Numbered from the stretch's first letter, positions 1-64,000 are shown. The stretch: DNA of 64,000 bases from an uncultured candidate division Zixibacteria bacterium (GCA_963713865.1 OY970208.1:800001-864000), one strand, 5' to 3'. Numbers and translations: made by a program. Notes: generated from the letters alone by a model not told the origin.

Positions 1-2
1 TT

Positions 3-365
3 ATCGCTCTGGTGGGGATAGTGACCAAGAACGGTATCCTGATCGTTGAATTCGCCAATCAACGCCGAGCTAAAGGACTGTCGATCAGGGAAGCGGTGAT
101 CGACGCCGCATCCCAGCGATTCCGGCCGATCCTGATGACCAGTCTGGCAACGGTCTTCGGCATTCTGCCGATCGCCCTGGGACTTGGTGCTGCGGCCAAA
201 AGCCGGGTATCCATGGGAATCGTAATCATCGGCGGGCTTCTGTTTTCTCTTGGGTTGACACTGTTTATCATACCGGCACTTTATACCTATCTCTCGAGCC
301 GAAAAAGACATATTGAAGTTTCGGAAGTAAAGGCGGTCGAGCCGGAAAGTGCCCAGGTAAATTAG
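3..365 (+). CDS. RND (AcrB/AcrD/AcrF family) efflux permease, C-terminal part, truncated by window edge
   Basis: GIVTKNGILIVEFANQ and RFRPILMTSLAT motifs of the last RND transmembrane helices; frame open from window start. Confidence 0.93.
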   Translation: MALVGIVTKNGILIVEFANQRRAKGLSIREAVIDAASQRFRPILMTSLATVFGILPIALGLGAAAKSRVSMGIVIIGGLLFSLGLTLFIIPALYTYLSSRKRHIEVSEVKAVEPESAQVN

Positions 366-661
366 ATAAGCTCATAGAAAAACGGGGTTACTCACCAAGA
401 TCAACAGCCAATTTATTGCTGATATAATCCAGAAGCAGGAGCATTACGGAAATATTTATATGGGTCTAAGAGGTTGTTAATCAATAAATACAAATAAAAA
501 CGTGCTGCACTTCATGCACCCGGATCAGCGCGAAGTACCATCGTCTGCATGCCATCCTCAAGCCGCGGGTATTAGTTTTTGACCTGTGCTTGCCTACAGA
601 TTACGATTCATTGGTCGATAATTAAATAAAAGAACCAGGCAATTCATATTAGGGGGGAAGT

Positions 662-1105
662 ATGTTCACCAGATGGTCAGATCAGTTGCTTACAGGCAAT
701 GAAATCATAGACAAGCAGCACAAAGAGATTTTCGAGCTCGCTGCCCAATTGATTGAATCTGAGAAAACTGTCAAAATCGAGTTGGAGTCGAATAGAATCC
801 TCGAGTATCTTGAGGATTATTGTGATAGACATTTCTCCGCCGAAGAAGCGCTTCAAATAAAGTGCGGGTACCCGGGGTATGAGGCGCATAAAAAGATGCA
901 CGAAAGTTTCCGCGAAGAGCTGGTGGAATTAAAGCACAGATTTATCACATTCGGTGCCAGTTATACGCTGGCAGTTGAGACTATAGTCTTCATGCTCGAA
1001 TGGCTTGCAAATCATATTAACAAATCGGACAAGGTACTTGCCGCATACATTCGAAACATTAAGTCAGACAAATCCACGTCCGTATCTCGTTCTGTAAGTT
1101 CGTAA
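662..1105 (+). CDS. Bacteriohemerythrin
   Basis: W-x4-L-x-TG-x3-ID-x-QH, HF-x2-EE, YP-x4-H-x3-H and WL-x2-HI-x3-D iron-ligand pattern. Confidence 0.93.
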   Translation: MFTRWSDQLLTGNEIIDKQHKEIFELAAQLIESEKTVKIELESNRILEYLEDYCDRHFSAEEALQIKCGYPGYEAHKKMHESFREELVELKHRFITFGASYTLAVETIVFMLEWLANHINKSDKVLAAYIRNIKSDKSTSVSRSVSS

Positions 1106-1128
1106 TCCAGTGAGTGGTTTAATAGCTG

Positions 1129-1155
1129 GTAGGTCAGGAGCCTCATGCTCCTGGC
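1129..1155. repeat. GTAG-type REP-like palindrome (GTAGGTCAGGAGC...GCTCCTG family), copy 1
   Basis: Related copies at 2349-2379, 3555-3580 and 5605-5641. Confidence 0.7.
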
Positions 1156-1167
1156 ACTTTTATTTGT

Positions 1168-1316
1168 CTGTATTTTTAGAAGCTCGAGCAGCTTGTACAT
1201 CAGTACTGCTGGCCAAAAAAGAGCTTTGAAAATACCAAGCACCGCAGCCCAGAACGAGGTCACATGCTGGATGTAATAGACCATCCCGCCGATGAAAGCC
1301 ATCCCATAGATACCAT
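1168..1316 (-). pseudogene. 5'-truncated diverged duplicate of the small membrane protein at 2110-2280
   Basis: GIYGMAFIGGMVYYIQHVTSFWAAVLGIFKALFWPAVLMYKLLELLK matches the intact copy; stop codon lost (TAG to CAG); 5' end replaced by palindromes. Confidence 0.75.
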
Positions 1317-1320
1317 TTTA

Positions 1321-1391
1321 TCAGTTCACTAAAGTGAACTGCAAATGATTTTCTTAATTTTATCTATTCCAGTTGCTTTTAAGCAACTGAC
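1321..1391. repeat. REP doublet (REPIN-like) unit 1
   Basis: TCAGTTCACTAAAGTGAACTG hairpin, AT spacer, then CAGTTGCTTTTAAGCAACTG hairpin. Confidence 0.8.
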
Positions 1392-1427
1392 AAAATCTGT
1401 TTTTCTATCTATCCGGCTTTAGCCACA

Positions 1428-1868
1428 TTATTTTTGTCTTATCAAAGTCCATCCATACTTTTCCATAAACTCATTTACCTCATCCGCAAAAGATTTCTTA
1501 ATGTGATGTTTTTCCTGCTTAAGTATGTAATCTCTCACTGACTTCAAATGGCTTTCGCTGATACTCACGGCCCAGTAATCGTCCTGCCAGATAAACTTTG
1601 TATCTGCTAATCTGGCTTGGTTTATCCAGAATGATGATTCACCTTTTATCAGTTGAGCAACTTTACTGATAGTTTGATCTTTGTTGAGGGATAATAGGCA
1701 GTGAGCATGGTCGTGATAGCCATTTATGCAATCCAGCCAAATTCCTTTTTCTTCAGCATTTTGTTTGATGTGTTGAAACACTTTTTTTCTTATTTCCGCT
1801 GTTTGAAGAAATGGCTCTTTATTCTTGGTGGAGAAGACAAGATGTACCCATACTCTTACCCAGCTCAT
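1428..1868 (-). mobile_element. tnpA: IS200/IS605-family Y1 HUH transposase (TnpA, RAYT-like)
   Basis: HLVFSTK, DHAHCL (HUH), KGESS-x-W, WQDDY and YI-x2-Q-x2-HH motifs; flanked by 14-bp inverted GGCTTTAGCCACAT repeats at 1415-1428 and 1887-1900. Confidence 0.92.
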
Positions 1869-1922
1869 AATTTTATGTTAAGTTTTATGTGGCTAAAGCC
1901 AATCAATTTGTATATCTTCCTA

Positions 1923-2092
1923 TCAGTTCGCTGAAGCGAACTGCAAGTGATTTTCTTAATTTTATCTATTCCAATTACTTTCAAGCAACTGACTTTACCA
2001 ATCAGTTTATATTTTCTTCAATCAGTTCGCTGAAGCGAACTGCAATTGATCTCTCTGATCTCATATATTCCCGTTGCTTTTAAGCAACTGAC
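1923..2092. repeat. REP doublet units 2 and 3 in tandem (1923-1993, 2022-2092)
   Basis: TCAGTTCGCTGAAGCGAACTGCAA twice, each followed by an ...AAGCAACTGAC hairpin; unit 2 spacer nearly identical to unit 1. Confidence 0.8.
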
Positions 2093-2109
2093 AAGACTCT
2101 TTTATTTAT

Positions 2110-2280
2110 CTACATTTTCAGGAGCTCAAGCAGTTTGTACATAAGTACTGCCGGCCAAAAAAGGGCTTTGAAGATACCAAGCACCCCAGCCAGGAATGTG
2201 GTCGCATGCTGGATGTAATAGACCACCCCGCCAATGAAAGCCATCCCATAGATGCCGCCCCAAATACCTTTGTTATCCAT
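2110..2280 (-). CDS. Small membrane protein (56 aa), intact copy
   Basis: AGGAG RBS before ATG at 2280; hydrophobic; paralogous fragment at 1168-1316. Confidence 0.75.
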   Translation of the reverse strand: MDNKGIWGGIYGMAFIGGVVYYIQHATTFLAGVLGIFKALFWPAVLMYKLLELLKM

Positions 2281-2348
2281 ACGTTTACTCCTTTTATCTT
2301 CATGCGAGGTCAAATTGCGGTTATTAGTCATTTTGTCTTCCTGAATTG

Positions 2349-2379
2349 GTAGGTCAAGAACCTCGTGCTCCTGACCTAC
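2349..2379. repeat. GTAG-type REP-like palindrome, copy 2
   Basis: GTAGGTCAAGAACCTCGTGCTCCTGACCTAC. Confidence 0.7.
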
Positions 2380-2413
2380 GAGACTACACGAAGTTCCATA
2401 GCCCTCCAGCGCT

Positions 2414-2511
2414 GCCTAACGCAATTTTAACGGGTGCTGTGCCGCCACAAGTTATTGTCCGATTTATAAATCATTAGGCGCGGCAGCATCCCGTTCAAAA
2501 TAATGTTATAC
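2414..2511 (-). mobile_element. Integron attC recombination site
   Basis: Minus strand: R'' GTATAAC just after the stop of 2523-2708, L'' TTTTGAAC with an extra G relative to L' GTTAAAA, paired arms CGGGATGCTGCCG / CGGCACAGCACCCG, R' GTTAGGC. Confidence 0.8.
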
Positions 2512-2522
2512 GTAACTTATTG

Positions 2523-2708
2523 TTACCTACCACAACACGGGCATACACTGCTTGTTGGCCCAAGACTTTTTTGAATAGATTCAACTAATGGCTTACGATC
2601 ATCATATTCTCCCTTTTCAAAATTTTCGATAAATTCACGAACTTGCTTACGCCCATCATAATCAAGTTCAGAATAACCTTTGATTACATAATAAATTTTC
2701 TTGTCCAT
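2523..2708 (-). CDS. Small hypothetical protein with C-terminal CPCCGR motif, second gene of the cassette
   Basis: 61-aa ORF overlapping the upstream gene; AAGGAG RBS; ends 11 bp before the attC. Confidence 0.7.
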   Translation of the reverse strand: MDKKIYYVIKGYSELDYDGRKQVREFIENFEKGEYDDRKPLVESIQKSLGPTSSVCPCCGR

Positions 2709-3306
2709 CTTTTTACTCCTTTTTTTAATTCGCTTTCAAATTTACCACAAACATCACAATCTGTTGATTCCATTGACAAGGGGGTCATATTACAACCAAC
2801 ACATTCTCTTTTAAATTGTCTTAAAGCATATCTCATACCTCTACGTAATTCCCATTCCTTTATTGAATGCTTAGCATCTTGTTCACTCCTTGATTGGTAT
2901 CTTGCGTCAAGTATATCAATATTTTTTTCCAAAATTTCTTTATCCTCTGGTGGAATATTACCTAATTTATTAAAAGAGTTTGAGAGATTATTATAATCTT
3001 GAGAAGCTTCATATGAATAAGCTAATTCATCATCCCATTTGAATATAACAGCCAATACTGAAAAATAAGTTGAATTAATAAAAGTGGTATAGCTATATTA
3101 ATAATAGATTTTAGTATTTCCGAATCAATACCATAGCCCATAGCAGTTGCACCGACTGAAACAGGCGTTACAATGCCAAATACTTTTAATAAATTTATAT
3201 ATTTTGAAAATTGTTCTGCTCGTTTATCAAAAATAAATCCTTTGCCAAAAGTATGAAAGGAATCTTCCCATGCTTCTTAACGAAGTTTATTAAATTTATC
3301 TTCCAT
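2684..3306 (-). pseudogene. Mobilome CxxCx(11)CxxC protein with two TM helices; premature stop and frameshift
   Basis: ATG at 3306 with GAGG RBS; MEDKFNKLR* (TAA 3279-3277) continues EAWEDSFHTFGKG..., one base missing in the A run at 3061-3065; C-terminal CVGC-x11-CDVC. Confidence 0.75.
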
Positions 3307-3332
3307 AATTACCTCATTTAATGATTAATAAC

Positions 3333-3394
3333 GTATAACTTCTGTTTATATGGTTTCCAGATAAATCCGCTTGCCGGTTTTGTTTCCAGATAAA
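3333..3394 (-). mobile_element. attI-like cassette insertion site with direct repeats
   Basis: GTTATAC core (3339-3333) complementary to the attC R''; 13-bp direct repeats GTTTCCAGATAAA at 3353-3365 and 3382-3394. Confidence 0.55.
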
Positions 3395-3638
3395 ACGATT
3401 TGTGTAGAGTTGCATAAGTATCCTGTAATCAACGGCTTGGGCAAATCTTGGGCTTCATTTTGCGTCTTATATGGTTTCAGCATAATATGTATCCGCTCCT
3501 TCCTCAGAGGCTATCCACCGGGCTTTTCACGCCCCGACCTCCACGATTCAGTTGGTAGGTCAAAAGTCCCGTGCTCCAGAATAACTACTACCACACGAGC
3601 GCATCTACCATAACGAGAAATAAGTTGCAATTTGCATG

Positions 3639-5309
3639 TCAGAGCAAATCAGGTTGACTTGTATTTTTGCTTTCCCTTTTTGCTTTTTTGAAAGTTAACC
3701 CACCGCGTGATAGATCGGGGTACAATGGCGTCTCTTTACCTGACAACAAACCCTCAATCGACAATATTTGGATCTTTGGAAATGCTCCGTGTGCCGGAGA
3801 CTCATAAAAGCCTGCGCTTGTGGCTTCAACTATCATTGGTTTTGTGGGAGGAGCCAACGTCACAAACAATCCTATTTGTGCCTTTTCACGTTCAACCGTA
3901 TTTTTCAAATCTGCTATCATTGTTCGTGTGACGTTTTCACCGCTTTTGACCGATACGATAATCTTCTTCGCCTCTCCTTTGTCATCCTGAAAATATATGA
4001 TGCCGTCAATGCCAGTGTCTGCCCCTTTTTTCTTACCCTTGTAGGGTTGAGCATTAACTAAAGCACACGCCCACCACTGAAACTCATACTTGTTTCGTTC
4101 AGCCAACTCTTTTGCACCGTCGAAATCTTTTGGTGTTCCAAAGACTTCAAAGGTTATGGAAGGAAATGCACTCTTAAGTCGCTTTTCAATAAGGCTGATA
4201 GCGAGATGCGTAATGTCAATTCCAATCCAGTCACGTCCAAGCTTCTGGGCAGCATGCACTGCTGTGCCGCAACCGCAAAACGGGTCAAGCACAAGTTCAC
4301 CTGGATTGCTACTGGCACTGATGATTCGTTCCAACAAGGCGAGCGGTTTTTGAGTGGGATAACCAAGTCGCTCGGCGGCTTGGGAGTTGATAGGAGGAAT
4401 ATCAGTAATTACGTCCTGAATTGGCATTCCCTCAGACAAATAATGTTTGTACTCAGGAGTTCCCAACCTACCTCCACGCTTTTCAGGAAATCTAATGTAC
4501 CCGTGTTGATCTAATAAATCAAGTTGTTGCTGGGTAGTCATCCCTTCAGGAAGGTTATCCCCCAATATGGGGAGTAATAGTTTTTGAGGAACTGCCCAAT
4601 GTCTCCCGATTGAACCTGGATCATAGCCTCGCCAAGATTTTCCAGAATCGCCGCTAGTGGTTCCTGGTGCAGTTAGCACTACCAACCGATAACGGCCTCG
4701 GTTATCTTGGTAGCGGTATTTGCTGTCAAGGTAGGTCTCAGTATGAGCCTGCTTTGGTTTAGTCCAGATGTAACTATCTGATTTTGAATAAAAAAACAAG
4801 ATGTCATGTACATCACCCCACTTATCAGGTGAACCATGAGCAAAAGTACGTTTCCATACAATCTCGTTCCGAAAGTTTTGCGCCCCAAAAACCGTATCCA
4901 GTACAATCTTGAGGTAATGGCTGGTCGTTGGGTCACAATGTAAATAGAGACTCCCTGATGGCTTGAGAACGCGGTGCAACTCTTCCAGCCGATTAGCCAT
5001 CATAGTGAGATAGGCCATAACGTCGTTCTCACCCAAAAATCGGCGAAGTGCCTGCACTGTCTCTGCTATGTTGGTATTCGGCTGATGTAAAAGTTCCGCA
5101 AACTCTCTCTCGGCTTGGTCACCCCAGTGCCACGTATCTTCAAAAGCTGTTATCTGCGCATCAGATACATGACCCTTAGGTGTTTTGAATAACAAGTTGT
5201 AGGCACGCTTGCTGTTGAAAGGTGGGTCGAGATAAATCAAATCCACGCTTTCATCTTTGATATGTTCGCGCAAGATGTTAAGGTTATCACCAAAGTAGAG
5301 TGTACCCAT
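3639..5309 (-). CDS. Site-specific N6A/N4C DNA methyltransferase (beta class) fused to a C-terminal Mrr-like endonuclease domain
   Basis: DLIYLDPPF motif IV precedes YPTQKP and VLDPFCGCGT motif I; C-terminal D-x-GIDG...VSVKSG. Confidence 0.9.
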   Translation of the reverse strand: MGTLYFGDNLNILREHIKDESVDLIYLDPPFNSKRAYNLLFKTPKGHVSDAQITAFEDTWHWGDQAEREFAELLHQPNTNIAETVQALRRFLGENDVMAYLTMMANRLEELHRVLKPSGSLYLHCDPTTSHYLKIVLDTVFGAQNFRNEIVWKRTFAHGSPDKWGDVHDILFFYSKSDSYIWTKPKQAHTETYLDSKYRYQDNRGRYRLVVLTAPGTTSGDSGKSWRGYDPGSIGRHWAVPQKLLLPILGDNLPEGMTTQQQLDLLDQHGYIRFPEKRGGRLGTPEYKHYLSEGMPIQDVITDIPPINSQAAERLGYPTQKPLALLERIISASSNPGELVLDPFCGCGTAVHAAQKLGRDWIGIDITHLAISLIEKRLKSAFPSITFEVFGTPKDFDGAKELAERNKYEFQWWACALVNAQPYKGKKKGADTGIDGIIYFQDDKGEAKKIIVSVKSGENVTRTMIADLKNTVEREKAQIGLFVTLAPPTKPMIVEATSAGFYESPAHGAFPKIQILSIEGLLSGKETPLYPDLSRGGLTFKKAKRESKNTSQPDLL

Positions 5310-5604
5310 ATTCACCGTTAAATTCGCTCGTTTCGCGAGCGCATCTCACTATTGATTATATGGTTTGCGTATAAAAATCTTTATCTAGCTTGACACCAGC
5401 CAAAGACACCCAACCATATCATCCGTATCATTCACTCCCCAAACCGAGACACCCCAGCATATATTTATTGCCACCGATTTCTGGGGAACTCTATTCTATT
5501 CATTTAGGGCATTATAATCATTTATGCAACCATGTCAAGTATCTTTTTGGGGAATGTCCCCAATGAGATTTGAACTCGAGTCTACAAAAACTAAAAACGA
5601 ATGG

Positions 5605-5641
5605 GTAGGACAGTATCAGGAGCGCGGGGCTCCTGACCTAC
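5605..5641. repeat. GTAG-type REP-like palindrome, copy 4
   Basis: GTAGG...TCAGGAGCGCGGGGCTCCTGACCTAC. Confidence 0.65.
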
Positions 5642-5694
5642 AAACTATGAACTTTGAACCACAAACCCTGAACCGACTTTTAAAACAGGTCTGG

Positions 5695-6899
5695 TTATAA
5701 CTTCACCAATTCCACCCGACGGTTGTTTGCCTTTCCCTCCGGGGTATTGTTCGTATCGATCGGCTTCGATTCGCCCCAGCCCTTGGATTCGAGGCGTTCA
5801 GCAGCAATCTTGTAGTTTCCGATAAGATAGTTCCTCACCGATGCCGCTCGATTTTGCGACAAGGTCAGGTTGTATTCGTCAGCCCCGTCGCTGTCCGTAT
5901 GCCCCTCGATGGACAAACGCAGAGCGGGATTATCGGTCAAAAGCGCGCCGATATCCGCCAGCGTCTTGTATGACTCACCCTTGATCTTGTCCGAGCCCGA
6001 ATCGAAGAGGATGCCGTGAGTGACGATCCGTCCCGCCTCATCCAGCTGCTGCTTTAGCGTTTTACCTCCCTCGGCGTAGCGGAACGTGCCGATCAGCATC
6101 GGATTGTTGGGCTCGTCCAGCCAGGGATCCATATAAACCCCGAAGTCCACCGGTTTGAAACCCTCGACGGCCGGGACGTTAGCTACACGCTCGTTGTCGA
6201 TGTAACACTTCATCGTGCTCTGCGTGGCCATGATGCGCATGGTGTGGATCCCCCCGAAAGCGGCGCGCTCAGCTCTTTGGAGGCAATGTCCTTATCCAAG
6301 AGCCTGAGGTTGGTTCTGAACTTATCCTGTATGTTGAAGTTGCCGATCTCCTGACCCTCACCGTTGTACCACTTGATGAAGAACCAATGACCCCTCGTAT
6401 CCCCCCCTTTAATGTAGAATTCCATTTCGATAGTGTACTTCGGCGGGAGAGGTCCGGTTGCGATCTTGGGGCGGATGGAACCCTTGTCCGTGCACAGGAT
6501 GTAGTTCTTGCCGCCTTGCTTGGCAATCTCGAAAACCCCCTCATCCAGCCTCCACCGGGAGGGGAACTCGCCCATTTCCTCGCTGGAGAAGTCGTCGTAG
6601 AAGATGACCTTGTCCCCGGGGACGAAGTCGTACTTGGTGTAAAGCGACATATCTTCTGAAGCTCCGGGAGCAGTCGGCTGTGCTTTCACCGTATCGGAGG
6701 CGGGCTTTTCGGCTGACTCTTTGTTAGCCTTGGAAGTATCCGAAGCTGTTTCTTCCTTCCCCTTGATTGTCTCCTCAACCTTCTTTTTCGCTTTTTCTTT
6801 TGCCTGGTCCTTGAGCTTCCCAAACTGTGCCGTGGCCGGGGACGACACAGCTATGAGAGCGAAGCAGAACAAGACAATTAAAGTAAATTTTGATTTCAT
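5695..6899 (-). CDS. Secreted OmpA-family protein, split by a frameshift in a G run near 6250-6255
   Basis: Signal peptide, YDFVPGDKVIFYDDF domain; C-terminal IEGHTDSDG, LSQNRA, NRRVE; one extra G restores SGGIHTMRIM. Confidence 0.85.
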
Positions 6900-7345
6900 A
6901 AAGCTCTCCTTTCTTCATCAAACCCAATGGGAAGTTATCTCTCTACCCATTAAGATGTTTAGTTTTTCACCTGTGGCTCAAAGCGAGCAGGTGGTTAGCT
7001 TTTTTTCCCAACTTTTAGTAGCTCATTTCCCATTTCGGGGTTATATAGAAATTTATATAAAAATATACAGACTTTTAACCTTGTCAAGCTTTTTTTGGTG
7101 AAGATTAGAGAAAGATAAGGTCAATTAATTTCTTGCATTCCGATTCGAGGCGATTTATATTATGACCGAGGCGGGTCCATATTACGCGCCGAGGTAGGCT
7201 CAATGACTCGCCGCTTACCAGACCCGACTGTTTCCTGGCTATGGTAAGCCAACTGAAATGTGTCTGGAAACAGCTGAAGCTTGGTGAGATTAAGTTCGAC
7301 CGTGGACACAGAATTCGAGTTACATATCATAAGGAGAGATAACCC

Positions 7346-9498
7346 ATGAAAATAACGAAGTACATGAATTGCGTGGCTGCTGGAATGCTTGTTGGCATTC
7401 TATGCTTCCAGGTGTCGGCACAGGTGCCCCGACCCCGAAACAACCTGTTGTGGACGTTTATTTCGGCAAACAGGTGACAGATAACTATCGCTGGTTGGAA
7501 AACATCAATGATAAACAAGTTCAAGATTGGTTCAAAGCTCAACATGATTACACTGACAGCATTCTTAGCCGCATACCTGGCCGCGACAGTCTCGTTCAGA
7601 TGTTGCTATACTACAATTCGCTCAAATCGGCGTCCTACAGCGGCATCACCCGCAAAGCGGGACGGTACTTCTACAAGAAAACCTTATCCAATGAGATCGT
7701 CGGCAAATTGTATTACCGTGAAGGTGAAACGGGCAAAGAAATCCTCCTTTATGATGCCGGCCTAGACAACAAGGGTCAGCCTCAATCCATCACTTTTTTC
7801 GTTCCAAGCGAAGATGGCAAGACAATTGCCTTCGGCACCGCAACTGGTGGAGCCGAGATTTCCACCATGTACATAATGAATGTGGACTCTAAAAAGCTCT
7901 ATCCCGAAAAGATCTATCCCACTTGGGGTGATTGCTCTTGGTCTCCGGATAGCAAAAGCTTAATTTACACGCCAATGAACTCCGGGGATAATACATCTAT
8001 GGATCTCCTGCTGGATACCCGCAGCATGTATCATGTTGTTGGTACGGACACGTCCGCAGACAAAGAATTGTTCTCCAGAAAGAAATACCCGGCGCTGGGC
8101 GCGGTACCTGAAGATTTGTGCGTCGTTAATTATACTGAAGACTATAAGTACATAATTGCCTACTTATACACAGTCTCCAACGACTTGAATTGCTTCTATG
8201 CCCCCGCGACGGAGCTTCTGAATCCTACGATCAATTGGAAGCGGCTCTTCAAGAAAGAGGACCATGTCACCGGCTTCATAGCCCGAGGAGATGATATATA
8301 TCTGCTCACGTATGCCAATGCCCCGCAATATAAAATACTGAAGACAAGCTTTGGGAATGTCGACGTCTCCACAGCTACCACTGTTATACCCGAAGGTAAA
8401 GATAAGATCGACAATATATCCCGATGCAAGGATTATTTGTATTATAAGACAACCGATGGCATAAACTCTCACCTTTATCGATACAGTCTCTACTCAGGCA
8501 AAATAGATGAAATTCCTCTGCCTTTTTCCGGTTCTGCTGGAGTGAGACCCTTCGATATCAAAACAAATGACGCTCTTGTTTTCGTTACCTCCTGGACAAG
8601 ACCCAGCACCGTTTTTGATTACGTTCCAGCAAAGAATGGGATTACCAAATCAGCGTTTAATACGGCGGCAGTTTACCCTGGGGTAGAGGATATTGTGGTG
8701 GAGGAGCTGGAGGTTCCCAGCCATGATGGTATTATGGTCCCACTCTCACTTATGTATAACAAACATCTCAAGAAGGATGGGTCGGCGGTCTGTTTCATGA
8801 CAGGGTATGGAGCGTATGGTTCTTCAGCTACCCCTTATTTCAGCATTCTCTCGCTAGCCCTCTTGAATAAAGGAGTCATTGTAGCGGAAACGCATCCCAG
8901 AGGCGGCAGCGAAAAAGGAGAGAATTGGTATAAGGCGGGATATAAGCTAACTAAGCCGAACACCTGGAAAGATTTCATAGCCTGCGGAGAGTATCTCGTA
9001 AAGAATAATTATACCAGTCCCCAGCACCTAATTGGAGAAGGAACAAGTGCTGGCGGCATATTGATTGGCCGAGCCATCACCAATCGCCCTGATCTGTTCG
9101 CGGCTGCTATCAGCAATGTGAGTAGTAGCAACGCCCTGCGCTTTGAAAACACACCTAATGGTCCAGATAATGCTCCCGAATTCGGTACTGTGAAAGACTC
9201 GGCCGAGTGCATGGCGCTATATGAAATGGACGCGTTCCAGCATGTCAAGGACGGAACTGCCTACCCGGCAGTGATCTGCGTCGGCGGAATGAACGACCCC
9301 CGGGTAAGTGCATGGGAACCTGGTAAATTTGCCGCGGCATTGCAGAACGCTACCTCCTCTGGAAAGCCGGTGCTGCTTAAGGTGAACTATGACAATGGAC
9401 ACTTTACAGAAGACAAGAAAGTTACATTTGGGAACTTTGCCTCAATGTATGCATTTGCCTTGTGGCAAGCGGGACACCCCGATTTTCAGCCCAGGTGA
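7346..9498 (+). CDS. Secreted prolyl oligopeptidase (S9A); frameshift in C run at 7427-7430
   Basis: AAGGAG RBS, ATG 7346 and signal peptide in a different frame from DNYRWLE; GYGAYG, GTSAGG (Ser), DPRV (Asp), GH (His). Confidence 0.9.
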
Positions 9499-9915
9499 TT
9501 GATACCGATCGCTAACTACTGAACAAAAGTAGCTGTGTACGGGTTGCTCTTTGTTAAAAATGATTTCAAAATCCAGTCTTGACGACTGGAGCGTATTATA
9601 GGTACCAGGCAGAGCCAGAGGCCCGGAGTCCGTGGTCAAAGTGATTGGCGGCCGACTTGCCAGGAGTATGCTGGTGACAACAATTTTAGACTCGTGGGGG
9701 ATGAAAATAGACTCAATTGGTTTATTGCGGCCCCGACCTCACTCTCGGCAAGCTTTTGTAGCCTTCGAGTTCAATTTCCGATTGCACTATGCCAGAATCA
9801 ACGGAAGCCGGTAGAAAACAATCGAATAATTAGACGAAGCTCCATAGCGGTGTGACAGCCTATGCATGATAGGGGACGATACTGCGCTATTAGGGTAGTT
9901 TGCAAGTCCGTTTGG

Positions 9916-10412
9916 TTATCCTTCATTTTTTTTATGTTCACCCTTCGCCTTAAAGACCCAGCGCGGGGCAGAATCGATGGTCTGCCGGAGAATGAGGTTC
10001 AGCTGTGCCGCATGTTGTATAGATGTAACGCCGCAATGCTGAAGTCAGCCGTTCCGAAGGTCCAGTGCTGACGAGCTTTCTCGTCCGTCAGGGCTTCAAT
10101 CGTCGCCCGGCACTTGTTGCGGCCATGCTCAAGATAGGTTTGTAGCTCGTCTTTCGTATAGGGACGTTCTGGAATAAGCCCGGCTGGGTCCAACTCTTCA
10201 AGTGTGAAAGGAGCCGGGGGAGCAAATCCCTCAGCCGAGTCGGACAGGTAAAGATCGAGCCAGAAGAGCGTGTGATAGGCCAGATACCAGAACTCCGGTT
10301 GCCGCGAGCGGTCACTCCATACCTTGTCCAGACAGGCGACCAGGGCATTTTCGAGCATGTCAATAGCAGCCCCGAACTGCTGCCACAGGATTGTTCTCCA
10401 GAAAGTATCCAT
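9916..10412 (-). pseudogene. DinB family protein with a short internal deletion
   Basis: QFGAAIDML, FWYLAYHTLFWLDLYLS and LYNMRH; the expected VQHHAA-like segment is missing and AQLNLILRQ...PRWV continues in another frame. Confidence 0.75.
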
Positions 10413-10689
10413 TCCAAAGACTCCCGACCATACCGCTCTACCTCAGGCGGGTCGAAACGTTCTGACTAAGAGATTATTTCTTGTTATATGGCGGTGAACT
10501 GAAAGCAGCTTTGCTTTAAATCTTTTAACTATACACTATGAACCATTAACTATTAACTGTTTTAACTGCGGCCCCAATATCACTCTCCCCAAACTCTTGT
10601 GGTATTCGTCTTTGAGGTACAAAAAAGATATGCCGGGATCAATAGAATACGTTGGATAACAATCAAGTAGGGCAGAGCCAAATCAACAG

Positions 10690-10995
10690 CTATGTGAGCC
10701 AATAGACTGCGGCAATGGCGGCGACCCAGGCACCTGCTTGTAGTGCGATTATTTTCAGCGACTGCCTTGGTTGTTTCGGTAACCACTTGAATATGAAATA
10801 AGCAACTACTGGTAACTGTGCAGCCATGAGAATTTGAAAAACGTGGGCAACGGTGCCTTCATCTGCTTCATGGACAACGCCGAAAATTGTGGTGTGAACT
10901 AGAACCAAAACCAGGGCCATGAGCGACATCGCTAGCGGAATCAAGGCGCTCGGCTTCCTTATTAGTGAGATATTCATCTTAGACTTCATATGCAT
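10690..10995 (-). CDS. Small three-TM membrane protein
   Basis: Hydrophobic ORF with DEGTVAHVFQILM motif. Confidence 0.7.
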   Translation of the reverse strand: MHMKSKMNISLIRKPSALIPLAMSLMALVLVLVHTTIFGVVHEADEGTVAHVFQILMAAQLPVVAYFIFKWLPKQPRQSLKIIALQAGAWVAAIAAVYWLT

Positions 10996-11163
10996 ACAAT
11001 GATTATCCTTTCAGCCGTTAGCTAGCCGCTCCGCATTACTGTTTTTTCGATGTCGGCATTAGCTGAATTTCTAATCTGTAATATTATCTAAACTTAGCTA
11101 ATCTTGTCAAGGGTTTTGCGGAATCTCGGAGAGATTTTCCTGAGTGGCAGATTATATTCAATG

Positions 11164-11238
11164 CGGGGCCGACGAGACTCGAACTCGCGACCTTCTGCGT
11201 GACAGGCAGACGTTCTAACCAAACTGAACTACGACCCC
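11164..11238 (-). tRNA. tRNA-Asp(GTC)
   Basis: GGGGTCGTAGTTCAGTTTGGTTAGAACGTCTGCCTGTCACGCAGA...GTTCGAGTC; no encoded CCA. Confidence 0.96.
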
Positions 11239-11436
11239 GGGAAAAACAGTGAGAAAGTGATTACTGATGGAGTGATTAGTATTTTAATCATTCTATCACC
11301 CTGTTACTCTGTCAATCAATCTATTTTAAAAGAACTCGTGACCTTCCCGCAAAATGCAGTGACTAAATGATCAGTGATATAGTGATTAGAATTTTTAGCC
11401 ACTTTGTCACTCTTTCACTTTATCACTTTTTTTAAC

Positions 11437-11511
11437 TGGGCGGTACAGGGATCGAACCTGTGACCTTCTGCGTGTAAGGCAGACGCTCTAAACCAGCTGA
11501 GCTAACCGCCC
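11437..11511 (-). tRNA. tRNA-Val(TAC)
   Basis: GGGCGGTTAGCTCAGCTGG...CTGCCTTACACGCAG...GTTCGATCC; no encoded CCA. Confidence 0.96.
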
Positions 11512-11560
11512 GGGCATTGCCAGTTAATAGTTCATAGCGAATGGTTCATAGTAAAAACTA

Positions 11561-11833
11561 TCAACCTTTTTTAATAATAAGCTCTTCCGGTTTGGGCGTT
11601 TGTTCTACTTTCTTTTTCTTCTCACCCAAGAGGATCGCAATCGGGATAATCACGCAGTATCCCAGAACCAGAAGGATCGGGGCTAAAGTTATTGAGCCCC
11701 GGGATAAGGCGATATAACCTACGATAATGATTAAAAGCCCTATGCCCATCCAGGTCCAGTTTCTCCTGGTGAAAGGAAGGGCGCCTTTTTCTTTAGCTTT
11801 CTCTACTTTAGGTTTTCCCTTTACTTTAGCCAT
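11561..11833 (-). CDS. DUF3098-like small membrane protein
   Basis: F-x3-N followed by two TM helices with TLAPILLVLGY. Confidence 0.75.
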   Translation of the reverse strand: MAKVKGKPKVEKAKEKGALPFTRRNWTWMGIGLLIIIVGYIALSRGSITLAPILLVLGYCVIIPIAILLGEKKKKVEQTPKPEELIIKKG

Positions 11834-12160
11834 ATATTCTCCAGTTAATTAGCCAATTTAATAAAGAATTCGATAGAGTCAAGAGAAATCAACGCAAACT
11901 TTATACGTTTAAGAAAGATTCCATTGGGGAAGAATCTCAACAAAATGCTGCTCTGTAAAATAATTTCCACTAAATATCTTCGACACATGCAAATAAAGAT
12001 GTAGCTTTAAACTTTTAACTTATTAGAAGTTTTGCTCTGCAGAATCCTTAAAATCAACTTTTTTAAAACCTCCTGATTAAACCATTGACAAACAAAAACT
12101 CAAAAACTATTATGGGGAAAATATTGAACTTGGACTAAATAAGATTTTCAGGAGATAACA

Positions 12161-13894
12161 ATGCGCTCTTTAAGGGTCGGGATGGCACAGATAAACTGCA
12201 CTGTTGGGGATTTAGAAGGGAATTCTAAGAAAATAATCCAGTATGTAGATAAAGCGAAAAAGATGGGAGTGGAGCTAATCTGTTTTCCGGAACTGGCAGT
12301 TACCGGATACCCTCCTGAAGATTTACTCCTGAAACCTCAATTTATCGAGGATAACCTTAAAGCTTTGAAGAAAATAATCTCGAAAACCGAGAACTTAACT
12401 GCAATTGTTGGATTTGTGGACAAAAATGGGGAAATTTACAACTCCGCAGCCATCATTCACGATAAAAAACTTATAGATGTTTATCATAAAATCAATCTCC
12501 CCAATTATGGAGTCTTTGATGAATACCGTTATTTTCAGCCGGGTGAGAAAGTCCCTGTATATCAATTGGGCGAACTGGTCTTTGGTGTGAATATCTGTGA
12601 AGATATCTGGTATCCGGAAGGACCAGCCAAGGCCCAGGCTTTGGCTGGAGAGGTTGAGCTGATAATAAATATCAGCTCCTCCCCTTATCATCTGGGCAAA
12701 TGGAAGGAAAGGGAGAAGATGCTTTCCACCAGAGCAAATGACGGCAGGGTCTTTCTATTATATAATAATTTAGTGGGCGGACAGGATGAATTGGTTTTCG
12801 ATGGAATGGGGATGATTTTCAGTCCACAGGGTAAAACCCTGTTCCGAGGGAAACAGTTTGAGGAGGACCTGATAATAGCAGATTTGGATCTGGACGAGGT
12901 TTTCAGGACAAGATTACAAGATTCAAAGTGGAGAAAGGAAAGGGTAAGGGTCAAATCTGAAACAGTTAATAAGATCGTTATCACTGAAAAGGTCAAAAAG
13001 ACAAAAAAGCCAAAGATCAGAAGAATCGGGGTAGAGGTTCTTGACCCAATTGCGGAAGTATATAAGGCATTGGTTTTGGGGACTAAGGATTATATCAGGA
13101 AAAATGGATTTTCCAGGGTGGTCCTGGGGTTGAGCGGGGGAATAGATTCTGCCTTAGTAACCGTCATTGCTAAGGATGCCCTGGGTAAAAAGAATATCAT
13201 CTCGGTCTTTATGCCTTCTGCGTATACATCTGAACGGAGCTATACAGATGCCAGAAGATTAGCTCGGAATTCAGGGATAAGATTTATCAACCTGCCAATT
13301 GAAAAAATCTTAAAATCTTATATTTCGACCTTATCCTCCGGGTTCAAAGGTAAAAAACCGGATGTGACTGAGGAGAACCTCCAGGCACGGATCCGGGGTA
13401 ATCTCCTGATGGCACTATCGAATAAATTTGGCTGGCTGGTCTTGACTACCGGGAATAAAAGTGAACTGGCCGTTGGATATTCTACTTTATACGGGGATAT
13501 GGCTGGTGGTTTTGTGGTTTTAAAAGATATTCCCAAGACCTTAGTTTATAAATTAGCACGATACAGAAACTCTTTGGAGAAAAAAGAGATTATTCCTGAA
13601 GATATTCTGAAAAGGGAACCTACGGCTGAGCTTAAACCAGGCCAAAAGGACACGGATACATTACCTCCATATCCGATCTTGGACCCGATTTTAAAAAGTT
13701 ATGTGGAGGAGGACAAGGGCTTTAAAGAGATAAAGGATTCAGGATTCGATGAAAAAACAATTTCCAGGGTAATCAGTATGGTGGATAGAAGCGAGTATAA
13801 AAGAAGACAGTCGCCTCCAGGTATAAAAATTACCCCCCGGGCTTTTGGAAAAGACCGCAGACTGCCCATTACCAATAAGTATAGAGGTTTTTAA
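12161..13894 (+). CDS. nadE: Glutamine-dependent NAD+ synthetase
   Basis: Nitrilase domain (FPEL, K-x2-LPNY, ICED) plus GLSGGIDS, NLQARIR and TGNKSE. Confidence 0.96.
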   Translation: MRSLRVGMAQINCTVGDLEGNSKKIIQYVDKAKKMGVELICFPELAVTGYPPEDLLLKPQFIEDNLKALKKIISKTENLTAIVGFVDKNGEIYNSAAIIHDKKLIDVYHKINLPNYGVFDEYRYFQPGEKVPVYQLGELVFGVNICEDIWYPEGPAKAQALAGEVELIINISSSPYHLGKWKEREKMLSTRANDGRVFLLYNNLVGGQDELVFDGMGMIFSPQGKTLFRGKQFEEDLIIADLDLDEVFRTRLQDSKWRKERVRVKSETVNKIVITEKVKKTKKPKIRRIGVEVLDPIAEVYKALVLGTKDYIRKNGFSRVVLGLSGGIDSALVTVIAKDALGKKNIISVFMPSAYTSERSYTDARRLARNSGIRFINLPIEKILKSYISTLSSGFKGKKPDVTEENLQARIRGNLLMALSNKFGWLVLTTGNKSELAVGYSTLYGDMAGGFVVLKDIPKTLVYKLARYRNSLEKKEIIPEDILKREPTAELKPGQKDTDTLPPYPILDPILKSYVEEDKGFKEIKDSGFDEKTISRVISMVDRSEYKRRQSPPGIKITPRAFGKDRRLPITNKYRGF

Positions 13895-15544
13895 ATGACT
13901 GAAAAGTTAAAACCAATTCTGGAGATCTCAGAAGAACTCGGCTTAAATGAAGATGAATTAGAGCTCTGCGGGAAATATATCGCCAAGGTATCTTTCAAGG
14001 TCTTAGAGAGATTGAAAAATAGAAAAACAGGTAAATATATTTTTGTCACCGCCATAACCCCTACCCCCTTAGGAGAAGGAAAAACTGTAACTGCTATCGG
14101 TCTTTCACAAGCTTTAAACAGAATAAATAAAAAATCTATCTGCACTTTGAGACAGCCATCTATGGGTCCATTGTTCGGTATAAAAGGTGGTGCCACCGGA
14201 GGTGGGAAGTCTCAGGTTTTGCCCAGAGAGGAGATAAATTTACATTTCACCGGTGATTTTCATGCTGTAGGTTATGCCCACAACCTGCTTTCAGCCATCC
14301 TGGATACTCATCTCCAGAAGGGTAATAAATTAGGACTGGATTTAACAGATATTTTCTGGCCTAGGGTAGTGGATATAAATGACCGGGCATTAAGACATAC
14401 GATTATAGGTTTAGGAGGGAAGGCTGATGGCATGCCCCGGGAATCTTTTTTTGATATTACACCAGCAAGTGAGGTTATGTCTGTTTTGTCTTTGTCCAAG
14501 AATTTAGAAGACCTTAAAAAAAGATTATCTAAGTTAATTGTTGGGATTGACCAAAATAAGAAGATGATATGTGCAGAGGATTTAAAATCTCCCGGCGCAA
14601 TGGCTGTGATTTTGAAAAAAGCTTTTAATCCGAACTTGGTTCAGACCTCAGAAGGAACCCCTGCTTTTATACATACAGGTCCTTTTGCCAATATCTCGCA
14701 TGGAAATTGTTCAGTCATTTCTGATCTTATAGCTTTAAAGCTTACAGATTATGTTATTACCGAGTCAGGTTTTGGTGCGGATTGCGGTGCTGAGAAATTA
14801 CTGGATATAAAATGTCGGGAAAGCGGACTTAAACCTGATTTAGCAGTTTTAGTTGCCACAGTTAGAAGCCTGATGATGCACGGTATCGGGCTCTATGATA
14901 AAAAAGCACTTGAAGAAGAAAATCTAATGACCTTAGAAAAAGGTTGTCAGAATTTGCAAAAACATATAGAAAACCTTAAGCTTTTCGGTCTCCTGGTACT
15001 GGTAGCTATAAATGTGTTTCCTGAAGATAGTGAGACAGAGATTTCATTCTTGAGAGAAAAATCTTTGCAAGCAGGAGCGGATGAGGTAGCAGTTGCGGAT
15101 ATGTTTGTCAAAGGGGGTGAAGGTGGAATAGAATTAGCTGAGAAAGCTGTTAAATTATGTGAAAGAGGAGCTTATTTCAAGTTCCTGTATGAAAGTGGAG
15201 GTATAAAGGAAAAAATTGAGAAAATCGCCATGAAAATTTACGGAGCAGGCGAGGTCCTCTATTATCCCTTAGCTGAGAAAAGGATCGATCTTTTCAAATC
15301 CTGGGGACTGGATAATCTTCCGATCTGTATTGCCAAGACTCCTTACTCTTTTTCTTCTGACCCGAAGCTCAAAGGAAAGCCGGAGAATTTTCGTTTTCCC
15401 ATAGAGGATTTAAGACCTGCGACTGGTGCCGGTTATCTGTATGCTTTAGCAGGCGATATTATGACTATGCCGGGTTTACCCACCACCCCGGCGGCATTTA
15501 ACTTCGATTTAGACAAAGATGGTAATATCAGTGGTTTAACATAG
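13895..15544 (+). CDS. fhs: Formate--tetrahydrofolate ligase
   Basis: TPTPLGEGKT, INLHFTGD, GPFANISHG and MTMPGLP. Confidence 0.96.
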   Translation: MTEKLKPILEISEELGLNEDELELCGKYIAKVSFKVLERLKNRKTGKYIFVTAITPTPLGEGKTVTAIGLSQALNRINKKSICTLRQPSMGPLFGIKGGATGGGKSQVLPREEINLHFTGDFHAVGYAHNLLSAILDTHLQKGNKLGLDLTDIFWPRVVDINDRALRHTIIGLGGKADGMPRESFFDITPASEVMSVLSLSKNLEDLKKRLSKLIVGIDQNKKMICAEDLKSPGAMAVILKKAFNPNLVQTSEGTPAFIHTGPFANISHGNCSVISDLIALKLTDYVITESGFGADCGAEKLLDIKCRESGLKPDLAVLVATVRSLMMHGIGLYDKKALEEENLMTLEKGCQNLQKHIENLKLFGLLVLVAINVFPEDSETEISFLREKSLQAGADEVAVADMFVKGGEGGIELAEKAVKLCERGAYFKFLYESGGIKEKIEKIAMKIYGAGEVLYYPLAEKRIDLFKSWGLDNLPICIAKTPYSFSSDPKLKGKPENFRFPIEDLRPATGAGYLYALAGDIMTMPGLPTTPAAFNFDLDKDGNISGLT

Positions 15545-15557
15545 GAAAGGAGTCAAG

Positions 15558-16061
15558 ATGGAAAAGCTTTTAGAGATATTATCGCAGGCAATGCAGGTGG
15601 AGATAGACGGGTATCAGTTTTACAAATTAGCCTCTGAGAAAACTACAGATAAAAAGGGGAAAGAGGTCTTTTTGTCCCTGGCTGAAGATGAAAAAAACCA
15701 TTATCATATCTTAAAAGGGCAGCATGAGAAAGTAAGAAAGACCGGAGGGATTGAGTTTATAGATAAAAAAGTCGAGTTCTTCAAATCCGATAGTCCCAGT
15801 CCCATTTTCTCTGAGGATTTCAGGAAAAGGATTAAGGATATGCACTTCGAGATGTCGGCTTTAAGTATCGGGGCACTCCTGGAGAAAAATTCCATAGAAT
15901 ATTATCGAAAGTATGCGGAGCAAAGTGAGAATGAAGAGGTTAAAAAACTTTTCTCCTATCTTATAGAATGGGAACAGGAGCATCTTAAGGCATTGATTAC
16001 TCAGCAGAAATATCTGAAAGAGGCATACTGGGAGGATGCTCGCTTCTTCCCGGATATTTAG
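15558..16061 (+). CDS. Ferritin/rubrerythrin-family protein
   Basis: Duplicated E-x6-Y...E-x2-H diiron motifs. Confidence 0.85.
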   Translation: MEKLLEILSQAMQVEIDGYQFYKLASEKTTDKKGKEVFLSLAEDEKNHYHILKGQHEKVRKTGGIEFIDKKVEFFKSDSPSPIFSEDFRKRIKDMHFEMSALSIGALLEKNSIEYYRKYAEQSENEEVKKLFSYLIEWEQEHLKALITQQKYLKEAYWEDARFFPDI

Positions 16062-16094
16062 AGTCCGAGAAACGGATTCAAAGGAAAGGGAAAA

Positions 16095-16706
16095 ATGAAA
16101 ATATTAGTGGTTTATTACAGTATGACCGGGCACGTTTTCAGATTAGCCCAGGCATTAGCACAAGGAGCTAAGGAAGTAGAGGGTGCTGAGGTAAGCTTAA
16201 AAACAGTTGAGGAGTTAATCTCTCAAGATATTATCGCAAGAAGCCCTGCCATAAAAAAAGCAAAAGAGGAACAGAAGGATATCCCCATAGCTACAAACGA
16301 TGATTTAATCTGGGCTGATGCAGTTATCTTCGGCTCTCCCACCAGATATGGCAATATGTGCGCTCAGATGAGAAACTTTTTGGATAAAACCGGTTCCTTG
16401 TGGGGAAAAGGACAGTTGGTAGGAAAACCTGCCGGGGTTTTCTGCTCAACCGGAACTATGCACGGCGGACAAGAGACCACGTTGATTTCGATGATAACCA
16501 CTTTACTGCATCACGGAATGATAATCGTGGGAATTCCTTATACTGAACCACTGCTCTCCACCACCCAGAGAGGGGGTACCCCATACGGAGCCTCCTCGGT
16601 CTCAGGACCCAAAGGAGACCAACCGCCGAATGAAGATGAGCTTTATTTGGCAAAAGCGCTGGGGAAGAGAGTGGCGGAAATAACGAAAAAATTAAAAGGT
16701 GAGTAA
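16095..16706 (+). CDS. wrbA: NAD(P)H:quinone oxidoreductase
   Basis: YYSMTGH, GSPTRYGNM, HGGQETT and GGTPYGAS. Confidence 0.95.
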   Translation: MKILVVYYSMTGHVFRLAQALAQGAKEVEGAEVSLKTVEELISQDIIARSPAIKKAKEEQKDIPIATNDDLIWADAVIFGSPTRYGNMCAQMRNFLDKTGSLWGKGQLVGKPAGVFCSTGTMHGGQETTLISMITTLLHHGMIIVGIPYTEPLLSTTQRGGTPYGASSVSGPKGDQPPNEDELYLAKALGKRVAEITKKLKGE

Positions 16707-16762
16707 AAGAGTTTTAGAAAATATATGGGGAAAAAGGATAAAGAATTATCCAGGAGGAAAAA

Positions 16763-17221
16763 ATGTCTATAAAGCCTGGGGAGAAAGCACCGGATTTTGT
16801 TTTGAAGGGGCAGGATGATAAAGATTATAAGTTATCTGATTTTCTGGGTAAGAATATAGTCTTAGCCTTTTATCCGGCTGATTTCAGCCCGGTCTGTTCC
16901 AAGGAGCATACTTGTTTTGTCAACGATATGAAAAGATTTGAGAACTTGAATGCTGTTGTTTTTGGGATAAGCGTGGACAATATCTGGTCTCATAAAGCTT
17001 TTGCGGAAAAGCTTCAGCTCAAATATCCACTTCTCTCTGATTTCCACCCTAAAGGGGCAGTTGCTTCTAAATATGGATTATACCTGTCCGATCTGGGGAT
17101 AACCAATCGGGCTACGGTGATAATCGATAAAAAGGGAGCAGTCAGATACGTTCAGGTTTATGATATCCCACAGCAGAGAGAAAATAGTGAGCTTATAAAG
17201 ATTTTGGAGGATTTAAAATAA
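16763..17221 (+). CDS. Peroxiredoxin (AhpC/TSA family)
   Basis: FYPADFSPVC peroxidatic motif; LLSDF. Confidence 0.9.
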   Translation: MSIKPGEKAPDFVLKGQDDKDYKLSDFLGKNIVLAFYPADFSPVCSKEHTCFVNDMKRFENLNAVVFGISVDNIWSHKAFAEKLQLKYPLLSDFHPKGAVASKYGLYLSDLGITNRATVIIDKKGAVRYVQVYDIPQQRENSELIKILEDLK

Positions 17222-17234
17222 GCTGTCTAAAAAA

Positions 17235-17606
17235 TCAACTGAGCAAGCCTTTTAAAAGCTCATTGATCTGTTGAACTTTGAAGGGCTTTAAAAGAAATCC
17301 GTCTGGCTTGGGTTCTTCTTCCGGGTCATATTCAGCCTCATAACCGGTTATCAGCACTACTGGCAACTGAGGGAAATTCTGCTTCACCGCCCTTAACAGC
17401 CCATGCCCATCCATTTTAGGCATCATTAGATCAGTTATAACCAGGTCAAAGGTCTCCTTATTTAGAATCGCTAAAGCTTCTTCTCCATCTTGAGCTTTTT
17501 GGCTTTTGAGGTCAAAACACTGCAACAGGATATCCGAAAGAAGATTAGACATATTAGGGTTATCTTCTACAATAAGGACTTTTTTATTTTTTAAACTATA
17601 GCCCAT
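17235..17606 (-). CDS. Single-domain response regulator
   Basis: VLIVED, DLMMP-x-MDG, ITG and KPF receiver motifs. Confidence 0.88.
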   Translation of the reverse strand: MGYSLKNKKVLIVEDNPNMSNLLSDILLQCFDLKSQKAQDGEEALAILNKETFDLVITDLMMPKMDGHGLLRAVKQNFPQLPVVLITGYEAEYDPEEEPKPDGFLLKPFKVQQINELLKGLLS

Positions 17607-17744
17607 ATCATCCAGATCGTTTTTACTTATTAATCTTATCGGCTGGAAAAAGATTTTTATCAATAAAAAAGAAATTGTAGCTGTTGGGTTTGCTCCTGAA
17701 AAACCAGGATTTTAGAAGCAATAAAGAAATCCAACCAGAATGTT

Positions 17745-17776
17745 AAAAGGGGTGGAGATAATCTCCACCCACTTTT
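17745..17776. terminator. Probable intrinsic terminator downstream of the hybB-like gene
   Basis: AAAAGGGGTGGAGAT-A-ATCTCCACCCACTTTT hairpin with A/T tails. Confidence 0.6.
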
Positions 17777-17821
17777 CAAAGCTCTCTGTATATTTTTATA
17801 TACCAGTTTTACTTTTAAAAC

Positions 17822-19018
17822 TTACTTGGGCATTACGTCAACATTTAAAATCTCCTCCGCAAGTTCGGGCGATTCTGATTCAGACTCTTCTTCCCCGTGC
17901 TCGAAGATCGGCAAATAGCGGGTCGCCAGAGAGAAGACGAAAATTCCAGTTGCCACTATGGTTAAGGTTATGGAGAGTTCCATCCAGGAGGGGAAATAAT
18001 GCACGCCAGAAGAAGCCTCCATACCGGTGACTGTAACATTAACCCGGTTCAATAAAAATCCGGTGATGATACAGATGGCAACATAATATAAGCCGCGTTC
18101 GGAGAGCCTGATCTTTTTAATGGACAGCATTATGACCGGAACAATCACTCCCACTAATGCCTCCAGCCAGAAAAGATATGTTTCCGGACGATTCAGGAAG
18201 ATTAAGCTCCACACACCCCTTCCTGAGAAATCCTGGATTTTCAGGATGGCATATACCACTAAAGTGACCAGCATTACTCTTCCAATATCTGCCAGAAGGT
18301 CCAATTTCAAGCGATGTCCAAAGGCCCTATAGCTTAAATGTGATTCAAAGATTATCATAGCACACCCAACTGCCACTGCTGATAAGAAGAACAAAAACGG
18401 CAGGATAGAAGAATACCAGAAAGGATACAATTTCTCCGGCATTATCAGATAAAGAGAGCCCAGGGAAGACTGGTGCAGGGTAGAAAGGATGACCCCGGCT
18501 ATTACCAGAGGGATGATCAAGCTGTGAATCCATTTTTTAGGCTTATCCCAACCCAGCCACTCGAAGACTATAGGGCTGAATTCCAAGGCTAAAACCGTGG
18601 TATAGAGCATAACGCACCAGCCGACTTCGAATAAGACCGAATGAGGGTTCCAGTAGATTATCATGTGCCAGATCCTCCAGGGCTGTCCCAAGTCGAACAA
18701 AAGGGCAAAGATCACCATGATATACCCTAAAAAAGCAGTCAGGATGGTAGGTCTCAAGATCGGATAAAATCTTTTCAAATTAAAAATATAAACGATGGCT
18801 GCCAGGGTGAATCCTCCGGCAGCTAAACCTACTCCACACAGGAGATCAAAGCCGATCCATAATCCCCAGGGAAACCTGTCACTTAAATTGGTAGATGCCC
18901 CCAGCCCCTTGGAAAAACGAATGATCGTAGCTATAATACCCAGGATCCAGATTAAAACTAAAACCCCTTTCCAGAAAGTAGGCTTGAATGGTGATTGCAA
19001 CTTCGTTTCCATTTTCAT
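17822..19018 (-). CDS. NrfD/PsrC-family membrane anchor (HybB-like)
   Basis: PWGLWIGFD, DLGQPWR, S-x-LFEV and LHQSSLG; about 10 TM helices. Confidence 0.9.
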   Translation of the reverse strand: MKMETKLQSPFKPTFWKGVLVLIWILGIIATIIRFSKGLGASTNLSDRFPWGLWIGFDLLCGVGLAAGGFTLAAIVYIFNLKRFYPILRPTILTAFLGYIMVIFALLFDLGQPWRIWHMIIYWNPHSVLFEVGWCVMLYTTVLALEFSPIVFEWLGWDKPKKWIHSLIIPLVIAGVILSTLHQSSLGSLYLIMPEKLYPFWYSSILPFLFFLSAVAVGCAMIIFESHLSYRAFGHRLKLDLLADIGRVMLVTLVVYAILKIQDFSGRGVWSLIFLNRPETYLFWLEALVGVIVPVIMLSIKKIRLSERGLYYVAICIITGFLLNRVNVTVTGMEASSGVHYFPSWMELSITLTIVATGIFVFSLATRYLPIFEHGEEESESESPELAEEILNVDVMPK

Positions 19019-19042
19019 CTTTCCTTTATTTTAATTTTAAGA

Positions 19043-19798
19043 TTATTCTTTATCCTTGGATTTATTTTCTAACTCTGTTACCTCCATCCGGCGATTGATA
19101 ATCCAGTATATCCCGTATAGAAAAACTCCGCTCACCACCACATAATTCGGGATTTTCGACATAATCTTCCAGGTTAGATCGGATAGAGGCTCTTCGATCA
19201 GATTAGTGGGGAACCCTAATTTTTCAAACGGAACAGAGGATAGAAACAAAACCGAAGTCCCTCCAGCCTCTTTTTCCCCATAGATGTGGTTAACATATTG
19301 ACCCGGATTCTCCTGTATCCTTTTCCGGGCTTCAGTTAGAAGCTCGTCTCTGTTGCCAAATATGGTAGCGCCAGTGGGACAGGCTTCAGCACAGGCAGTT
19401 ATCTTTCCTTCTTTCTGTCTTTCTGCGCACATAGTGCATTTCCTGACTAAAGGCTTGGTTCTTTCCCATTCATAAGTCGGGACACCAAAGGGGCAGGCTT
19501 GAATGCAATATCGACAACCCATACATCTCTTGTCATGGTAGATCACCGGACCGTTTTCGGTTTTTTCAAAAGCTTTTACCGGGCAGACCGAAGCACAGGT
19601 CGGCACATTACAGTGCATACATAACCTGCGATAATATACCCCATCCTTTTCTTTCACCACGGTGTAAGCCGTATCGGTGAGTTCCTCCTCTTCTTTCTCT
19701 TTTTGAGGAAGTTTATTGGACTCCTTGCAGGCATAGAAACAAGCCTTGCACCCAATACATTTAGTGGCATCGAAGAGAAGCGCTTTGGGATTTGACAT
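19043..19798 (-). CDS. 4x[4Fe-4S] electron transfer protein (HybA/FdnH-like)
   Basis: CIGCKACFYAC, CMHCNVPTCASVCP, CMGCRYCIQACP and KCTMC...ACAEACP; C-terminal TM helix. Confidence 0.92.
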   Translation of the reverse strand: MSNPKALLFDATKCIGCKACFYACKESNKLPQKEKEEEELTDTAYTVVKEKDGVYYRRLCMHCNVPTCASVCPVKAFEKTENGPVIYHDKRCMGCRYCIQACPFGVPTYEWERTKPLVRKCTMCAERQKEGKITACAEACPTGATIFGNRDELLTEARKRIQENPGQYVNHIYGEKEAGGTSVLFLSSVPFEKLGFPTNLIEEPLSDLTWKIMSKIPNYVVVSGVFLYGIYWIINRRMEVTELENKSKDKE

Positions 19799-19918
19799 TT
19801 ATGACTCCTTCTTTTAAATCATTAATTCTTTCAAAACTTTTAAAATATAATAAAAATAAGTTATAAAGGCAACCTATAAAATAGGATGCCTTTTATAACC
19901 TGATGCTTTTATTTGGAC

Positions 19919-20590
19919 TTATCTATGCAAAAATTGAGCTTCAAATTCCTCGGTTGTTTTTGTATTGAAATGCTCAACCAAACCATCTATAGATGTTCCG
20001 CCATCTGCCAGTGTCTGTCCCGCTAAGGCTTCCTGGGGCACATGCCCTCTGACAAATTCTCTCAGCCGGTTTAATTCCTGTGACCACCAGGCCTTGGTTT
20101 TTTCAGCAATCTTGAAATTTTTCAAATCCTCTGATAAATTCTTTGGTCTTAACTGGTAAAACCATCCATTTTTATACGAATCCACTCCAAATCTCTGTGG
20201 AGACTTTTCCATCTCTAAATTCTTCTGAATCACCACTCCATCTATGGGAGAATACAGGGTAATTCTCTTCTCGCCCTGATATAGAACTGCTAAAGGCTCT
20301 CCTTTGCGTACTTCCTCCCCGGCATTCTTGAACTGAACTTTAGTCACTTTCCCGACCAAGCGCCCGATCATCTCATCCAGACCTACTTGCAAGTTTCCGG
20401 ATGCCCGGAGATTAAGCCAGGTATGTCCTTCAGAAAGGAAATATCCAGCCGGATAACTTGGTGCAAGTTTAACTGCCGATCTGGCAAAAGATGTTAATTC
20501 CACCGTCTCTCTTACCTCTCTACCCCGTCTAACCAGGCCATCGATTACTATGGCGGTTATGAAGGTCAGTGCTACTAATATGGCTACCAT
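19919..20590 (-). CDS. Membrane-anchored glycine cleavage H-like protein
   Basis: N-terminal TM; HTW...VGLD...SPIDG-x-V...N...GW GcvH fold; the canonical ESVK lipoyl motif reads YQGEK. Confidence 0.8.
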   Translation of the reverse strand: MVAILVALTFITAIVIDGLVRRGREVRETVELTSFARSAVKLAPSYPAGYFLSEGHTWLNLRASGNLQVGLDEMIGRLVGKVTKVQFKNAGEEVRKGEPLAVLYQGEKRITLYSPIDGVVIQKNLEMEKSPQRFGVDSYKNGWFYQLRPKNLSEDLKNFKIAEKTKAWWSQELNRLREFVRGHVPQEALAGQTLADGGTSIDGLVEHFNTKTTEEFEAQFLHR

Positions 20591-20660
20591 TTTTACTCCT
20601 CCTCTTTTTTGTTATTTTCTTTGTTCATTCTCACTTACTTCCTTTAGCTTATTTGCCAAA

Positions 20661-21350
20661 CTATGATTTCAGAGATTTCTTACCGAAAATAGATTTAAAA
20701 ATCCCAACAATTATACTCACCAGGCCAATCGGTAAGAGAAATATAAAGAAAAGTCTGGAAAGAACTGCGCTCCATAAAAACTTTGGAACAGAAAGAATCG
20801 CTTTCCATAACCTCTTGGTCCCTGAAATAACCAACGTATCAGGAAGAAACTCTTCCTCAATTATCGTTTTTTTCTCTTCTACTTCTGGCTCGACTTCAGT
20901 CCCGGCTATAATCCTTTTTGCTTCTGCTTCAATTGCTGTCTCAACTTCTGGTTCTTCCTTTTTCACTGTCCTGGAATGTTCTATAGCTTTGACTAAAACT
21001 TCTTTAAGCTCATCCGGTGTAAATGGCTTTGAGACATAATCTGAGACTCCTAACTTCATTGCTTTTACTGCTGATTCCACAGAAGGGTAACCCGTTATCA
21101 TTACTACGATTACATCTGGATGATTCTTCTTAATAATCCTTAAAACCTCCATCCCGTCAATTTCCGGAAGTTTCCAGTCTACTAAAACCGCATCATATTT
21201 ATCTTCCTCTATTTTCTTTAATCCTTCCCTGCCATTCATTGCTCCCTTTACCTCAAAACCTTCCTGACGTAATATCTTGCGGCAGCTATCTAAGACGATC
21301 GGTTCATCATCTATCACCAGTATGTTCTTTGTATCCTTCATCTTACTCAC
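20661..21350 (-). CDS. Response regulator receiver with acidic linker and C-terminal TM helix
   Basis: ILVIDD, DWKLP, ITG and KPF motifs; hydrophobic tail; GAGGAGG RBS. Confidence 0.85.
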   Translation of the reverse strand: MSKMKDTKNILVIDDEPIVLDSCRKILRQEGFEVKGAMNGREGLKKIEEDKYDAVLVDWKLPEIDGMEVLRIIKKNHPDVIVVMITGYPSVESAVKAMKLGVSDYVSKPFTPDELKEVLVKAIEHSRTVKKEEPEVETAIEAEAKRIIAGTEVEPEVEEKKTIIEEEFLPDTLVISGTKRLWKAILSVPKFLWSAVLSRLFFIFLLPIGLVSIIVGIFKSIFGKKSLKS

Positions 21351-21396
21351 CTCCTCTGATTTTCAGTTTGTTACTTTTTTCACAAACTTTTAAAGA

Positions 21397-21412
21397 GCAA
21401 TTGGTATGCCAA
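21397..21412 (-). promoter_or_regulatory. Sigma54 (-24/-12) promoter for the RR-gcvH-like-hybA-hybB operon
   Basis: TTGGCATACCAATTGC has exact GG-N10-GC spacing, about 45 bp upstream of the start codon. Confidence 0.75.
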
Positions 21413-22442
21413 AAGATTATATATATTATGCTGATCTAATTAACGTTTTGTATAATAATGAGTTATAATGAAAAATTTATGAGTGTATTACTATTAATGG
21501 AGCTTGATTAATATTAATTGTATATATTTTATATACGAGCTTGAAAGTTAAATATATGCAAGACTTAAACTTATACTTTATTTTAGATGTATAAATTTAA
21601 TCTAAAAGTATAATTCTTTTATCCAAAAATTTTTGAAAAACGGCTGATAAATATATTTATTGGTTACAGGAACTATTAATTGAACATTACTATTAAAAAT
21701 AGACGTTAACATATACCTTTAACAACCCGAAGAGTTACTGCTATATCATCCTTTTAATTAGATTATAGATTTACTATAGATATAGAATGATGATTGTAAA
21801 AACACTTGATACCACTCAACTTGGTACAAATAGATATAACCTGACGATTATTAGCAAAGCGGATTGTCAATCTAAAAGTCGATCACGAAAAAAACCTCCC
21901 CTCCTGAAATTTTAATTTATGGTTTAGATGGTTTCAGAACCTAAACTAAAAAAGACCAACTAAATATCCTGGAATAACTTTACATAAACTCCCCATTTAT
22001 TTGTCCTAATATGGATCCCTTAGGAAAAGAAATGGGATTTAAATCTAGGCATAGAAACCAAAATATCTTTGATATTTTAACTCTAAAAGTATGAAATTCA
22101 GTTTCAGATCTTTTATAATCACCTAATTTTTTAAGTCTTATAGATAGTTAAAAAAACTTTCTTTTTTCCCAAAAGGACCCTATATTGTATTAAAGAGCAG
22201 GTTAAATTATTCTCCCTTTAAAAGGTGAGGAGTGTATGCTTTGTTTTAAGATTTAAGCTCTTTGAGATATTTTCTTCATAGACGCTTTTTCAAGTCCAGA
22301 ACTCGAATATCAAAGAGAGGAAACTTTTAAAAGGTAAGGTCAGAGTTACAAATCTTAAGAGTTCTTTTTAAGACGTTCAGGGAATAGAGGTCCAGCTTTG
22401 GTGGGGTCAGACCTTGCAAAATATTTAACTCGAGGTTTAAAT

Positions 22443-23795
22443 ATGAATCTAAAAGAAAAAGATAAATCGGTAAGTATCCTGGTGGTGGATGATGAGTTCA
22501 GCGTGAGGGATTCTTTGACCAAGTGGTTCAAGTCAGATGGATATTTGGCAGATTCAGCTGCGGATGCAAATGAAGCTTTGAAAAAACTTCAGGAAAAGCA
22601 CTGGGATATTGCTTTTCTGGATATCAAGATGCCGGGAATCGATGGAATGGAACTGCAGCAGAGGATCAAAAACATCGATCCTAATATAGTTGTTATAATA
22701 TTAACCGGTTATGCCTCTATTGATACCGCGGTAAAATCTCTTAAAGAGGGAGCTTATGATTATGTGACCAAACCAGTTGATCCGGATTATCTTTCTCACC
22801 TGATCGAAAAAATTGTCCAGCAAAAACTGGTTTTATCCGAGAATATTCAGCTCAAGGAAACGATTCGAGAACTTTACATAGCGGATCAGATTATAGGCGA
22901 AAGTCCGGAGATGCTAAAGGTTTTTGAATTGATGAAGGCGGTAGCCCCTGCCAACACATCTGTTTTTATCCGGGGGGAGAGTGGAACTGGAAAAGAGCTT
23001 TTAGCCCGGACAATTCATGCCAAAAGCTCCAGGCGGTTTTTCCCTTTCGTCAACCTCAATTGCGGAGGGTTGAGTGAAGATTTTCTGGAGAGTGAGCTTT
23101 TTGGACATGAGAAAGGAGCTATGGCTGGAGCTTTGTACCAGCGCAAAGGAAAACTTGAGATGGCCGATGGCGGTACCATTTTTCTGAATGAGGTTGCCAG
23201 CCTTTCACCAAAAGCCCAGACGGTCCTTCATACCGCCATAGAGACAAAACAGTTCAATCGGATTGGTGGTCAGGAAATCATTAAAGCTGATTTCCGCTTG
23301 ATCTCAGCCACCAGTCACAATCTGGAGCTTCTGGTTAAAGAAGGCATCTTCAGGGAAGATTTATATTATCAGCTGAATGTCTTTACCATTTCCATGCCTC
23401 CCTTAAGAAACAGAAAGAAAGATCTGCCGCTTTTAGCCAGTTATTTTTTAAATAGTCTGGTAAAAGCTGTGAATAAACCAATAGAAGGGCTATCGGCTGA
23501 AGCTCTGAAATCAATAGAAGAATATGATTGGCCCGGAAATGTACGAGAGCTTAAAAATGCGATTGAAAGAGCGGTGGTGGTAAGCAAAGGTCCGTTAATA
23601 ACTTTATCGGACCTTCCCATACCGGCTTTTCCTAAAACCTCGATGGAGGATCTAAGCCTGGAAGCCGCAGAAAAAAATCACCTCCGGCAAGTGCTCGAGC
23701 AGATGGGATGGGACTTAGATAAATCAACTGAAGTTTTGAAGATCGATAGAGTAATACTTGAGAGTAAAATTGAAAAATACGGGTTACGGAAGTAA
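22443..23795 (+). CDS. NtrC-family sigma54-type response regulator (REC-AAA+-HTH) with degenerate motifs
   Basis: GESGTGKEL, ESELFGHEKG, FREDLYY and WPGNVREL; GAFTGA reads GAMAGA and Walker B reads FLNEV. Confidence 0.92.
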   Translation: MNLKEKDKSVSILVVDDEFSVRDSLTKWFKSDGYLADSAADANEALKKLQEKHWDIAFLDIKMPGIDGMELQQRIKNIDPNIVVIILTGYASIDTAVKSLKEGAYDYVTKPVDPDYLSHLIEKIVQQKLVLSENIQLKETIRELYIADQIIGESPEMLKVFELMKAVAPANTSVFIRGESGTGKELLARTIHAKSSRRFFPFVNLNCGGLSEDFLESELFGHEKGAMAGALYQRKGKLEMADGGTIFLNEVASLSPKAQTVLHTAIETKQFNRIGGQEIIKADFRLISATSHNLELLVKEGIFREDLYYQLNVFTISMPPLRNRKKDLPLLASYFLNSLVKAVNKPIEGLSAEALKSIEEYDWPGNVRELKNAIERAVVVSKGPLITLSDLPIPAFPKTSMEDLSLEAAEKNHLRQVLEQMGWDLDKSTEVLKIDRVILESKIEKYGLRK

Positions 23796-23797
23796 AA

Positions 23798-24343
23798 GTG
23801 CGCATATACGTTTTACCGCTGAGCTTTCCGGATAAAAATCTCTTTAATACTCTGTGTAACACCCTGGAGGATGCTTTTAAGATCCCGGTGAAGATATTAA
23901 ACCATCCCTTCCCTCTGGAAAAAGGAAAAGACCCCACCCGGAATCAATACAACTCCACCTGGATTTTGTCCCAGCTTTTAAAGGAAGTTCCTGAAGAATC
24001 CTGCAAAATTTTAGGGGTGACCAACCTTGATCTTTTTGTTCCAGTTTTAACTTATGTTTTTGGTGAAGCCCAGTTGGAAGGGAAGGCTGCGGTGGTTTCC
24101 AGTTTCAGGTTGAGAGATGAGTTATACGGATTACCAAAAAATCCGGATAAGCTGAAAGAGCGATTGGAAAAAGAAGCTGTTCACGAATTGGGTCACACTT
24201 TCGCTCTGATACATTGTCCAAACCCCAGATGCGTGATGTATACTTCCACCTATGCAGAGGAGATCGACTTCAAATCCAAAGATTTCTGCAATAGCTGCTC
24301 CTCTATTCTGGAGAAGAAAAAAGAACAACTATTACAGAAATAA
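23798..24343 (+). CDS. Archaemetzincin-family Zn metalloprotease
   Basis: HELGHTFALIHC-x4-CVM...FC-x2-C. Confidence 0.9.
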   Translation: MRIYVLPLSFPDKNLFNTLCNTLEDAFKIPVKILNHPFPLEKGKDPTRNQYNSTWILSQLLKEVPEESCKILGVTNLDLFVPVLTYVFGEAQLEGKAAVVSSFRLRDELYGLPKNPDKLKERLEKEAVHELGHTFALIHCPNPRCVMYTSTYAEEIDFKSKDFCNSCSSILEKKKEQLLQK

Positions 24344-24368
24344 AAACCAGCTCAAGACCTTAGATTAT

Positions 24369-24554
24369 TTAAGCCTTCTTGTCCCTTATCTCCATCAAGA
24401 TAAAGTTTAAAGCAAAAAAGAGACATCCAACTGCAAACCTGAAAGCGCTCTGGGAGGATGCTCCCAGGGGCATTAAATCAGCCAGCCTGAAAATTATTGC
24501 AAGGATAAAAGCAATAGCAGCCAGTACCATTAAAAGGTTAGCCAGGGTCTTCAT
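24369..24554 (-). CDS. Small two-TM membrane protein
   Basis: GGAGG RBS; hydrophobic 61-aa ORF. Confidence 0.65.
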   Translation of the reverse strand: MKTLANLLMVLAAIAFILAIIFRLADLMPLGASSQSAFRFAVGCLFFALNFILMEIRDKKA

Positions 24555-24892
24555 AAGAAACCTCCGGTTTTTTGGTTAGGGGTTAATAATAGATAGCTTA
24601 TTGTTAAAAAAATTCCCTGTTGCTTTAAATAAATTAGAATTTTATAAAACAGTTGTCAATGAAAATGTTATGGCTTTTCTTAAAAATTAGGTTGCCTTAA
24701 CTTGAGAATATATTTAAACCTCACTCCTCTTCCCTTTCCTACTGATTCGTTTATAGGAATAAATGAGAGGAAAAGATTAATACTTGTACACTTCATGGTA
24801 ACTTCAAAAGAATTTTTTAATACAGAAAGGTTTTCCCTTGATTTCCCTCAAAAATTTGCTTAATTAGTTTCGTTTATTGAAAGGGTCTTAAA

Positions 24893-24978
24893 GCGAAAGT
24901 GGCGGAACTGGCATACGCGCTGGATTTAGGATCCAGTGCCCTCAAGGCTTGGGGGTTCAACTCCCCCCTTTCGCACCA
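24893..24978 (+). tRNA. tRNA-Leu(TAG)
   Basis: GCGAAAGTGGCGGAACTGGCATACGCGCTGGATTTAGGATCCAG, long variable arm, GTTCAACTC, CCA end. Confidence 0.96.
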
Positions 24979-25008
24979 TTCTGGTTAATAGATAAAGAGG
25001 AGGAAATA

Positions 25009-26310
25009 TTGAAAGTTAATGTTACTGAAGAAAAAGCCTGGAAAAGAGTTTTGGAAATAGAGATACCGGTGGAGAAGGTTAATGGGGAATTCGACTCGGT
25101 TTATCTGGAGTATCAGAGAAAAGCCAAAATTCCGGGTTTCCGTCCGGGAAAAGCGCCATTAGAGCTGATCAAAAAAAGATATAAGGATAAAGTTACCAAA
25201 GACGTCCTGGAAAACCTTTTACCCGAAGCTTATCAGGAAGCAGTCAAACAAACCAGTTTAATCCCTTTGACCCTGCCTCTTTTGAAGGACATAGATTTTC
25301 AGGAAGGGTTGCCTATAAAGTTCAAAGCTCAAATCGAGATCCGGCCGGAAATAGAGCCAAAGGATTACCAGGGATTACAGCTGAAAAGAAAAATAATCGA
25401 GATCAAGGAAGAGCACGTTCATAACACCTTGAATTATCTTCAGGATAAAAATGCGGAATTACATTCTGTCGATAGAGAGGCAAAAGATGGAGATTTTTTG
25501 GTGGTGGATTTGGAGGAGATAGCAGAAAGAGAAGCTAAAGCAAAAAAGAAAGCGGAGAATCAAACCATCTGGTTGAAAAAAGAAAATCTTTTAGCCGAAT
25601 TTTACCGTGGATTTACCGGTGCAAAAGCAGGTGAGGAAAAAGAGATCGAGGCAATCTATCCCCAGGATTATTTTGAGAAAAACCTGGCGGGTAAAATCAT
25701 TAAATACAAAGCCAAAGTAAAAGAGGTAAAGGAAAAAATACTTCCGGAGATAAACGATGATTTTGCCAAAAGCCTGGGCGAATATAAAAGCTTAGAAGAG
25801 CTGAAGAGTAAGATCAAAGAAGATTTAAAAATAAAGGCAAAGCAAGATGAAGAAAAGGATTTAGCCAATCAGGTTATAAAACAGGTGGTGGAAAATAACA
25901 GCTTTGAGGTGCCTGAATCTCTTCTGGATCTTTATCTGGACTCCGTGATGGAGGATTTGAGGAAAACATACAAGAAAGTGGATGAAGAGAAAATCAGGGA
26001 GCAATACCGGGAGCTGGGCTTAGCCCGGATCAGGTGGGAGTTCATCCGGCAGGAGATAGCCAAAAAGGAGAAGATCGAGGTTACCAAAGAGGAAATAGAT
26101 AAATGGGTGGAGAATTTCGCTAAAACCAATTCCCTGGAGCTGAAACAGGCTAAGGAGTTTATAGCCCAGAACAAAAAAATCGAGAGCATAAAAGATACCA
26201 TCCTGGAAGATAAGGTGATAGATTTCATCTTGAATAATTCTAAAATAAAAGAGGAAATCATAAAAGAATCCAAACAGGAAAAAGAAGAGAAAAAAATCAT
26301 AAAACCCTGA
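25009..26310 (+). CDS. tig: Trigger factor
   Basis: IPGFRPGKAP signature; TTG start after GAGGAGG; tRNA-Leu-tig-clpP synteny. Confidence 0.95.
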   Translation: MKVNVTEEKAWKRVLEIEIPVEKVNGEFDSVYLEYQRKAKIPGFRPGKAPLELIKKRYKDKVTKDVLENLLPEAYQEAVKQTSLIPLTLPLLKDIDFQEGLPIKFKAQIEIRPEIEPKDYQGLQLKRKIIEIKEEHVHNTLNYLQDKNAELHSVDREAKDGDFLVVDLEEIAEREAKAKKKAENQTIWLKKENLLAEFYRGFTGAKAGEEKEIEAIYPQDYFEKNLAGKIIKYKAKVKEVKEKILPEINDDFAKSLGEYKSLEELKSKIKEDLKIKAKQDEEKDLANQVIKQVVENNSFEVPESLLDLYLDSVMEDLRKTYKKVDEEKIREQYRELGLARIRWEFIRQEIAKKEKIEVTKEEIDKWVENFAKTNSLELKQAKEFIAQNKKIESIKDTILEDKVIDFILNNSKIKEEIIKESKQEKEEKKIIKP

Positions 26311-26372
26311 AGAATTGGTAGCACAGGCGTCCCCGCCTGTGGCTTGCTAAATTAGTTTAAAAAGGAGAGAAT

Positions 26373-26960
26373 ATGACCCTGGTTCCATTCGTTATCGAAC
26401 AAACTAGTAGAGGGGAGAGAGCTTATGACATTTTCTCCCGGCTTTTAAAGGACCGGATTATCTTCATCGGCTCGCCCATCGATGATAATGTTGCTAATCT
26501 GGTAATCGCCCAGCTTCTGTTCCTGGATGCAGAAGATCCGGAAAAGGATATCAACATCTATATCAATTCCCCGGGCGGGATAGTTACCTCAGGTCTTGCC
26601 ATTTACGATACTATGCAGTTTGTCAAGCCGGCCGTGGCTACAACCTGTGTGGGGTTAGCCGCTAGTATCGCCGCGCTCCTTCTGGCTGGCGGAACAAAAG
26701 GGAAAAGGTCTGCGCTTCCCCATTCCAGGATGCTGATTCACCAGCCCTGGGGAGGGGTTCAGGGACAGGTAACCGATATCGAGATCCAGACCAAAGAGAT
26801 GAGAACTGTCAGGGAAATCTTAAACGATATATTATCCAAGCATACCGGACAGCTGGTGGAAAAGATAGTTAAGGATACAGACCGGAACTTCTTTATGTCT
26901 CCAGAGGAGTCTAAGGCTTATGGTCTGATCGATGAGATTTTCCAGAAGAAGACCAAATAA
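26373..26960 (+). CDS. clpP: ATP-dependent Clp protease proteolytic subunit
   Basis: [29 protein letters not shown] and DRNFFM. Confidence 0.97.
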
Positions 26961-27005
26961 GAGAAGAATTTCTATAAGTTTTGAGGAAAAGTAGTTTCGC
27001 AGAAT

Positions 27006-27078
27006 CCCCTCCCTTGATGGCCGATAAAAGTCCTACGGAGGCTTCGCTCCTCGTAGAGGAAGGGGTAAGGGGAGGGTG
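27006..27078. repeat. CCCCTCCCTTGATGG...GGGGAGGGTG REP-like element interrupted by an inserted hairpin
   Basis: Uninterrupted copy at 60428-60462; inserted CTACGGAGGCTTCGCTCCTCGTAG at 27033-27056. Confidence 0.65.
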
Positions 27079-27126
27079 TCCCTCTCCCATAAAGAGAGAG
27101 GAAAATAAAGACACAAAGGAAAAGAA

Positions 27127-28401
27127 ATGCCTAAGCGGATAGTTGTGGGGATGCAGTGGGGGGATGAGGGTAAAGGTAAGATCGTTGACCTTTTGTCTGA
27201 GCAGGCGGATGTCATTGCCCGATACCAGGGCGGGGCAAATGCCGGTCATACCGTGGTAATCGATTCCAAAAAATTTATTTTGCATCTTATCCCAACCGGA
27301 ATTTTACATCCTAAAAAATTCTGTGTGATCGGAAACGGGGTGGTATTGGATTTAGAGCTTTTCTTCCTGGAGTTGGAGGAATTAAAAAGTAAAGGGATAA
27401 AGTTTGACAAAAGGATTTTCATCAGCAAAAATGCTCATCTGGTAATGCCCTATCATAAAGATATGGAGAGGATAGAGGAGGAGAAAAGGGGAAATTCCAG
27501 AATCGACACTACTCTTAAGGGGATTGGACCGGCTTACCTGGATAAAATCGGTCGGAGAGGGATACGTTTAAATGACCTTTTCGACGAGAAGCTTTTCCGG
27601 GCAAAGATCGAGGAGAATCTGAAGGATAAAAGCAGCTGTCTCAACTGTCTTCTGGAAAAAGAGCTTTCCTCATTATGGGAGCATTGTTTGAGCTTTCTTG
27701 AGTACAAAAACAGGCTCGCCCTTTTGATGATAGACACAACCTCCTTTTTGAATAAAGCGATTAAACAAAAGAAAGATATCCTTTTCGAAGGAGCTCAGGG
27801 CACACTTTTGGATATAGATTTCGGGACCTATCCTTATGTGACTTCCTCAAATACCACAGCCGGAGGAGCCTGCACCGGATTGGGAGTCAGTCCGGTTTAC
27901 ATAGATGAGGTCATCGGCGTTTCCAAAGCTTATACCACCAGAGTGGGGAATGGACCTTTTCCCACTGAATTGAAAGACAAAACCGGGGAACATATCCAGC
28001 AAATTGGGAACGAGTTCGGCGCCACAACTGGCAGACCCAGAAGATGCGGATGGTTAGACCTTTTGATCTTGAGATATGCGGTGATGATAAACGGGATCAA
28101 AAAAATCGCATTGACCAAATTAGACGTCTTAGACCAGCTCGAGACCATAAAGGTTTGCACCGGGTATAAATACAAGGGTAAGGTTTTAAAAGAATTTTCC
28201 ACTGAGCTTAATGTTCTGGAAAATTGCGAGCCATTATATAAAAATATTTCTGGTTGGAAAAAAGACACCACCGGGATAAGGGATTACAAAAAACTCCCCC
28301 AGAAAACTAAAGACTATATAAAATTCATCCAAGACCAGACCGAAACGAAAATCTTCTTAATCTCAACCGGGTGTAAAAGGGAAGAGACGATCTGGGTATG
28401 A
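27127..28401 (+). CDS. purA: Adenylosuccinate synthetase
   Basis: QWGDEGKGK, GGANAGHT, FGTYPYVTSS and GATTGRPRRCGW. Confidence 0.97.
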   Translation: MPKRIVVGMQWGDEGKGKIVDLLSEQADVIARYQGGANAGHTVVIDSKKFILHLIPTGILHPKKFCVIGNGVVLDLELFFLELEELKSKGIKFDKRIFISKNAHLVMPYHKDMERIEEEKRGNSRIDTTLKGIGPAYLDKIGRRGIRLNDLFDEKLFRAKIEENLKDKSSCLNCLLEKELSSLWEHCLSFLEYKNRLALLMIDTTSFLNKAIKQKKDILFEGAQGTLLDIDFGTYPYVTSSNTTAGGACTGLGVSPVYIDEVIGVSKAYTTRVGNGPFPTELKDKTGEHIQQIGNEFGATTGRPRRCGWLDLLILRYAVMINGIKKIALTKLDVLDQLETIKVCTGYKYKGKVLKEFSTELNVLENCEPLYKNISGWKKDTTGIRDYKKLPQKTKDYIKFIQDQTETKIFLISTGCKREETIWV

Positions 28402-28415
28402 GGGGGTTTTGAAAT

Positions 28416-29474
28416 TTATTGCATAGATCTGAGTTCAAAGGCTTTTTCAAAATTCTTTGCTTTCAATATTTTCTTTTTTAGACCTTCATAGGGTGGGAAT
28501 GCTCCGCCAAAACCAATAACCCTTCTTGCTTTAGCTATCATTTCTAATTGCTCAGCAGTCCAATTAGGTGATACGAATGTGTTCTTAGGCCTTGGCTCAA
28601 GCGGTTCATATCTCATTGGATAAGCAACAACCCCCCAATCCAAAAGGTCTTTTATCCGATTCAAAAAATCTTCTGATTTATCAAGATGGTTATAAAGACA
28701 ATAAACGATAATTTTTCTACCTCTAATTCCTACAGTATTCAAAATAGTTATGGCTTTTTTAAGAGATGATCTAATAGGATTACTATCATATGCTAATCTT
28801 ACTAAGGGAATTTTAAGTCTTTTAAGTCTTATTGCAACTTCTTCATCCAAAAGTCTTGCATCCAGCCCTTGATTAAAATCAACTTCAAGATTTAATTCCT
28901 CAAGTTCATCAAAGATGTTTTTCCAATATGGAGAAGCAAGAATATTGTTATCCCAGAATACAACTTTATTATGTCCTGGATATATAAGCTTTTTTATTGT
29001 TTTTTTTGCCTTAAATTTAGGCTCCAATACAGGTACTGAGCAAAAAGGACAACTCCTTATGCATCCTCTGGATGAAAAAAGAATGCTTGCTTTCCACTCA
29101 GGTACCAGAGAATAATCGGGTAAGATGTTTTCGACTTTCTTGTATAAACCTTTATGGATTTTAATTCTGTTTTTAAAATTTTCCCGAAGATGATCTTCAC
29201 ATAAAGTAGCATAAATGCCACCTACTATAATATCTGATCTTTTGTATTTTTGGGTATAATGCTGGATAACTTCATGAACTGGTTCCCAGGCATAAGTAAA
29301 AAGACTAGTAATATAGATAATATCTGGCTTAAATCCGTTGTCAGAAAACCCTTGGACAAATGTTACTTTATCCTTTTTCTGCTTGTGATAAGCAGCGAGT
29401 TTAAGAAGACCGAGGGGAGGATAAGGAGTATGATACTTCTTACTCTTTGGAGGTTCGACGAGCAAAATTTTCAT
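28416..29474 (-). CDS. Radical SAM protein with N-terminal B12-binding-like domain
   Basis: YPPLGLLKLA, TSLFTY and VGGIYATL; SRGCIRSCPFC (CxxxCxxC), DNN, DFNQGLDARL. Confidence 0.9.
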   Translation of the reverse strand: MKILLVEPPKSKKYHTPYPPLGLLKLAAYHKQKKDKVTFVQGFSDNGFKPDIIYITSLFTYAWEPVHEVIQHYTQKYKRSDIIVGGIYATLCEDHLRENFKNRIKIHKGLYKKVENILPDYSLVPEWKASILFSSRGCIRSCPFCSVPVLEPKFKAKKTIKKLIYPGHNKVVFWDNNILASPYWKNIFDELEELNLEVDFNQGLDARLLDEEVAIRLKRLKIPLVRLAYDSNPIRSSLKKAITILNTVGIRGRKIIVYCLYNHLDKSEDFLNRIKDLLDWGVVAYPMRYEPLEPRPKNTFVSPNWTAEQLEMIAKARRVIGFGGAFPPYEGLKKKILKAKNFEKAFELRSMQ

Positions 29475-30982
29475 GTTAACAGAATCATAGGATATTCAAA
29501 TCTTATTCCATCACATTTCACGGAATTTATGAAATCCCTGCATTCGGCTTTTAACTTTCCCAGACGAGGGTAACTTTTAGCTATACTTTCATTTACAGTA
29601 GCTAATATCTTTCCGTTGTATTGAAAACCTTGAAGCAGCTCAGGTGTTTCCAAACAAAGAGATTTCTCACGTTTGTCTTCTTGCAGACTATCAAGGTATA
29701 TTAATAAGACTGCAAAAGGGAAGCGACTCAAACTTAGCTTCTTCAAATGCTTTTTTGAAAGTCTTTCTCGGAATTGTTTGTCATGAAGCGCGATTGAAAG
29801 CCCTGCGGGATAAATGTGGTAGACTAAAAACATCCTTTTCTCTGGCTTCTCCTCTTGACGTGCTTCAGAGAAAATATCGACTAGGAATCGAAAACAGCTA
29901 GCGACACCATGGGAATCATGAAAACTTTCCCGAAAAATTTGCTCTAATGATTCGTCTTGTGTTCCGAACACATCAGGAGGCCAATCAATTTTGTGTTTTT
30001 TTTCGGAGACCGAAAATTTAAACAGAGATATTAGTTGCTTTAAGTTCTCTTTATATACAGGGTCATCCCAGACATTTGTAATTTCTCGTTCGCTGGAAAT
30101 CGTACTAACTCCGTAGAACTCTCTTTTTAGGTCGTCGAGTTTTGCAATAAGATAACCAACATCATGAAAAACCGAGGTTAGTAGCCACATAAATTCAAGG
30201 GAAAGTCCTCGATATTTTGGGAAAATACTCTTGAAGTAAGTTTTAAAATCACTTTGATAGCGATCCAGTATGAATAAACCTAACAAGAAAATATGAAAAG
30301 AGTGAAAGTAGTGATCCCTGATATCCAAGGAGCTTTCAAACCTACTTAGGATTTCGAACGAATCGATTCCGGACGTATAGTTGTCATCAGACTTTAAGAG
30401 CTTGGCAATAGTGTCTTTAACGAGCTCTTCCTCTCTCTGCTGATCGAGTTTACTCTTGCTTTTAAGTTTCAGATATTCTTTTGAAAAGTCTTTCAACAAT
30501 GTTCTAAATTTTGAATTTCCTAAGGTAAATGTTGGGATTTTATTTATTACCCATGATGGGTAGTGTCCGACATACTGCGCGGGTGACACAAGTGGAATCA
30601 CTGGGTTTACAGCATCACGAATTAATAAGAGGCGATTTTTTTTGACCAAGATCAGACCGAATCCCTTTTCCCGACAGCTTTCCTCGAAAATGTCCAGAAG
30701 CTGTTCGTCTTGCAAGATGAAAAAGAAATCAAAATCGCAGCCGCCCATCGCCTTTTTCACTTCTTCAGCTAAGATAATTGGGAAAGATTCTGCTGAAGGC
30801 ACTTCCGTAAATGCAATGTACCTCCTAGTCCGAGTGTCTTTAAATAAATAATCTGGTTGCCACCGAACATCGGGTAATTTTCTTGAAAACCGCACTTTAT
30901 CTCTCGGTTGCATAGCACTTGAAGGGAGTTTCCGTGCTTTTGAAATATACTTCCCCAGCTTATGAACAAGATCTGTTGACAT
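29471..30982 (-). CDS. HD-superfamily phosphohydrolase with an N-terminal restriction-endonuclease-like domain
   Basis: RDHYFHS, FHDVGY, HG, IALHD and DSLQE metal-ligand pattern; N-terminal PDYLF...FTEV...GFGLILV. Confidence 0.75.
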   Translation of the reverse strand: MSTDLVHKLGKYISKARKLPSSAMQPRDKVRFSRKLPDVRWQPDYLFKDTRTRRYIAFTEVPSAESFPIILAEEVKKAMGGCDFDFFFILQDEQLLDIFEESCREKGFGLILVKKNRLLLIRDAVNPVIPLVSPAQYVGHYPSWVINKIPTFTLGNSKFRTLLKDFSKEYLKLKSKSKLDQQREEELVKDTIAKLLKSDDNYTSGIDSFEILSRFESSLDIRDHYFHSFHIFLLGLFILDRYQSDFKTYFKSIFPKYRGLSLEFMWLLTSVFHDVGYLIAKLDDLKREFYGVSTISSEREITNVWDDPVYKENLKQLISLFKFSVSEKKHKIDWPPDVFGTQDESLEQIFRESFHDSHGVASCFRFLVDIFSEARQEEKPEKRMFLVYHIYPAGLSIALHDKQFRERLSKKHLKKLSLSRFPFAVLLIYLDSLQEDKREKSLCLETPELLQGFQYNGKILATVNESIAKSYPRLGKLKAECRDFINSVKCDGIRFEYPMILLT

Positions 30983-32025
30983 TATTTTAGTCTCTGCGAT
31001 ATGATTTTTGCTGTTTTCACTAATGCTTTAAGCGCTTCTGCCAAATCCCTCTTTTGTTTGATTTTCAAGGCTCCTATAGTCGTCTCGGTGTAATCATTTA
31101 ATGCCCTTAATAGACTAGCAATAGTATTAATCAATTTTCGAGGGGAAAATACCGGTTTTTGCATTTCTTCTGGGAAAAGAGATATATACTGTTCTCGTGC
31201 TTCCGAAAAAGTAAACGATCTATCTTTGACAAATTCTAAAAGAAGGTTTTTTGCCTTCGCAGCTTGATTCCTGTCTCTTCTTCTCTTTGTTAAGATACCG
31301 GCATCCCTTATTTGTTCAGCGCGGTCCACAAAACCAGCCGTAACTTTTTCGAACAATGCTTTTCTAATGTCATCAGGAGAGAATTTATCTTTTAACTCAG
31401 GGAAATTGCGGAAGGCAGGCTCTACTATTTTTTCTTCTATCTCAACTGCATAGCTGTAATAGCTTCTGTTCAGTTTATCATAGATCTGGTTTCTCAGGTA
31501 TTGCGGCCATCTAAGAAATCTCACCCTACTCTCGGCGGTCTCTTGGTCCATACCAGTCCTTACAGTTAGTTGTTTTATAAGCTCTTTTTCAACGTCAGTA
31601 TCTGGCGTACATGCGACTCTAATCTGCTCCTTTATTGAGGCAACTATTTTTTCTAAAGCCCTTGCTTGTTCTAGTGTGTCCCATCCTTCTTGGTTCATGT
31701 GTATTTGAAACATTGTAGTAAGAATATCAATGTGTCCACCCGGAGGTAAAACATATGCCGGTATTTTATCTCGATTGGTAGCAATTGCTGCTTTCCATCT
31801 CCGTTCGCCATCTATGAGCTGATATTTTATTTTACCTTCTTCTGTGGGGAGCTTTTTTATGATTATTGGTACTATTACGCCATATTTCGCAACTGATTCC
31901 TTCAATCGTAGGAAGTGTTTGTCCTTAGAGAAATCCTCATTCCGTGGATTCTCGTGACTTGGCTTAATATGTACTGGCGACGGCCACTCAAGTTTGCCGA
32001 AAATGTCTCCATTGCTCATATTCAT
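30982..32025 (-). CDS. ParB/Srx N-terminal domain protein without a partner ParA
   Basis: NPR...L-x-ESV-x3-GVIVPI...YQLIDGERRWKA. Confidence 0.88.
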   Translation of the reverse strand: MNMSNGDIFGKLEWPSPVHIKPSHENPRNEDFSKDKHFLRLKESVAKYGVIVPIIIKKLPTEEGKIKYQLIDGERRWKAAIATNRDKIPAYVLPPGGHIDILTTMFQIHMNQEGWDTLEQARALEKIVASIKEQIRVACTPDTDVEKELIKQLTVRTGMDQETAESRVRFLRWPQYLRNQIYDKLNRSYYSYAVEIEEKIVEPAFRNFPELKDKFSPDDIRKALFEKVTAGFVDRAEQIRDAGILTKRRRDRNQAAKAKNLLLEFVKDRSFTFSEAREQYISLFPEEMQKPVFSPRKLINTIASLLRALNDYTETTIGALKIKQKRDLAEALKALVKTAKIISQRLK

Positions 32026-32159
32026 TCCTTTATTAATGCCTTTTTGGCTGAATCTGTTTTTTGTTAATTTAAATTTCTTGCTACCTTTTTATTGTATGCC
32101 ATTCTCTTTCATAAATCAAGCCCTTTTTTTCAAAATTCCAGCCCTAATTTGAGAACTGC

Positions 32160-32270
32160 AGGTGTGAATAGCGTGTAGCGAGCACCACCCCAGCTTGAAA
32201 TCACAATTTGTGATTTCAAGTTTTTGAATTCACTATCAGTCAGCTGAAACATAAAATCATCGGGAAATCT
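32160..32270 (-). pseudogene. Remnant of an ORF6N-domain DNA-binding protein gene
   Basis: Translates to RFPDDFMFQLTDSEFKNLKSQIVISSWGGARY; contains palindrome CTTGAAATCACAATTTGTGATTTCAAG at 32194-32220. Confidence 0.75.
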
Positions 32271-32271
32271 T

Positions 32272-32613
32272 TTATTTTAAATTCTTGAGAATCTGACTAA
32301 TCTGCGGTTTGATCTTGGGTATTCTTTTCTTTATTGTTTCCCAGACGAGTTTATAATCCACTCCGAAGTAAAAATGAATTAATCTATCTCTCATTCCTGC
32401 CATTTCTTTCCAGGGAACTCCGGGATGAGCCTGTCTTATTTCATCCGGGATTTGCTTGGTGGCTTCTCCTATGATCTCGAATTTTCGGATAACTGCGCTT
32501 ACTGTTTTATCATCTTTTTTAAATCTTTCAAAATCCATTCCCCGCACAAACTTCTCGGTGCTTTCCATCGCCTTTAAAATGTCTTTCAGATAAAGTTTAT
32601 AATCTCTTTTCAT
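32272..32613 (-). CDS. HepT-like HEPN RNase toxin (DUF86)
   Basis: EIIGEA, PWK[17 protein letters not shown] (RxxxxH). Confidence 0.92.
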
Positions 32614-32900
32614 AAAGAGATAGCCTCCTTTAATACCGATTTCTTAATCTCTCCTCTTAACGCCCTCTTTGGAACAACATCTACTTTTCGCTTGAGCTTT
32701 TCTTCCAGGAATAGCGCCAGCCCGGAAAGGTCGAAAAGGTCAGCGTGCTCTTCGAAATCCACCAGGATATCAATGTCACTGGTCTTCGATTGTTCGCTTC
32801 GTGTCACTGAACCAAATAATTCTATCTTTTTAACCCGGTATCTTTTCAATTCTCCTTTTATCCCTCTTAGAATTTTGATAATTCCCTCTTTAGATTTCAT
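32610..32900 (-). CDS. MNT nucleotidyltransferase antitoxin
   Basis: LFGSVTR-x6-SDIDILV; 4-bp overlap with the HEPN gene. Confidence 0.92.
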
Positions 32901-33051
32901 TGTCCACCGACTGGTTAAAGGTTTAATAGATTTATAATCTTAATCATTGTTCTGTGGCTATATATTTTAATCTTTTGTTCCGGACAGAGCATTATTTTAA
33001 ATATCTTGTATTTTATCCTATTCCCTATCAGAAATCAAGTTCTTTTTTACC

Positions 33052-35685
33052 TCAAAACTCCAGCCCCATTCTGAAATAGAGCTTATCGATTTTCTTCTGT
33101 GCTCTTCCGTAGGCAAGTTCGATCGGTCCTATGGGGGTTGAGACAGAGAGGATGGAAAGGATTGAATTTTTTAAATTCTTCAGCTTGATCGACTCTAAGT
33201 TAGGCCAGGTGTTTCCGGAATCGTATCTCAGGGTAAAATACCATCTTTTAAGGAACTTATATCTTAATCCCAAGTTGAAGTAGAAAAGCTTATCCCCTTT
33301 TAGCTCCTGTTCATAAAAACCACCTAAGGTTCCAAACCCGCCTAAGACAAACTTCTCATTTAAGGGTAGGTCGCCATCGGATAGAGCGATAGCTATTTTC
33401 GGATGGAAATTCAATTTACTGCCTAAGGGGAAATAGGATTCTAAAGAAGAGAAGAATTTCCTGTAGCTTAAGCTCCCTCCGAGAATTTTCCCGGCTAATT
33501 CTAAACTGAGATGGTGATACCTGCCTTTATCCGGGAAAGGAAGCTTGTCCAGATCGTCCACTATGGACCTGAAGGTCAAGCTGGTAATCTGGTAGTCGTT
33601 TTTTAAGCTTGTGCTTTCAAATTCGGTTTTAACTCTCTCTATCTTCCCTTCTAAAGAAGCTTTGCCCAATCTTGAAATCTGCTGTCCAAAAGAGAAAAGA
33701 GCTCCCCTTCTTTTTTCGTCAAAGGAATCTATCTTTTTATGTTCTGAGTATATCCTTCGCTCTTCCCTCTTTAAATAAAGGTTAAGTTTATAAGTCAGGT
33801 AACTTTTGAAAATCCGGTCAGCTTTGAAATTTAAACTGTAATCTTCCTTCTTTTTACCATATTGCAGGTGAGTGAAGATCTCATTCCCGATTCCAAAGAT
33901 ATTGTTATCTCCGAATTCAACAAACCCCTCAGTATAATATTCATCGTTGTAATGAGCCCCTCCCCTTAAAAAAGTGAACTTTTTCTCCTGCAGGTTAAGT
34001 TTTAAAACCTTACCATCTTTTTCGGTTGACACTTTTAAAAATATCCCCTCAAAAAGTCCGGTGCTGTAAAGATTAGAAAGCCCTTTTTCGATTTTCCTTG
34101 AATTGTAAGGACTGCCAGCCCGAAGGGGTAGATTCCTAGTCACCATCCAGTTTTTAGTCCTTTTGTTCCCGGAAAGCTCTATCTTAGAGATAATCCCCTC
34201 ATCTATCTCCACTTTTAAAACTCCACCCAGGGAGTCATATTCTATTTTTTTGAAATGAGCCAGGGAATAACCTGAATTTTGATATGATTTAAGAATCTGA
34301 TTTAATTTTTCCTGAAGGACTTGGCAATTCATAACCTTCTGGGAAGGGAAAAGGATTTTCTCCTGCAGCTCTTTTGAGCTGAAAAGTTTGTTACCTGAAA
34401 AATCTATACTATTGAAGGGCGGGTTTTCGCTGAGATGATAAATCAAGAAATAATCCTGGCTGGATCTGGAAAGCTCAGCCTGAACCTCCTTGAAATAACC
34501 TGAGGAATAAAGCTCTTTCAATTCAGATTTTATATCTGACAAAGATACTTTATCTCCTGCTCTTATTTTTAAAATATCTTTAAAAAAACCAGCTGTTAAG
34601 ATTTTGTTCCCTGAAATTTTAACTTCACCAATAGGATAAAGAGAATCAGGGGAAAATCCGTTAGAGGCGGATAAAAGAGTTTTCAACTCCGAGATTAAAC
34701 TATCCGCTGTCCGTTCTCCAATTTTGATAAGCTCGTTTGCTTTTTCAAAATCGATTGAGGAGTAAGAGGAAAGGTCCGGTGAAATTACAAAATCGGCTTT
34801 TTTCAGCTCCTGCTCTTTTCTCTCCAGGGTCATTATGGATGTAGATTGATTGGCAATATCTAACGGGTCTTTGATCTGGGATGAAGATAAAAGCTCGGAG
34901 GAGGTGTTGATGGCAATTACGAAATCTGCCCCCATATTTCTGGTCACCTGAACCGGAATCGGATCAACCAAACCCCCGTCCACTAAAAGCTTCCCCTCCA
35001 GCTCCACCGGGGTGAAGATTAAAGGGACAGCCATAGTAGCTCTCAAGGCTTCAGAAAGGTCACCTTTGCTTAAAACGATCTCCCGACCTGAGACCAGATC
35101 TGTAGTTACTGCCCGGAAAGGTATTTTAAACTTGTCGAAATCTGAGCCTGCTTCGAAATTTGCCTGCATGGTGAGCTGGGTAAAAAGGTTGGTCAGCTTC
35201 TGGCCTGAGGTCAGGGCTTTAGGGATTGAGGGTTTCAGCCCTTTAAAGTAGATTTGAAAAAGATATTTCTCACTTTCCTCCCTTTGTGAAAGAAGTAAAG
35301 AAAGACGGGGAGGGGTATCGCTGAAAAGGTCCTGCCAGTTGGTCTCCAGAACAAGTTTCTCCAAATCCCTGGCTGAATAGCCACAGGCGTAAAGTCCTCC
35401 GATTACTCCACCCATGCTGGTTCCTGCTATAAAGTCAACCGGGATTTTTTCATTTTCAAAAACCTTTAAAAACCCTATCTGGGCAAGGCCTTTAGCACCG
35501 CCGCCAGCAAGTGCCAGCCCTATTTTTCCATTATAATTTGAAAGAGGGAAAGGGTGAAAAAGCTCCCCCGGCTTTAATTTGTTTTCTTCAAGCCTAATTA
35601 CTATTTTCCCTTCTTCCGCAGATAAGCTTATCGCCAGAGAAAGGATTAAGAAAAAGCAAGAGAGAGTTTTTTTAAGTAGAGGCAT
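33052..35685 (-). CDS. Patatin-POTRA-Omp85 barrel protein (type Vd / PlpD-like)
   Basis: Signal peptide, GGGAKG, GTSMG and DGG motifs; several POTRA repeats; barrel ending in F. Confidence 0.9.
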   Translation of the reverse strand: MPLLKKTLSCFFLILSLAISLSAEEGKIVIRLEENKLKPGELFHPFPLSNYNGKIGLALAGGGAKGLAQIGFLKVFENEKIPVDFIAGTSMGGVIGGLYACGYSARDLEKLVLETNWQDLFSDTPPRLSLLLSQREESEKYLFQIYFKGLKPSIPKALTSGQKLTNLFTQLTMQANFEAGSDFDKFKIPFRAVTTDLVSGREIVLSKGDLSEALRATMAVPLIFTPVELEGKLLVDGGLVDPIPVQVTRNMGADFVIAINTSSELLSSSQIKDPLDIANQSTSIMTLERKEQELKKADFVISPDLSSYSSIDFEKANELIKIGERTADSLISELKTLLSASNGFSPDSLYPIGEVKISGNKILTAGFFKDILKIRAGDKVSLSDIKSELKELYSSGYFKEVQAELSRSSQDYFLIYHLSENPPFNSIDFSGNKLFSSKELQEKILFPSQKVMNCQVLQEKLNQILKSYQNSGYSLAHFKKIEYDSLGGVLKVEIDEGIISKIELSGNKRTKNWMVTRNLPLRAGSPYNSRKIEKGLSNLYSTGLFEGIFLKVSTEKDGKVLKLNLQEKKFTFLRGGAHYNDEYYTEGFVEFGDNNIFGIGNEIFTHLQYGKKKEDYSLNFKADRIFKSYLTYKLNLYLKREERRIYSEHKKIDSFDEKRRGALFSFGQQISRLGKASLEGKIERVKTEFESTSLKNDYQITSLTFRSIVDDLDKLPFPDKGRYHHLSLELAGKILGGSLSYRKFFSSLESYFPLGSKLNFHPKIAIALSDGDLPLNEKFVLGGFGTLGGFYEQELKGDKLFYFNLGLRYKFLKRWYFTLRYDSGNTWPNLESIKLKNLKNSILSILSVSTPIGPIELAYGRAQKKIDKLYFRMGLEF

Positions 35686-35836
35686 CTTTTATCTATAAAG
35701 GTTTTTTTACTAAAACCCTTTGGATTTATTTTAATGGTTTGAGAAATAAAAAGCAAGATTATCTTTTTTAAATCTGAAAATCAGAAATTAGTGAGAGTGG
35801 AAGGTCCACATTGTTCACAATGTGGGCCTGTCGAAC

Positions 35837-35909
35837 TGTCATTGCGACCCCGCCTCTGGCGGGGGAAGCAATCCGTTTACTTTGTAGGGATTGCTTCTTC
35901 GCAATGGCA
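35837..35909. repeat. TGTCATTGCGA...GAAGCAATC / GATTGCTTC...GCAATGGCA REP-like element with nested CCCCGCCTCTGGCGGGG
   Basis: Inverted arms directly visible. Confidence 0.65.
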
Positions 35910-35983
35910 TTACAATTTGAAATCAGAAATTGACAAAGGGATATAAATTATCTATTTTATCCAAAAATATCTGGAGAAAATCT

Positions 35984-36784
35984 ATGCAGGAACTATCCAA
36001 AGAAAAACTCAAACAGCTTTTAAAATTGAAGACTGAGAAGGGGAGGGAAAAGGAGGGAAGGTTTTTAATCGAGGGTCTGCGCCTGTGCGAGGAGGCTTTT
36101 TTTTCAGACTGGGAAGTTGAGCTTCTGCTTTTTCCCTCAGAGTATGTTCAGTTCCTGAAAGCTAAAAAACTCATGCGGGAATTTCTAAAAGAAAAAAGGG
36201 AGATACTCGTTCTGAGCAACCAGGATATGAAAAAGCTAACTGATACCCAGACACCGCAGGGGATATTTGCTGTTGTGAAAAAGAAGGCGTTCACTTTAAA
36301 TAAAGATTTTCTTAAAAAAGCTTCACTGCTTGTTGAGTTGGACAATATCCGGGACCCGGGAAACCTGGGCACGATTATAAGGACAGCAGATTCAGCCGGC
36401 GTAGACGGGATATTGCTTTCAACCGGCTGCGTGGAGCTTTACAATCCCAAAGTTATTCGCTCGACCATGGGGTCGATTTTTCATCTGCCGGTAATTGAAA
36501 AATTAAAGCTTAAAGAGATTATCCCGGAGCTCAAAAGCTCTGGATTCAAAATCTTTGCCTCTGAGGTCCGGCAAGGAAAAGATTATACGAAATTGAATTA
36601 CCCTGAGAAAATCTGTCTTTTAATCGGAAGTGAAGCTGCGGGGATACATAAAGAAATATTGAATTTGGCAGACGAGAGGATAAAAATCCCGATCTATGGA
36701 AAAGCAGAATCTTTAAATGCTTCTGTGGCTGCAGGGATTTTATTGTATGAGATAATTAGTAAGAAGAAAGGAAACTTCTATTAG
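35984..36784 (+). CDS. TrmH/SpoU-family RNA 2'-O-methyltransferase
   Basis: DPGNLGTIIRTA, GSEAAG and ESLNASVA. Confidence 0.93.
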   Translation: MQELSKEKLKQLLKLKTEKGREKEGRFLIEGLRLCEEAFFSDWEVELLLFPSEYVQFLKAKKLMREFLKEKREILVLSNQDMKKLTDTQTPQGIFAVVKKKAFTLNKDFLKKASLLVELDNIRDPGNLGTIIRTADSAGVDGILLSTGCVELYNPKVIRSTMGSIFHLPVIEKLKLKEIIPELKSSGFKIFASEVRQGKDYTKLNYPEKICLLIGSEAAGIHKEILNLADERIKIPIYGKAESLNASVAAGILLYEIISKKKGNFY

Positions 36785-36819
36785 TAGAATAACGTAAACT
36801 CGAATAACCAGGAGGTTAT

Positions 36820-39232
36820 ATGTCTAAAAAAATAATATTCTTCTGCACATTATTACTTTTACTTTTTTCTACTACTCTGGCTGAGATAAAACCTTCACCC
36901 ACTGAAGGATTTTTTCTTCCTTATAATTCAGCCGCATATTCTGACGATGCCCTGGCTTTAAAACTCAACCCAGCTAACTTAGACTGGAACAGGGGATTTC
37001 AGGGGTATTTTCTGCATACTCACTCAGATTCCAGTTTCACGGGAGATTATGCTTTATTTTTATCTGCAGGAGGTTTGGGGTTTTCTGCAGAGTGGCTGGG
37101 GAATGAGATCAAGCCTAAATACAGAAAGTACACCTTAGGCTCAGGATTTAAGATTGTGAACGGATTTTATCTAGGCTCAAGCTATTCCTGGTTTGGCTCC
37201 AAAAATAAAGATTATAATGACCTGTCTTCCTGGAACGCGGGTTTTCTCATCCGACCGTTTTCTTTTATCTCGTTAGGTGGAGTAGCTAAGGACCTGAACC
37301 GTCCCTTTTTCAAAGGCGAAAAAACCAATATCTCTTTTGATCTGGGTTTAGCCTTTAGACCCATTGGCGACAGGATTACTTTATCCGTGGATGGGATGAT
37401 GGATGAGAAGGATAAAGCAGAGGATATCAAAACCAGGTATCAGGTGGCAATTGAGCCTTTGGACGGATTAATCCTTTCCGGAGATATGGATGACGAAGGT
37501 AATTACGGGGTAAATTTCAGAGTCAACTTCCCTTTTTCGGGTTTTGGCTCTTACCATGCTGTTAATAAAGACCAGGAATATCAGAAAGGGGTGGTTTACT
37601 GGAATTTCTCTGGTGAAAGGTATCGAACCTTTTTACAGAGAAAGGACAATTTCTTAGAATTGAAACTTTCCGGAAAAATTGAGGAGGAGAAAAGTTCTGG
37701 ATTCTTTTCTAAAAAGAAAACCACTCTCCTGGATATTGTTCAGGATATTGAAAGGGCAAAAAAAGATAAAAGAGTCAAAGGACTGATTGTCAAACTCGAT
37801 TTATTGAATGCTGGTATCGGTAAAATTCAGGAGCTTAGAGAAGCTTTTCTCGATTTCCGGAACAATGGAAAAACAGTGGTCTTCTTTATGGAAGGTGGAA
37901 GTAATAAAGAGTATTATCTGGCATCATCAGGAAATAAAATAGTAATGCTTCCTACTGGATATTTAGATTTGACCGGGATTTCTGCTGAAGTGACCTTTAT
38001 CAAAAAAACCTTGGAGAAGTTAGGAATAGAAGCTGATTTTGAACATATCGGGGATTATAAGTCCGCTTCAGACCTTTTAACCAGGGACTCTATGTCAGAA
38101 GCTCACAGGGAGATGATGAACTGGCTTTTAGATGACCTGTATAAACAGATAACCGAAGATATTGCTCAGCAAAGAGGAATAAGTCAGGAAGAGTTAAAAA
38201 CCAGGATCGATCAGGGACCCTATTCTGCTAAAGAAGCAAAGGAGAAAGGTTTGGTGGATGATTTAGCTTATTATGACCAGATAGACCAGATTATCAAAGA
38301 CCAGATCGGTGAGAAACCACATACGTTGAGTTTTGGAGGATATGCCAGGGAAGAAAATTACAAATATGACTGGGGGATTCCTCCAAAGATAGCAGTCATT
38401 TATGCCACTGGTTCGATTATGTTCTGGTGAGAGCGGAAACAACTTTTTCCTGGGGAAGATGATGGGCTCTGAGACCATTGCCCGGGCAATCAGGAAAGCC
38501 AGAGAGGATAGAACTATCAAAGCCATCGTCTTCAGAATAGATAGCGGCGGCGGTTCAGGCATAGCCTCGGATGTTATCTGGAGGGAGATAATTTTATGCA
38601 AGGGTAAAAAACCTTTTATCGTCTCTATGTCAGATGTGGCCGGCTCAGGCGGATATTTCATCGCCTGCCCGGGCGATACCATCATAGCAGACCCGGGAAC
38701 AATAACCGGCTCGATCGGCGTGATCTCCGGGAAGTTTAATCTCAAAGGGTTATATGAAAAGATAGGATTTTCTAAGGAAGTATTAAAAAGAGGTGAGCAT
38801 TCTGATTTCTTCACCACCACCCGGGGATTTACTGAGGAGGAAAGGAAGATGGTTAGAAAACTGAACAAGGATTTTTATGATGATTTTGTAAACAAGGTGG
38901 CTGAAGGAAGAAAGATGAGTTTTGATGCGGTTGACCAGATCGGCAGAGGCAGAGTCTGGACCGGAAACCAGGCTAAAACAAACGGGCTGGTGGATGAGTT
39001 GGGCGGTATAAAACAGGCAATCGAAATCGCAAAAATAAAAGCAGGGATTAAAGAAAAGACTTTAGTAGAAATAGTTACCCTGCCCAAGAGATGGAGTTTC
39101 TTTGGCTGGGATTTTGAAGAGGCTTTCTCCTTTTTAGGCTCAAAGAAGGTTCTGAAAGACCTTGAGAAGTTAGAGGAATTTAATCAGGAGAAGGTTTTCT
39201 ACCTTATGCCGTATGAGATTGAGGTGAAATAG
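36820..39232 (+). CDS. sppA: Signal peptide peptidase SppA (S49) with N-terminal beta-rich extension; frameshift at about 38422
   Basis: YYLAS, GDYKSA, RIDSGGG, GSGGY, TGSIGV and GRVWTG; removing one T restores GSIMSGES. Confidence 0.88.
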
Positions 39233-39339
39233 CAATAATCAGTTCGTAGTGCGAGGTTTTTAGAATATGTAAGGGCACATTGTAATGTGCACCTACTATT
39301 CAAATAGAAAAAGTGAAATGCCATAAAGAGGTTACTTTT

Positions 39340-39906
39340 ATGAGAAGATTGAATGTGTTTACGTCGGTGATAATATTTTTACTCCTTGCTTTTTCCTGTT
39401 CCAAACCTCCTGCTGACCTTAAAACTAAACTGGCTGAGTGGAGAAAGGGGGTTTGGGTTTTGCAGGACGGGAGCTATGCCATTTATACTGACACTCACTA
39501 TTTCGTTCTGGTTGCCTCAGGAGATAGCAGTTCGCCGAACATCTATTGCGGGGCTTCGCAGATTCAATATCATAATAAGGGGATGGCAAGAAAACAGATA
39601 ATCCGGGTTCGGCAGTTTCCAGGCAGCAAACTAACCTTCTTTCAAAAAGTTGTGCTTCAGCCTGATACCACCGAAACTCCTTTGGAAGTAGATTCTACGC
39701 AGTTTGCTCCTAATACCTGTAACATCAAAGATGGGATTATCTATGATTCGATTACCGAGGTGAAGGACGACTATATCCTCCTTAGCACGTGTAACGGTGA
39801 CCAGGAGAAGATTTTCTCAAATGGCGTTTCAGTTTATCTTCCTGCAGGAGGCGGCGCAGCTTATTCCTTCAGGATTGAACGGTTTAATGTTTCAAGAAAG
39901 AATTAG
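39340..39906 (+). CDS. Hypothetical lipoprotein
   Basis: Lipobox-like LAFSC after a hydrophobic signal; GAGG RBS. Confidence 0.7.
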   Translation: MRRLNVFTSVIIFLLLAFSCSKPPADLKTKLAEWRKGVWVLQDGSYAIYTDTHYFVLVASGDSSSPNIYCGASQIQYHNKGMARKQIIRVRQFPGSKLTFFQKVVLQPDTTETPLEVDSTQFAPNTCNIKDGIIYDSITEVKDDYILLSTCNGDQEKIFSNGVSVYLPAGGGAAYSFRIERFNVSRKN

Positions 39907-39913
39907 AAATTGC

Positions 39914-40117
39914 TTGACTATTTTTTTAAAATTATTATCCTGTTTAAAAAGGAGTAGTATCTTGTGAAATAAACCAATAGACAGCTTTATTATTCTTAAA
40001 TCGAGTTTTTCTTCCGGGGTCTATTGGTATATTCGTTTATATTAAAATCTGGGTCAAACTAAAGTTTGACACTCCAGCTTAACACAAAGCCGAGGAGAAA
40101 ACTCTTTCGGCTTTTTT
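39914..40117 (+). promoter_or_regulatory. Leader/attenuator of the ABC-F gene: promoter, MK uORF, alternative hairpins, terminator
   Basis: TTGACT -35; AAGGAG then GTG AAA TAA (39964-39972); ACCAATAGAC/GTCTATTGGT stem; terminator AAAGCCGA...TCGGCTTTTTT at 40086-40117. Confidence 0.7.
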
Positions 40118-40134
40118 ATTTGAGGAGAGAATCT

Positions 40135-41742
40135 ATGCATCTTATAGGATTAAAAGATATAAGCTTCAGCTATACTTTCGGAGAAGGTAATCTGTTTGAA
40201 AAAATAAATTTAGATATAAATTCTGGCGATAGGATCGGGCTTATCGGACCAAATGGATGCGGCAAGACCACCCTTTTGAAGATAATAATCGGAGAAGAAA
40301 AGCCGGTTTCAGGAAAGATACTATATTCTAAATCAAGTATTCAAACAGGCTATCTGAAACAGGAAATCACCTCCGGATACAAGGGAACATTACTGGATTA
40401 TGTTTTAGAAATTTATCCGGAAATACAAAAGGTTTATTCTGACCTGAAAAGAGCAGAGCTAAATATTTCGAATGAAGAGACTGCCACTCAATATGCCCTT
40501 TTGCAGGAAAAATTTAGTTCCCTCAGGGGCGGGGAAATAAAAGCTGAAGTTGAAAAAACCCTGTCCGGGCTGGGATTTTCAAAAGAGGAGATGGTTCTGG
40601 ATTTCAACAAGCTCTCCAGCGGTCAGAAGACCAAAGCGAATTTAGCTAAAATCCTTTTGTCCCAACCCGATTTTATGATTTTGGATGAACCGACCAATCA
40701 CTTAGACCTGTCCAGCCTGGAATGGTTAGAGGAATATCTGCTTAACTTCAGAGGTACATTACTCATAGTCTCGCATGACCGGACTTTTCTGGATAAAACT
40801 GTGGAAAAAATCTGGGATTTGAGAAGGGGAAGCTTAAACGAGTATAAGGGAAATTACAGTTTCTATTTTGAGCAAAAAGAAAAAGAGATACAGAGACAGT
40901 GGGAAGAATATGAGGATAAAAGGAAAAAGGTTAAAAAATTAAAGCAGGAAGCTCAAAGGAGAAAGGTTTGGGCAAAACGCAAGGAAAAGCAGAGGATCGG
41001 CGGAGGCAGAGCCAAAGGGCATATCACTGCAGTTGCAGCCAAGCTGGCTCGCAGGGCTAAAGCCGCGGAGAAAAGAGCTGAGCAGATCGAGAAGGTGGAA
41101 AAACCTTTTGAGGAGAAAAAAGTATCTTTGGATTTTCCCGATTTTGACCTTTCAGGAAATTTAGTCCTTTCGGCAGCAGATTTATCAAAATCTTATGACA
41201 AGAAAAAACTATTTGAGGATTTGAGTTTTTCCATCCTTAAAGGTAAAAATTTAGCAGTTACCGGACCTAACGGCTGTGGAAAGACCACTCTTCTGAAAAT
41301 CATCTTAGGTGAGATTGAGCCGGATAAAGGGGAAATTATTTTAGGCCATAAAATCAAAATAGGATATTTTGACCAGGAAAGAAAAAATCTGGAAGAGGAG
41401 AAAACGATCTTGGAGGAAGCGACTTCTTCAGATATAACTGATAATCCGGTCTGGATCCGGACCGTATTAGGTGCCTTGATGTTAAGAAAAGATTCTGTTT
41501 TCAAAAGGATAAAAGATTTGAGCGAGGGAGAAAAAGGCAGGGTTATAATTGCTAAGCTTCTTCTGTCCGGTGCTAATTTTCTAATCTTAGATGAGCCGAC
41601 CAATAATCTGGATATAGATGCCCGGGAAGCTTTGGAAAATGCCCTGAAAGATTATCCCGGCTCTATATTGTTCGTAACCCATGACCGGTACCTAATAAAG
41701 AAGTTAGAATGTGATGTTTTGAGTTTTGGTAAGACCCCGTAG
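40135..41742 (+). CDS. ABC-F ATPase, ribosomal-protection (ARE)-like
   Basis: Two NBDs (GPNGCGKTT twice, LDEPTN twice), no TM helix, long basic interdomain linker. Confidence 0.9.
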   Translation: MHLIGLKDISFSYTFGEGNLFEKINLDINSGDRIGLIGPNGCGKTTLLKIIIGEEKPVSGKILYSKSSIQTGYLKQEITSGYKGTLLDYVLEIYPEIQKVYSDLKRAELNISNEETATQYALLQEKFSSLRGGEIKAEVEKTLSGLGFSKEEMVLDFNKLSSGQKTKANLAKILLSQPDFMILDEPTNHLDLSSLEWLEEYLLNFRGTLLIVSHDRTFLDKTVEKIWDLRRGSLNEYKGNYSFYFEQKEKEIQRQWEEYEDKRKKVKKLKQEAQRRKVWAKRKEKQRIGGGRAKGHITAVAAKLARRAKAAEKRAEQIEKVEKPFEEKKVSLDFPDFDLSGNLVLSAADLSKSYDKKKLFEDLSFSILKGKNLAVTGPNGCGKTTLLKIILGEIEPDKGEIILGHKIKIGYFDQERKNLEEEKTILEEATSSDITDNPVWIRTVLGALMLRKDSVFKRIKDLSEGEKGRVIIAKLLLSGANFLILDEPTNNLDIDAREALENALKDYPGSILFVTHDRYLIKKLECDVLSFGKTP

Positions 41743-42084
41743 GGGCGAGGTTTCCTCGCCCATGTGGATTTGGGGGAATGTAGTTGCTCGATTCATCGAG
41801 TCCTATCCTACGGATCCCTTTTGGGACAGATCCACTTCTTGGACTAAAATTTAACCCAATAAATTGGGCAACTACTTATTTAACCTTAGCAGATCTTGAG
41901 TGGACGCACTGATATTTTTATACCTGACCACTCTCAGGTAAGCACTATTGATATCTCATCGTATAACATCAAGGAAACCCGTTGTTATTCTATCGAGAAT
42001 TCTTATATTATAGGCAGTAGAACTTCTATAACGGAATGTACTCAAAATAATGACCTAACTGAAATTAAAGCCCTGGAAGCTGCA

Positions 42085-42894
42085 ATGAATTCAACTGGAT
42101 ACATATTCGACATACAGAGATATGCCATTCACGATGGTCCAGGCATCCGCACCACCGTCTTTTTTCACGGATGTCCGCTCGAATGCTGGTGGTGTCATAA
42201 TCCGGAATGCTGGCAGCCTGTTTTGAAAGACACGGGTTTTCAGGACAGAAGTCAGGACATACCGCTCCGTTTTATCAGGAAACCAAACAGAACCGGTCAG
42301 CTCGTAACTTCGGATATTGTGCTGAATGAAATAATTAAGGATCAGGTCTTTTACGAGCAGTCCGGTGGCGGGGTGACTTTTTCCGGCGGGGAGCCTATGA
42401 TGCAGATGGAATTTCTTTTTGAATTGCTCAAGGCGTGTAAACAAAACGGGATACGTACTGCCATAGATACTTGTGGCTATACCCCGGAGGAAGATTTTGT
42501 AAAGATATATGATCTGGTGGATCTCTTTCTCTATGACCTGAAGGTTATGGAGGATAAAGCGCACAGAAAATATACTGGCGTCTCCAATGTGTTAATCCTT
42601 TCCAATCTGAAAATGCTGTCCGGAAAAGGCAGGAAAACCTGGCTCCGGATTCCTTTGATACCGGGGATTACTGATACTGAGGAGAATCTCAATGCCATGG
42701 TTGAATTTATTACCCCTTTGAAAAACATTCAACATATTAACCTTCTGCCTTACAATAATCTGGGTAAGGACAAGTATCGAAGATTAAATATACCCTTTAG
42801 AATGAATCATAAAGAAGCGCAGACCGATGACGAATTACAAAAAAGAAAAAAACTGTTTGAATCAGCCGGCTATAGAGTAAAAATCGGAGGATGA
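42085..42894 (+). CDS. Glycyl-radical enzyme activating enzyme
   Basis: HDGPGIRTTVFFHGCPLECWWCHNPE and GGVTFSGGEP. Confidence 0.93.
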   Translation: MNSTGYIFDIQRYAIHDGPGIRTTVFFHGCPLECWWCHNPECWQPVLKDTGFQDRSQDIPLRFIRKPNRTGQLVTSDIVLNEIIKDQVFYEQSGGGVTFSGGEPMMQMEFLFELLKACKQNGIRTAIDTCGYTPEEDFVKIYDLVDLFLYDLKVMEDKAHRKYTGVSNVLILSNLKMLSGKGRKTWLRIPLIPGITDTEENLNAMVEFITPLKNIQHINLLPYNNLGKDKYRRLNIPFRMNHKEAQTDDELQKRKKLFESAGYRVKIGG

Positions 42895-42900
42895 ACAGTT

Positions 42901-45292
42901 ATGAATGAGAGAATAAAGAAATTACGGGAGCAAACCATTAATGCTAAGCCATATCTTTCCCTGGAACGGGCAGCACTTCTGACAGAGTTCTACAAAAAAA
43001 GAGAAGCTGAGCACGTTTCTATCCCGGTCGCCAGGGCTCTGGCTTTTAAATATATTCTCGAAAACAAGGAAATCTGTATCAACCCTGGGGAGCTTATTGT
43101 CGGGGAAAGGGGACCGGCACCTAAAGCTGCTCCAACTTATCCTGAAATCTGCACACACACTCTAAGTGATTTTGACATACTCAGCTCCCGCGAAAAAATC
43201 TCATTTAAAATAAGCCCGGAGAACAAAAGGATTCAAAAAGAGACGATAATTCCCTTCTGGTCCGGAAGGTCGATAAGAGACAGGATTTTTGAAGAGGTTG
43301 ATCCAGAGTGGAAGGCTGCTTATAAAACCGGGATATTCACCGAATTTCAGGAACAGCGCGCTCCCGGGCATACCGTACTTGATGACAAAATCTACAGAAA
43401 AGGATTTATCAGCTTCAAAGATGATATTGTTAGGAGTATCAAAAATCTTGATTGGTTTAATGACCCGGATGCATACGAAAAAAAGGAAGAGCTGAAGGCA
43501 ATGGCAATAGCAGCGGATGCCATCCTATCGTTCGCCAAAAGGCATGCTGAGAAACTCCACCAGTTAGCACAGGAGGAAACGGATCCGAACAGAAAATCAG
43601 AGCTGGAACATATGGCTGGAATTTGCGAGAAAGTGCCGGCTTATGCCCCGCAAACGTTCTGGGAGGCACTTCAGCATTACTGGTTTGTTCATTTAGGAGT
43701 AATAACCGAACTGAATACCTGGGACTCGTTTAATCCCGGTCGTTCTGGATCAGCACCTGCTCCCCTTTTACCGGAGAGACCTGGAAAACAGGACCCTGAT
43801 AGAGGAAAAAGCCCGGGAATTGCTCCAGGCTTTCTGGATTAAATTCAATAATCAGCCAGCTCCGCCCAAGGTGGGGGTAACAGCTCAAGAGAGCAATACC
43901 TATACCGACTTTTGTCTTATTAATCTGGGAGGAGTTAAGGAGACGGGTGAAGATGCGGCAAATGAGCTCACTTTTCTTATACTTGATGTGATAGAGGAGA
44001 TGCGACTTTTACAGCCAGGTTCAATGGTTCAGATCAGCAAGAAGAGTCCGGATAAACTGTTGGCAAGGGCACTAAAAATCATCAAAACCGGTTATGGACA
44101 GCCTTCCCTCTTTAACGCAGAAGCTATCATACGGGAAATGACCAGGCAGGGGAAATCGATTGCCGATGCCAGAAATGGAGGAGCCAGCGGTTGCGTGGAG
44201 ACCGGTGCATTTGGCAAGGAGAGCTACATCCTGACCGGTTATTTCAATCTTCCCAAGGTCCTGGAAATAACTCTTCACAATGGGGTTGACCCCCGTAGCG
44301 GGGAGCAGATCAGCATAGAAACCGGAAATCCGGGGGAGTTCAAAAGTTTTGAGGAACTCCTTGATGCTTATAAAAAACAGTTGAAATATTTCGTTGACGT
44401 CAAAATAAAGGGCAACCGGATAATCGAAAGGCTGTGGGCAAAATACCTTCCAGCGCCTTTCCTGTCGATACTGATTGACGATTGCATCCGGAAAGGCAGG
44501 GATTACAACGATGGTGGAGCAAGGTACAATACCTCTTATATCCAGGGGGTAGGGTTGGGTACAATTACGGATTCTTTGACTGCAATAAAGTATCATTTGT
44601 ATGATAAACGCAGTTTCACATCTTCCGAACTGCTTACCGCCCTTGAGTCAGATTTTGTGAGCGCAGAATCATTAAGAAAAATACTTCTGAACGAAACGCC
44701 CAAATATGGTAATGACGATGATTATGCTGATGATATCTTGAGACAGATATTCGAGCTTTATTTTGAAGCTGTCGATGGCCGGCCTGATACCAAGGGCGGG
44801 CATTACCGTATCAATCTTCTGTCAACAACCTGCCATGTTTATTTTGGCAGCGTAGTAGATGCTACTCCTGATGGCAGAAAAGCGGGTGAGCCGGTTTCAG
44901 AAGGGATGTCACCGGTTCAGGGTGCTGACCACCTTGGACCCACAGCGGTTCTAAAATCTGCATCGAAAATTGATCATTTGCTAACGGGCGGAACACTCTT
45001 GAATCAAAAATTTAGTCCGCAACTGCTCGCGGATGAAGATGGCATTACAAAATTAGCTGATCTCATACGAGCTTATTTTAAGATGGACGGGCATCATATA
45101 CAATTTAATGTGGTCAGCGCTGAAACCCTGCGAAAAGCACAGCTTGAACCGGACAGATACAGGGACCTCATAGTTCGAGTGGCTGGTTACAGCGATTACT
45201 TTGTTGACCTTGGGGTGGATTTACAGAACGAGATAATCAAGCGGACAGAACACGGACGAATCTCCCCAGATTTGGAATTTGATTGCGTTTGA
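42901..45292 (+). CDS. hypD: Glycyl radical enzyme, trans-4-hydroxy-L-proline dehydratase-like; frameshift at about 43743
   Basis: EQRAPGHT, WDSF, ESNTYTDF, SGCVE, YILTGY, TTCH and RVAGYS; removing one T restores PGRLDQHL. Confidence 0.82.
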
Positions 45293-45825
45293 AAACGGTA
45301 GGCATCCTGAAGCAAAAATTCATTCACCAAGATAGAAATGGATCTAATTTCGTGCTCCTCCGCACTCTGTGCAAACTTTAATCGTGTGAGCCTGACAATG
45401 CGCAGAGTATTGAAATATTTTCAGGTTGCCCATAGCATCAACTACAAGGTATCTCTCCGCCTTTGAAAAGATAATTGATTAGTTAGACTGCATCGGTAAC
45501 GGATAGTTTATTATTATATTCGCAGTCTCCCTCCAGAAATGGGTCAGGAGGTGGGGATCCTTTGAATATATATTGTATGAGGTTAATTACGTCTCAGACA
45601 TTTTCTCAGCGAAAGCTTGATGAGTATAGTAGAAAAAGTGACAATGGGTGTTATAATGAGAAACATACTGCTTGGGTGAAAACGACGATTTAGCTGTTTC
45701 TGGAGACGAGCAAGAACATCTGAAAATTTATCGCGTCATAAGGCTCAGAATGCCTGTGGATAGCCCATGAGCTGACGAGGGATTCTCGAACGATTTGTCC
45801 TCCTGTAGAAAGCACCTTAAAATTT

Positions 45826-48636
45826 CTATTTATTCTGTTGCTTAATTTCTCCTTCCTCAACCATCTGCACAGGTCGGAGGCGAGGTAAAACCTTTATCTC
45901 AACTTTTTTCGCCTCTTGTGGTCCTATTTCGATCTGGAACTCCTCCTGCTCCAGGTAATGGTGGGCCGGCAGGTTCTGATTGTAAACTTTCAGAGTCCAT
46001 TTGCCTGGTCTTATATCTTCAAAGGAAAACCCACCTTCTTCGTCCGTAACTTGCTGTAAAACTTCTTCTCCTTTGGTAATCTGTACCATAATGTCCTTTA
46101 ATCCCAGTTCTTTCTCCTTCGCCTCGCCGGAGCCTTCCAAAAACAGTGAATTATTAGGTCTGCCATCCTCATTATTCAGCTTATGATTGGAAGTGGACGC
46201 AAAATCTACCACAGAGCCTGAGATCGAGCAATAGCTTACTACACCGATCTCAATGAAATTAGTTTTCCCACCTTCTATTTCAACCAGGATGGGTAGTCTT
46301 TGACTGGTGACCCGATTGAGTCCGATTGAGCTCATCTCGACTTGGAGGCGATAGGTTCCGGGATCAAGTGAAGGAAATATGAATTCGCCATTATTGTCTG
46401 TGATCGCGGCTGCTCCATTAACTGTTAAAAGAACTTTTGGAATGGGTGGTCGTCCTGATTTTTCTTCATCATAAACCCTGCCCTTAAGGATTCCCGTACT
46501 CTTCTTTTTGCCTACAGGTATTTTCGCAGGAATGGTATATGTCAGGAAAAATGATAGCTCTTCCTTGCTCTTCTCTACATATTTAGACCATTGAGTTTTT
46601 AAAATTAGGGTATGGCGATTTTTAAAGGCATAAGTAAAATTGGAAAAAATATCGTCTCTTTCCTCGCTTCCTTCAGAAGCTACCTTCTCCTTCCTATAGT
46701 CCAGACTGAAAGAAATGTTATCCCTGATATTCCAAGAACTTGAAATACCTAAGCTTTTGGTTCTTTTCGGGCTCCCGGTAAAGCTGCTATGCCCAATTCT
46801 TGCGTAAAGATTATAGCTTTGCATTTGATTCGGGCGAAAAGTGGCATAAAGGCTATATCTTTCTAAATTATCACTCTCTTTGGCTAAGATCTTGTCTTCA
46901 AATTTCCCTCTTTCGATATGCGTACTTAAACTTAATTTGCCAAATATCCGTTCCAGTCCCAATCTCGATACTTTTTCCTCATAATTATATTTTGCCGGAA
47001 AGAGATAATCTTTCCTGATCAAATGTTCGTGGTCCAAAGAAATGTGAATCCCGAACGGAAATGAATATATCATGCCTGCCCAGTAGGCTTTTTCTCGGTT
47101 AGCTATCCCTATGGTGGAGTCAATCTCAAGATTATTCTTATAGTTACGAAAGCCGAGGTTCCCCAGCAGTTTACGGTAGATTGGAAAGGTTAGTGTTCCG
47201 CTCCTATAATCACTATCATTGTAGTAACCAAAATACTTTGATCCAGCATAAATGTTTTCAAAAGAGTATGTGGCCCGACTACGTAGCTTGCCCTGAAAAG
47301 CCATTCTAAAGGCTAACCCACTAGATTTTTCTTCTCTGTCACTTTGACAGAAACCAAACTCCAGGTCAAGATTGAAGGCTTGATTTGGCTTCATTTCTGC
47401 CTGAATACTGTATATTCTCGAGTCATAACCTTTAGAAGCAAGGGTCGATTCTTCGGTTCTGCTCAAAAAGTTTCCCTTTATCTTAAACTTGTTATTGAAT
47501 TGATATGCAAGATAGGCGCCCACTTGCTTTTTCTTTGGTTCTCCCCATCTGGTCTCCAAATAGAGAGCTCCGCTTTCAAGCTTCCCATGATTAACATTCG
47601 CCTCTACTCCTCTCCCGTAGCTCAATCTTTCAGTTAAAGGAGAAAGAGAATAACTTCTGTCGCCAAAATACAGATCTAAATGTTTTTGGTGGTAACTTAG
47701 CCGATACTCATCTCTGTACCCGTATCTGCTGATCTCCTGGATATCAGGAAAACGAAAGAGAAAATCAACCCATCTTTTACTTTCTTCATCTAGGCTACCA
47801 CGACCCGAGAATTCTGCTTGAAAGCCACCTTTTTGATCACGGCCGGAATAAACTAAGGCTAATTTGATAGGTAATCTGTGATAAGGGTCAGATTCGCCAG
47901 TTACTTTAGGAATGACATCTACTGATACCGTTTGCCTAACGCAAACAATACAATTTTTTAATTCTTCTGTCTGAGCTTCAATTTCAAGAATATTTTTGAT
48001 TCTTTGTTTTAATTTCTCATCTGTCTTTACATAAAGCCCTAAAGATTGTGATTTTCCGGCTTCTAAAGTTAACTCTGATGCTTCTATCTTAATGGGGAAG
48101 ACTGGATTTGATTTTACGGTGAGTTTTATGTTGGCACTGGCATTTCCTTTGTTAACCATGCTGAATCTTACCTCATAAATCTCACCAGCAATCGCGAATT
48201 CAGGTCTTGCTTCTACTATAATTTCTAGCTTTATTATTGGCAAAACCAAGACTGATATACTGTCACTGTCTGCAATATTATAATCCCTCTGGCTTCTGAC
48301 CGAATAGCCAATCTGGTAGCGCCCTGCAGGAAAGGTTGTGGGAATGAAGAATGCGACTACTCGAACTTGTTGTTGGTCAGGTCTAAGCTTTAAGGGAGAT
48401 TCTCTAGGAGTAATCTCCTGCCAACCAGCTGGCAGCCTGAGCTCTTCGGTGAACTCTTCCTCTTCTCTTGTATCGTTGGAGATTAGGAAGCTTCTGGTAA
48501 CGATTCTTCCTGGCTCTACATCCAAAATTGGGGGGGAAGCCGGCCTTACTCTAACTCCTTGACCCTTATCTTCAGCAAAGGTTGAAGAAAATAGAAGAGT
48601 AAGAAAACAGAGGAACAAAAAAGAAAACCTTTTCAT
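45826..48636 (-). CDS. Large secreted/outer-membrane protein: Ig-like N-terminus, beta-barrel-like centre, carboxypeptidase-regulatory/SdrD-like C-terminal domains (usher-like)
   Basis: Signal peptide; alternating aromatic beta strands; TD-x2-G-x-F-x-F-x4-PG repeated twice. Confidence 0.7.
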   Translation of the reverse strand: MKRFSFLFLCFLTLLFSSTFAEDKGQGVRVRPASPPILDVEPGRIVTRSFLISNDTREEEEFTEELRLPAGWQEITPRESPLKLRPDQQQVRVVAFFIPTTFPAGRYQIGYSVRSQRDYNIADSDSISVLVLPIIKLEIIVEARPEFAIAGEIYEVRFSMVNKGNASANIKLTVKSNPVFPIKIEASELTLEAGKSQSLGLYVKTDEKLKQRIKNILEIEAQTEELKNCIVCVRQTVSVDVIPKVTGESDPYHRLPIKLALVYSGRDQKGGFQAEFSGRGSLDEESKRWVDFLFRFPDIQEISRYGYRDEYRLSYHQKHLDLYFGDRSYSLSPLTERLSYGRGVEANVNHGKLESGALYLETRWGEPKKKQVGAYLAYQFNNKFKIKGNFLSRTEESTLASKGYDSRIYSIQAEMKPNQAFNLDLEFGFCQSDREEKSSGLAFRMAFQGKLRSRATYSFENIYAGSKYFGYYNDSDYRSGTLTFPIYRKLLGNLGFRNYKNNLEIDSTIGIANREKAYWAGMIYSFPFGIHISLDHEHLIRKDYLFPAKYNYEEKVSRLGLERIFGKLSLSTHIERGKFEDKILAKESDNLERYSLYATFRPNQMQSYNLYARIGHSSFTGSPKRTKSLGISSSWNIRDNISFSLDYRKEKVASEGSEERDDIFSNFTYAFKNRHTLILKTQWSKYVEKSKEELSFFLTYTIPAKIPVGKKKSTGILKGRVYDEEKSGRPPIPKVLLTVNGAAAITDNNGEFIFPSLDPGTYRLQVEMSSIGLNRVTSQRLPILVEIEGGKTNFIEIGVVSYCSISGSVVDFASTSNHKLNNEDGRPNNSLFLEGSGEAKEKELGLKDIMVQITKGEEVLQQVTDEEGGFSFEDIRPGKWTLKVYNQNLPAHHYLEQEEFQIEIGPQEAKKVEIKVLPRLRPVQMVEEGEIKQQNK

Positions 48637-49439
48637 AACTCAATTTCTAAATCATATTGGGCACCAAAGACATATTGGTCTCCATTGTCAACCACTACCA
48701 GTGCTTTATACTTCCCTTTTGGAACGTCGCTTAAATCGATCTTGTGTCTTGCAGAACAACCCGGATAGATACGCATTTGACGATTTCCAAAGCGCCCTAT
48801 ATTTTTACCATCCTTATCATAAAGTTCTGCCCAGATTGTGGGAGAAAGCCATCTCTCCCCTACATTCTCAATATCTAATTGAAGAGTTTTTTTCCCATCC
48901 TGGCTGATTAACTTTTTGTCCAAAAACTTTATCTTACGGATTCCGGTATCGCCAATATTGGTAACGATTTGAATACCGTAGCGTACCACGGTACTAACAC
49001 CCAACTTTATCTTTCCCGTTTTATCCTCAATCTCTTTTGGATCTATATCGGATGTAGGTTCTACCATTAACATACTCCAGTATGTCCCAATTAAGTCCAG
49101 TTGCTGGGGAACTTGGATAGTGTAATAGACTGAGGCCATTTCTTTTGGAGGAATGGTTAAACGAGTTGGGTTAATCGAAAGCCAACTGGCGTTAGAACGA
49201 GCAGCCCTTCCCGGCTCACCGTAGATGTTGCTCCCATCAGAATAAAAGAGGTAATCAGTTTTATAGATTGTTACCTCCCAGGAAGTTTCTCCTGTATTCT
49301 CCAGAGTAATCTTTCCTTCAAATTTTTCTCCGGGCTGGAGGGTAGTTTCTCGAGTCAGTTCTCCAATAAGCGAAACGCCGGCAAAGGAAACCTCACCTAT
49401 AGCAAAAAAAATTAAAAATAGACAGATAGTCTTCTTCAT
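48633..49439 (-). CDS. Secreted two-Ig-domain chaperone-like protein (PapD/DUF916-like)
   Basis: Signal peptide; RSNASWL, GTYWSMLMVE, N-x-GE-x-WL and G-x-Y-x-ALVV. Confidence 0.65.
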   Translation of the reverse strand: MKKTICLFLIFFAIGEVSFAGVSLIGELTRETTLQPGEKFEGKITLENTGETSWEVTIYKTDYLFYSDGSNIYGEPGRAARSNASWLSINPTRLTIPPKEMASVYYTIQVPQQLDLIGTYWSMLMVEPTSDIDPKEIEDKTGKIKLGVSTVVRYGIQIVTNIGDTGIRKIKFLDKKLISQDGKKTLQLDIENVGERWLSPTIWAELYDKDGKNIGRFGNRQMRIYPGCSARHKIDLSDVPKGKYKALVVVDNGDQYVFGAQYDLEIEL

Positions 49440-49448
49440 TTCTCCTCC

Positions 49449-49994
49449 TTACGGAATATCAACTACGGTGAAAACGATAGTTGTGCTATAGTTACTGGGC
49501 GAAACACTCACCGACATACCGGTTAATTTATATTGCAGGTCGATGGCTGCTTGGTTACCTGCCCCTGAAAAAAATTGACAATCCATTGTCGTGATTTCAA
49601 TGTAAGAAAGTCCCCCTGAAACAGAGCCTGGTCCATTCCCATCTGAGGTTCTTCTAACACTAAGTGTGAAGTTCCCGTGCCAGCCCCCGCTGTCAACCCT
49701 CCTCACATCTAATCGCCAATTATCATTTTCATCCAAGGTGTTGGAAATTGATATAGATGTAGCATTGGCCGGGCTTTCGTAGGTGGCAACCAAGTCGCTC
49801 CCTGCCCCAGAGGCTAAATCGGTTTCATTGACTATTTCGCTCCATCCCCCGGTTGCGGATATGTCAATAGATTTAGCCTTGGTCAGAAACAATAAAAATG
49901 GGACTGTGAGAAATAATATTCTTCCCAGGATAATGATTAGTGGGGTGGTCGAGTTTCTGGACCACCCCAAGCATATCCTAACCTTATGGACCAT
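49449..49994 (-). CDS. Secreted pilin-like minor subunit
   Basis: All-beta Ser/Gly/Thr-rich protein ending YSTTIVFTVVD. Confidence 0.6.
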   Translation of the reverse strand: MVHKVRICLGWSRNSTTPLIIILGRILFLTVPFLLFLTKAKSIDISATGGWSEIVNETDLASGAGSDLVATYESPANATSISISNTLDENDNWRLDVRRVDSGGWHGNFTLSVRRTSDGNGPGSVSGGLSYIEITTMDCQFFSGAGNQAAIDLQYKLTGMSVSVSPSNYSTTIVFTVVDIP

Positions 49995-50475
49995 CTGTTA
50001 AAGTAAGAGTAACTGTTCTTTGTGCCTGGCTTACCACTCCAGCAGCGACTGTAGCAGATAATGTATAAGTTATTGACAGGCCACTCTGTACTACCGTACT
50101 AATCCCCGTGACCAGATCTGCCGCAGTAGCTAACAAAGTCACATTGCCGCTGCTGGAACCCCCTGTTGGAGCTCCGAGGTTTACCTGCAGGGTAGTATTA
50201 GCCGGCATATTGGTATTAATTACCCCGGTCATCTTCTTGTTGCTTCCGTTAGTAGTCACAGCCCAGGTTGTGGTATTATCCGCATCAGCAACCGGCTGGG
50301 AACCTGCGGTTGCAGCGTCAACGACCAGGTTGCCAGGATTTCCGCTGGTGGAAATCTCATTGATGGCACTGACCTCAAATGTAACCGTTTGCTGAACGGT
50401 GTTTGCGGCCATTGCCAGATTACATAGGACGAGCGCGAACCCCAACACAGCCATACTAACCATAAGCTTTCTCAT
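49984..50475 (-). CDS. Secreted pilin-like major subunit
   Basis: AGGAGG RBS; signal peptide ending AMA; N-terminal QTVTFEV strand and C-terminal TVTLTLTD strand. Confidence 0.65.
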   Translation of the reverse strand: MRKLMVSMAVLGFALVLCNLAMAANTVQQTVTFEVSAINEISTSGNPGNLVVDAATAGSQPVADADNTTTWAVTTNGSNKKMTGVINTNMPANTTLQVNLGAPTGGSSSGNVTLLATAADLVTGISTVVQSGLSITYTLSATVAAGVVSQAQRTVTLTLTDGP

Positions 50476-51091
50476 CTTCTTCACCTCCTGCCGCCCCCCT
50501 ATGGTTCTACTTTTTACTTTACAAACTTATGGCACAACATCACCTTAGAGTGTTGGTAAACTATAGAAAATCTAATTGAATTCCAGAAGTTAAGTTTACC
50601 CATCTGGTCCGGCAAATATTTCACTTGCTCCTAATCCATAATAGATAATCTTTCTAAGACAGATTCGATGAAATCAAACCCTCCTTTCCTCTTCAAGATT
50701 AAGCAGATACTATACTTACATTCCTAGCACCTTTCCATTGCTTTTATTATCGGTTTAGTTTTCGAGACCTTTATGGCATAAAAAGGAATTATAAAGGTTA
50801 ATTTTTCACCCAAATACTGTATAAACCTGATAAGATGCCGAATAAATTGATAACGTTGCAAGAGTCGAGACATCTATTCAAGATCAAGAAGTCCGTGTAT
50901 CCTGAGATGCGAAATTAAAATCTAGGTTACTCAAATTTTTCTGTCACCGTTTGCTGGTAATGAAAAGTTCAAATAAATGGAGAAAAAGATAGCGGCCGAG
51001 GGTATCCCAAACATCATTATGAGTTAGGTACCAGTATGCTTGGATTCATCAGGTGATAGAAAAAATCGACTTATCAGAGAGGAGGCTGTAG

Positions 51092-52126
51092 ATGCCAGAG
51101 TTAAGAAAAGATATAATAACCAGAGAGTGGGTTATTTTAGCTAAAGAAAGGGTAAAACGACCTTCAGATTTTACGCAAGAAAGGAAAATGCCAGTGGTTA
51201 AACAGTATGATGCAGATTGTCCTTTCTGTTCCGGGAATGAAGCACTTACCCCTCCTGAGCTTTTTGCCTATCGTAAGCCTGAGACGAAGCCAAATTTCCC
51301 CGGCTGGAGAGTGAGAGTTGTCCCTAACAAGTTCCGAGCTTTGGATAGGGAAGGCGAGCTCAATCGAAGAGATGTTGAAATTTATGAAATGATGGACGCT
51401 GTGGGTTCCCATGAAGTTGTTATTGAAACACCAGATCATAGAAAATCCATAGCCCATATGGAAGAGACAGAGGTTGAGGAGGTGATCTTGGCTTATTGTA
51501 ATCGTTATAAGGCTCTTAGAGAAGACCCACGCTTGAAATATATCTTAGTCTTTAAAAACCACGGAGTGGAAGCGGGATGCTCTCTGGCTCACCCCCATTC
51601 TCAGATCGTTGCCACACCTATAATTCCGCAGAAAGTATGGGGAAAAATCAAAGGGGTGCAACAATATAAAGAATACCGAGACAGATGTGTTTACTGCCAT
51701 ATAATCGAACAAGAGATAGGAACTCGGGAACGCCTGATCACGGAAAACACATATTTCATAGCTTGTACTCCGTTTGCGTCTCGCTCACCATTCGAAGTGT
51801 GGATTATCCCCAAGATTCATAGATCTTGTTTTGCCGATATGTTCAGACTTGAAGTGTTGGAGTTTGCCCAAATTTTGAAGGAGACCATGTCATGTCTTTA
51901 TTATGGTCTTATTGATCCGCCTTATAATTACACACTATTAACTGCCCCTTGTGATTCTGATATGCTCGAAGATTTTCATTGGCATTTAGAGATAGTTCCG
52001 CGACTAATCACACCAGCAGGATTTGAAATGGGAACAAGCATCTATATTAACGTTGTCCCTCCTGAGCATGCGGCAAGATATTTGAGAGAGGTTACAATTC
52101 CAAAGGAGCAGGCTGTTACATTCTGA
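51092..52126 (+). CDS. galT: Galactose-1-phosphate uridylyltransferase
   Basis: ER-x-KRP, CPFC-x-GNE, VPNKF and SLAHPHSQ. Confidence 0.93.
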   Translation: MPELRKDIITREWVILAKERVKRPSDFTQERKMPVVKQYDADCPFCSGNEALTPPELFAYRKPETKPNFPGWRVRVVPNKFRALDREGELNRRDVEIYEMMDAVGSHEVVIETPDHRKSIAHMEETEVEEVILAYCNRYKALREDPRLKYILVFKNHGVEAGCSLAHPHSQIVATPIIPQKVWGKIKGVQQYKEYRDRCVYCHIIEQEIGTRERLITENTYFIACTPFASRSPFEVWIIPKIHRSCFADMFRLEVLEFAQILKETMSCLYYGLIDPPYNYTLLTAPCDSDMLEDFHWHLEIVPRLITPAGFEMGTSIYINVVPPEHAARYLREVTIPKEQAVTF

Positions 52127-52586
52127 AGCACCTTATCCTTACAGGTCTTTATCATAACTATGGGAAAGTCGAAAGAGTTAGCCCTACAAGAGAAGTAGTC
52201 GGAAGTGGGTAGGGTTGTGATCAATTTTGAGCTACCTAATTTATTATCTTAAAGCATAGTTTGGGAAAAAAAGTCTTCCGTGGCCTTGGTTCCTAATCTT
52301 TACCTGCTTTGATCTCAAAGCATATCAAAACGTGGAGACGGTGTCAACTAAAATGTCAAGCAAAAAATTTAATCTTGAATCATGTATATCGACTAGCAAA
52401 TAAGAAATCAAAGAAAAATAGACTTCGTGCAAGGTAGTCAGACTCAATGAAAATTCATAGGAGAAAATTCAGCGGTGGTGTTCGTGGGATGATTTTACAA
52501 CTTTTTTCTTACGGTGGGGTAGTCGAGTTTTCTCCTATCCTCAGATACTGATAACCTATTATTATCCATTGGAATATAAGAACTTT

Positions 52587-52666
52587 CTCCTCGGGCAGGG
52601 ATCGAGCCTGTCCTATGGATCAAATTCGACAACTTAGTCCCGCATAACTGCGGGACTCACTCTACC
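52587..52666 (-). pseudogene. Decayed tRNA-Asn copy interrupted by a TCCCGC...GCGGGA palindrome
   Basis: CTCCTCGGGCAGGG..TCGA.CCTG, CAACTTAG and CTCACTCTACC collinear with the intact tRNA. Confidence 0.7.
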
Positions 52667-52688
52667 TTTTCAAAAGTATAAAGAAAAA

Positions 52689-52760
52689 CTCCTCGGGCAG
52701 GGCTCGAACCTGCAACTTAGCGGTTAACAGCCGCTCACTCTACCATTGAGTTACCGAGGA
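52689..52760 (-). tRNA. tRNA-Asn(GTT)
   Basis: TCCTCGGTAACTCAATGGTAGAGTGAGCGGCTGTTAACCGCT...GTTCGAGCC. Confidence 0.95.
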
Positions 52761-52935
52761 ATAATTAATTCCGCTATTAGCTATACGCTATTAGCTATTA
52801 GATTTTTCGGTTAAAATATATCAAAAAGTATACCCCTGTCAAGAAAAAATAAAAACGCGCTAATTTAGAATGGTTTGTTACAAAGGCGTAAGTTTTAAAA
52901 ACAGGGATTTAATGCGTTATAGAGACCAAATTAAC

Positions 52936-52997
52936 GCAACTTTAGCGGTTATTCCCGCATTTCTGCGGGACTCACTCTACTGTTGAGTTACTGGGGA
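52936..52997 (-). pseudogene. Second decayed tRNA-Asn copy with the same palindrome type
   Basis: GCAACTTTAGCGGTTA-[TCCCGCATTTCTGCGGGA]-CTCACTCTACTGTTGAGTTACTGGGGA. Confidence 0.7.
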
Positions 52998-53051
52998 AAA
53001 AAGTAGGGGCGTCCGCCTATAGCGAGACGTCCCTACTAATGACATTTGCGG

Positions 53052-55446
53052 TTACTTCAGAAGGCTCATCTTTTTGGTTATAACCTTATCTCCAGCGCTG
53101 AGCTTATAGAAATAAATTCCACTTGCTACCACAGAACCAGCTTCATTCTTTCCGTCCCAGGTTACAGCATGAGAACCAGCCTCATACCAGCCTTGAGCTA
53201 TAGTTTTAATCTTCTGTCCCATGATATTGTAGATGGTTAGATTTACTTCAGACGGAGTAGAGAGTGAGAAAGATATAGTGGTGTTTAAATTGAACGGGTT
53301 GGGATAATTCTGAGAAAGGGTGAATCCTTCAGGAATCATTGAATTGGTCTTCACCAGCTTGCTGGAACCACCGGAGCCACTCATTCCACGGAACTCAATC
53401 TCATCGATATAAACATCATCATTATTGTCGCTGGCGTCGCACATGAACCGAATCTTAGCGTTGGCCGGGAAGTTGTACTGGTTGCTGGAGATGGTAACAA
53501 CCTTATTATAGAATGTTCCGTTATTGAAGTCGGTACCACTAGCATAACTTGCAACTGTTCGCCAGGTCGAGCCGTCAAAATACTGAACCCAGAAGTCCTC
53601 GCCTGATTCCATGCTTACAGCATAGAACCAGAACTCCACCTCCAGTTCAGTATAGCCTGACACATTATAACCAAGGGTGTGGTAGAATGATGATGCCACA
53701 CCGCTGTTATCCTGGATATCCGCCGCCGCGCGGCCTTGGTGGGCATAGGTACCGCCAGTATAAAGCGACATATCACCACCGCCGTCGGTGTAATTACCCA
53801 TACCGCCTTCGAAATCATCATAGGTGATAACTGTCCAGCCCCCTTCGGAGACGGTGATATAGTCGGTCTTGGTTTCGGTATCCGAGCCATAAGCATTGGC
53901 TGCCGTCAGAGACACAGTATATTTACCAGCCGAGTTGTAAGTGTGGCTTGGATTTTGTGCGGGTGAGGTACCACCATCACCAAAGCTCCAGCTCCAGCTG
54001 GTCGGGCTGTTGGTGGATAGATCGGTGAACTGGACTGTCAGAGGAGCAGTGCCTGAGGTGGGCGTACCGGAGAAGTTAGTCACCGGAGGAGCCTGGCCAT
54101 AGGTAAGCGCGGCATAGGCGTTAATCCGACCATACCCGTAGGTTTGATCCCATCCGGATGAACCAAGGTCCACCGCGGTTGCGTGAAGAATCGTGCGAAT
54201 ATTCTCGATGCCGGTTTGGCCATGGGCGATCATCATCGCTACCAGGGCACTCACGTGCGGGGCAGCCTGGGAAGTGCCAGTATAGAACCACCAGCTGAAA
54301 CTTGTCGGGTTCGCAAGAACCACGGGAGGCCCTGGATCATAAGGTTCAAAAGATTGCTGCAGGATACCATCCCCGTAACCATCTCCGTTTTGATCCACGT
54401 TTAGATCCCCACCCGGAGCTACCAGCTCCTGAGCAGAACCATACTGAGAATAGTATGAAAGTTGATCATCGTATCGAGTAGCTCCTACAGCAATTACCTG
54501 GGAATAAGCCGCAGGATATGACACCGTGCTCACACCCTCATTTCCCGAAGATGCTACCAGCACAACCCCATGATTGTACGCATAGATGATAGCATTTTGA
54601 ACGGTGGACCCAGGATTATAGCCAGCTGACCATCCCAAACTCATATTGATAACCTGGGCTCCGTTATCTGTTGCCTAGTAAAGCCCGTCAGCCAGAGTTT
54701 GCGCAGTTCCGGAACCTGTGTGGTCAAGCACCTTCACCGGCATCAAGGTGCAACTGAAAGCCATTCCTGCCACACCATAACTGTTATTGGTCGTTCTGGG
54801 CTACAGTCCCCGCCACATGAGTGCCGTGCCCGTTATTATCATTGGGGTGAGTGTCGTTATTAATAAAGTCATATCCTGAAGTAAAGGCAGTACCGGCAAG
54901 GTCAGGAGCTTTCACATAGCTGGTAACCCCGGATTGGACCGTGCCAAATTCATATGACGGTACCGCATAATTCTCGTAGGCTATACCCGCATCTAAAATC
55001 CCCACCACTACGCCTGTTCCTGTGGATATATCCCAGGCGGAAGGACAGTTTACCTTGGGAAAGTTCCACTGATAAGGACTGTAGTAGGGATCATTAGGGG
55101 TCATGAAGGCGTGGCAGATGGTGTTGAGTTCAGCATATTCAACCCGGGGGTCCTGTTTCAGAATAGTAATAACCTCCTGTTCCGTCTTCCCCGCAGGAAC
55201 TCTAAGTTTCTTAACCCCTCCCCGATGGTCTGAGAGAATCGCAGTGCCGAGAGTGCTTTCAAGATCAACCATCTTTTGCAGGGTAATACCTTCTTTAAAC
55301 TTTACCAGGACCTCTCCTGGAACGTACTCCACCTTCCCTTTAAAAGCCGACTTATCTGAAAAATATTTAATTTTGAAATTCTCAGCCAGAACCATCGATG
55401 GCAAAAAGAAAAGAACTAAAAGTCCTAAGATAAGTAATTTCTTCAT
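53052..55446 (-). pseudogene. Secreted S8 subtilase with PKD domain and C-terminal FlgD/T9SS-like sorting domain; frameshift at about 54795 and in-frame TAG at 54677-54675
   Basis: LDAG, GHGTHVAG, NMSLG and GTSQAAP; PKD WSWSFGDG; QNYPNPFN...WDG...SGIYFY; lesions may be sequencing errors. Confidence 0.8.
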
Positions 55447-55988
55447 ATTAAAACCCCTCAAAAAGTTAGGATTAAAAATTAAAAGTGACTTTTTTTCTCT
55501 ATTCGGGAATGACTATGACTTCTAACATCACCTCCTTATGACTACATCAGACTTAAATGTGAACGATAAGTTTAAAGGATATGATTTGGTATTTTCCTCC
55601 TTCTATCACCTCCTTTGAACAGGTTAAAGGGTTCGCTGCCCTCGGGCATAAACAAACAGTTGATGATAACATTAATTTTGAGCCAAGTTTGAGTATTATT
55701 TATAATGCTAAATCGTATTCTGTCAAGAAAAATTATTTATTTTTTTGAAAAATTTAGAAAGTCTTTCTTTTTCTTGGGCTTACACTTATAAGTTCATTAA
55801 AAAAATTAATTATTTACAGACCTCTAATTAATTTCGTAATTACACTGAGTGACAATTTTTGACAGTTTGATTTTGATATATTTTCAAAATTATATTGAAA
55901 ACTTTATTGAGAGGGACAAATATGAACTGCAAAAACATCTTGACTTTAAAATGGTAACTTGATAAACTATTAATAACGGAGGAAAGAG

Positions 55989-56837
55989 ATGAATACGCTT
56001 AAAACCGCATTTTTTCTTACCCTTTTGACCCTGCTTTTAATTTTTATCGGCAGGCTCCTGGGTGGAAATTCCGGGATGATAATTGCCCTGATCTTTGCGG
56101 CAGTCCTGAACTTAGGGAGCTACTGGTTTTCAGATAAGATCGTCCTGAGAATGTATCGGGCTCAAAAGATAGAAGAGGGTGATAATCCCAGACTATATAG
56201 AATTGTCAAGAATATCGCCCTGCAGTCAAATCTCCCTATGCCTAAATTATATATTATTCCCTCAGACTCACCCAATGCCTTTGCCACCGGAAGAAATCCC
56301 CAGCACGCTGCAGTGGCAGTTACTTCTGGGATTATGAGGATTTTGAACGAGGAAGAATTGGAAGGGGTATTAGCTCACGAGATGGCGCACATAAAGAACA
56401 GAGACATACTTATCGGCTCCATTGTGGCAACTGTGGCGGGAGCTATAAGCATGCTGGCTCAGATGGCTCAATTCGCTTTTATCTTTGGAGGAGGACGGAG
56501 CGATAGAGAAGACAGGGGTGGAGGTTTAGCCACTTTATTTTTGGCAATTTTAGCCCCAATTGCCGCTCTTTTAATCCAGATGGCAATTTCCCGCTCACGT
56601 GAGTATCAGGCAGATGAGACTGGAGCCAGGACCAGCCATAAACCGTTATATTTAGCCAATGCTTTGAAGAAGCTCTCTTATGCCTCCCGGAGAATTCCGA
56701 TGGAAGCTAATCCCTCAACTGCTCATCTTTTTATAGTAAACCCGCTTTCTGGCAGAGGGATGGCTAATCTTTTCAGCACCCACCCACCATTAGGTGAAAG
56801 GATTTCCAGGCTGGAGGAATTAGCTAAACGTTTATGA
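55989..56837 (+). CDS. htpX: Zinc metalloprotease HtpX
   Basis: [22 protein letters not shown] and FSTHPP. Confidence 0.96.
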
Positions 56838-56976
56838 TTAAAATATCTTTTTCAAGTCGATAAAAGCTTTACGACAACTACGGTAGGCGTCGCTCCCCGT
56901 AGGGCGGTGAAAGTGGGGATATCCGAACTTGTTCGGATATAAACAAGTTTGTAGCCATTTCAAAAGCGTATTTCAT

Positions 56977-58270
56977 ATGTTGAACAATCTTTTCGTTTGG
57001 ACATTAGCTCTCACAATTTCAATCGAGATATTCGGGCAAACAAAATCCTTTAAGGACTCTGCTGCAGTTTATTTCAATGAGATAAAAACCGCAACCAAGC
57101 AAAACAAAAATCTATGGGATTACGACCTTTACGGCCCTATTCTTTTTGTTCAATCTGACACCAGAACAGCTATATGCAAATTATCCCGATTCGGCAGGAC
57201 TTCTTAAAAAAGAAGGATCAATTTATACGGGTATTTTACCTCGGGAGGTAAACATTGCCAACACATCGCTTCATTGGAACGGCAAAGATTGGGCAATGGT
57301 AATGCTTCCGCTTCCCGACAACAAAAGCGACAGGTTAAATCTTCTTGCTCACGAACTTTTTCATCGAGCACAACCTGCCTTAGGTTTCAAACTTCATAAT
57401 ACTGAAAACAATCATCTTGACCAAAAAGACGGAAGAATTTATTTGAGATTGGAATTGGAAGCTCTCAAAAGTGCTGTTCTTGCCACTTCTCCGAAAGAGA
57501 TAAAAACTCATTTGACCAATGCTTTCATCTTTAGAGGCTATCGTTATACCCTTTATCCTGGTGCGGACACAATGGAAAATCTTCTGGAACTCAATGAGGG
57601 AATTGCAGAATATACGGGCATTACGATGAGCGGAAGGATTATTCCGGAGATGCAAAATCATTTCGTTAAAAGCATTAGAGAGTTTTTAAACAACCCGACT
57701 TTTGTAAGGTCGTTTGCTTATCAGACAACTCCTATTTATGGATACTTGCTCCGTAATACAAAAAAGGACTGGAATAAAAGCATTACCGCACAAACAAATC
57801 TCACCGACTATTTTCTAAGCGTTTTCAACATTCAACTGCCGGATGATTTTAAAAGTGCCATAACATCAATCGCAGATCAATACGACGAACAAACCATTAT
57901 CGATGAAGAAACTGCACGGGAAGAAAAAATCAAAAAGCTAATTACCGAATATAAAAACAAATTTATTGTGCAACCACATTTAGACATTCGTTTTGAAAAT
58001 ATGAACATGTCGTTTGACCCACGGAACATTATACCGATTGAAGATAAGGGTACGGTATATCCAAACATTCGTGTTGCGGACAACTGGGGAATACTAACCG
58101 TAGGAAACGGAGCTTTGTTAAGTCCTGATTGGAACAAAATAACCGTAAGCACTCCGATTCAAATCGACGATAAAAAAATAAGCGGTGACGGCTGGACGTT
58201 AGAACTTAAAAACGGTTATGCCGTTCAAAAAGACAGTACAAGCAACAACTATTTTTTAAGGAAGAAATGA
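56977..58270 (+). CDS. Secreted hypothetical protein with HELFH putative metallopeptidase motif; frameshift at about 57165
   Basis: Signal peptide and LYGPILFV in frame 1; QLYANYPD, IANT, HELFH and NEGIAEYTG in frame 2. Confidence 0.75.
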
Positions 58271-58469
58271 ACCGGCTCAGCTTGACAGTAACAGCAAAAC
58301 GGATGCTTATATCTATTTTTCGAAAATGGAAACTATAAATCTTTAATCAACTTCGATACTACGGGAAAGTGAAATGTTCAAAAACCGCCATTTAAAAAAG
58401 TCAAGGCTCGTTATCCCTCAAAAATTTTGATCTTTTTAAGATCTCTCATTTTAAGATTTTGACACTACT

Positions 58470-59777
58470 ATGGAAAACTACTGGATACAGATAATTTTGA
58501 TCATAGCCTTAATCCTGGCCAATGGTTTTTTTGCCAGCTCTGAGTTTTCATTAATCTCCTTGCGCAAGAGCCGGGTTAAGGAGCTGGTCGATTCAGGTAA
58601 TAAAAAAGCTCTGTGGGTGCAGAAACTCCAGTCGGAGCCGGAAAAATTCTTAGCCACGGTCCAGATCGGAGTTACTTTAGTTGGTACCTTAGCCTCAGTG
58701 GTCGGTGGTGCAAAAATCGTTCACCTTCTGACCCCTGTTTTAAAAAAAATACCTCTCGAGTTTATCCAGAGGTGGAGCGAATCCATTTCTATCGCCATTG
58801 TAGTTATAGGCATCGCTTATCTTTCCCTGGTGATTGGTGAGCTTGTGCCCAAATATGTAGCTTTAAGATACTCGGAGAAAGTTGCCCTGCGTGTGGCAGG
58901 ACCGATTCGTTTCCTTTCCCGGATATCCTTTGTCTTTGTCAAAACGCTCTCATTTTCTACTAAAGGCTTGATGAGACTTTTTATTGGAAAAAACCTGAAG
59001 GAGCCACCCTTTATCTCCGAGGAGGAGCTGAAATACATTGTAACAGAGGGGAAAGACAGGGGGATCTTTGAAAAGACAGAAGCGGAGATAATCCGCAGCG
59101 TTCTTGAATTTACCGATACTTTCGTGAAGAGGGCAATGATCCCGCGAACCGAAATGGTCGGATTAGAAATTGGCTCGGACCAGAGAATGGTATTAAGAAC
59201 AGTTACTGAAGAGGGTTATTCCCGCTTGCCAGTTTATAAGGATAGCCTGGACAATATCCTGGGAATAATTCATGCCAAAGACGTTATCACCATTTTACAG
59301 CACAGTGACCTGATAATCCTTGAGGATATTATAAGAAAGCCTTATTTTGTCCCGGACTCTATGAAGATAAGCGAGCTTTTAAGGGAGTTCCAGAAAAGAA
59401 GGTCTCAGATGGCTATAGTCTTAGACGAGTTTGGAGGGACGGCTGGACTTATTACCTTAGAGGATATAATCGAGGAGATAGTTGGAGAGATAGAGGACGA
59501 ATATGATGAGGAAAGAAAAGAGATGGAGATTTTACCTGATGACTCCGCTGTTGTCCGGGGCTCCATTCCCTTGCGGGAATTGAATGAAAAACTCAAGCTC
59601 AATTTACCAGAGGAAAAATTTGAGACCTTAAACGGGCTTTTGATTAACACCCTGGGAAGGATACCCATCCTGGATGAAAAATTAGAGCTTTTCGATCTGA
59701 ACTTTTATATCCTTGAGAAAATGGGTCATCACCTGCAGAAGATTAAAATAAACAAAAAAGAGAAGGAAGATGTTTGA
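58470..59777 (+). CDS. Hemolysin-family CNNM/CBS/CorC protein
   Basis: NGFFASSEFS, GELVPK, YSRLPVY and DEFGGTAGLITLEDIIEEIVGEI. Confidence 0.93.
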   Translation: MENYWIQIILIIALILANGFFASSEFSLISLRKSRVKELVDSGNKKALWVQKLQSEPEKFLATVQIGVTLVGTLASVVGGAKIVHLLTPVLKKIPLEFIQRWSESISIAIVVIGIAYLSLVIGELVPKYVALRYSEKVALRVAGPIRFLSRISFVFVKTLSFSTKGLMRLFIGKNLKEPPFISEEELKYIVTEGKDRGIFEKTEAEIIRSVLEFTDTFVKRAMIPRTEMVGLEIGSDQRMVLRTVTEEGYSRLPVYKDSLDNILGIIHAKDVITILQHSDLIILEDIIRKPYFVPDSMKISELLREFQKRRSQMAIVLDEFGGTAGLITLEDIIEEIVGEIEDEYDEERKEMEILPDDSAVVRGSIPLRELNEKLKLNLPEEKFETLNGLLINTLGRIPILDEKLELFDLNFYILEKMGHHLQKIKINKKEKEDV

Positions 59778-60399
59778 GAGCATAATTGAGCCAATAGGAA
59801 AATGGATAATCGAGACCATCTCCAGCCTGGGCTATTCCGGCATAATCTTGACTATGGGGATAGAATCTGCCTGCATCCCCCTGCCTTCTGAGATAATAAT
59901 GCCTTTTTCCGGGTATCTGGTTTTTGCAGGGAGATTTAATCTTTTCTGGGTCTCAGTGGCTGGTGCATCTGGCTGTGTGTTCGGTTCTTTAGCTGCATAC
60001 TGGGCAGGAATCATATTAGGAAGACCTTTCATAGAAAAATATGGAAAATATATTTTGATCTCCCACCGGGATTTAGATACTGCGGATAGATGGTTTAATA
60101 AATATGGTGACTGGGCCATCTTTTTCTCCCGTCTTCTTCCGGTAATAAGGACATTCATCTCTTTGCCGGCTGGAATTGCCAGAATGAACTTCCCCAAATT
60201 TATCTTATATACTTTTTTAGGCTCACTCCCCTGGTGTTTTGCCTTAGCTTTTGTGGGAAAAATCTTGGGAGAAAACTGGCAGAGCATTAGAACTTATTTC
60301 AGGGGCGCAGATATCGTAATAGTCGTGGTCATAGTCGTTGGCATCGCGTTTTTCATCTACCGGCACTTGAATTTCAAAAAAAAATCAGCTCAGGTTTAG
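59770..60399 (+). CDS. DedA family protein
   Basis: ESACIPLPSE and RLLPVIRTFISLPAG. Confidence 0.93.
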   Translation: MFESIIEPIGKWIIETISSLGYSGIILTMGIESACIPLPSEIIMPFSGYLVFAGRFNLFWVSVAGASGCVFGSLAAYWAGIILGRPFIEKYGKYILISHRDLDTADRWFNKYGDWAIFFSRLLPVIRTFISLPAGIARMNFPKFILYTFLGSLPWCFALAFVGKILGENWQSIRTYFRGADIVIVVVIVVGIAFFIYRHLNFKKKSAQV

Positions 60400-60470
60400 G
60401 ATATGACCTTTTTAAATTCCTTCAAGACCCCTCCCTTGATGGGAGGGGGAAGGGGGAGGGTGAAAGAGAT

Positions 60471-61133
60471 ATGAACCTTTTAAACTATTTTCTAACTGTC
60501 TTTGTCTCTCTCTTTTTAGTAGTGGACGTGATAAGTAATGTCCCTATCTTTTTATCCTTAACCCAGGGGTATGAGAAAAAAGAAAGAAGGGAGATGGCAA
60601 AAAAGGCAATCCTGATTGCTTTATTGGTCCAGCTCCTGTTTGTCATCTTCGGGAATTATATCTTCCGCTACCTGGGAATAAAATCCTATTCCTTCTCCAT
60701 CGCTGGAGGAATTCTGCTTGCCATCGTAGGGGTAGAGATGCTCTTCGGGCACAAAACCAGAACTGAATACTCCGAAAATGGATCCATAGAACAGGAAGAA
60801 GATAAAGCCGAGGAAAAGGAGAATATCACTATTGTCCCCTTAGCCATTCCCCTGCACACCGGACCTGCTTCGATCCTGGCGGGTATGATATTTTTCAACC
60901 AGCCGGAAAAATTCGACCTTATAGGAAAAGAGCTTTACCTGTTCAAAGCAGTTTTCATCTTATCCACGATTTTAGTCTATGCCCTTTCACTTCTCATCCT
61001 TCTGAGGTCAGATTTGATCTTGAAATTCCTCAGACCCATCGGGATGAAAGTAATGACCCGGATAATGGGTCTTCTGATCCTTGCTCTTTCAGTGCAGTTC
61101 GTGATAAACGGGATAAAAGAAGCTCTGGGGTAA
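60471..61133 (+). CDS. MarC family membrane protein
   Basis: IAGGILL, VPLAIPL-x2-GP and RIMGLLILAL-x-VQF. Confidence 0.92.
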   Translation: MNLLNYFLTVFVSLFLVVDVISNVPIFLSLTQGYEKKERREMAKKAILIALLVQLLFVIFGNYIFRYLGIKSYSFSIAGGILLAIVGVEMLFGHKTRTEYSENGSIEQEEDKAEEKENITIVPLAIPLHTGPASILAGMIFFNQPEKFDLIGKELYLFKAVFILSTILVYALSLLILLRSDLILKFLRPIGMKVMTRIMGLLILALSVQFVINGIKEALG

Positions 61134-61141
61134 GTTTTCTT

Positions 61142-61263
61142 GTAGGGGCATCCGCCTGTGGCGGACTGTGTTTGCCCTTGTTAGTTTCGCAAGCTAAAGC
61201 TTGCGGCTACCATCTTTAAGATTTTTTGCAGGGGTATCCGCTTTGGGTGGACCGTTTTTGCCC
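61142..61263. repeat. Cluster of GTAG REP-like palindromes with nested TCCGCC..GGCGGA hairpins
   Basis: GTAGGGGCA[TCCGCCTGTGGCGGA]CTG..TGCCC, CGCAAGCTAAAGCTTGCGGCTAC and a degenerate second copy. Confidence 0.65.
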
Positions 61264-61302
61264 TTTTTAATTCTCTTGGAAATCTCTCCCTGAAAAAAAT
61301 AA

Positions 61303-61376
61303 TAGCGGCGAAGGGATTCGAACCCCTGACCAAAGGATTATGATTCCCTTGCTCTGACCAACTGAGCTACGCCGCC
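61303..61376 (-). tRNA. tRNA-Met(CAT), probably elongator
   Basis: GGCGGCGTAGCTCAGTTGGTCAGAGCAAGGGAATCATAATCCTT...GTTCGAATCC; paired 1:72 and no triple G-C anticodon stem. Confidence 0.92.
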
Positions 61377-61648
61377 ATTTCGATAGAATATTTACGATAA
61401 AAATCAAAGATTGTCAAGCGAAATGTATTTGGGATTGGACGATCCTCCCCCTTTAAAGGGCAAGGCCTTTAAGGAGAGAAAGATGGGTATCGATTCGAGT
61501 TCGATTAATCGAATCAATGCATTTATTCCTCTTATTGAGGATCGGGACATGATTTGTCAATCCTCTCCTTAATCCAGGAGATCAAAGGTTGACAACCAGA
61601 AGAAAATTTATTTTATTGATGTAAAATAAATCTAAAAGAGGAGAAAAA

Positions 61649-62050
61649 ATGGGCAGTCTAAATCCAAAAAGAAAAATAGTTCAAACTGAAAAAGCACCTA
61701 AAGCAATTGGGCCCTATAGCCAGGGGATAAAACTTGAAGAACTGGGTCTGGTCTTTACTTCCGGGCAGATTCCTTTAAACCCGAAAACCGGGCAGATGGT
61801 TTCAGGAAGTATTGAAATAGAAACTAAACAGGTCTTAGAAAATCTAAAAGCGGTTTTAGAGGGTGCGGGATCAGATTTAACAAAAGTTATCAAGACCACA
61901 GTTTATTTAAAAGATATTAAAGATTTTCCTTTGATGAATGAGGTCTATGCCCAGCATTTTAAAGAGAATCCGCCAGCCAGAACAACTATCGCCGTAGCAG
62001 ATTTACCCAAAGGAGCGAAGATAGAAATAGAGGCAGTGGCGGTGATATAA
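61649..62050 (+). CDS. RidA/YjgF reactive intermediate deaminase
   Basis: APKAIGPYSQG, SGQIP, PART and IEIE. Confidence 0.94.
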   Translation: MGSLNPKRKIVQTEKAPKAIGPYSQGIKLEELGLVFTSGQIPLNPKTGQMVSGSIEIETKQVLENLKAVLEGAGSDLTKVIKTTVYLKDIKDFPLMNEVYAQHFKENPPARTTIAVADLPKGAKIEIEAVAVI

Positions 62051-62208
62051 AATATGGAGTGCATCATCCGTGATGATGCGTGGGGGCATTGACGTGGTCA
62101 ATGCACTCCAAATTCGTAGGGCAAGGTTTTTAACCTTGCGTTGTTAAACAAGCATAACTCCGCTGATAAGATAAGTGTAAAAGTATTAGGAAGGAGGAAT
62201 AACAAAGA

Positions 62209-63063
62209 ATGTATCCAAAATTTTTCTTTGAGAGATTCTGGGAAGGAGAGCAACGAAATGAACTTTTTGTTTGTATGCCTTTTCATGATGCATTTGATTC
62301 AAGATTTAATGACATTATAGTTCCTGCTGCCAAAGAAGCTGGATTCGATAATGCCGTGAGAATGAAAGAAGACACGGAAGGTAACGTTGTAATGGATAAG
62401 ATACTGGATGGTATAGCAAATTCAAAAATGATTCTTGTTGATTTATCAGACGATCCAAAATCTCTGTGCAATTATTCGCAACATGTGAACGGGAATGTCC
62501 TTTATGAAGCAGGGATTGCGCATGCAATGCGTGAGCCTTCAGCTATTGTGATGATCCGAGAACAAGATCTAGCTAAAGCCGATTTTGATATTAGGGGTAT
62601 GACCATAAATCAGCCTAAAGATGGCAAATTAACAAGAGAGTGGCTATCAAAGTTATTACAGACTTCTTTAGATAACCATAAATGGTTCGAAAGTAAACGT
62701 GTGAGAGCGGCTGCCCAGTCAATAGACGAGATAAGCTTAGGACTAATGCTGGACATCGGGAGGCGACCTTATGGCTGGAATCATTTCAATACAAATAACC
62801 CAAAGGTTTTTGATTCTTTACGAAAGGCGTCAGTTTTGAGACTTTTAGATCTAGGAATTCTGCGGTTTGCCACAGGCGGAGCTGAAAGTCCTACCGAATA
62901 TGCATATCATTGGACGTCTTTTGGTTATGAAGTCATGAAATGCTTAGCTATTAAACAGCTCACAATGGAAGAATTCCGAAAAACACCGCAGTATAAACTA
63001 GCAGCGGAAGCAAGGAAACAATATGAAGAACATAAAAAGAAATCTGCCGATTGGTTAGAATAA
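62209..63063 (+). CDS. Hypothetical protein with nucleoside 2-deoxyribosyltransferase/TIR-like N-terminal domain
   Basis: FVCMPF...I-x2-S-x-MILVDLS...NGNVLYEAGIAHA; AGGAGG RBS. Confidence 0.7.
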   Translation: MYPKFFFERFWEGEQRNELFVCMPFHDAFDSRFNDIIVPAAKEAGFDNAVRMKEDTEGNVVMDKILDGIANSKMILVDLSDDPKSLCNYSQHVNGNVLYEAGIAHAMREPSAIVMIREQDLAKADFDIRGMTINQPKDGKLTREWLSKLLQTSLDNHKWFESKRVRAAAQSIDEISLGLMLDIGRRPYGWNHFNTNNPKVFDSLRKASVLRLLDLGILRFATGGAESPTEYAYHWTSFGYEVMKCLAIKQLTMEEFRKTPQYKLAAEARKQYEEHKKKSADWLE

Positions 63064-63367
63064 CTCACTGCGTGGATTTCTAAGTCTGTCGTGGTGTGAA
63101 GCGTTACCTTCTGACACCCATAGTTATATAGCGGAAGGCTTTTAGCCTTCCATTTTTTCAAAAGTCTGTAGTGACAGGGCTTGTCCCCGTTCGAACAATA
63201 AAAGGACAGCCACAAGGGCTGTCCCTACATAAAACTTTACATAGGTTCAATAAGACTTGACATTCAACATAGAACTCTTATAATGAAAGATAACAGCACT
63301 GTGTGGATTTAATATGAAACCTGTAAAGGGCGCAAACTTTCGGCTATATTAGAAAAGGAGGAAAAAA

Positions 63368-64000
63368 GTGAAAATCCTTTTAACACTCACCACTTTGCTC
63401 GTAGCTTTTACCACCGTAGCAGAAAGTAAATTGATTACTGGCTACGGTTTTAAAACTGGTCTTGTTATGGGAACTCAAAACCCCAAAGGATTTTTTGCAT
63501 ATGAATATGATATTCCGGAAGTTGGTTATGTTTTTAAAGATGGCATATACTCTTTTGAATGGGGTGCTGGTTTTAGTATTATGGGTTATCTTGAATGGTT
63601 TAACACACACCCTTTTAATCTTATAACAGAGATTGGTTATATTGGAAGGGGTATTAAAGAAAATATAACAATGACAACTACAATAAATTATTGGTTTGGT
63701 GATTCAACTATTACTACTACTAGGAATTTCCCCGGATTAGTTAAACGGGTAGACTATTTAATATTATCATCCTTGATGAAATTAACTCTTTCCACTAAGG
63801 GTGTTTCCCCCTATTTACTTATTGGACCAAGATTTGATATCTATCTTCATATTCCATTCACTACTGTTCCTGATTATGTAAAATATGCGCCTGTAGTTTT
63901 TAGTGGAATTTTTGGAGTGGGTATTGAATTTAGTCTATTTAAAAAATTTCCAATGATGTTTATCGAGGGACAATATAATAATGCTTTTACAAAATCGTTG
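63368..64000 (+). CDS. Outer-membrane beta-barrel protein (PorT-like), truncated by window edge
   Basis: Not in ORF track (no stop in window): AAGGAGG then GTG, MKILLTLTTLLVAF signal, GFKTG, EIGYIGRG, PYLLIGPRFD. Confidence 0.75.
   Translation, partial: MKILLTLTTLLVAFTTVAESKLITGYGFKTGLVMGTQNPKGFFAYEYDIPEVGYVFKDGIYSFEWGAGFSIMGYLEWFNTHPFNLITEIGYIGRGIKENITMTTTINYWFGDSTITTTRNFPGLVKRVDYLILSSLMKLTLSTKGVSPYLLIGPRFDIYLHIPFTTVPDYVKYAPVVFSGIFGVGIEFSLFKKFPMMFIEGQYNNAFTKSL

What the first reader, a model, noticed from the sequence alone, without database searches (positions are those of the whole stretch)
28416..32025. Candidate undescribed defence or nucleotide/DNA-modification system: ParB-like, nuclease-like+HD, and B12-type radical SAM operon
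Seen: three minus-strand genes are tightly coupled (TAATG overlap at 30982, ATGA overlap at 29471-29474) and converge on purA, next to an ORF6N remnant and an MNT-HEPN pair. Gene 1 has a ParB/Srx domain (IDGERR) but no ParA. Gene 2 has a PD..E-type N-terminus fused to an HD domain (RDH-x2-H, HD, H, HD, D). Gene 3 has a B12-binding-like domain and CxxxCxxC. Established: orphan ParB/Srx domains (DndB, SspE type), HD hydrolases and radical SAM enzymes (viperins, QueE) each occur in DNA-modification or antiphage systems. Inference: the three act as one module that makes, senses or removes a modified nucleotide or DNA base. I do not recognise this triad as a named system.
Basis: partly seen in the sequence, partly recalled or inferred. 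Interest (0 to 1): 0.85.

Follow-up and report, generated by a model that had tools for sequence, protein, structure and literature searches.

The report
ParB–HD–radical SAM defence-island operon
Three tightly coupled genes in a genomic spot where related bacteria keep restriction systems form a rare version of a widespread, undescribed group of defence-type operons that all end in the same highly conserved radical SAM enzyme, whose chemistry, probably on DNA, is unknown.

Summary
Three minus-strand ORFs (347, 503 and 352 aa) sit at the stated coordinates with 1-nt and 4-nt overlaps. They encode a ParB-like protein with an intact DGERR motif, a two-domain protein (restriction-endonuclease fold plus an HD domain with a full set of conserved His/Asp) and a radical SAM enzyme (CxxxCxxC) with a B12-binding-like N-domain.

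The same triad, in the same order, occurs in three other genomic contexts. It lies downstream of purA, where two relatives carry a Type I R-M system or R-M remnants.

The three genes are not an exclusive trio:
- The radical SAM family is large (5359 hits, the top 120 at 69% identity or more).
- In 78 of 80 metagenome loci it ends other operons: Type IIG R-M, MORC-like GHKL, DndB/DpdB-like, DarT, HicB.
- It also occurs in phages beside DNA methyltransferases.
- One relative keeps ParB plus HD but has a Dam-like methylase in the radical SAM slot.

Best reading: a restriction-like cassette with ParB and HD as sensor and effector and the radical SAM enzyme as a shared DNA-acting partner. B12 dependence and nuclease activity are not established. 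No library or paper searched names the system.

The parts
30982..32025 (-). ParB/Srx-like protein, 347 aa (345 aa if translation starts at the second Met). ParB_N domain at residues 19-92; the rest is helical and specific to this narrow family.
   Evidence: Pfam PF02195 E 6.2e-12. The family has 59 hits of about 345 aa. N24, DGERR, F-x-I-H and W are invariant in 31 of 31.
31798..31812 (-). DGERR motif (residues 72-76 of the 347-aa frame), the nucleotide-binding box of ParB-type proteins.
   Evidence: Read in the alignment and invariant. Its role as the NTP/CTP-binding box is recalled knowledge, not tested here.
30602..30982 (-). Middle protein, N-terminal domain (residues 1-127): restriction-endonuclease-like (PD-(D/E)xK) fold without conserved catalytic residues.
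   Evidence: VIA-align: PaqCI Z 9.5 with 122 aligned, AF1548 Z 7.7, NucS Z 7.2, SdaI Z 6.7.
29474..30556 (-). Middle protein, residues ~143-503: helical linker plus an HD-superfamily phosphohydrolase domain carrying H224, H227, H273-D274, H358, H400(-D401), D431 and R438.
   Evidence: Invariant columns in 80 sequences. VIA-align: PPX/GppA C-domain Z 10.1, class I PDEs Z 9-10, HD hydrolase 2pq7 Z 8.0, HD-GYP Z 7.1-7.3, SAMHD1 Z 7.2.
28416..29474 (-). Radical SAM enzyme, 352 aa: Rossmann-type B12-binding-like domain (about residues 1-110) plus a radical SAM barrel.
   Evidence: Model pLDDT 95.2. AprD4 Z 25.9 with 331 aligned, MgmA Z 22.2, MiaB Z 20.7, TsrM Z 19.8. Foldseek MiaB E 9.7e-10.
29040..29063 (-). 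C138-x3-C142-x2-C145, the [4Fe-4S]/SAM cluster motif.
   Evidence: Invariant in 47 of 47 aligned relatives.
32091..32119 (-). Promoter-like site (TTGATT-17-TACAAT) upstream of the ParB-like gene.
   Evidence: Consensus scan, 9 of 12 matches. The number of such sites in the region is not above the shuffled expectation (12 found against 13.1 expected), so this is weak.
32272..32900 (-). Neighbouring MntA/HepT (MNT-HEPN) toxin-antitoxin pair. It belongs to the same island but is not shown to belong to the system.
   Evidence: Pfam HepT-like E 5.6e-32 and NTP_transf_2 E 6.5e-16. PADLOC PDC-S09 E 2.6e-28.

Best explanation
The three genes form one operon. It is a restriction-like cassette against mobile elements, inserted in a defence hot spot downstream of purA.

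Inferred roles:
- The ParB-like protein binds a nucleotide through its intact DGERR box and loads on or senses DNA.
- The middle protein is the effector. Its degenerate restriction-endonuclease-fold domain docks on DNA or on a partner. Its HD domain, with enough conserved His/Asp for a two-metal centre, hydrolyses phosphodiester or nucleotide phosphate bonds.
- The radical SAM enzyme is the constant component, shared with a large family of DNA-defence operons and with phage DNA-modification modules. It most likely performs radical chemistry on DNA, or on a nucleotide destined for DNA, in the way a methyltransferase marks self DNA in R-M systems.

Shown here: the gene order, the folds, the conserved motifs, the sporadic distribution, the hot-spot location, the partner diversity and one methylase swap. 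Inferred: every biochemical step and the defence phenotype.
For: 1. Operon structure. The junctions overlap by 1 and 4 nt. The same triad, with overlapping genes, occurs in L001/L041 (flanked by enolase and DivIC), L002 (flanked by birA) and L070. Contig lengths shared between hit lists suggest about 10 further contigs that carry two or all three genes. This is indirect.

2. Accessory distribution. The middle gene is in 4 of 285 genomes of the phylum, in 0 of 2 of the same genus and in 0 of 8 of the same family. The radical SAM gene is in 10 of 285.

3. Hot spot. At the same purA-downstream site, G208 has HsdM, HsdS and HsdR plus MNT/HEPN. G206 has HEPN/MNT, a methylase remnant, a PLD-like nuclease and a duplicated purA 3' piece.

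4. Partners of the radical SAM gene. It is co-directional with its upstream ORF in 67 of 71 loci, with gaps from -4 to 224 nt and one of 560 nt. It is co-directional with its downstream ORF in only 33 of 59. By cluster labels, 43 of 68 loci have a DNA-defence or toxin-antitoxin type neighbour and 25 of 80 have a Type IIG REase-MTase. Other partners are DndB/DpdB-like proteins and a ParB-like protein of the same family as the window's.

5. At the enolase-DivIC site of four related genomes the radical SAM gene stays (77-87% identity) while its partners change.

6. G078 has ParB-like (31% identity) plus HD-like (26%) genes followed by a D12 N6-adenine methylase (Pfam E 2.5e-18; PADLOC PD-Lambda-5_B E 1e-79) in the radical SAM position.

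7. Phage relatives sit in replication and modification modules. One overlaps a DNA methyltransferase, one lies near a PAPS reductase and methylases, and one lies beside HerA and a NurA-like gene in Marinitoga camini virus 1 at 50% identity. Plasmid pNL1 has a DGQHR protein, a radical SAM protein and an ATPase in a row.
Against: - Only 2 of 80 radical SAM loci carry ParB plus HD, so the radical SAM enzyme cannot depend on these partners.
- It also follows operons that already have their own methylase (Type IIG) or are toxin-antitoxin-like (DarT with a glycohydrolase and PIN; HicB). That fits a self-marking role poorly.
- The methylase swap is a single case.
- Its closest solved structure, AprD4, acts on a sugar of a small molecule, not on DNA (the function is from the entry title).
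- The N-domain of the middle protein lacks conserved nuclease residues, and HD domains include many non-nuclease nucleotidases.
- No PADLOC model matches any of the three proteins, apart from a marginal ParB-domain hit to MTase_II at E 0.0016.
- There is no experimental or expression evidence.
- Cluster labels were extrapolated from one or two scanned representatives per cluster.
Confidence: 0.5

Rival explanations
1. Viperin-like nucleotide chemistry. The radical SAM enzyme dehydrates or otherwise alters the sugar of a free nucleotide to make an antiviral analogue or a signal. The HD domain and the ParB-like NTPase supply, trim or detoxify nucleotides rather than act on DNA.
For: The best structural match is the sugar 1,2-diol dehydratase AprD4 (Z 25.9, rmsd 2.9, 331 of 352 residues aligned), 3.7 Z units above the best methylase, MgmA. 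The HD domain is closest to PPX/GppA and to cyclic-nucleotide phosphodiesterases. The commonest upstream partner cluster (18 loci) gives weak NT5C 5'-nucleotidase hits at E 3.7e-5 and 1.5e-4, below cut-off. That viperin uses comparable dehydration chemistry is recalled.
Against: Most partners are DNA-bound machines: ParB, DndB/DpdB, MORC-like GHKL, Type IIG R-M, HerA. A DNA methylase replaces the enzyme in G078. Phage copies sit beside DNA methylases. Overall similarity to AprD4 may reflect only the shared two-domain architecture.
Confidence: 0.17
2. The radical SAM gene is an autonomous one-gene unit, or a resident gene at the edge of hot spots, that merely rides at the 3' end of whatever operon lies upstream. 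ParB plus HD is a separate two-gene system, and the triad is a juxtaposition.
For: 78 of 80 loci have other partners. ParB plus HD exists without it (G078). At the enolase-DivIC site it behaves like a resident gene, with divergence between that of enolase and RecO, while upstream genes turn over.
Against: There is a 4-nt ATGA overlap with the HD gene, and 9 of 67 co-directional loci have a -4 overlap. The triad moved as a unit to at least three different chromosomal sites, next to purA, enolase and birA. Upstream co-orientation of 67 of 71, against 33 of 59 downstream, argues for co-transcription.
Confidence: 0.2
3. Not defence. The operon is a housekeeping or regulatory module, such as a ParB-type DNA organiser with a metabolic HD hydrolase and a cofactor or RNA-modifying radical SAM enzyme.
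For: MiaB and RimO, which modify tRNA and a ribosomal protein, are among the good structural matches (Z 20.7 and 19.9). JGI names some ParB-like homologues 'partition protein'.
Against: The distribution is sporadic, with no copy in 8 genomes of the same family. The locus is in a hot spot where relatives carry R-M systems. No ParA is adjacent. The family occurs in phages and plasmids. The three conserved N-domain cysteines that MiaB/RimO-type enzymes use for a second cluster (recalled) are absent: only the three SAM-cluster cysteines are invariant.
Confidence: 0.05

Closest known systems
Modification-linked defence systems with a ParB-superfamily protein: DndB in Dnd phosphorothioation, DpdB in Dpd 7-deazaguanine, SspE, and DUF262/GmrSD
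   Same: A ParB/Srx-fold NTPase is combined with nuclease-type domains and a DNA-modifying enzyme in an accessory operon. Relatives of the radical SAM gene sit directly beside DndB/DpdB-like (DGQHR) genes. Passages of PMC3632139 and PMC10853773 describe ParB-superfamily domains fused to HNH, PD-(D/E)xK or HEPN nucleases and linked to R-M and DNA-modification systems.
   Different: The window's ParB-like protein hits Pfam ParB_N, not DndB, and no PADLOC DndB, DpdB or Ssp model. DndACDE, DpdA/C and SspABCD genes are absent from the operon. The modifying enzyme candidate is a radical SAM protein, which none of those systems uses.
PD-lambda-5 (Vassallo et al. 2022, PMC9519451; passages read), described there as a compacted prophage R-M plus Abi system
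   Same: The methylase that replaces the radical SAM gene in the G078 variant matches PADLOC PD-Lambda-5_B at E 1e-79.
   Different: Neither ParB-like protein (window or G078) nor G078's HD-like protein matched a PD-Lambda-5 model, and the window's HD-like protein matched no PADLOC model at all. The window itself has no methylase.
AprD4 (PDB 6fd2), and class B B12-dependent radical SAM enzymes (MgmA 9ccb, TsrM 6wte, TokK 7kdx, CysS 9n1b, OxsB 5ul2)
   Same: The two-domain architecture is the same: a Rossmann-type B12-binding-like domain plus a radical SAM barrel with CxxxCxxC. Z is 25.9 for AprD4, and 22.2, 19.8, 15.3, 16.8 and 17.8 for MgmA, TsrM, TokK, CysS and OxsB respectively.
   Different: Sequence identity is 12-16%, and a profile search finds no PDB relative. 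The protein is shorter, at 352 aa against 417-731. The substrate is unknown and cobalamin binding is untested. The genomic context is defence and phage, not antibiotic or cofactor biosynthesis.
HD-superfamily phosphohydrolases (PPX/GppA C-domain, class I PDEs, HD-GYP, SAMHD1; Cas3 HD nuclease recalled)
   Same: The helical HD fold and the H...HD...H...H...D ligand pattern.
   Different: Pfam HD models do not detect it in the window protein or in 30 of 30 sampled relatives. It is fused to a restriction-endonuclease-fold N-domain. The Z scores of 7-10 for a mostly helical domain are modest.
Prokaryotic viperins (pVips)
   Same: A radical SAM enzyme found among defence genes. Viperin (5vsl) aligns to the barrel only, at Z 9.3.
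   Different: Viperins lack the B12-binding-like N-domain and are recalled to be stand-alone genes. No PADLOC model of any kind, which would include any viperin model, matched.

Membership tests
ParB/Srx superfamily (Pfam ParB_N) | ParB N-terminal domain detected above the curated cut-off | tested here: met
   PF02195 at 45.9 bits against a cut-off of 26.3.
ParB/Srx superfamily (Pfam ParB_N) | Conserved GxxR (GERR) nucleotide-binding box | tested here: met
   DGERR is invariant in 31 of 31. Nucleotide binding itself was not tested.
Chromosome/plasmid partition ParB (ParABS) | Adjacent ParA ATPase and full-length match to partition ParB models | tested here: not met
   No ParA-like ORF is adjacent. 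NCBIfam parB_part scores 39.2 bits against a cut-off of 58.45, and Noc 42.9 against 315.
DndB / DpdB (DGQHR) proteins | Match to DndB or DpdB profiles | tested here: not met
   The window protein has no Pfam DndB hit and no PADLOC DndB or DpdB hit. Partners of the radical SAM gene in other loci do match.
HD phosphohydrolase superfamily | H...HD...D metal-ligand motif | tested here: met
   H227, H273-D274 and D431, plus H224, H358 and H400, are invariant in 80 of 80.
HD phosphohydrolase superfamily | HD fold | tested here: met
   The top VIA-align matches for residues ~143-503 are all HD-superfamily members, at Z 7-10.1. Foldseek found nothing at E 0.001 or better, and Pfam HD is not detected.
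PD-(D/E)xK restriction endonucleases | Restriction-endonuclease core fold | tested here: met
   Residues 1-127: PaqCI Z 9.5, AF1548 Z 7.7, NucS Z 7.2, SdaI Z 6.7.
PD-(D/E)xK restriction endonucleases | Conserved catalytic D...(D/E)xK residues | tested here: not met
   D44 in 20 of 80, position 59 D/E in 35 of 80, E74 in 38 of 80, K77 in 27 of 80.
Radical SAM superfamily | CxxxCxxC cluster motif in a partial TIM barrel | tested here: met
   Invariant in 47 of 47. The barrel aligns to many radical SAM structures. Pfam Radical_SAM scores only 19.1 bits against a cut-off of 29.5.
Class B (cobalamin-dependent) radical SAM methylases | B12-binding-type Rossmann domain N-terminal to the barrel | tested here: met
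   Residues 1-108 align to cobalamin-binding domains at Z 9-11. The whole protein aligns to MgmA, TsrM, TokK and CysS.
Class B (cobalamin-dependent) radical SAM methylases | Cobalamin actually bound and methyl transfer | not testable with these tools
   The best match, AprD4, is recalled to lack cobalamin. The genome shows no CobS or CbiB but has 5 other B12-binding domains above cut-off, so the cofactor may be imported.
Known anti-phage systems (PADLOC-DB v2.0.0) | Any of the three proteins matches a system model | tested here: not met
   No hit for the HD or radical SAM protein. The ParB-like protein has only a marginal MTase_II hit at E 0.0016 over its ParB domain.

The most novel reading that the evidence does not exclude
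The conserved radical SAM enzyme installs a DNA modification not yet described, made by radical chemistry on a base or deoxyribose. This modification serves as the self-mark or anti-restriction mark of a whole family of defence operons and phages. In this operon the ParB-like clamp and the HD effector would destroy DNA that lacks it.
Probability: 0.28. Interest if true: 0.9.

Novelty: new variant of a known kind. Interest (0 to 1): 0.68.

Why it matters
If the reading holds, a large and highly conserved enzyme family would be a shared component of DNA-directed immunity with unknown chemistry. The family spreads between phyla and is present in phages, plasmids and defence islands, yet no family library searched here names it.

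Radical SAM enzymes are not known, to my recollection, to write marks on DNA for self/non-self discrimination. Finding one would add a new type of epigenetic or hypermodified DNA and a new enzyme tool.

The ParB-HD pair offers a compact and tractable case. It appears with either a methylase or the radical SAM enzyme in the third slot, which gives a natural experiment for what the radical SAM enzyme contributes.

Tried and rejected
- Sequence searches of PDB with single proteins and with profiles gave nothing significant for the HD or radical SAM protein.
- Foldseek against PDB gave no match at E 0.001 or better for the middle protein.
- Scans of viral contigs with the radical SAM protein and with the HD profile found no relatives.
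- tblastn of the HD protein found nothing in plasmids and one weak partial hit in phages.
- A profile search of the phylum added no further full-length HD-family loci beyond 4 of 285. The methylase swap therefore rests on one genome.
- Contig-length coincidences did not link the distant HD homologues (P0019-P0023) to distant ParB homologues.
- Complex prediction for ParB-like plus HD gave no verdict: score 0.23, mark 0.32.
- No RNA run was listed for the locus.
- I found no duplicate of the purA 3' end in the window that would mark an integration scar, unlike in G206 and G208.
- The HD profile found no HD-like domain in 18 other radical SAM partner proteins.
- Seven literature searches found no paper describing a radical SAM gene with ParB, DndB or MORC partners as a defence or DNA-modification system. 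The passages read mention radical SAM only in other contexts. Supplements were closed, so the supplementary tables of PMC3632139 and PMC10853773, which list gene neighbourhoods, may mention such pairs.
- One Pfam call failed on a wrong reading frame and was corrected.


Full report
**Observation.** The window holds three minus-strand ORFs at 30982-32025 (347 aa), 29471-30982 (503 aa) and 28416-29474 (352 aa). The junctions read TAATG and ATGA, giving overlaps of 1 and 4 nt. The last gene ends 14 nt from the stop codon of the convergent purA. G+C over the operon is 0.34-0.40, against 0.42-0.46 over clpP and purA. Upstream lie a 40-codon ORF6N-like remnant (Pfam E 5.7e-4, below cut-off) and an MntA/HepT pair.

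**Gene 1.** This is a ParB/Srx-fold protein (Pfam ParB_N E 6.2e-12). It falls far below the cut-offs of the partition-ParB and Noc models and has no ParA neighbour. Its family is narrow: 59 hits of about 345 aa. N24, DGERR, F-x-I-H and a Trp are invariant in 31 of 31 sequences.

**Gene 2.** It has no hit in Pfam, PADLOC or NCBIfam. The word-indexed search finds only 23 homologues. A profile search of 1.84 billion representatives finds 1292 at E 0.001 or better and 148 at 1e-30 or better. None of 30 sampled has a Pfam hit on this region.
- In 80 aligned sequences H224, H227, G235, W266, H273, D274, H358, H400, D431 and R438 are invariant.
- The AlphaFold model is confident (pLDDT 89.8, pTM 0.91). 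Foldseek finds nothing at E 0.001 or better.
- VIA-align places residues ~143-503 with HD-superfamily structures: PPX/GppA C-domain Z 10.1, class I phosphodiesterases Z 9-10, an HD hydrolase Z 8.0, HD-GYP and SAMHD1 about Z 7.
- It places residues 1-127 with restriction-endonuclease folds: PaqCI Z 9.5 with 122 residues aligned, AF1548, NucS, SdaI.
- The N-domain's candidate acidic and lysine positions are not conserved: D44 in 20 of 80, E74 in 38 of 80, K77 in 27 of 80. I read it as a non-catalytic or atypical endonuclease-fold domain.
- The six His/Asp ligands fit the two-metal type of HD centre. That assignment is recalled, not tested.

**Gene 3.** It gives only sub-threshold Pfam hits to B12-binding and Radical_SAM, but C138-x3-C142-x2-C145 is invariant in 47 of 47 relatives.
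- The model is very confident (pLDDT 95.2).
- Matches over nearly its whole length: AprD4 (Z 25.9, rmsd 2.9, 331 aligned), MgmA (22.2), MiaB (20.7), RimO (19.9), TsrM (19.8), OxsB (17.8), CysS (16.8), TokK (15.3). Foldseek agrees.
- It is therefore a real radical SAM enzyme with a B12-binding-type N-domain.
- Cobalamin use is open. AprD4 is recalled not to bind it. The genome has no CobS or CbiB match but has five other B12-binding domains above cut-off.

**Is the triad a unit?** Yes, as a travelling unit. The same three genes, overlapping and in the same order, occur in:
- L001/L041, a contig titled Zixibacteria, between enolase and an MNT/HEPN pair followed by DivIC and RecO;
- L002, after birA;
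- L070, where the contig cuts the ParB-like gene.

Identities to the window are 53-62% for ParB, 53-60% for HD and 61-73% for the radical SAM enzyme. Equal contig lengths across the three hit lists suggest about ten more contigs holding two or three of the genes. This is indirect.

**Is it an exclusive trio?** No.
- The radical SAM family is far larger and more conserved: 5359 hits at E 0.001 or better, with the top 120 at 69-100% identity and source names from several phyla.
- Of 80 metagenome loci with a relative at 49-86% identity, 2 carry the HD-family gene and the ParB-like gene.
- The radical SAM gene is nearly always the last gene of an operon. Its upstream ORF is co-directional in 67 of 71 loci, with gaps of -4 to 224 nt and one of 560. 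Its downstream ORF is co-directional in 33 of 59.
- Upstream partners, labelled by scanning one or two representatives per cluster: a Type IIG REase-MTase (25 of 80 loci), often preceded by a HerA-like ATPase and a 384-aa protein; an unnamed ~465-aa protein with weak NT5C hits (18 loci); MORC-like GHKL ATPases (10); DUF3800 (5); DarT with an ADP-ribosylglycohydrolase and PIN (2-3); HicB (3).
- In genomes of the phylum, partners are DndB/DpdB-like proteins, one of them fused to HEPN, and a 479-aa protein of the same ParB-like family as the window's (profile E 1.9e-57).
- In all, 43 of 68 loci with a scored neighbour have a DNA-defence or toxin-antitoxin type neighbour.
- At one chromosomal site (enolase ... 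DivIC-RecO) four related genomes keep the radical SAM gene (77-87% identity; enolase 86-95%, RecO 66-91%) while the genes upstream differ: ParB plus HD; GHKL plus a 277-aa or 294-aa protein; GHKL alone.

**The methylase swap.** G078, in the same class, has a ParB-like gene (31% identity over 331 aa) and an HD-family gene (26%; profile E 5e-130). They are followed, in the radical SAM position, by a D12-class N6-adenine DNA methylase (Pfam E 2.5e-18; PADLOC PD-Lambda-5_B E 1e-79). I found only this one case.

**Location.** The middle gene is in 4 of 285 genomes of the phylum and in none of 8 same-family genomes. The radical SAM gene is in 10 of 285. In two relatives the same purA-downstream site holds other cargo. 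G208 has HsdM, HsdS and HsdR, a YgjP-like piece and MNT/HEPN. G206 has HEPN/MNT, a methylase remnant, a PLD-like nuclease and a second copy of the purA 3' end. This is a defence hot spot. I found no such purA duplicate in the window.

**Phages and plasmids.** Eighteen of 50,697 phage records encode a relative of the radical SAM enzyme.
- Marinitoga camini virus 1: 50% identity, convergent with HerA and a NurA-like exonuclease.
- Clostridium phage phiCT453B: between RusA and the terminase genes.
- An Oscillospiraceae phage: the gene overlaps a DNA methyltransferase gene.
- LoVEphage: near a PAPS reductase and methyltransferases.
- A prophage in G145 has it beside the terminase gene.
- Twenty-three plasmid records have relatives at about 28% identity. 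On pNL1 the order is DGQHR protein, radical SAM protein, ATPase.
- Atlas look-alike clusters are rich in viral members; this is a lead only.

**Reading.** The partners are mostly nucleotide-driven DNA-bound machines with nuclease-type effectors. The radical SAM enzyme is the constant, strongly constrained element. A DNA methylase can take its place, and phages keep it with their DNA-modification genes. I therefore favour a restriction-like cassette in which the radical SAM enzyme acts on DNA (confidence 0.5 for the whole statement). This reading has three weak points: the enzyme also follows operons that already have a methylase or are toxin-antitoxin-like, the swap is a single case, and the nearest structure is a small-molecule sugar dehydratase. 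Those points keep two rivals alive: viperin-like nucleotide chemistry (0.17) and an autonomous hitch-hiker gene (0.2).

**Known or new.** PADLOC v2.0.0, Pfam and NCBIfam name neither the system nor the HD or radical SAM family. Seven full-text searches found no description, and supplements could not be read. My reproduce that architecture independently. The ParB-HD variant and the methylase swap did not appear in that note as shown to me.

Noticed in passing
window 32133-32252 (-): A 40-codon remnant of an ORF6N-domain gene (Pfam E 5.7e-4; it aligns to positions 44-73 of the 86-position model) lies between the HepT gene and the ParB-like gene. A 14-bp-stem inverted repeat at 32192-32222 lies inside it.
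   Followed up: partly
L116 (G206:C8) 5118-5237 and L115 (G208:C24) 6768-6869: Both relatives carry a second copy of the last 25-35 codons of purA about 1.1 kb beyond the intact gene. This looks like the scar of site-specific integration at the purA 3' end. No such copy is in the window.
   Followed up: partly
L001, L018, L030, L031 (enolase ... DivIC-RecO site): A second hot spot in related genomes. The radical SAM gene is always directly upstream of DivIC, while the genes between it and enolase differ from genome to genome.
   Followed up: partly
L026, L028, L037, L040, L046, L054, L057, L083, L086 and others: A recurrent cassette of a 384-aa protein, a ~570-aa HerA-like ATPase, a ~1090-aa Type IIG REase-MTase, an optional variable insert (DUF3800, a ~465-aa NT5C-like protein, HicB, or DarT with a glycohydrolase and PIN) and then the radical SAM gene. 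The slot between the Type IIG gene and the radical SAM gene behaves like an insertion site for small toxin-antitoxin or defence genes.
   Followed up: partly
L050:2727-4229, L040:5529-6941, L087:2047-3459 and 15 further loci: The commonest gene directly upstream of the radical SAM gene (18 of 80 loci) is an unnamed protein of about 460-500 aa. Its only hits are weak, sub-threshold NT5C (5'-nucleotidase) matches. It has no PADLOC match.
   Followed up: partly
window 33052-35685 (-): An 877-aa fusion of a patatin-like phospholipase with POTRA repeats and an Omp85 barrel bounds the island. It is conserved at 75% identity in G206.
   Followed up: no
L117 (Marinitoga camini virus 1) 5992-9818: A temperate phage of a thermophile carries the radical SAM gene (50% identity to the window's) convergent with a HerA plus NurA-like pair in its accessory region, near the resolvase and repressor genes. 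This looks like a prophage-borne defence cassette.
   Followed up: no
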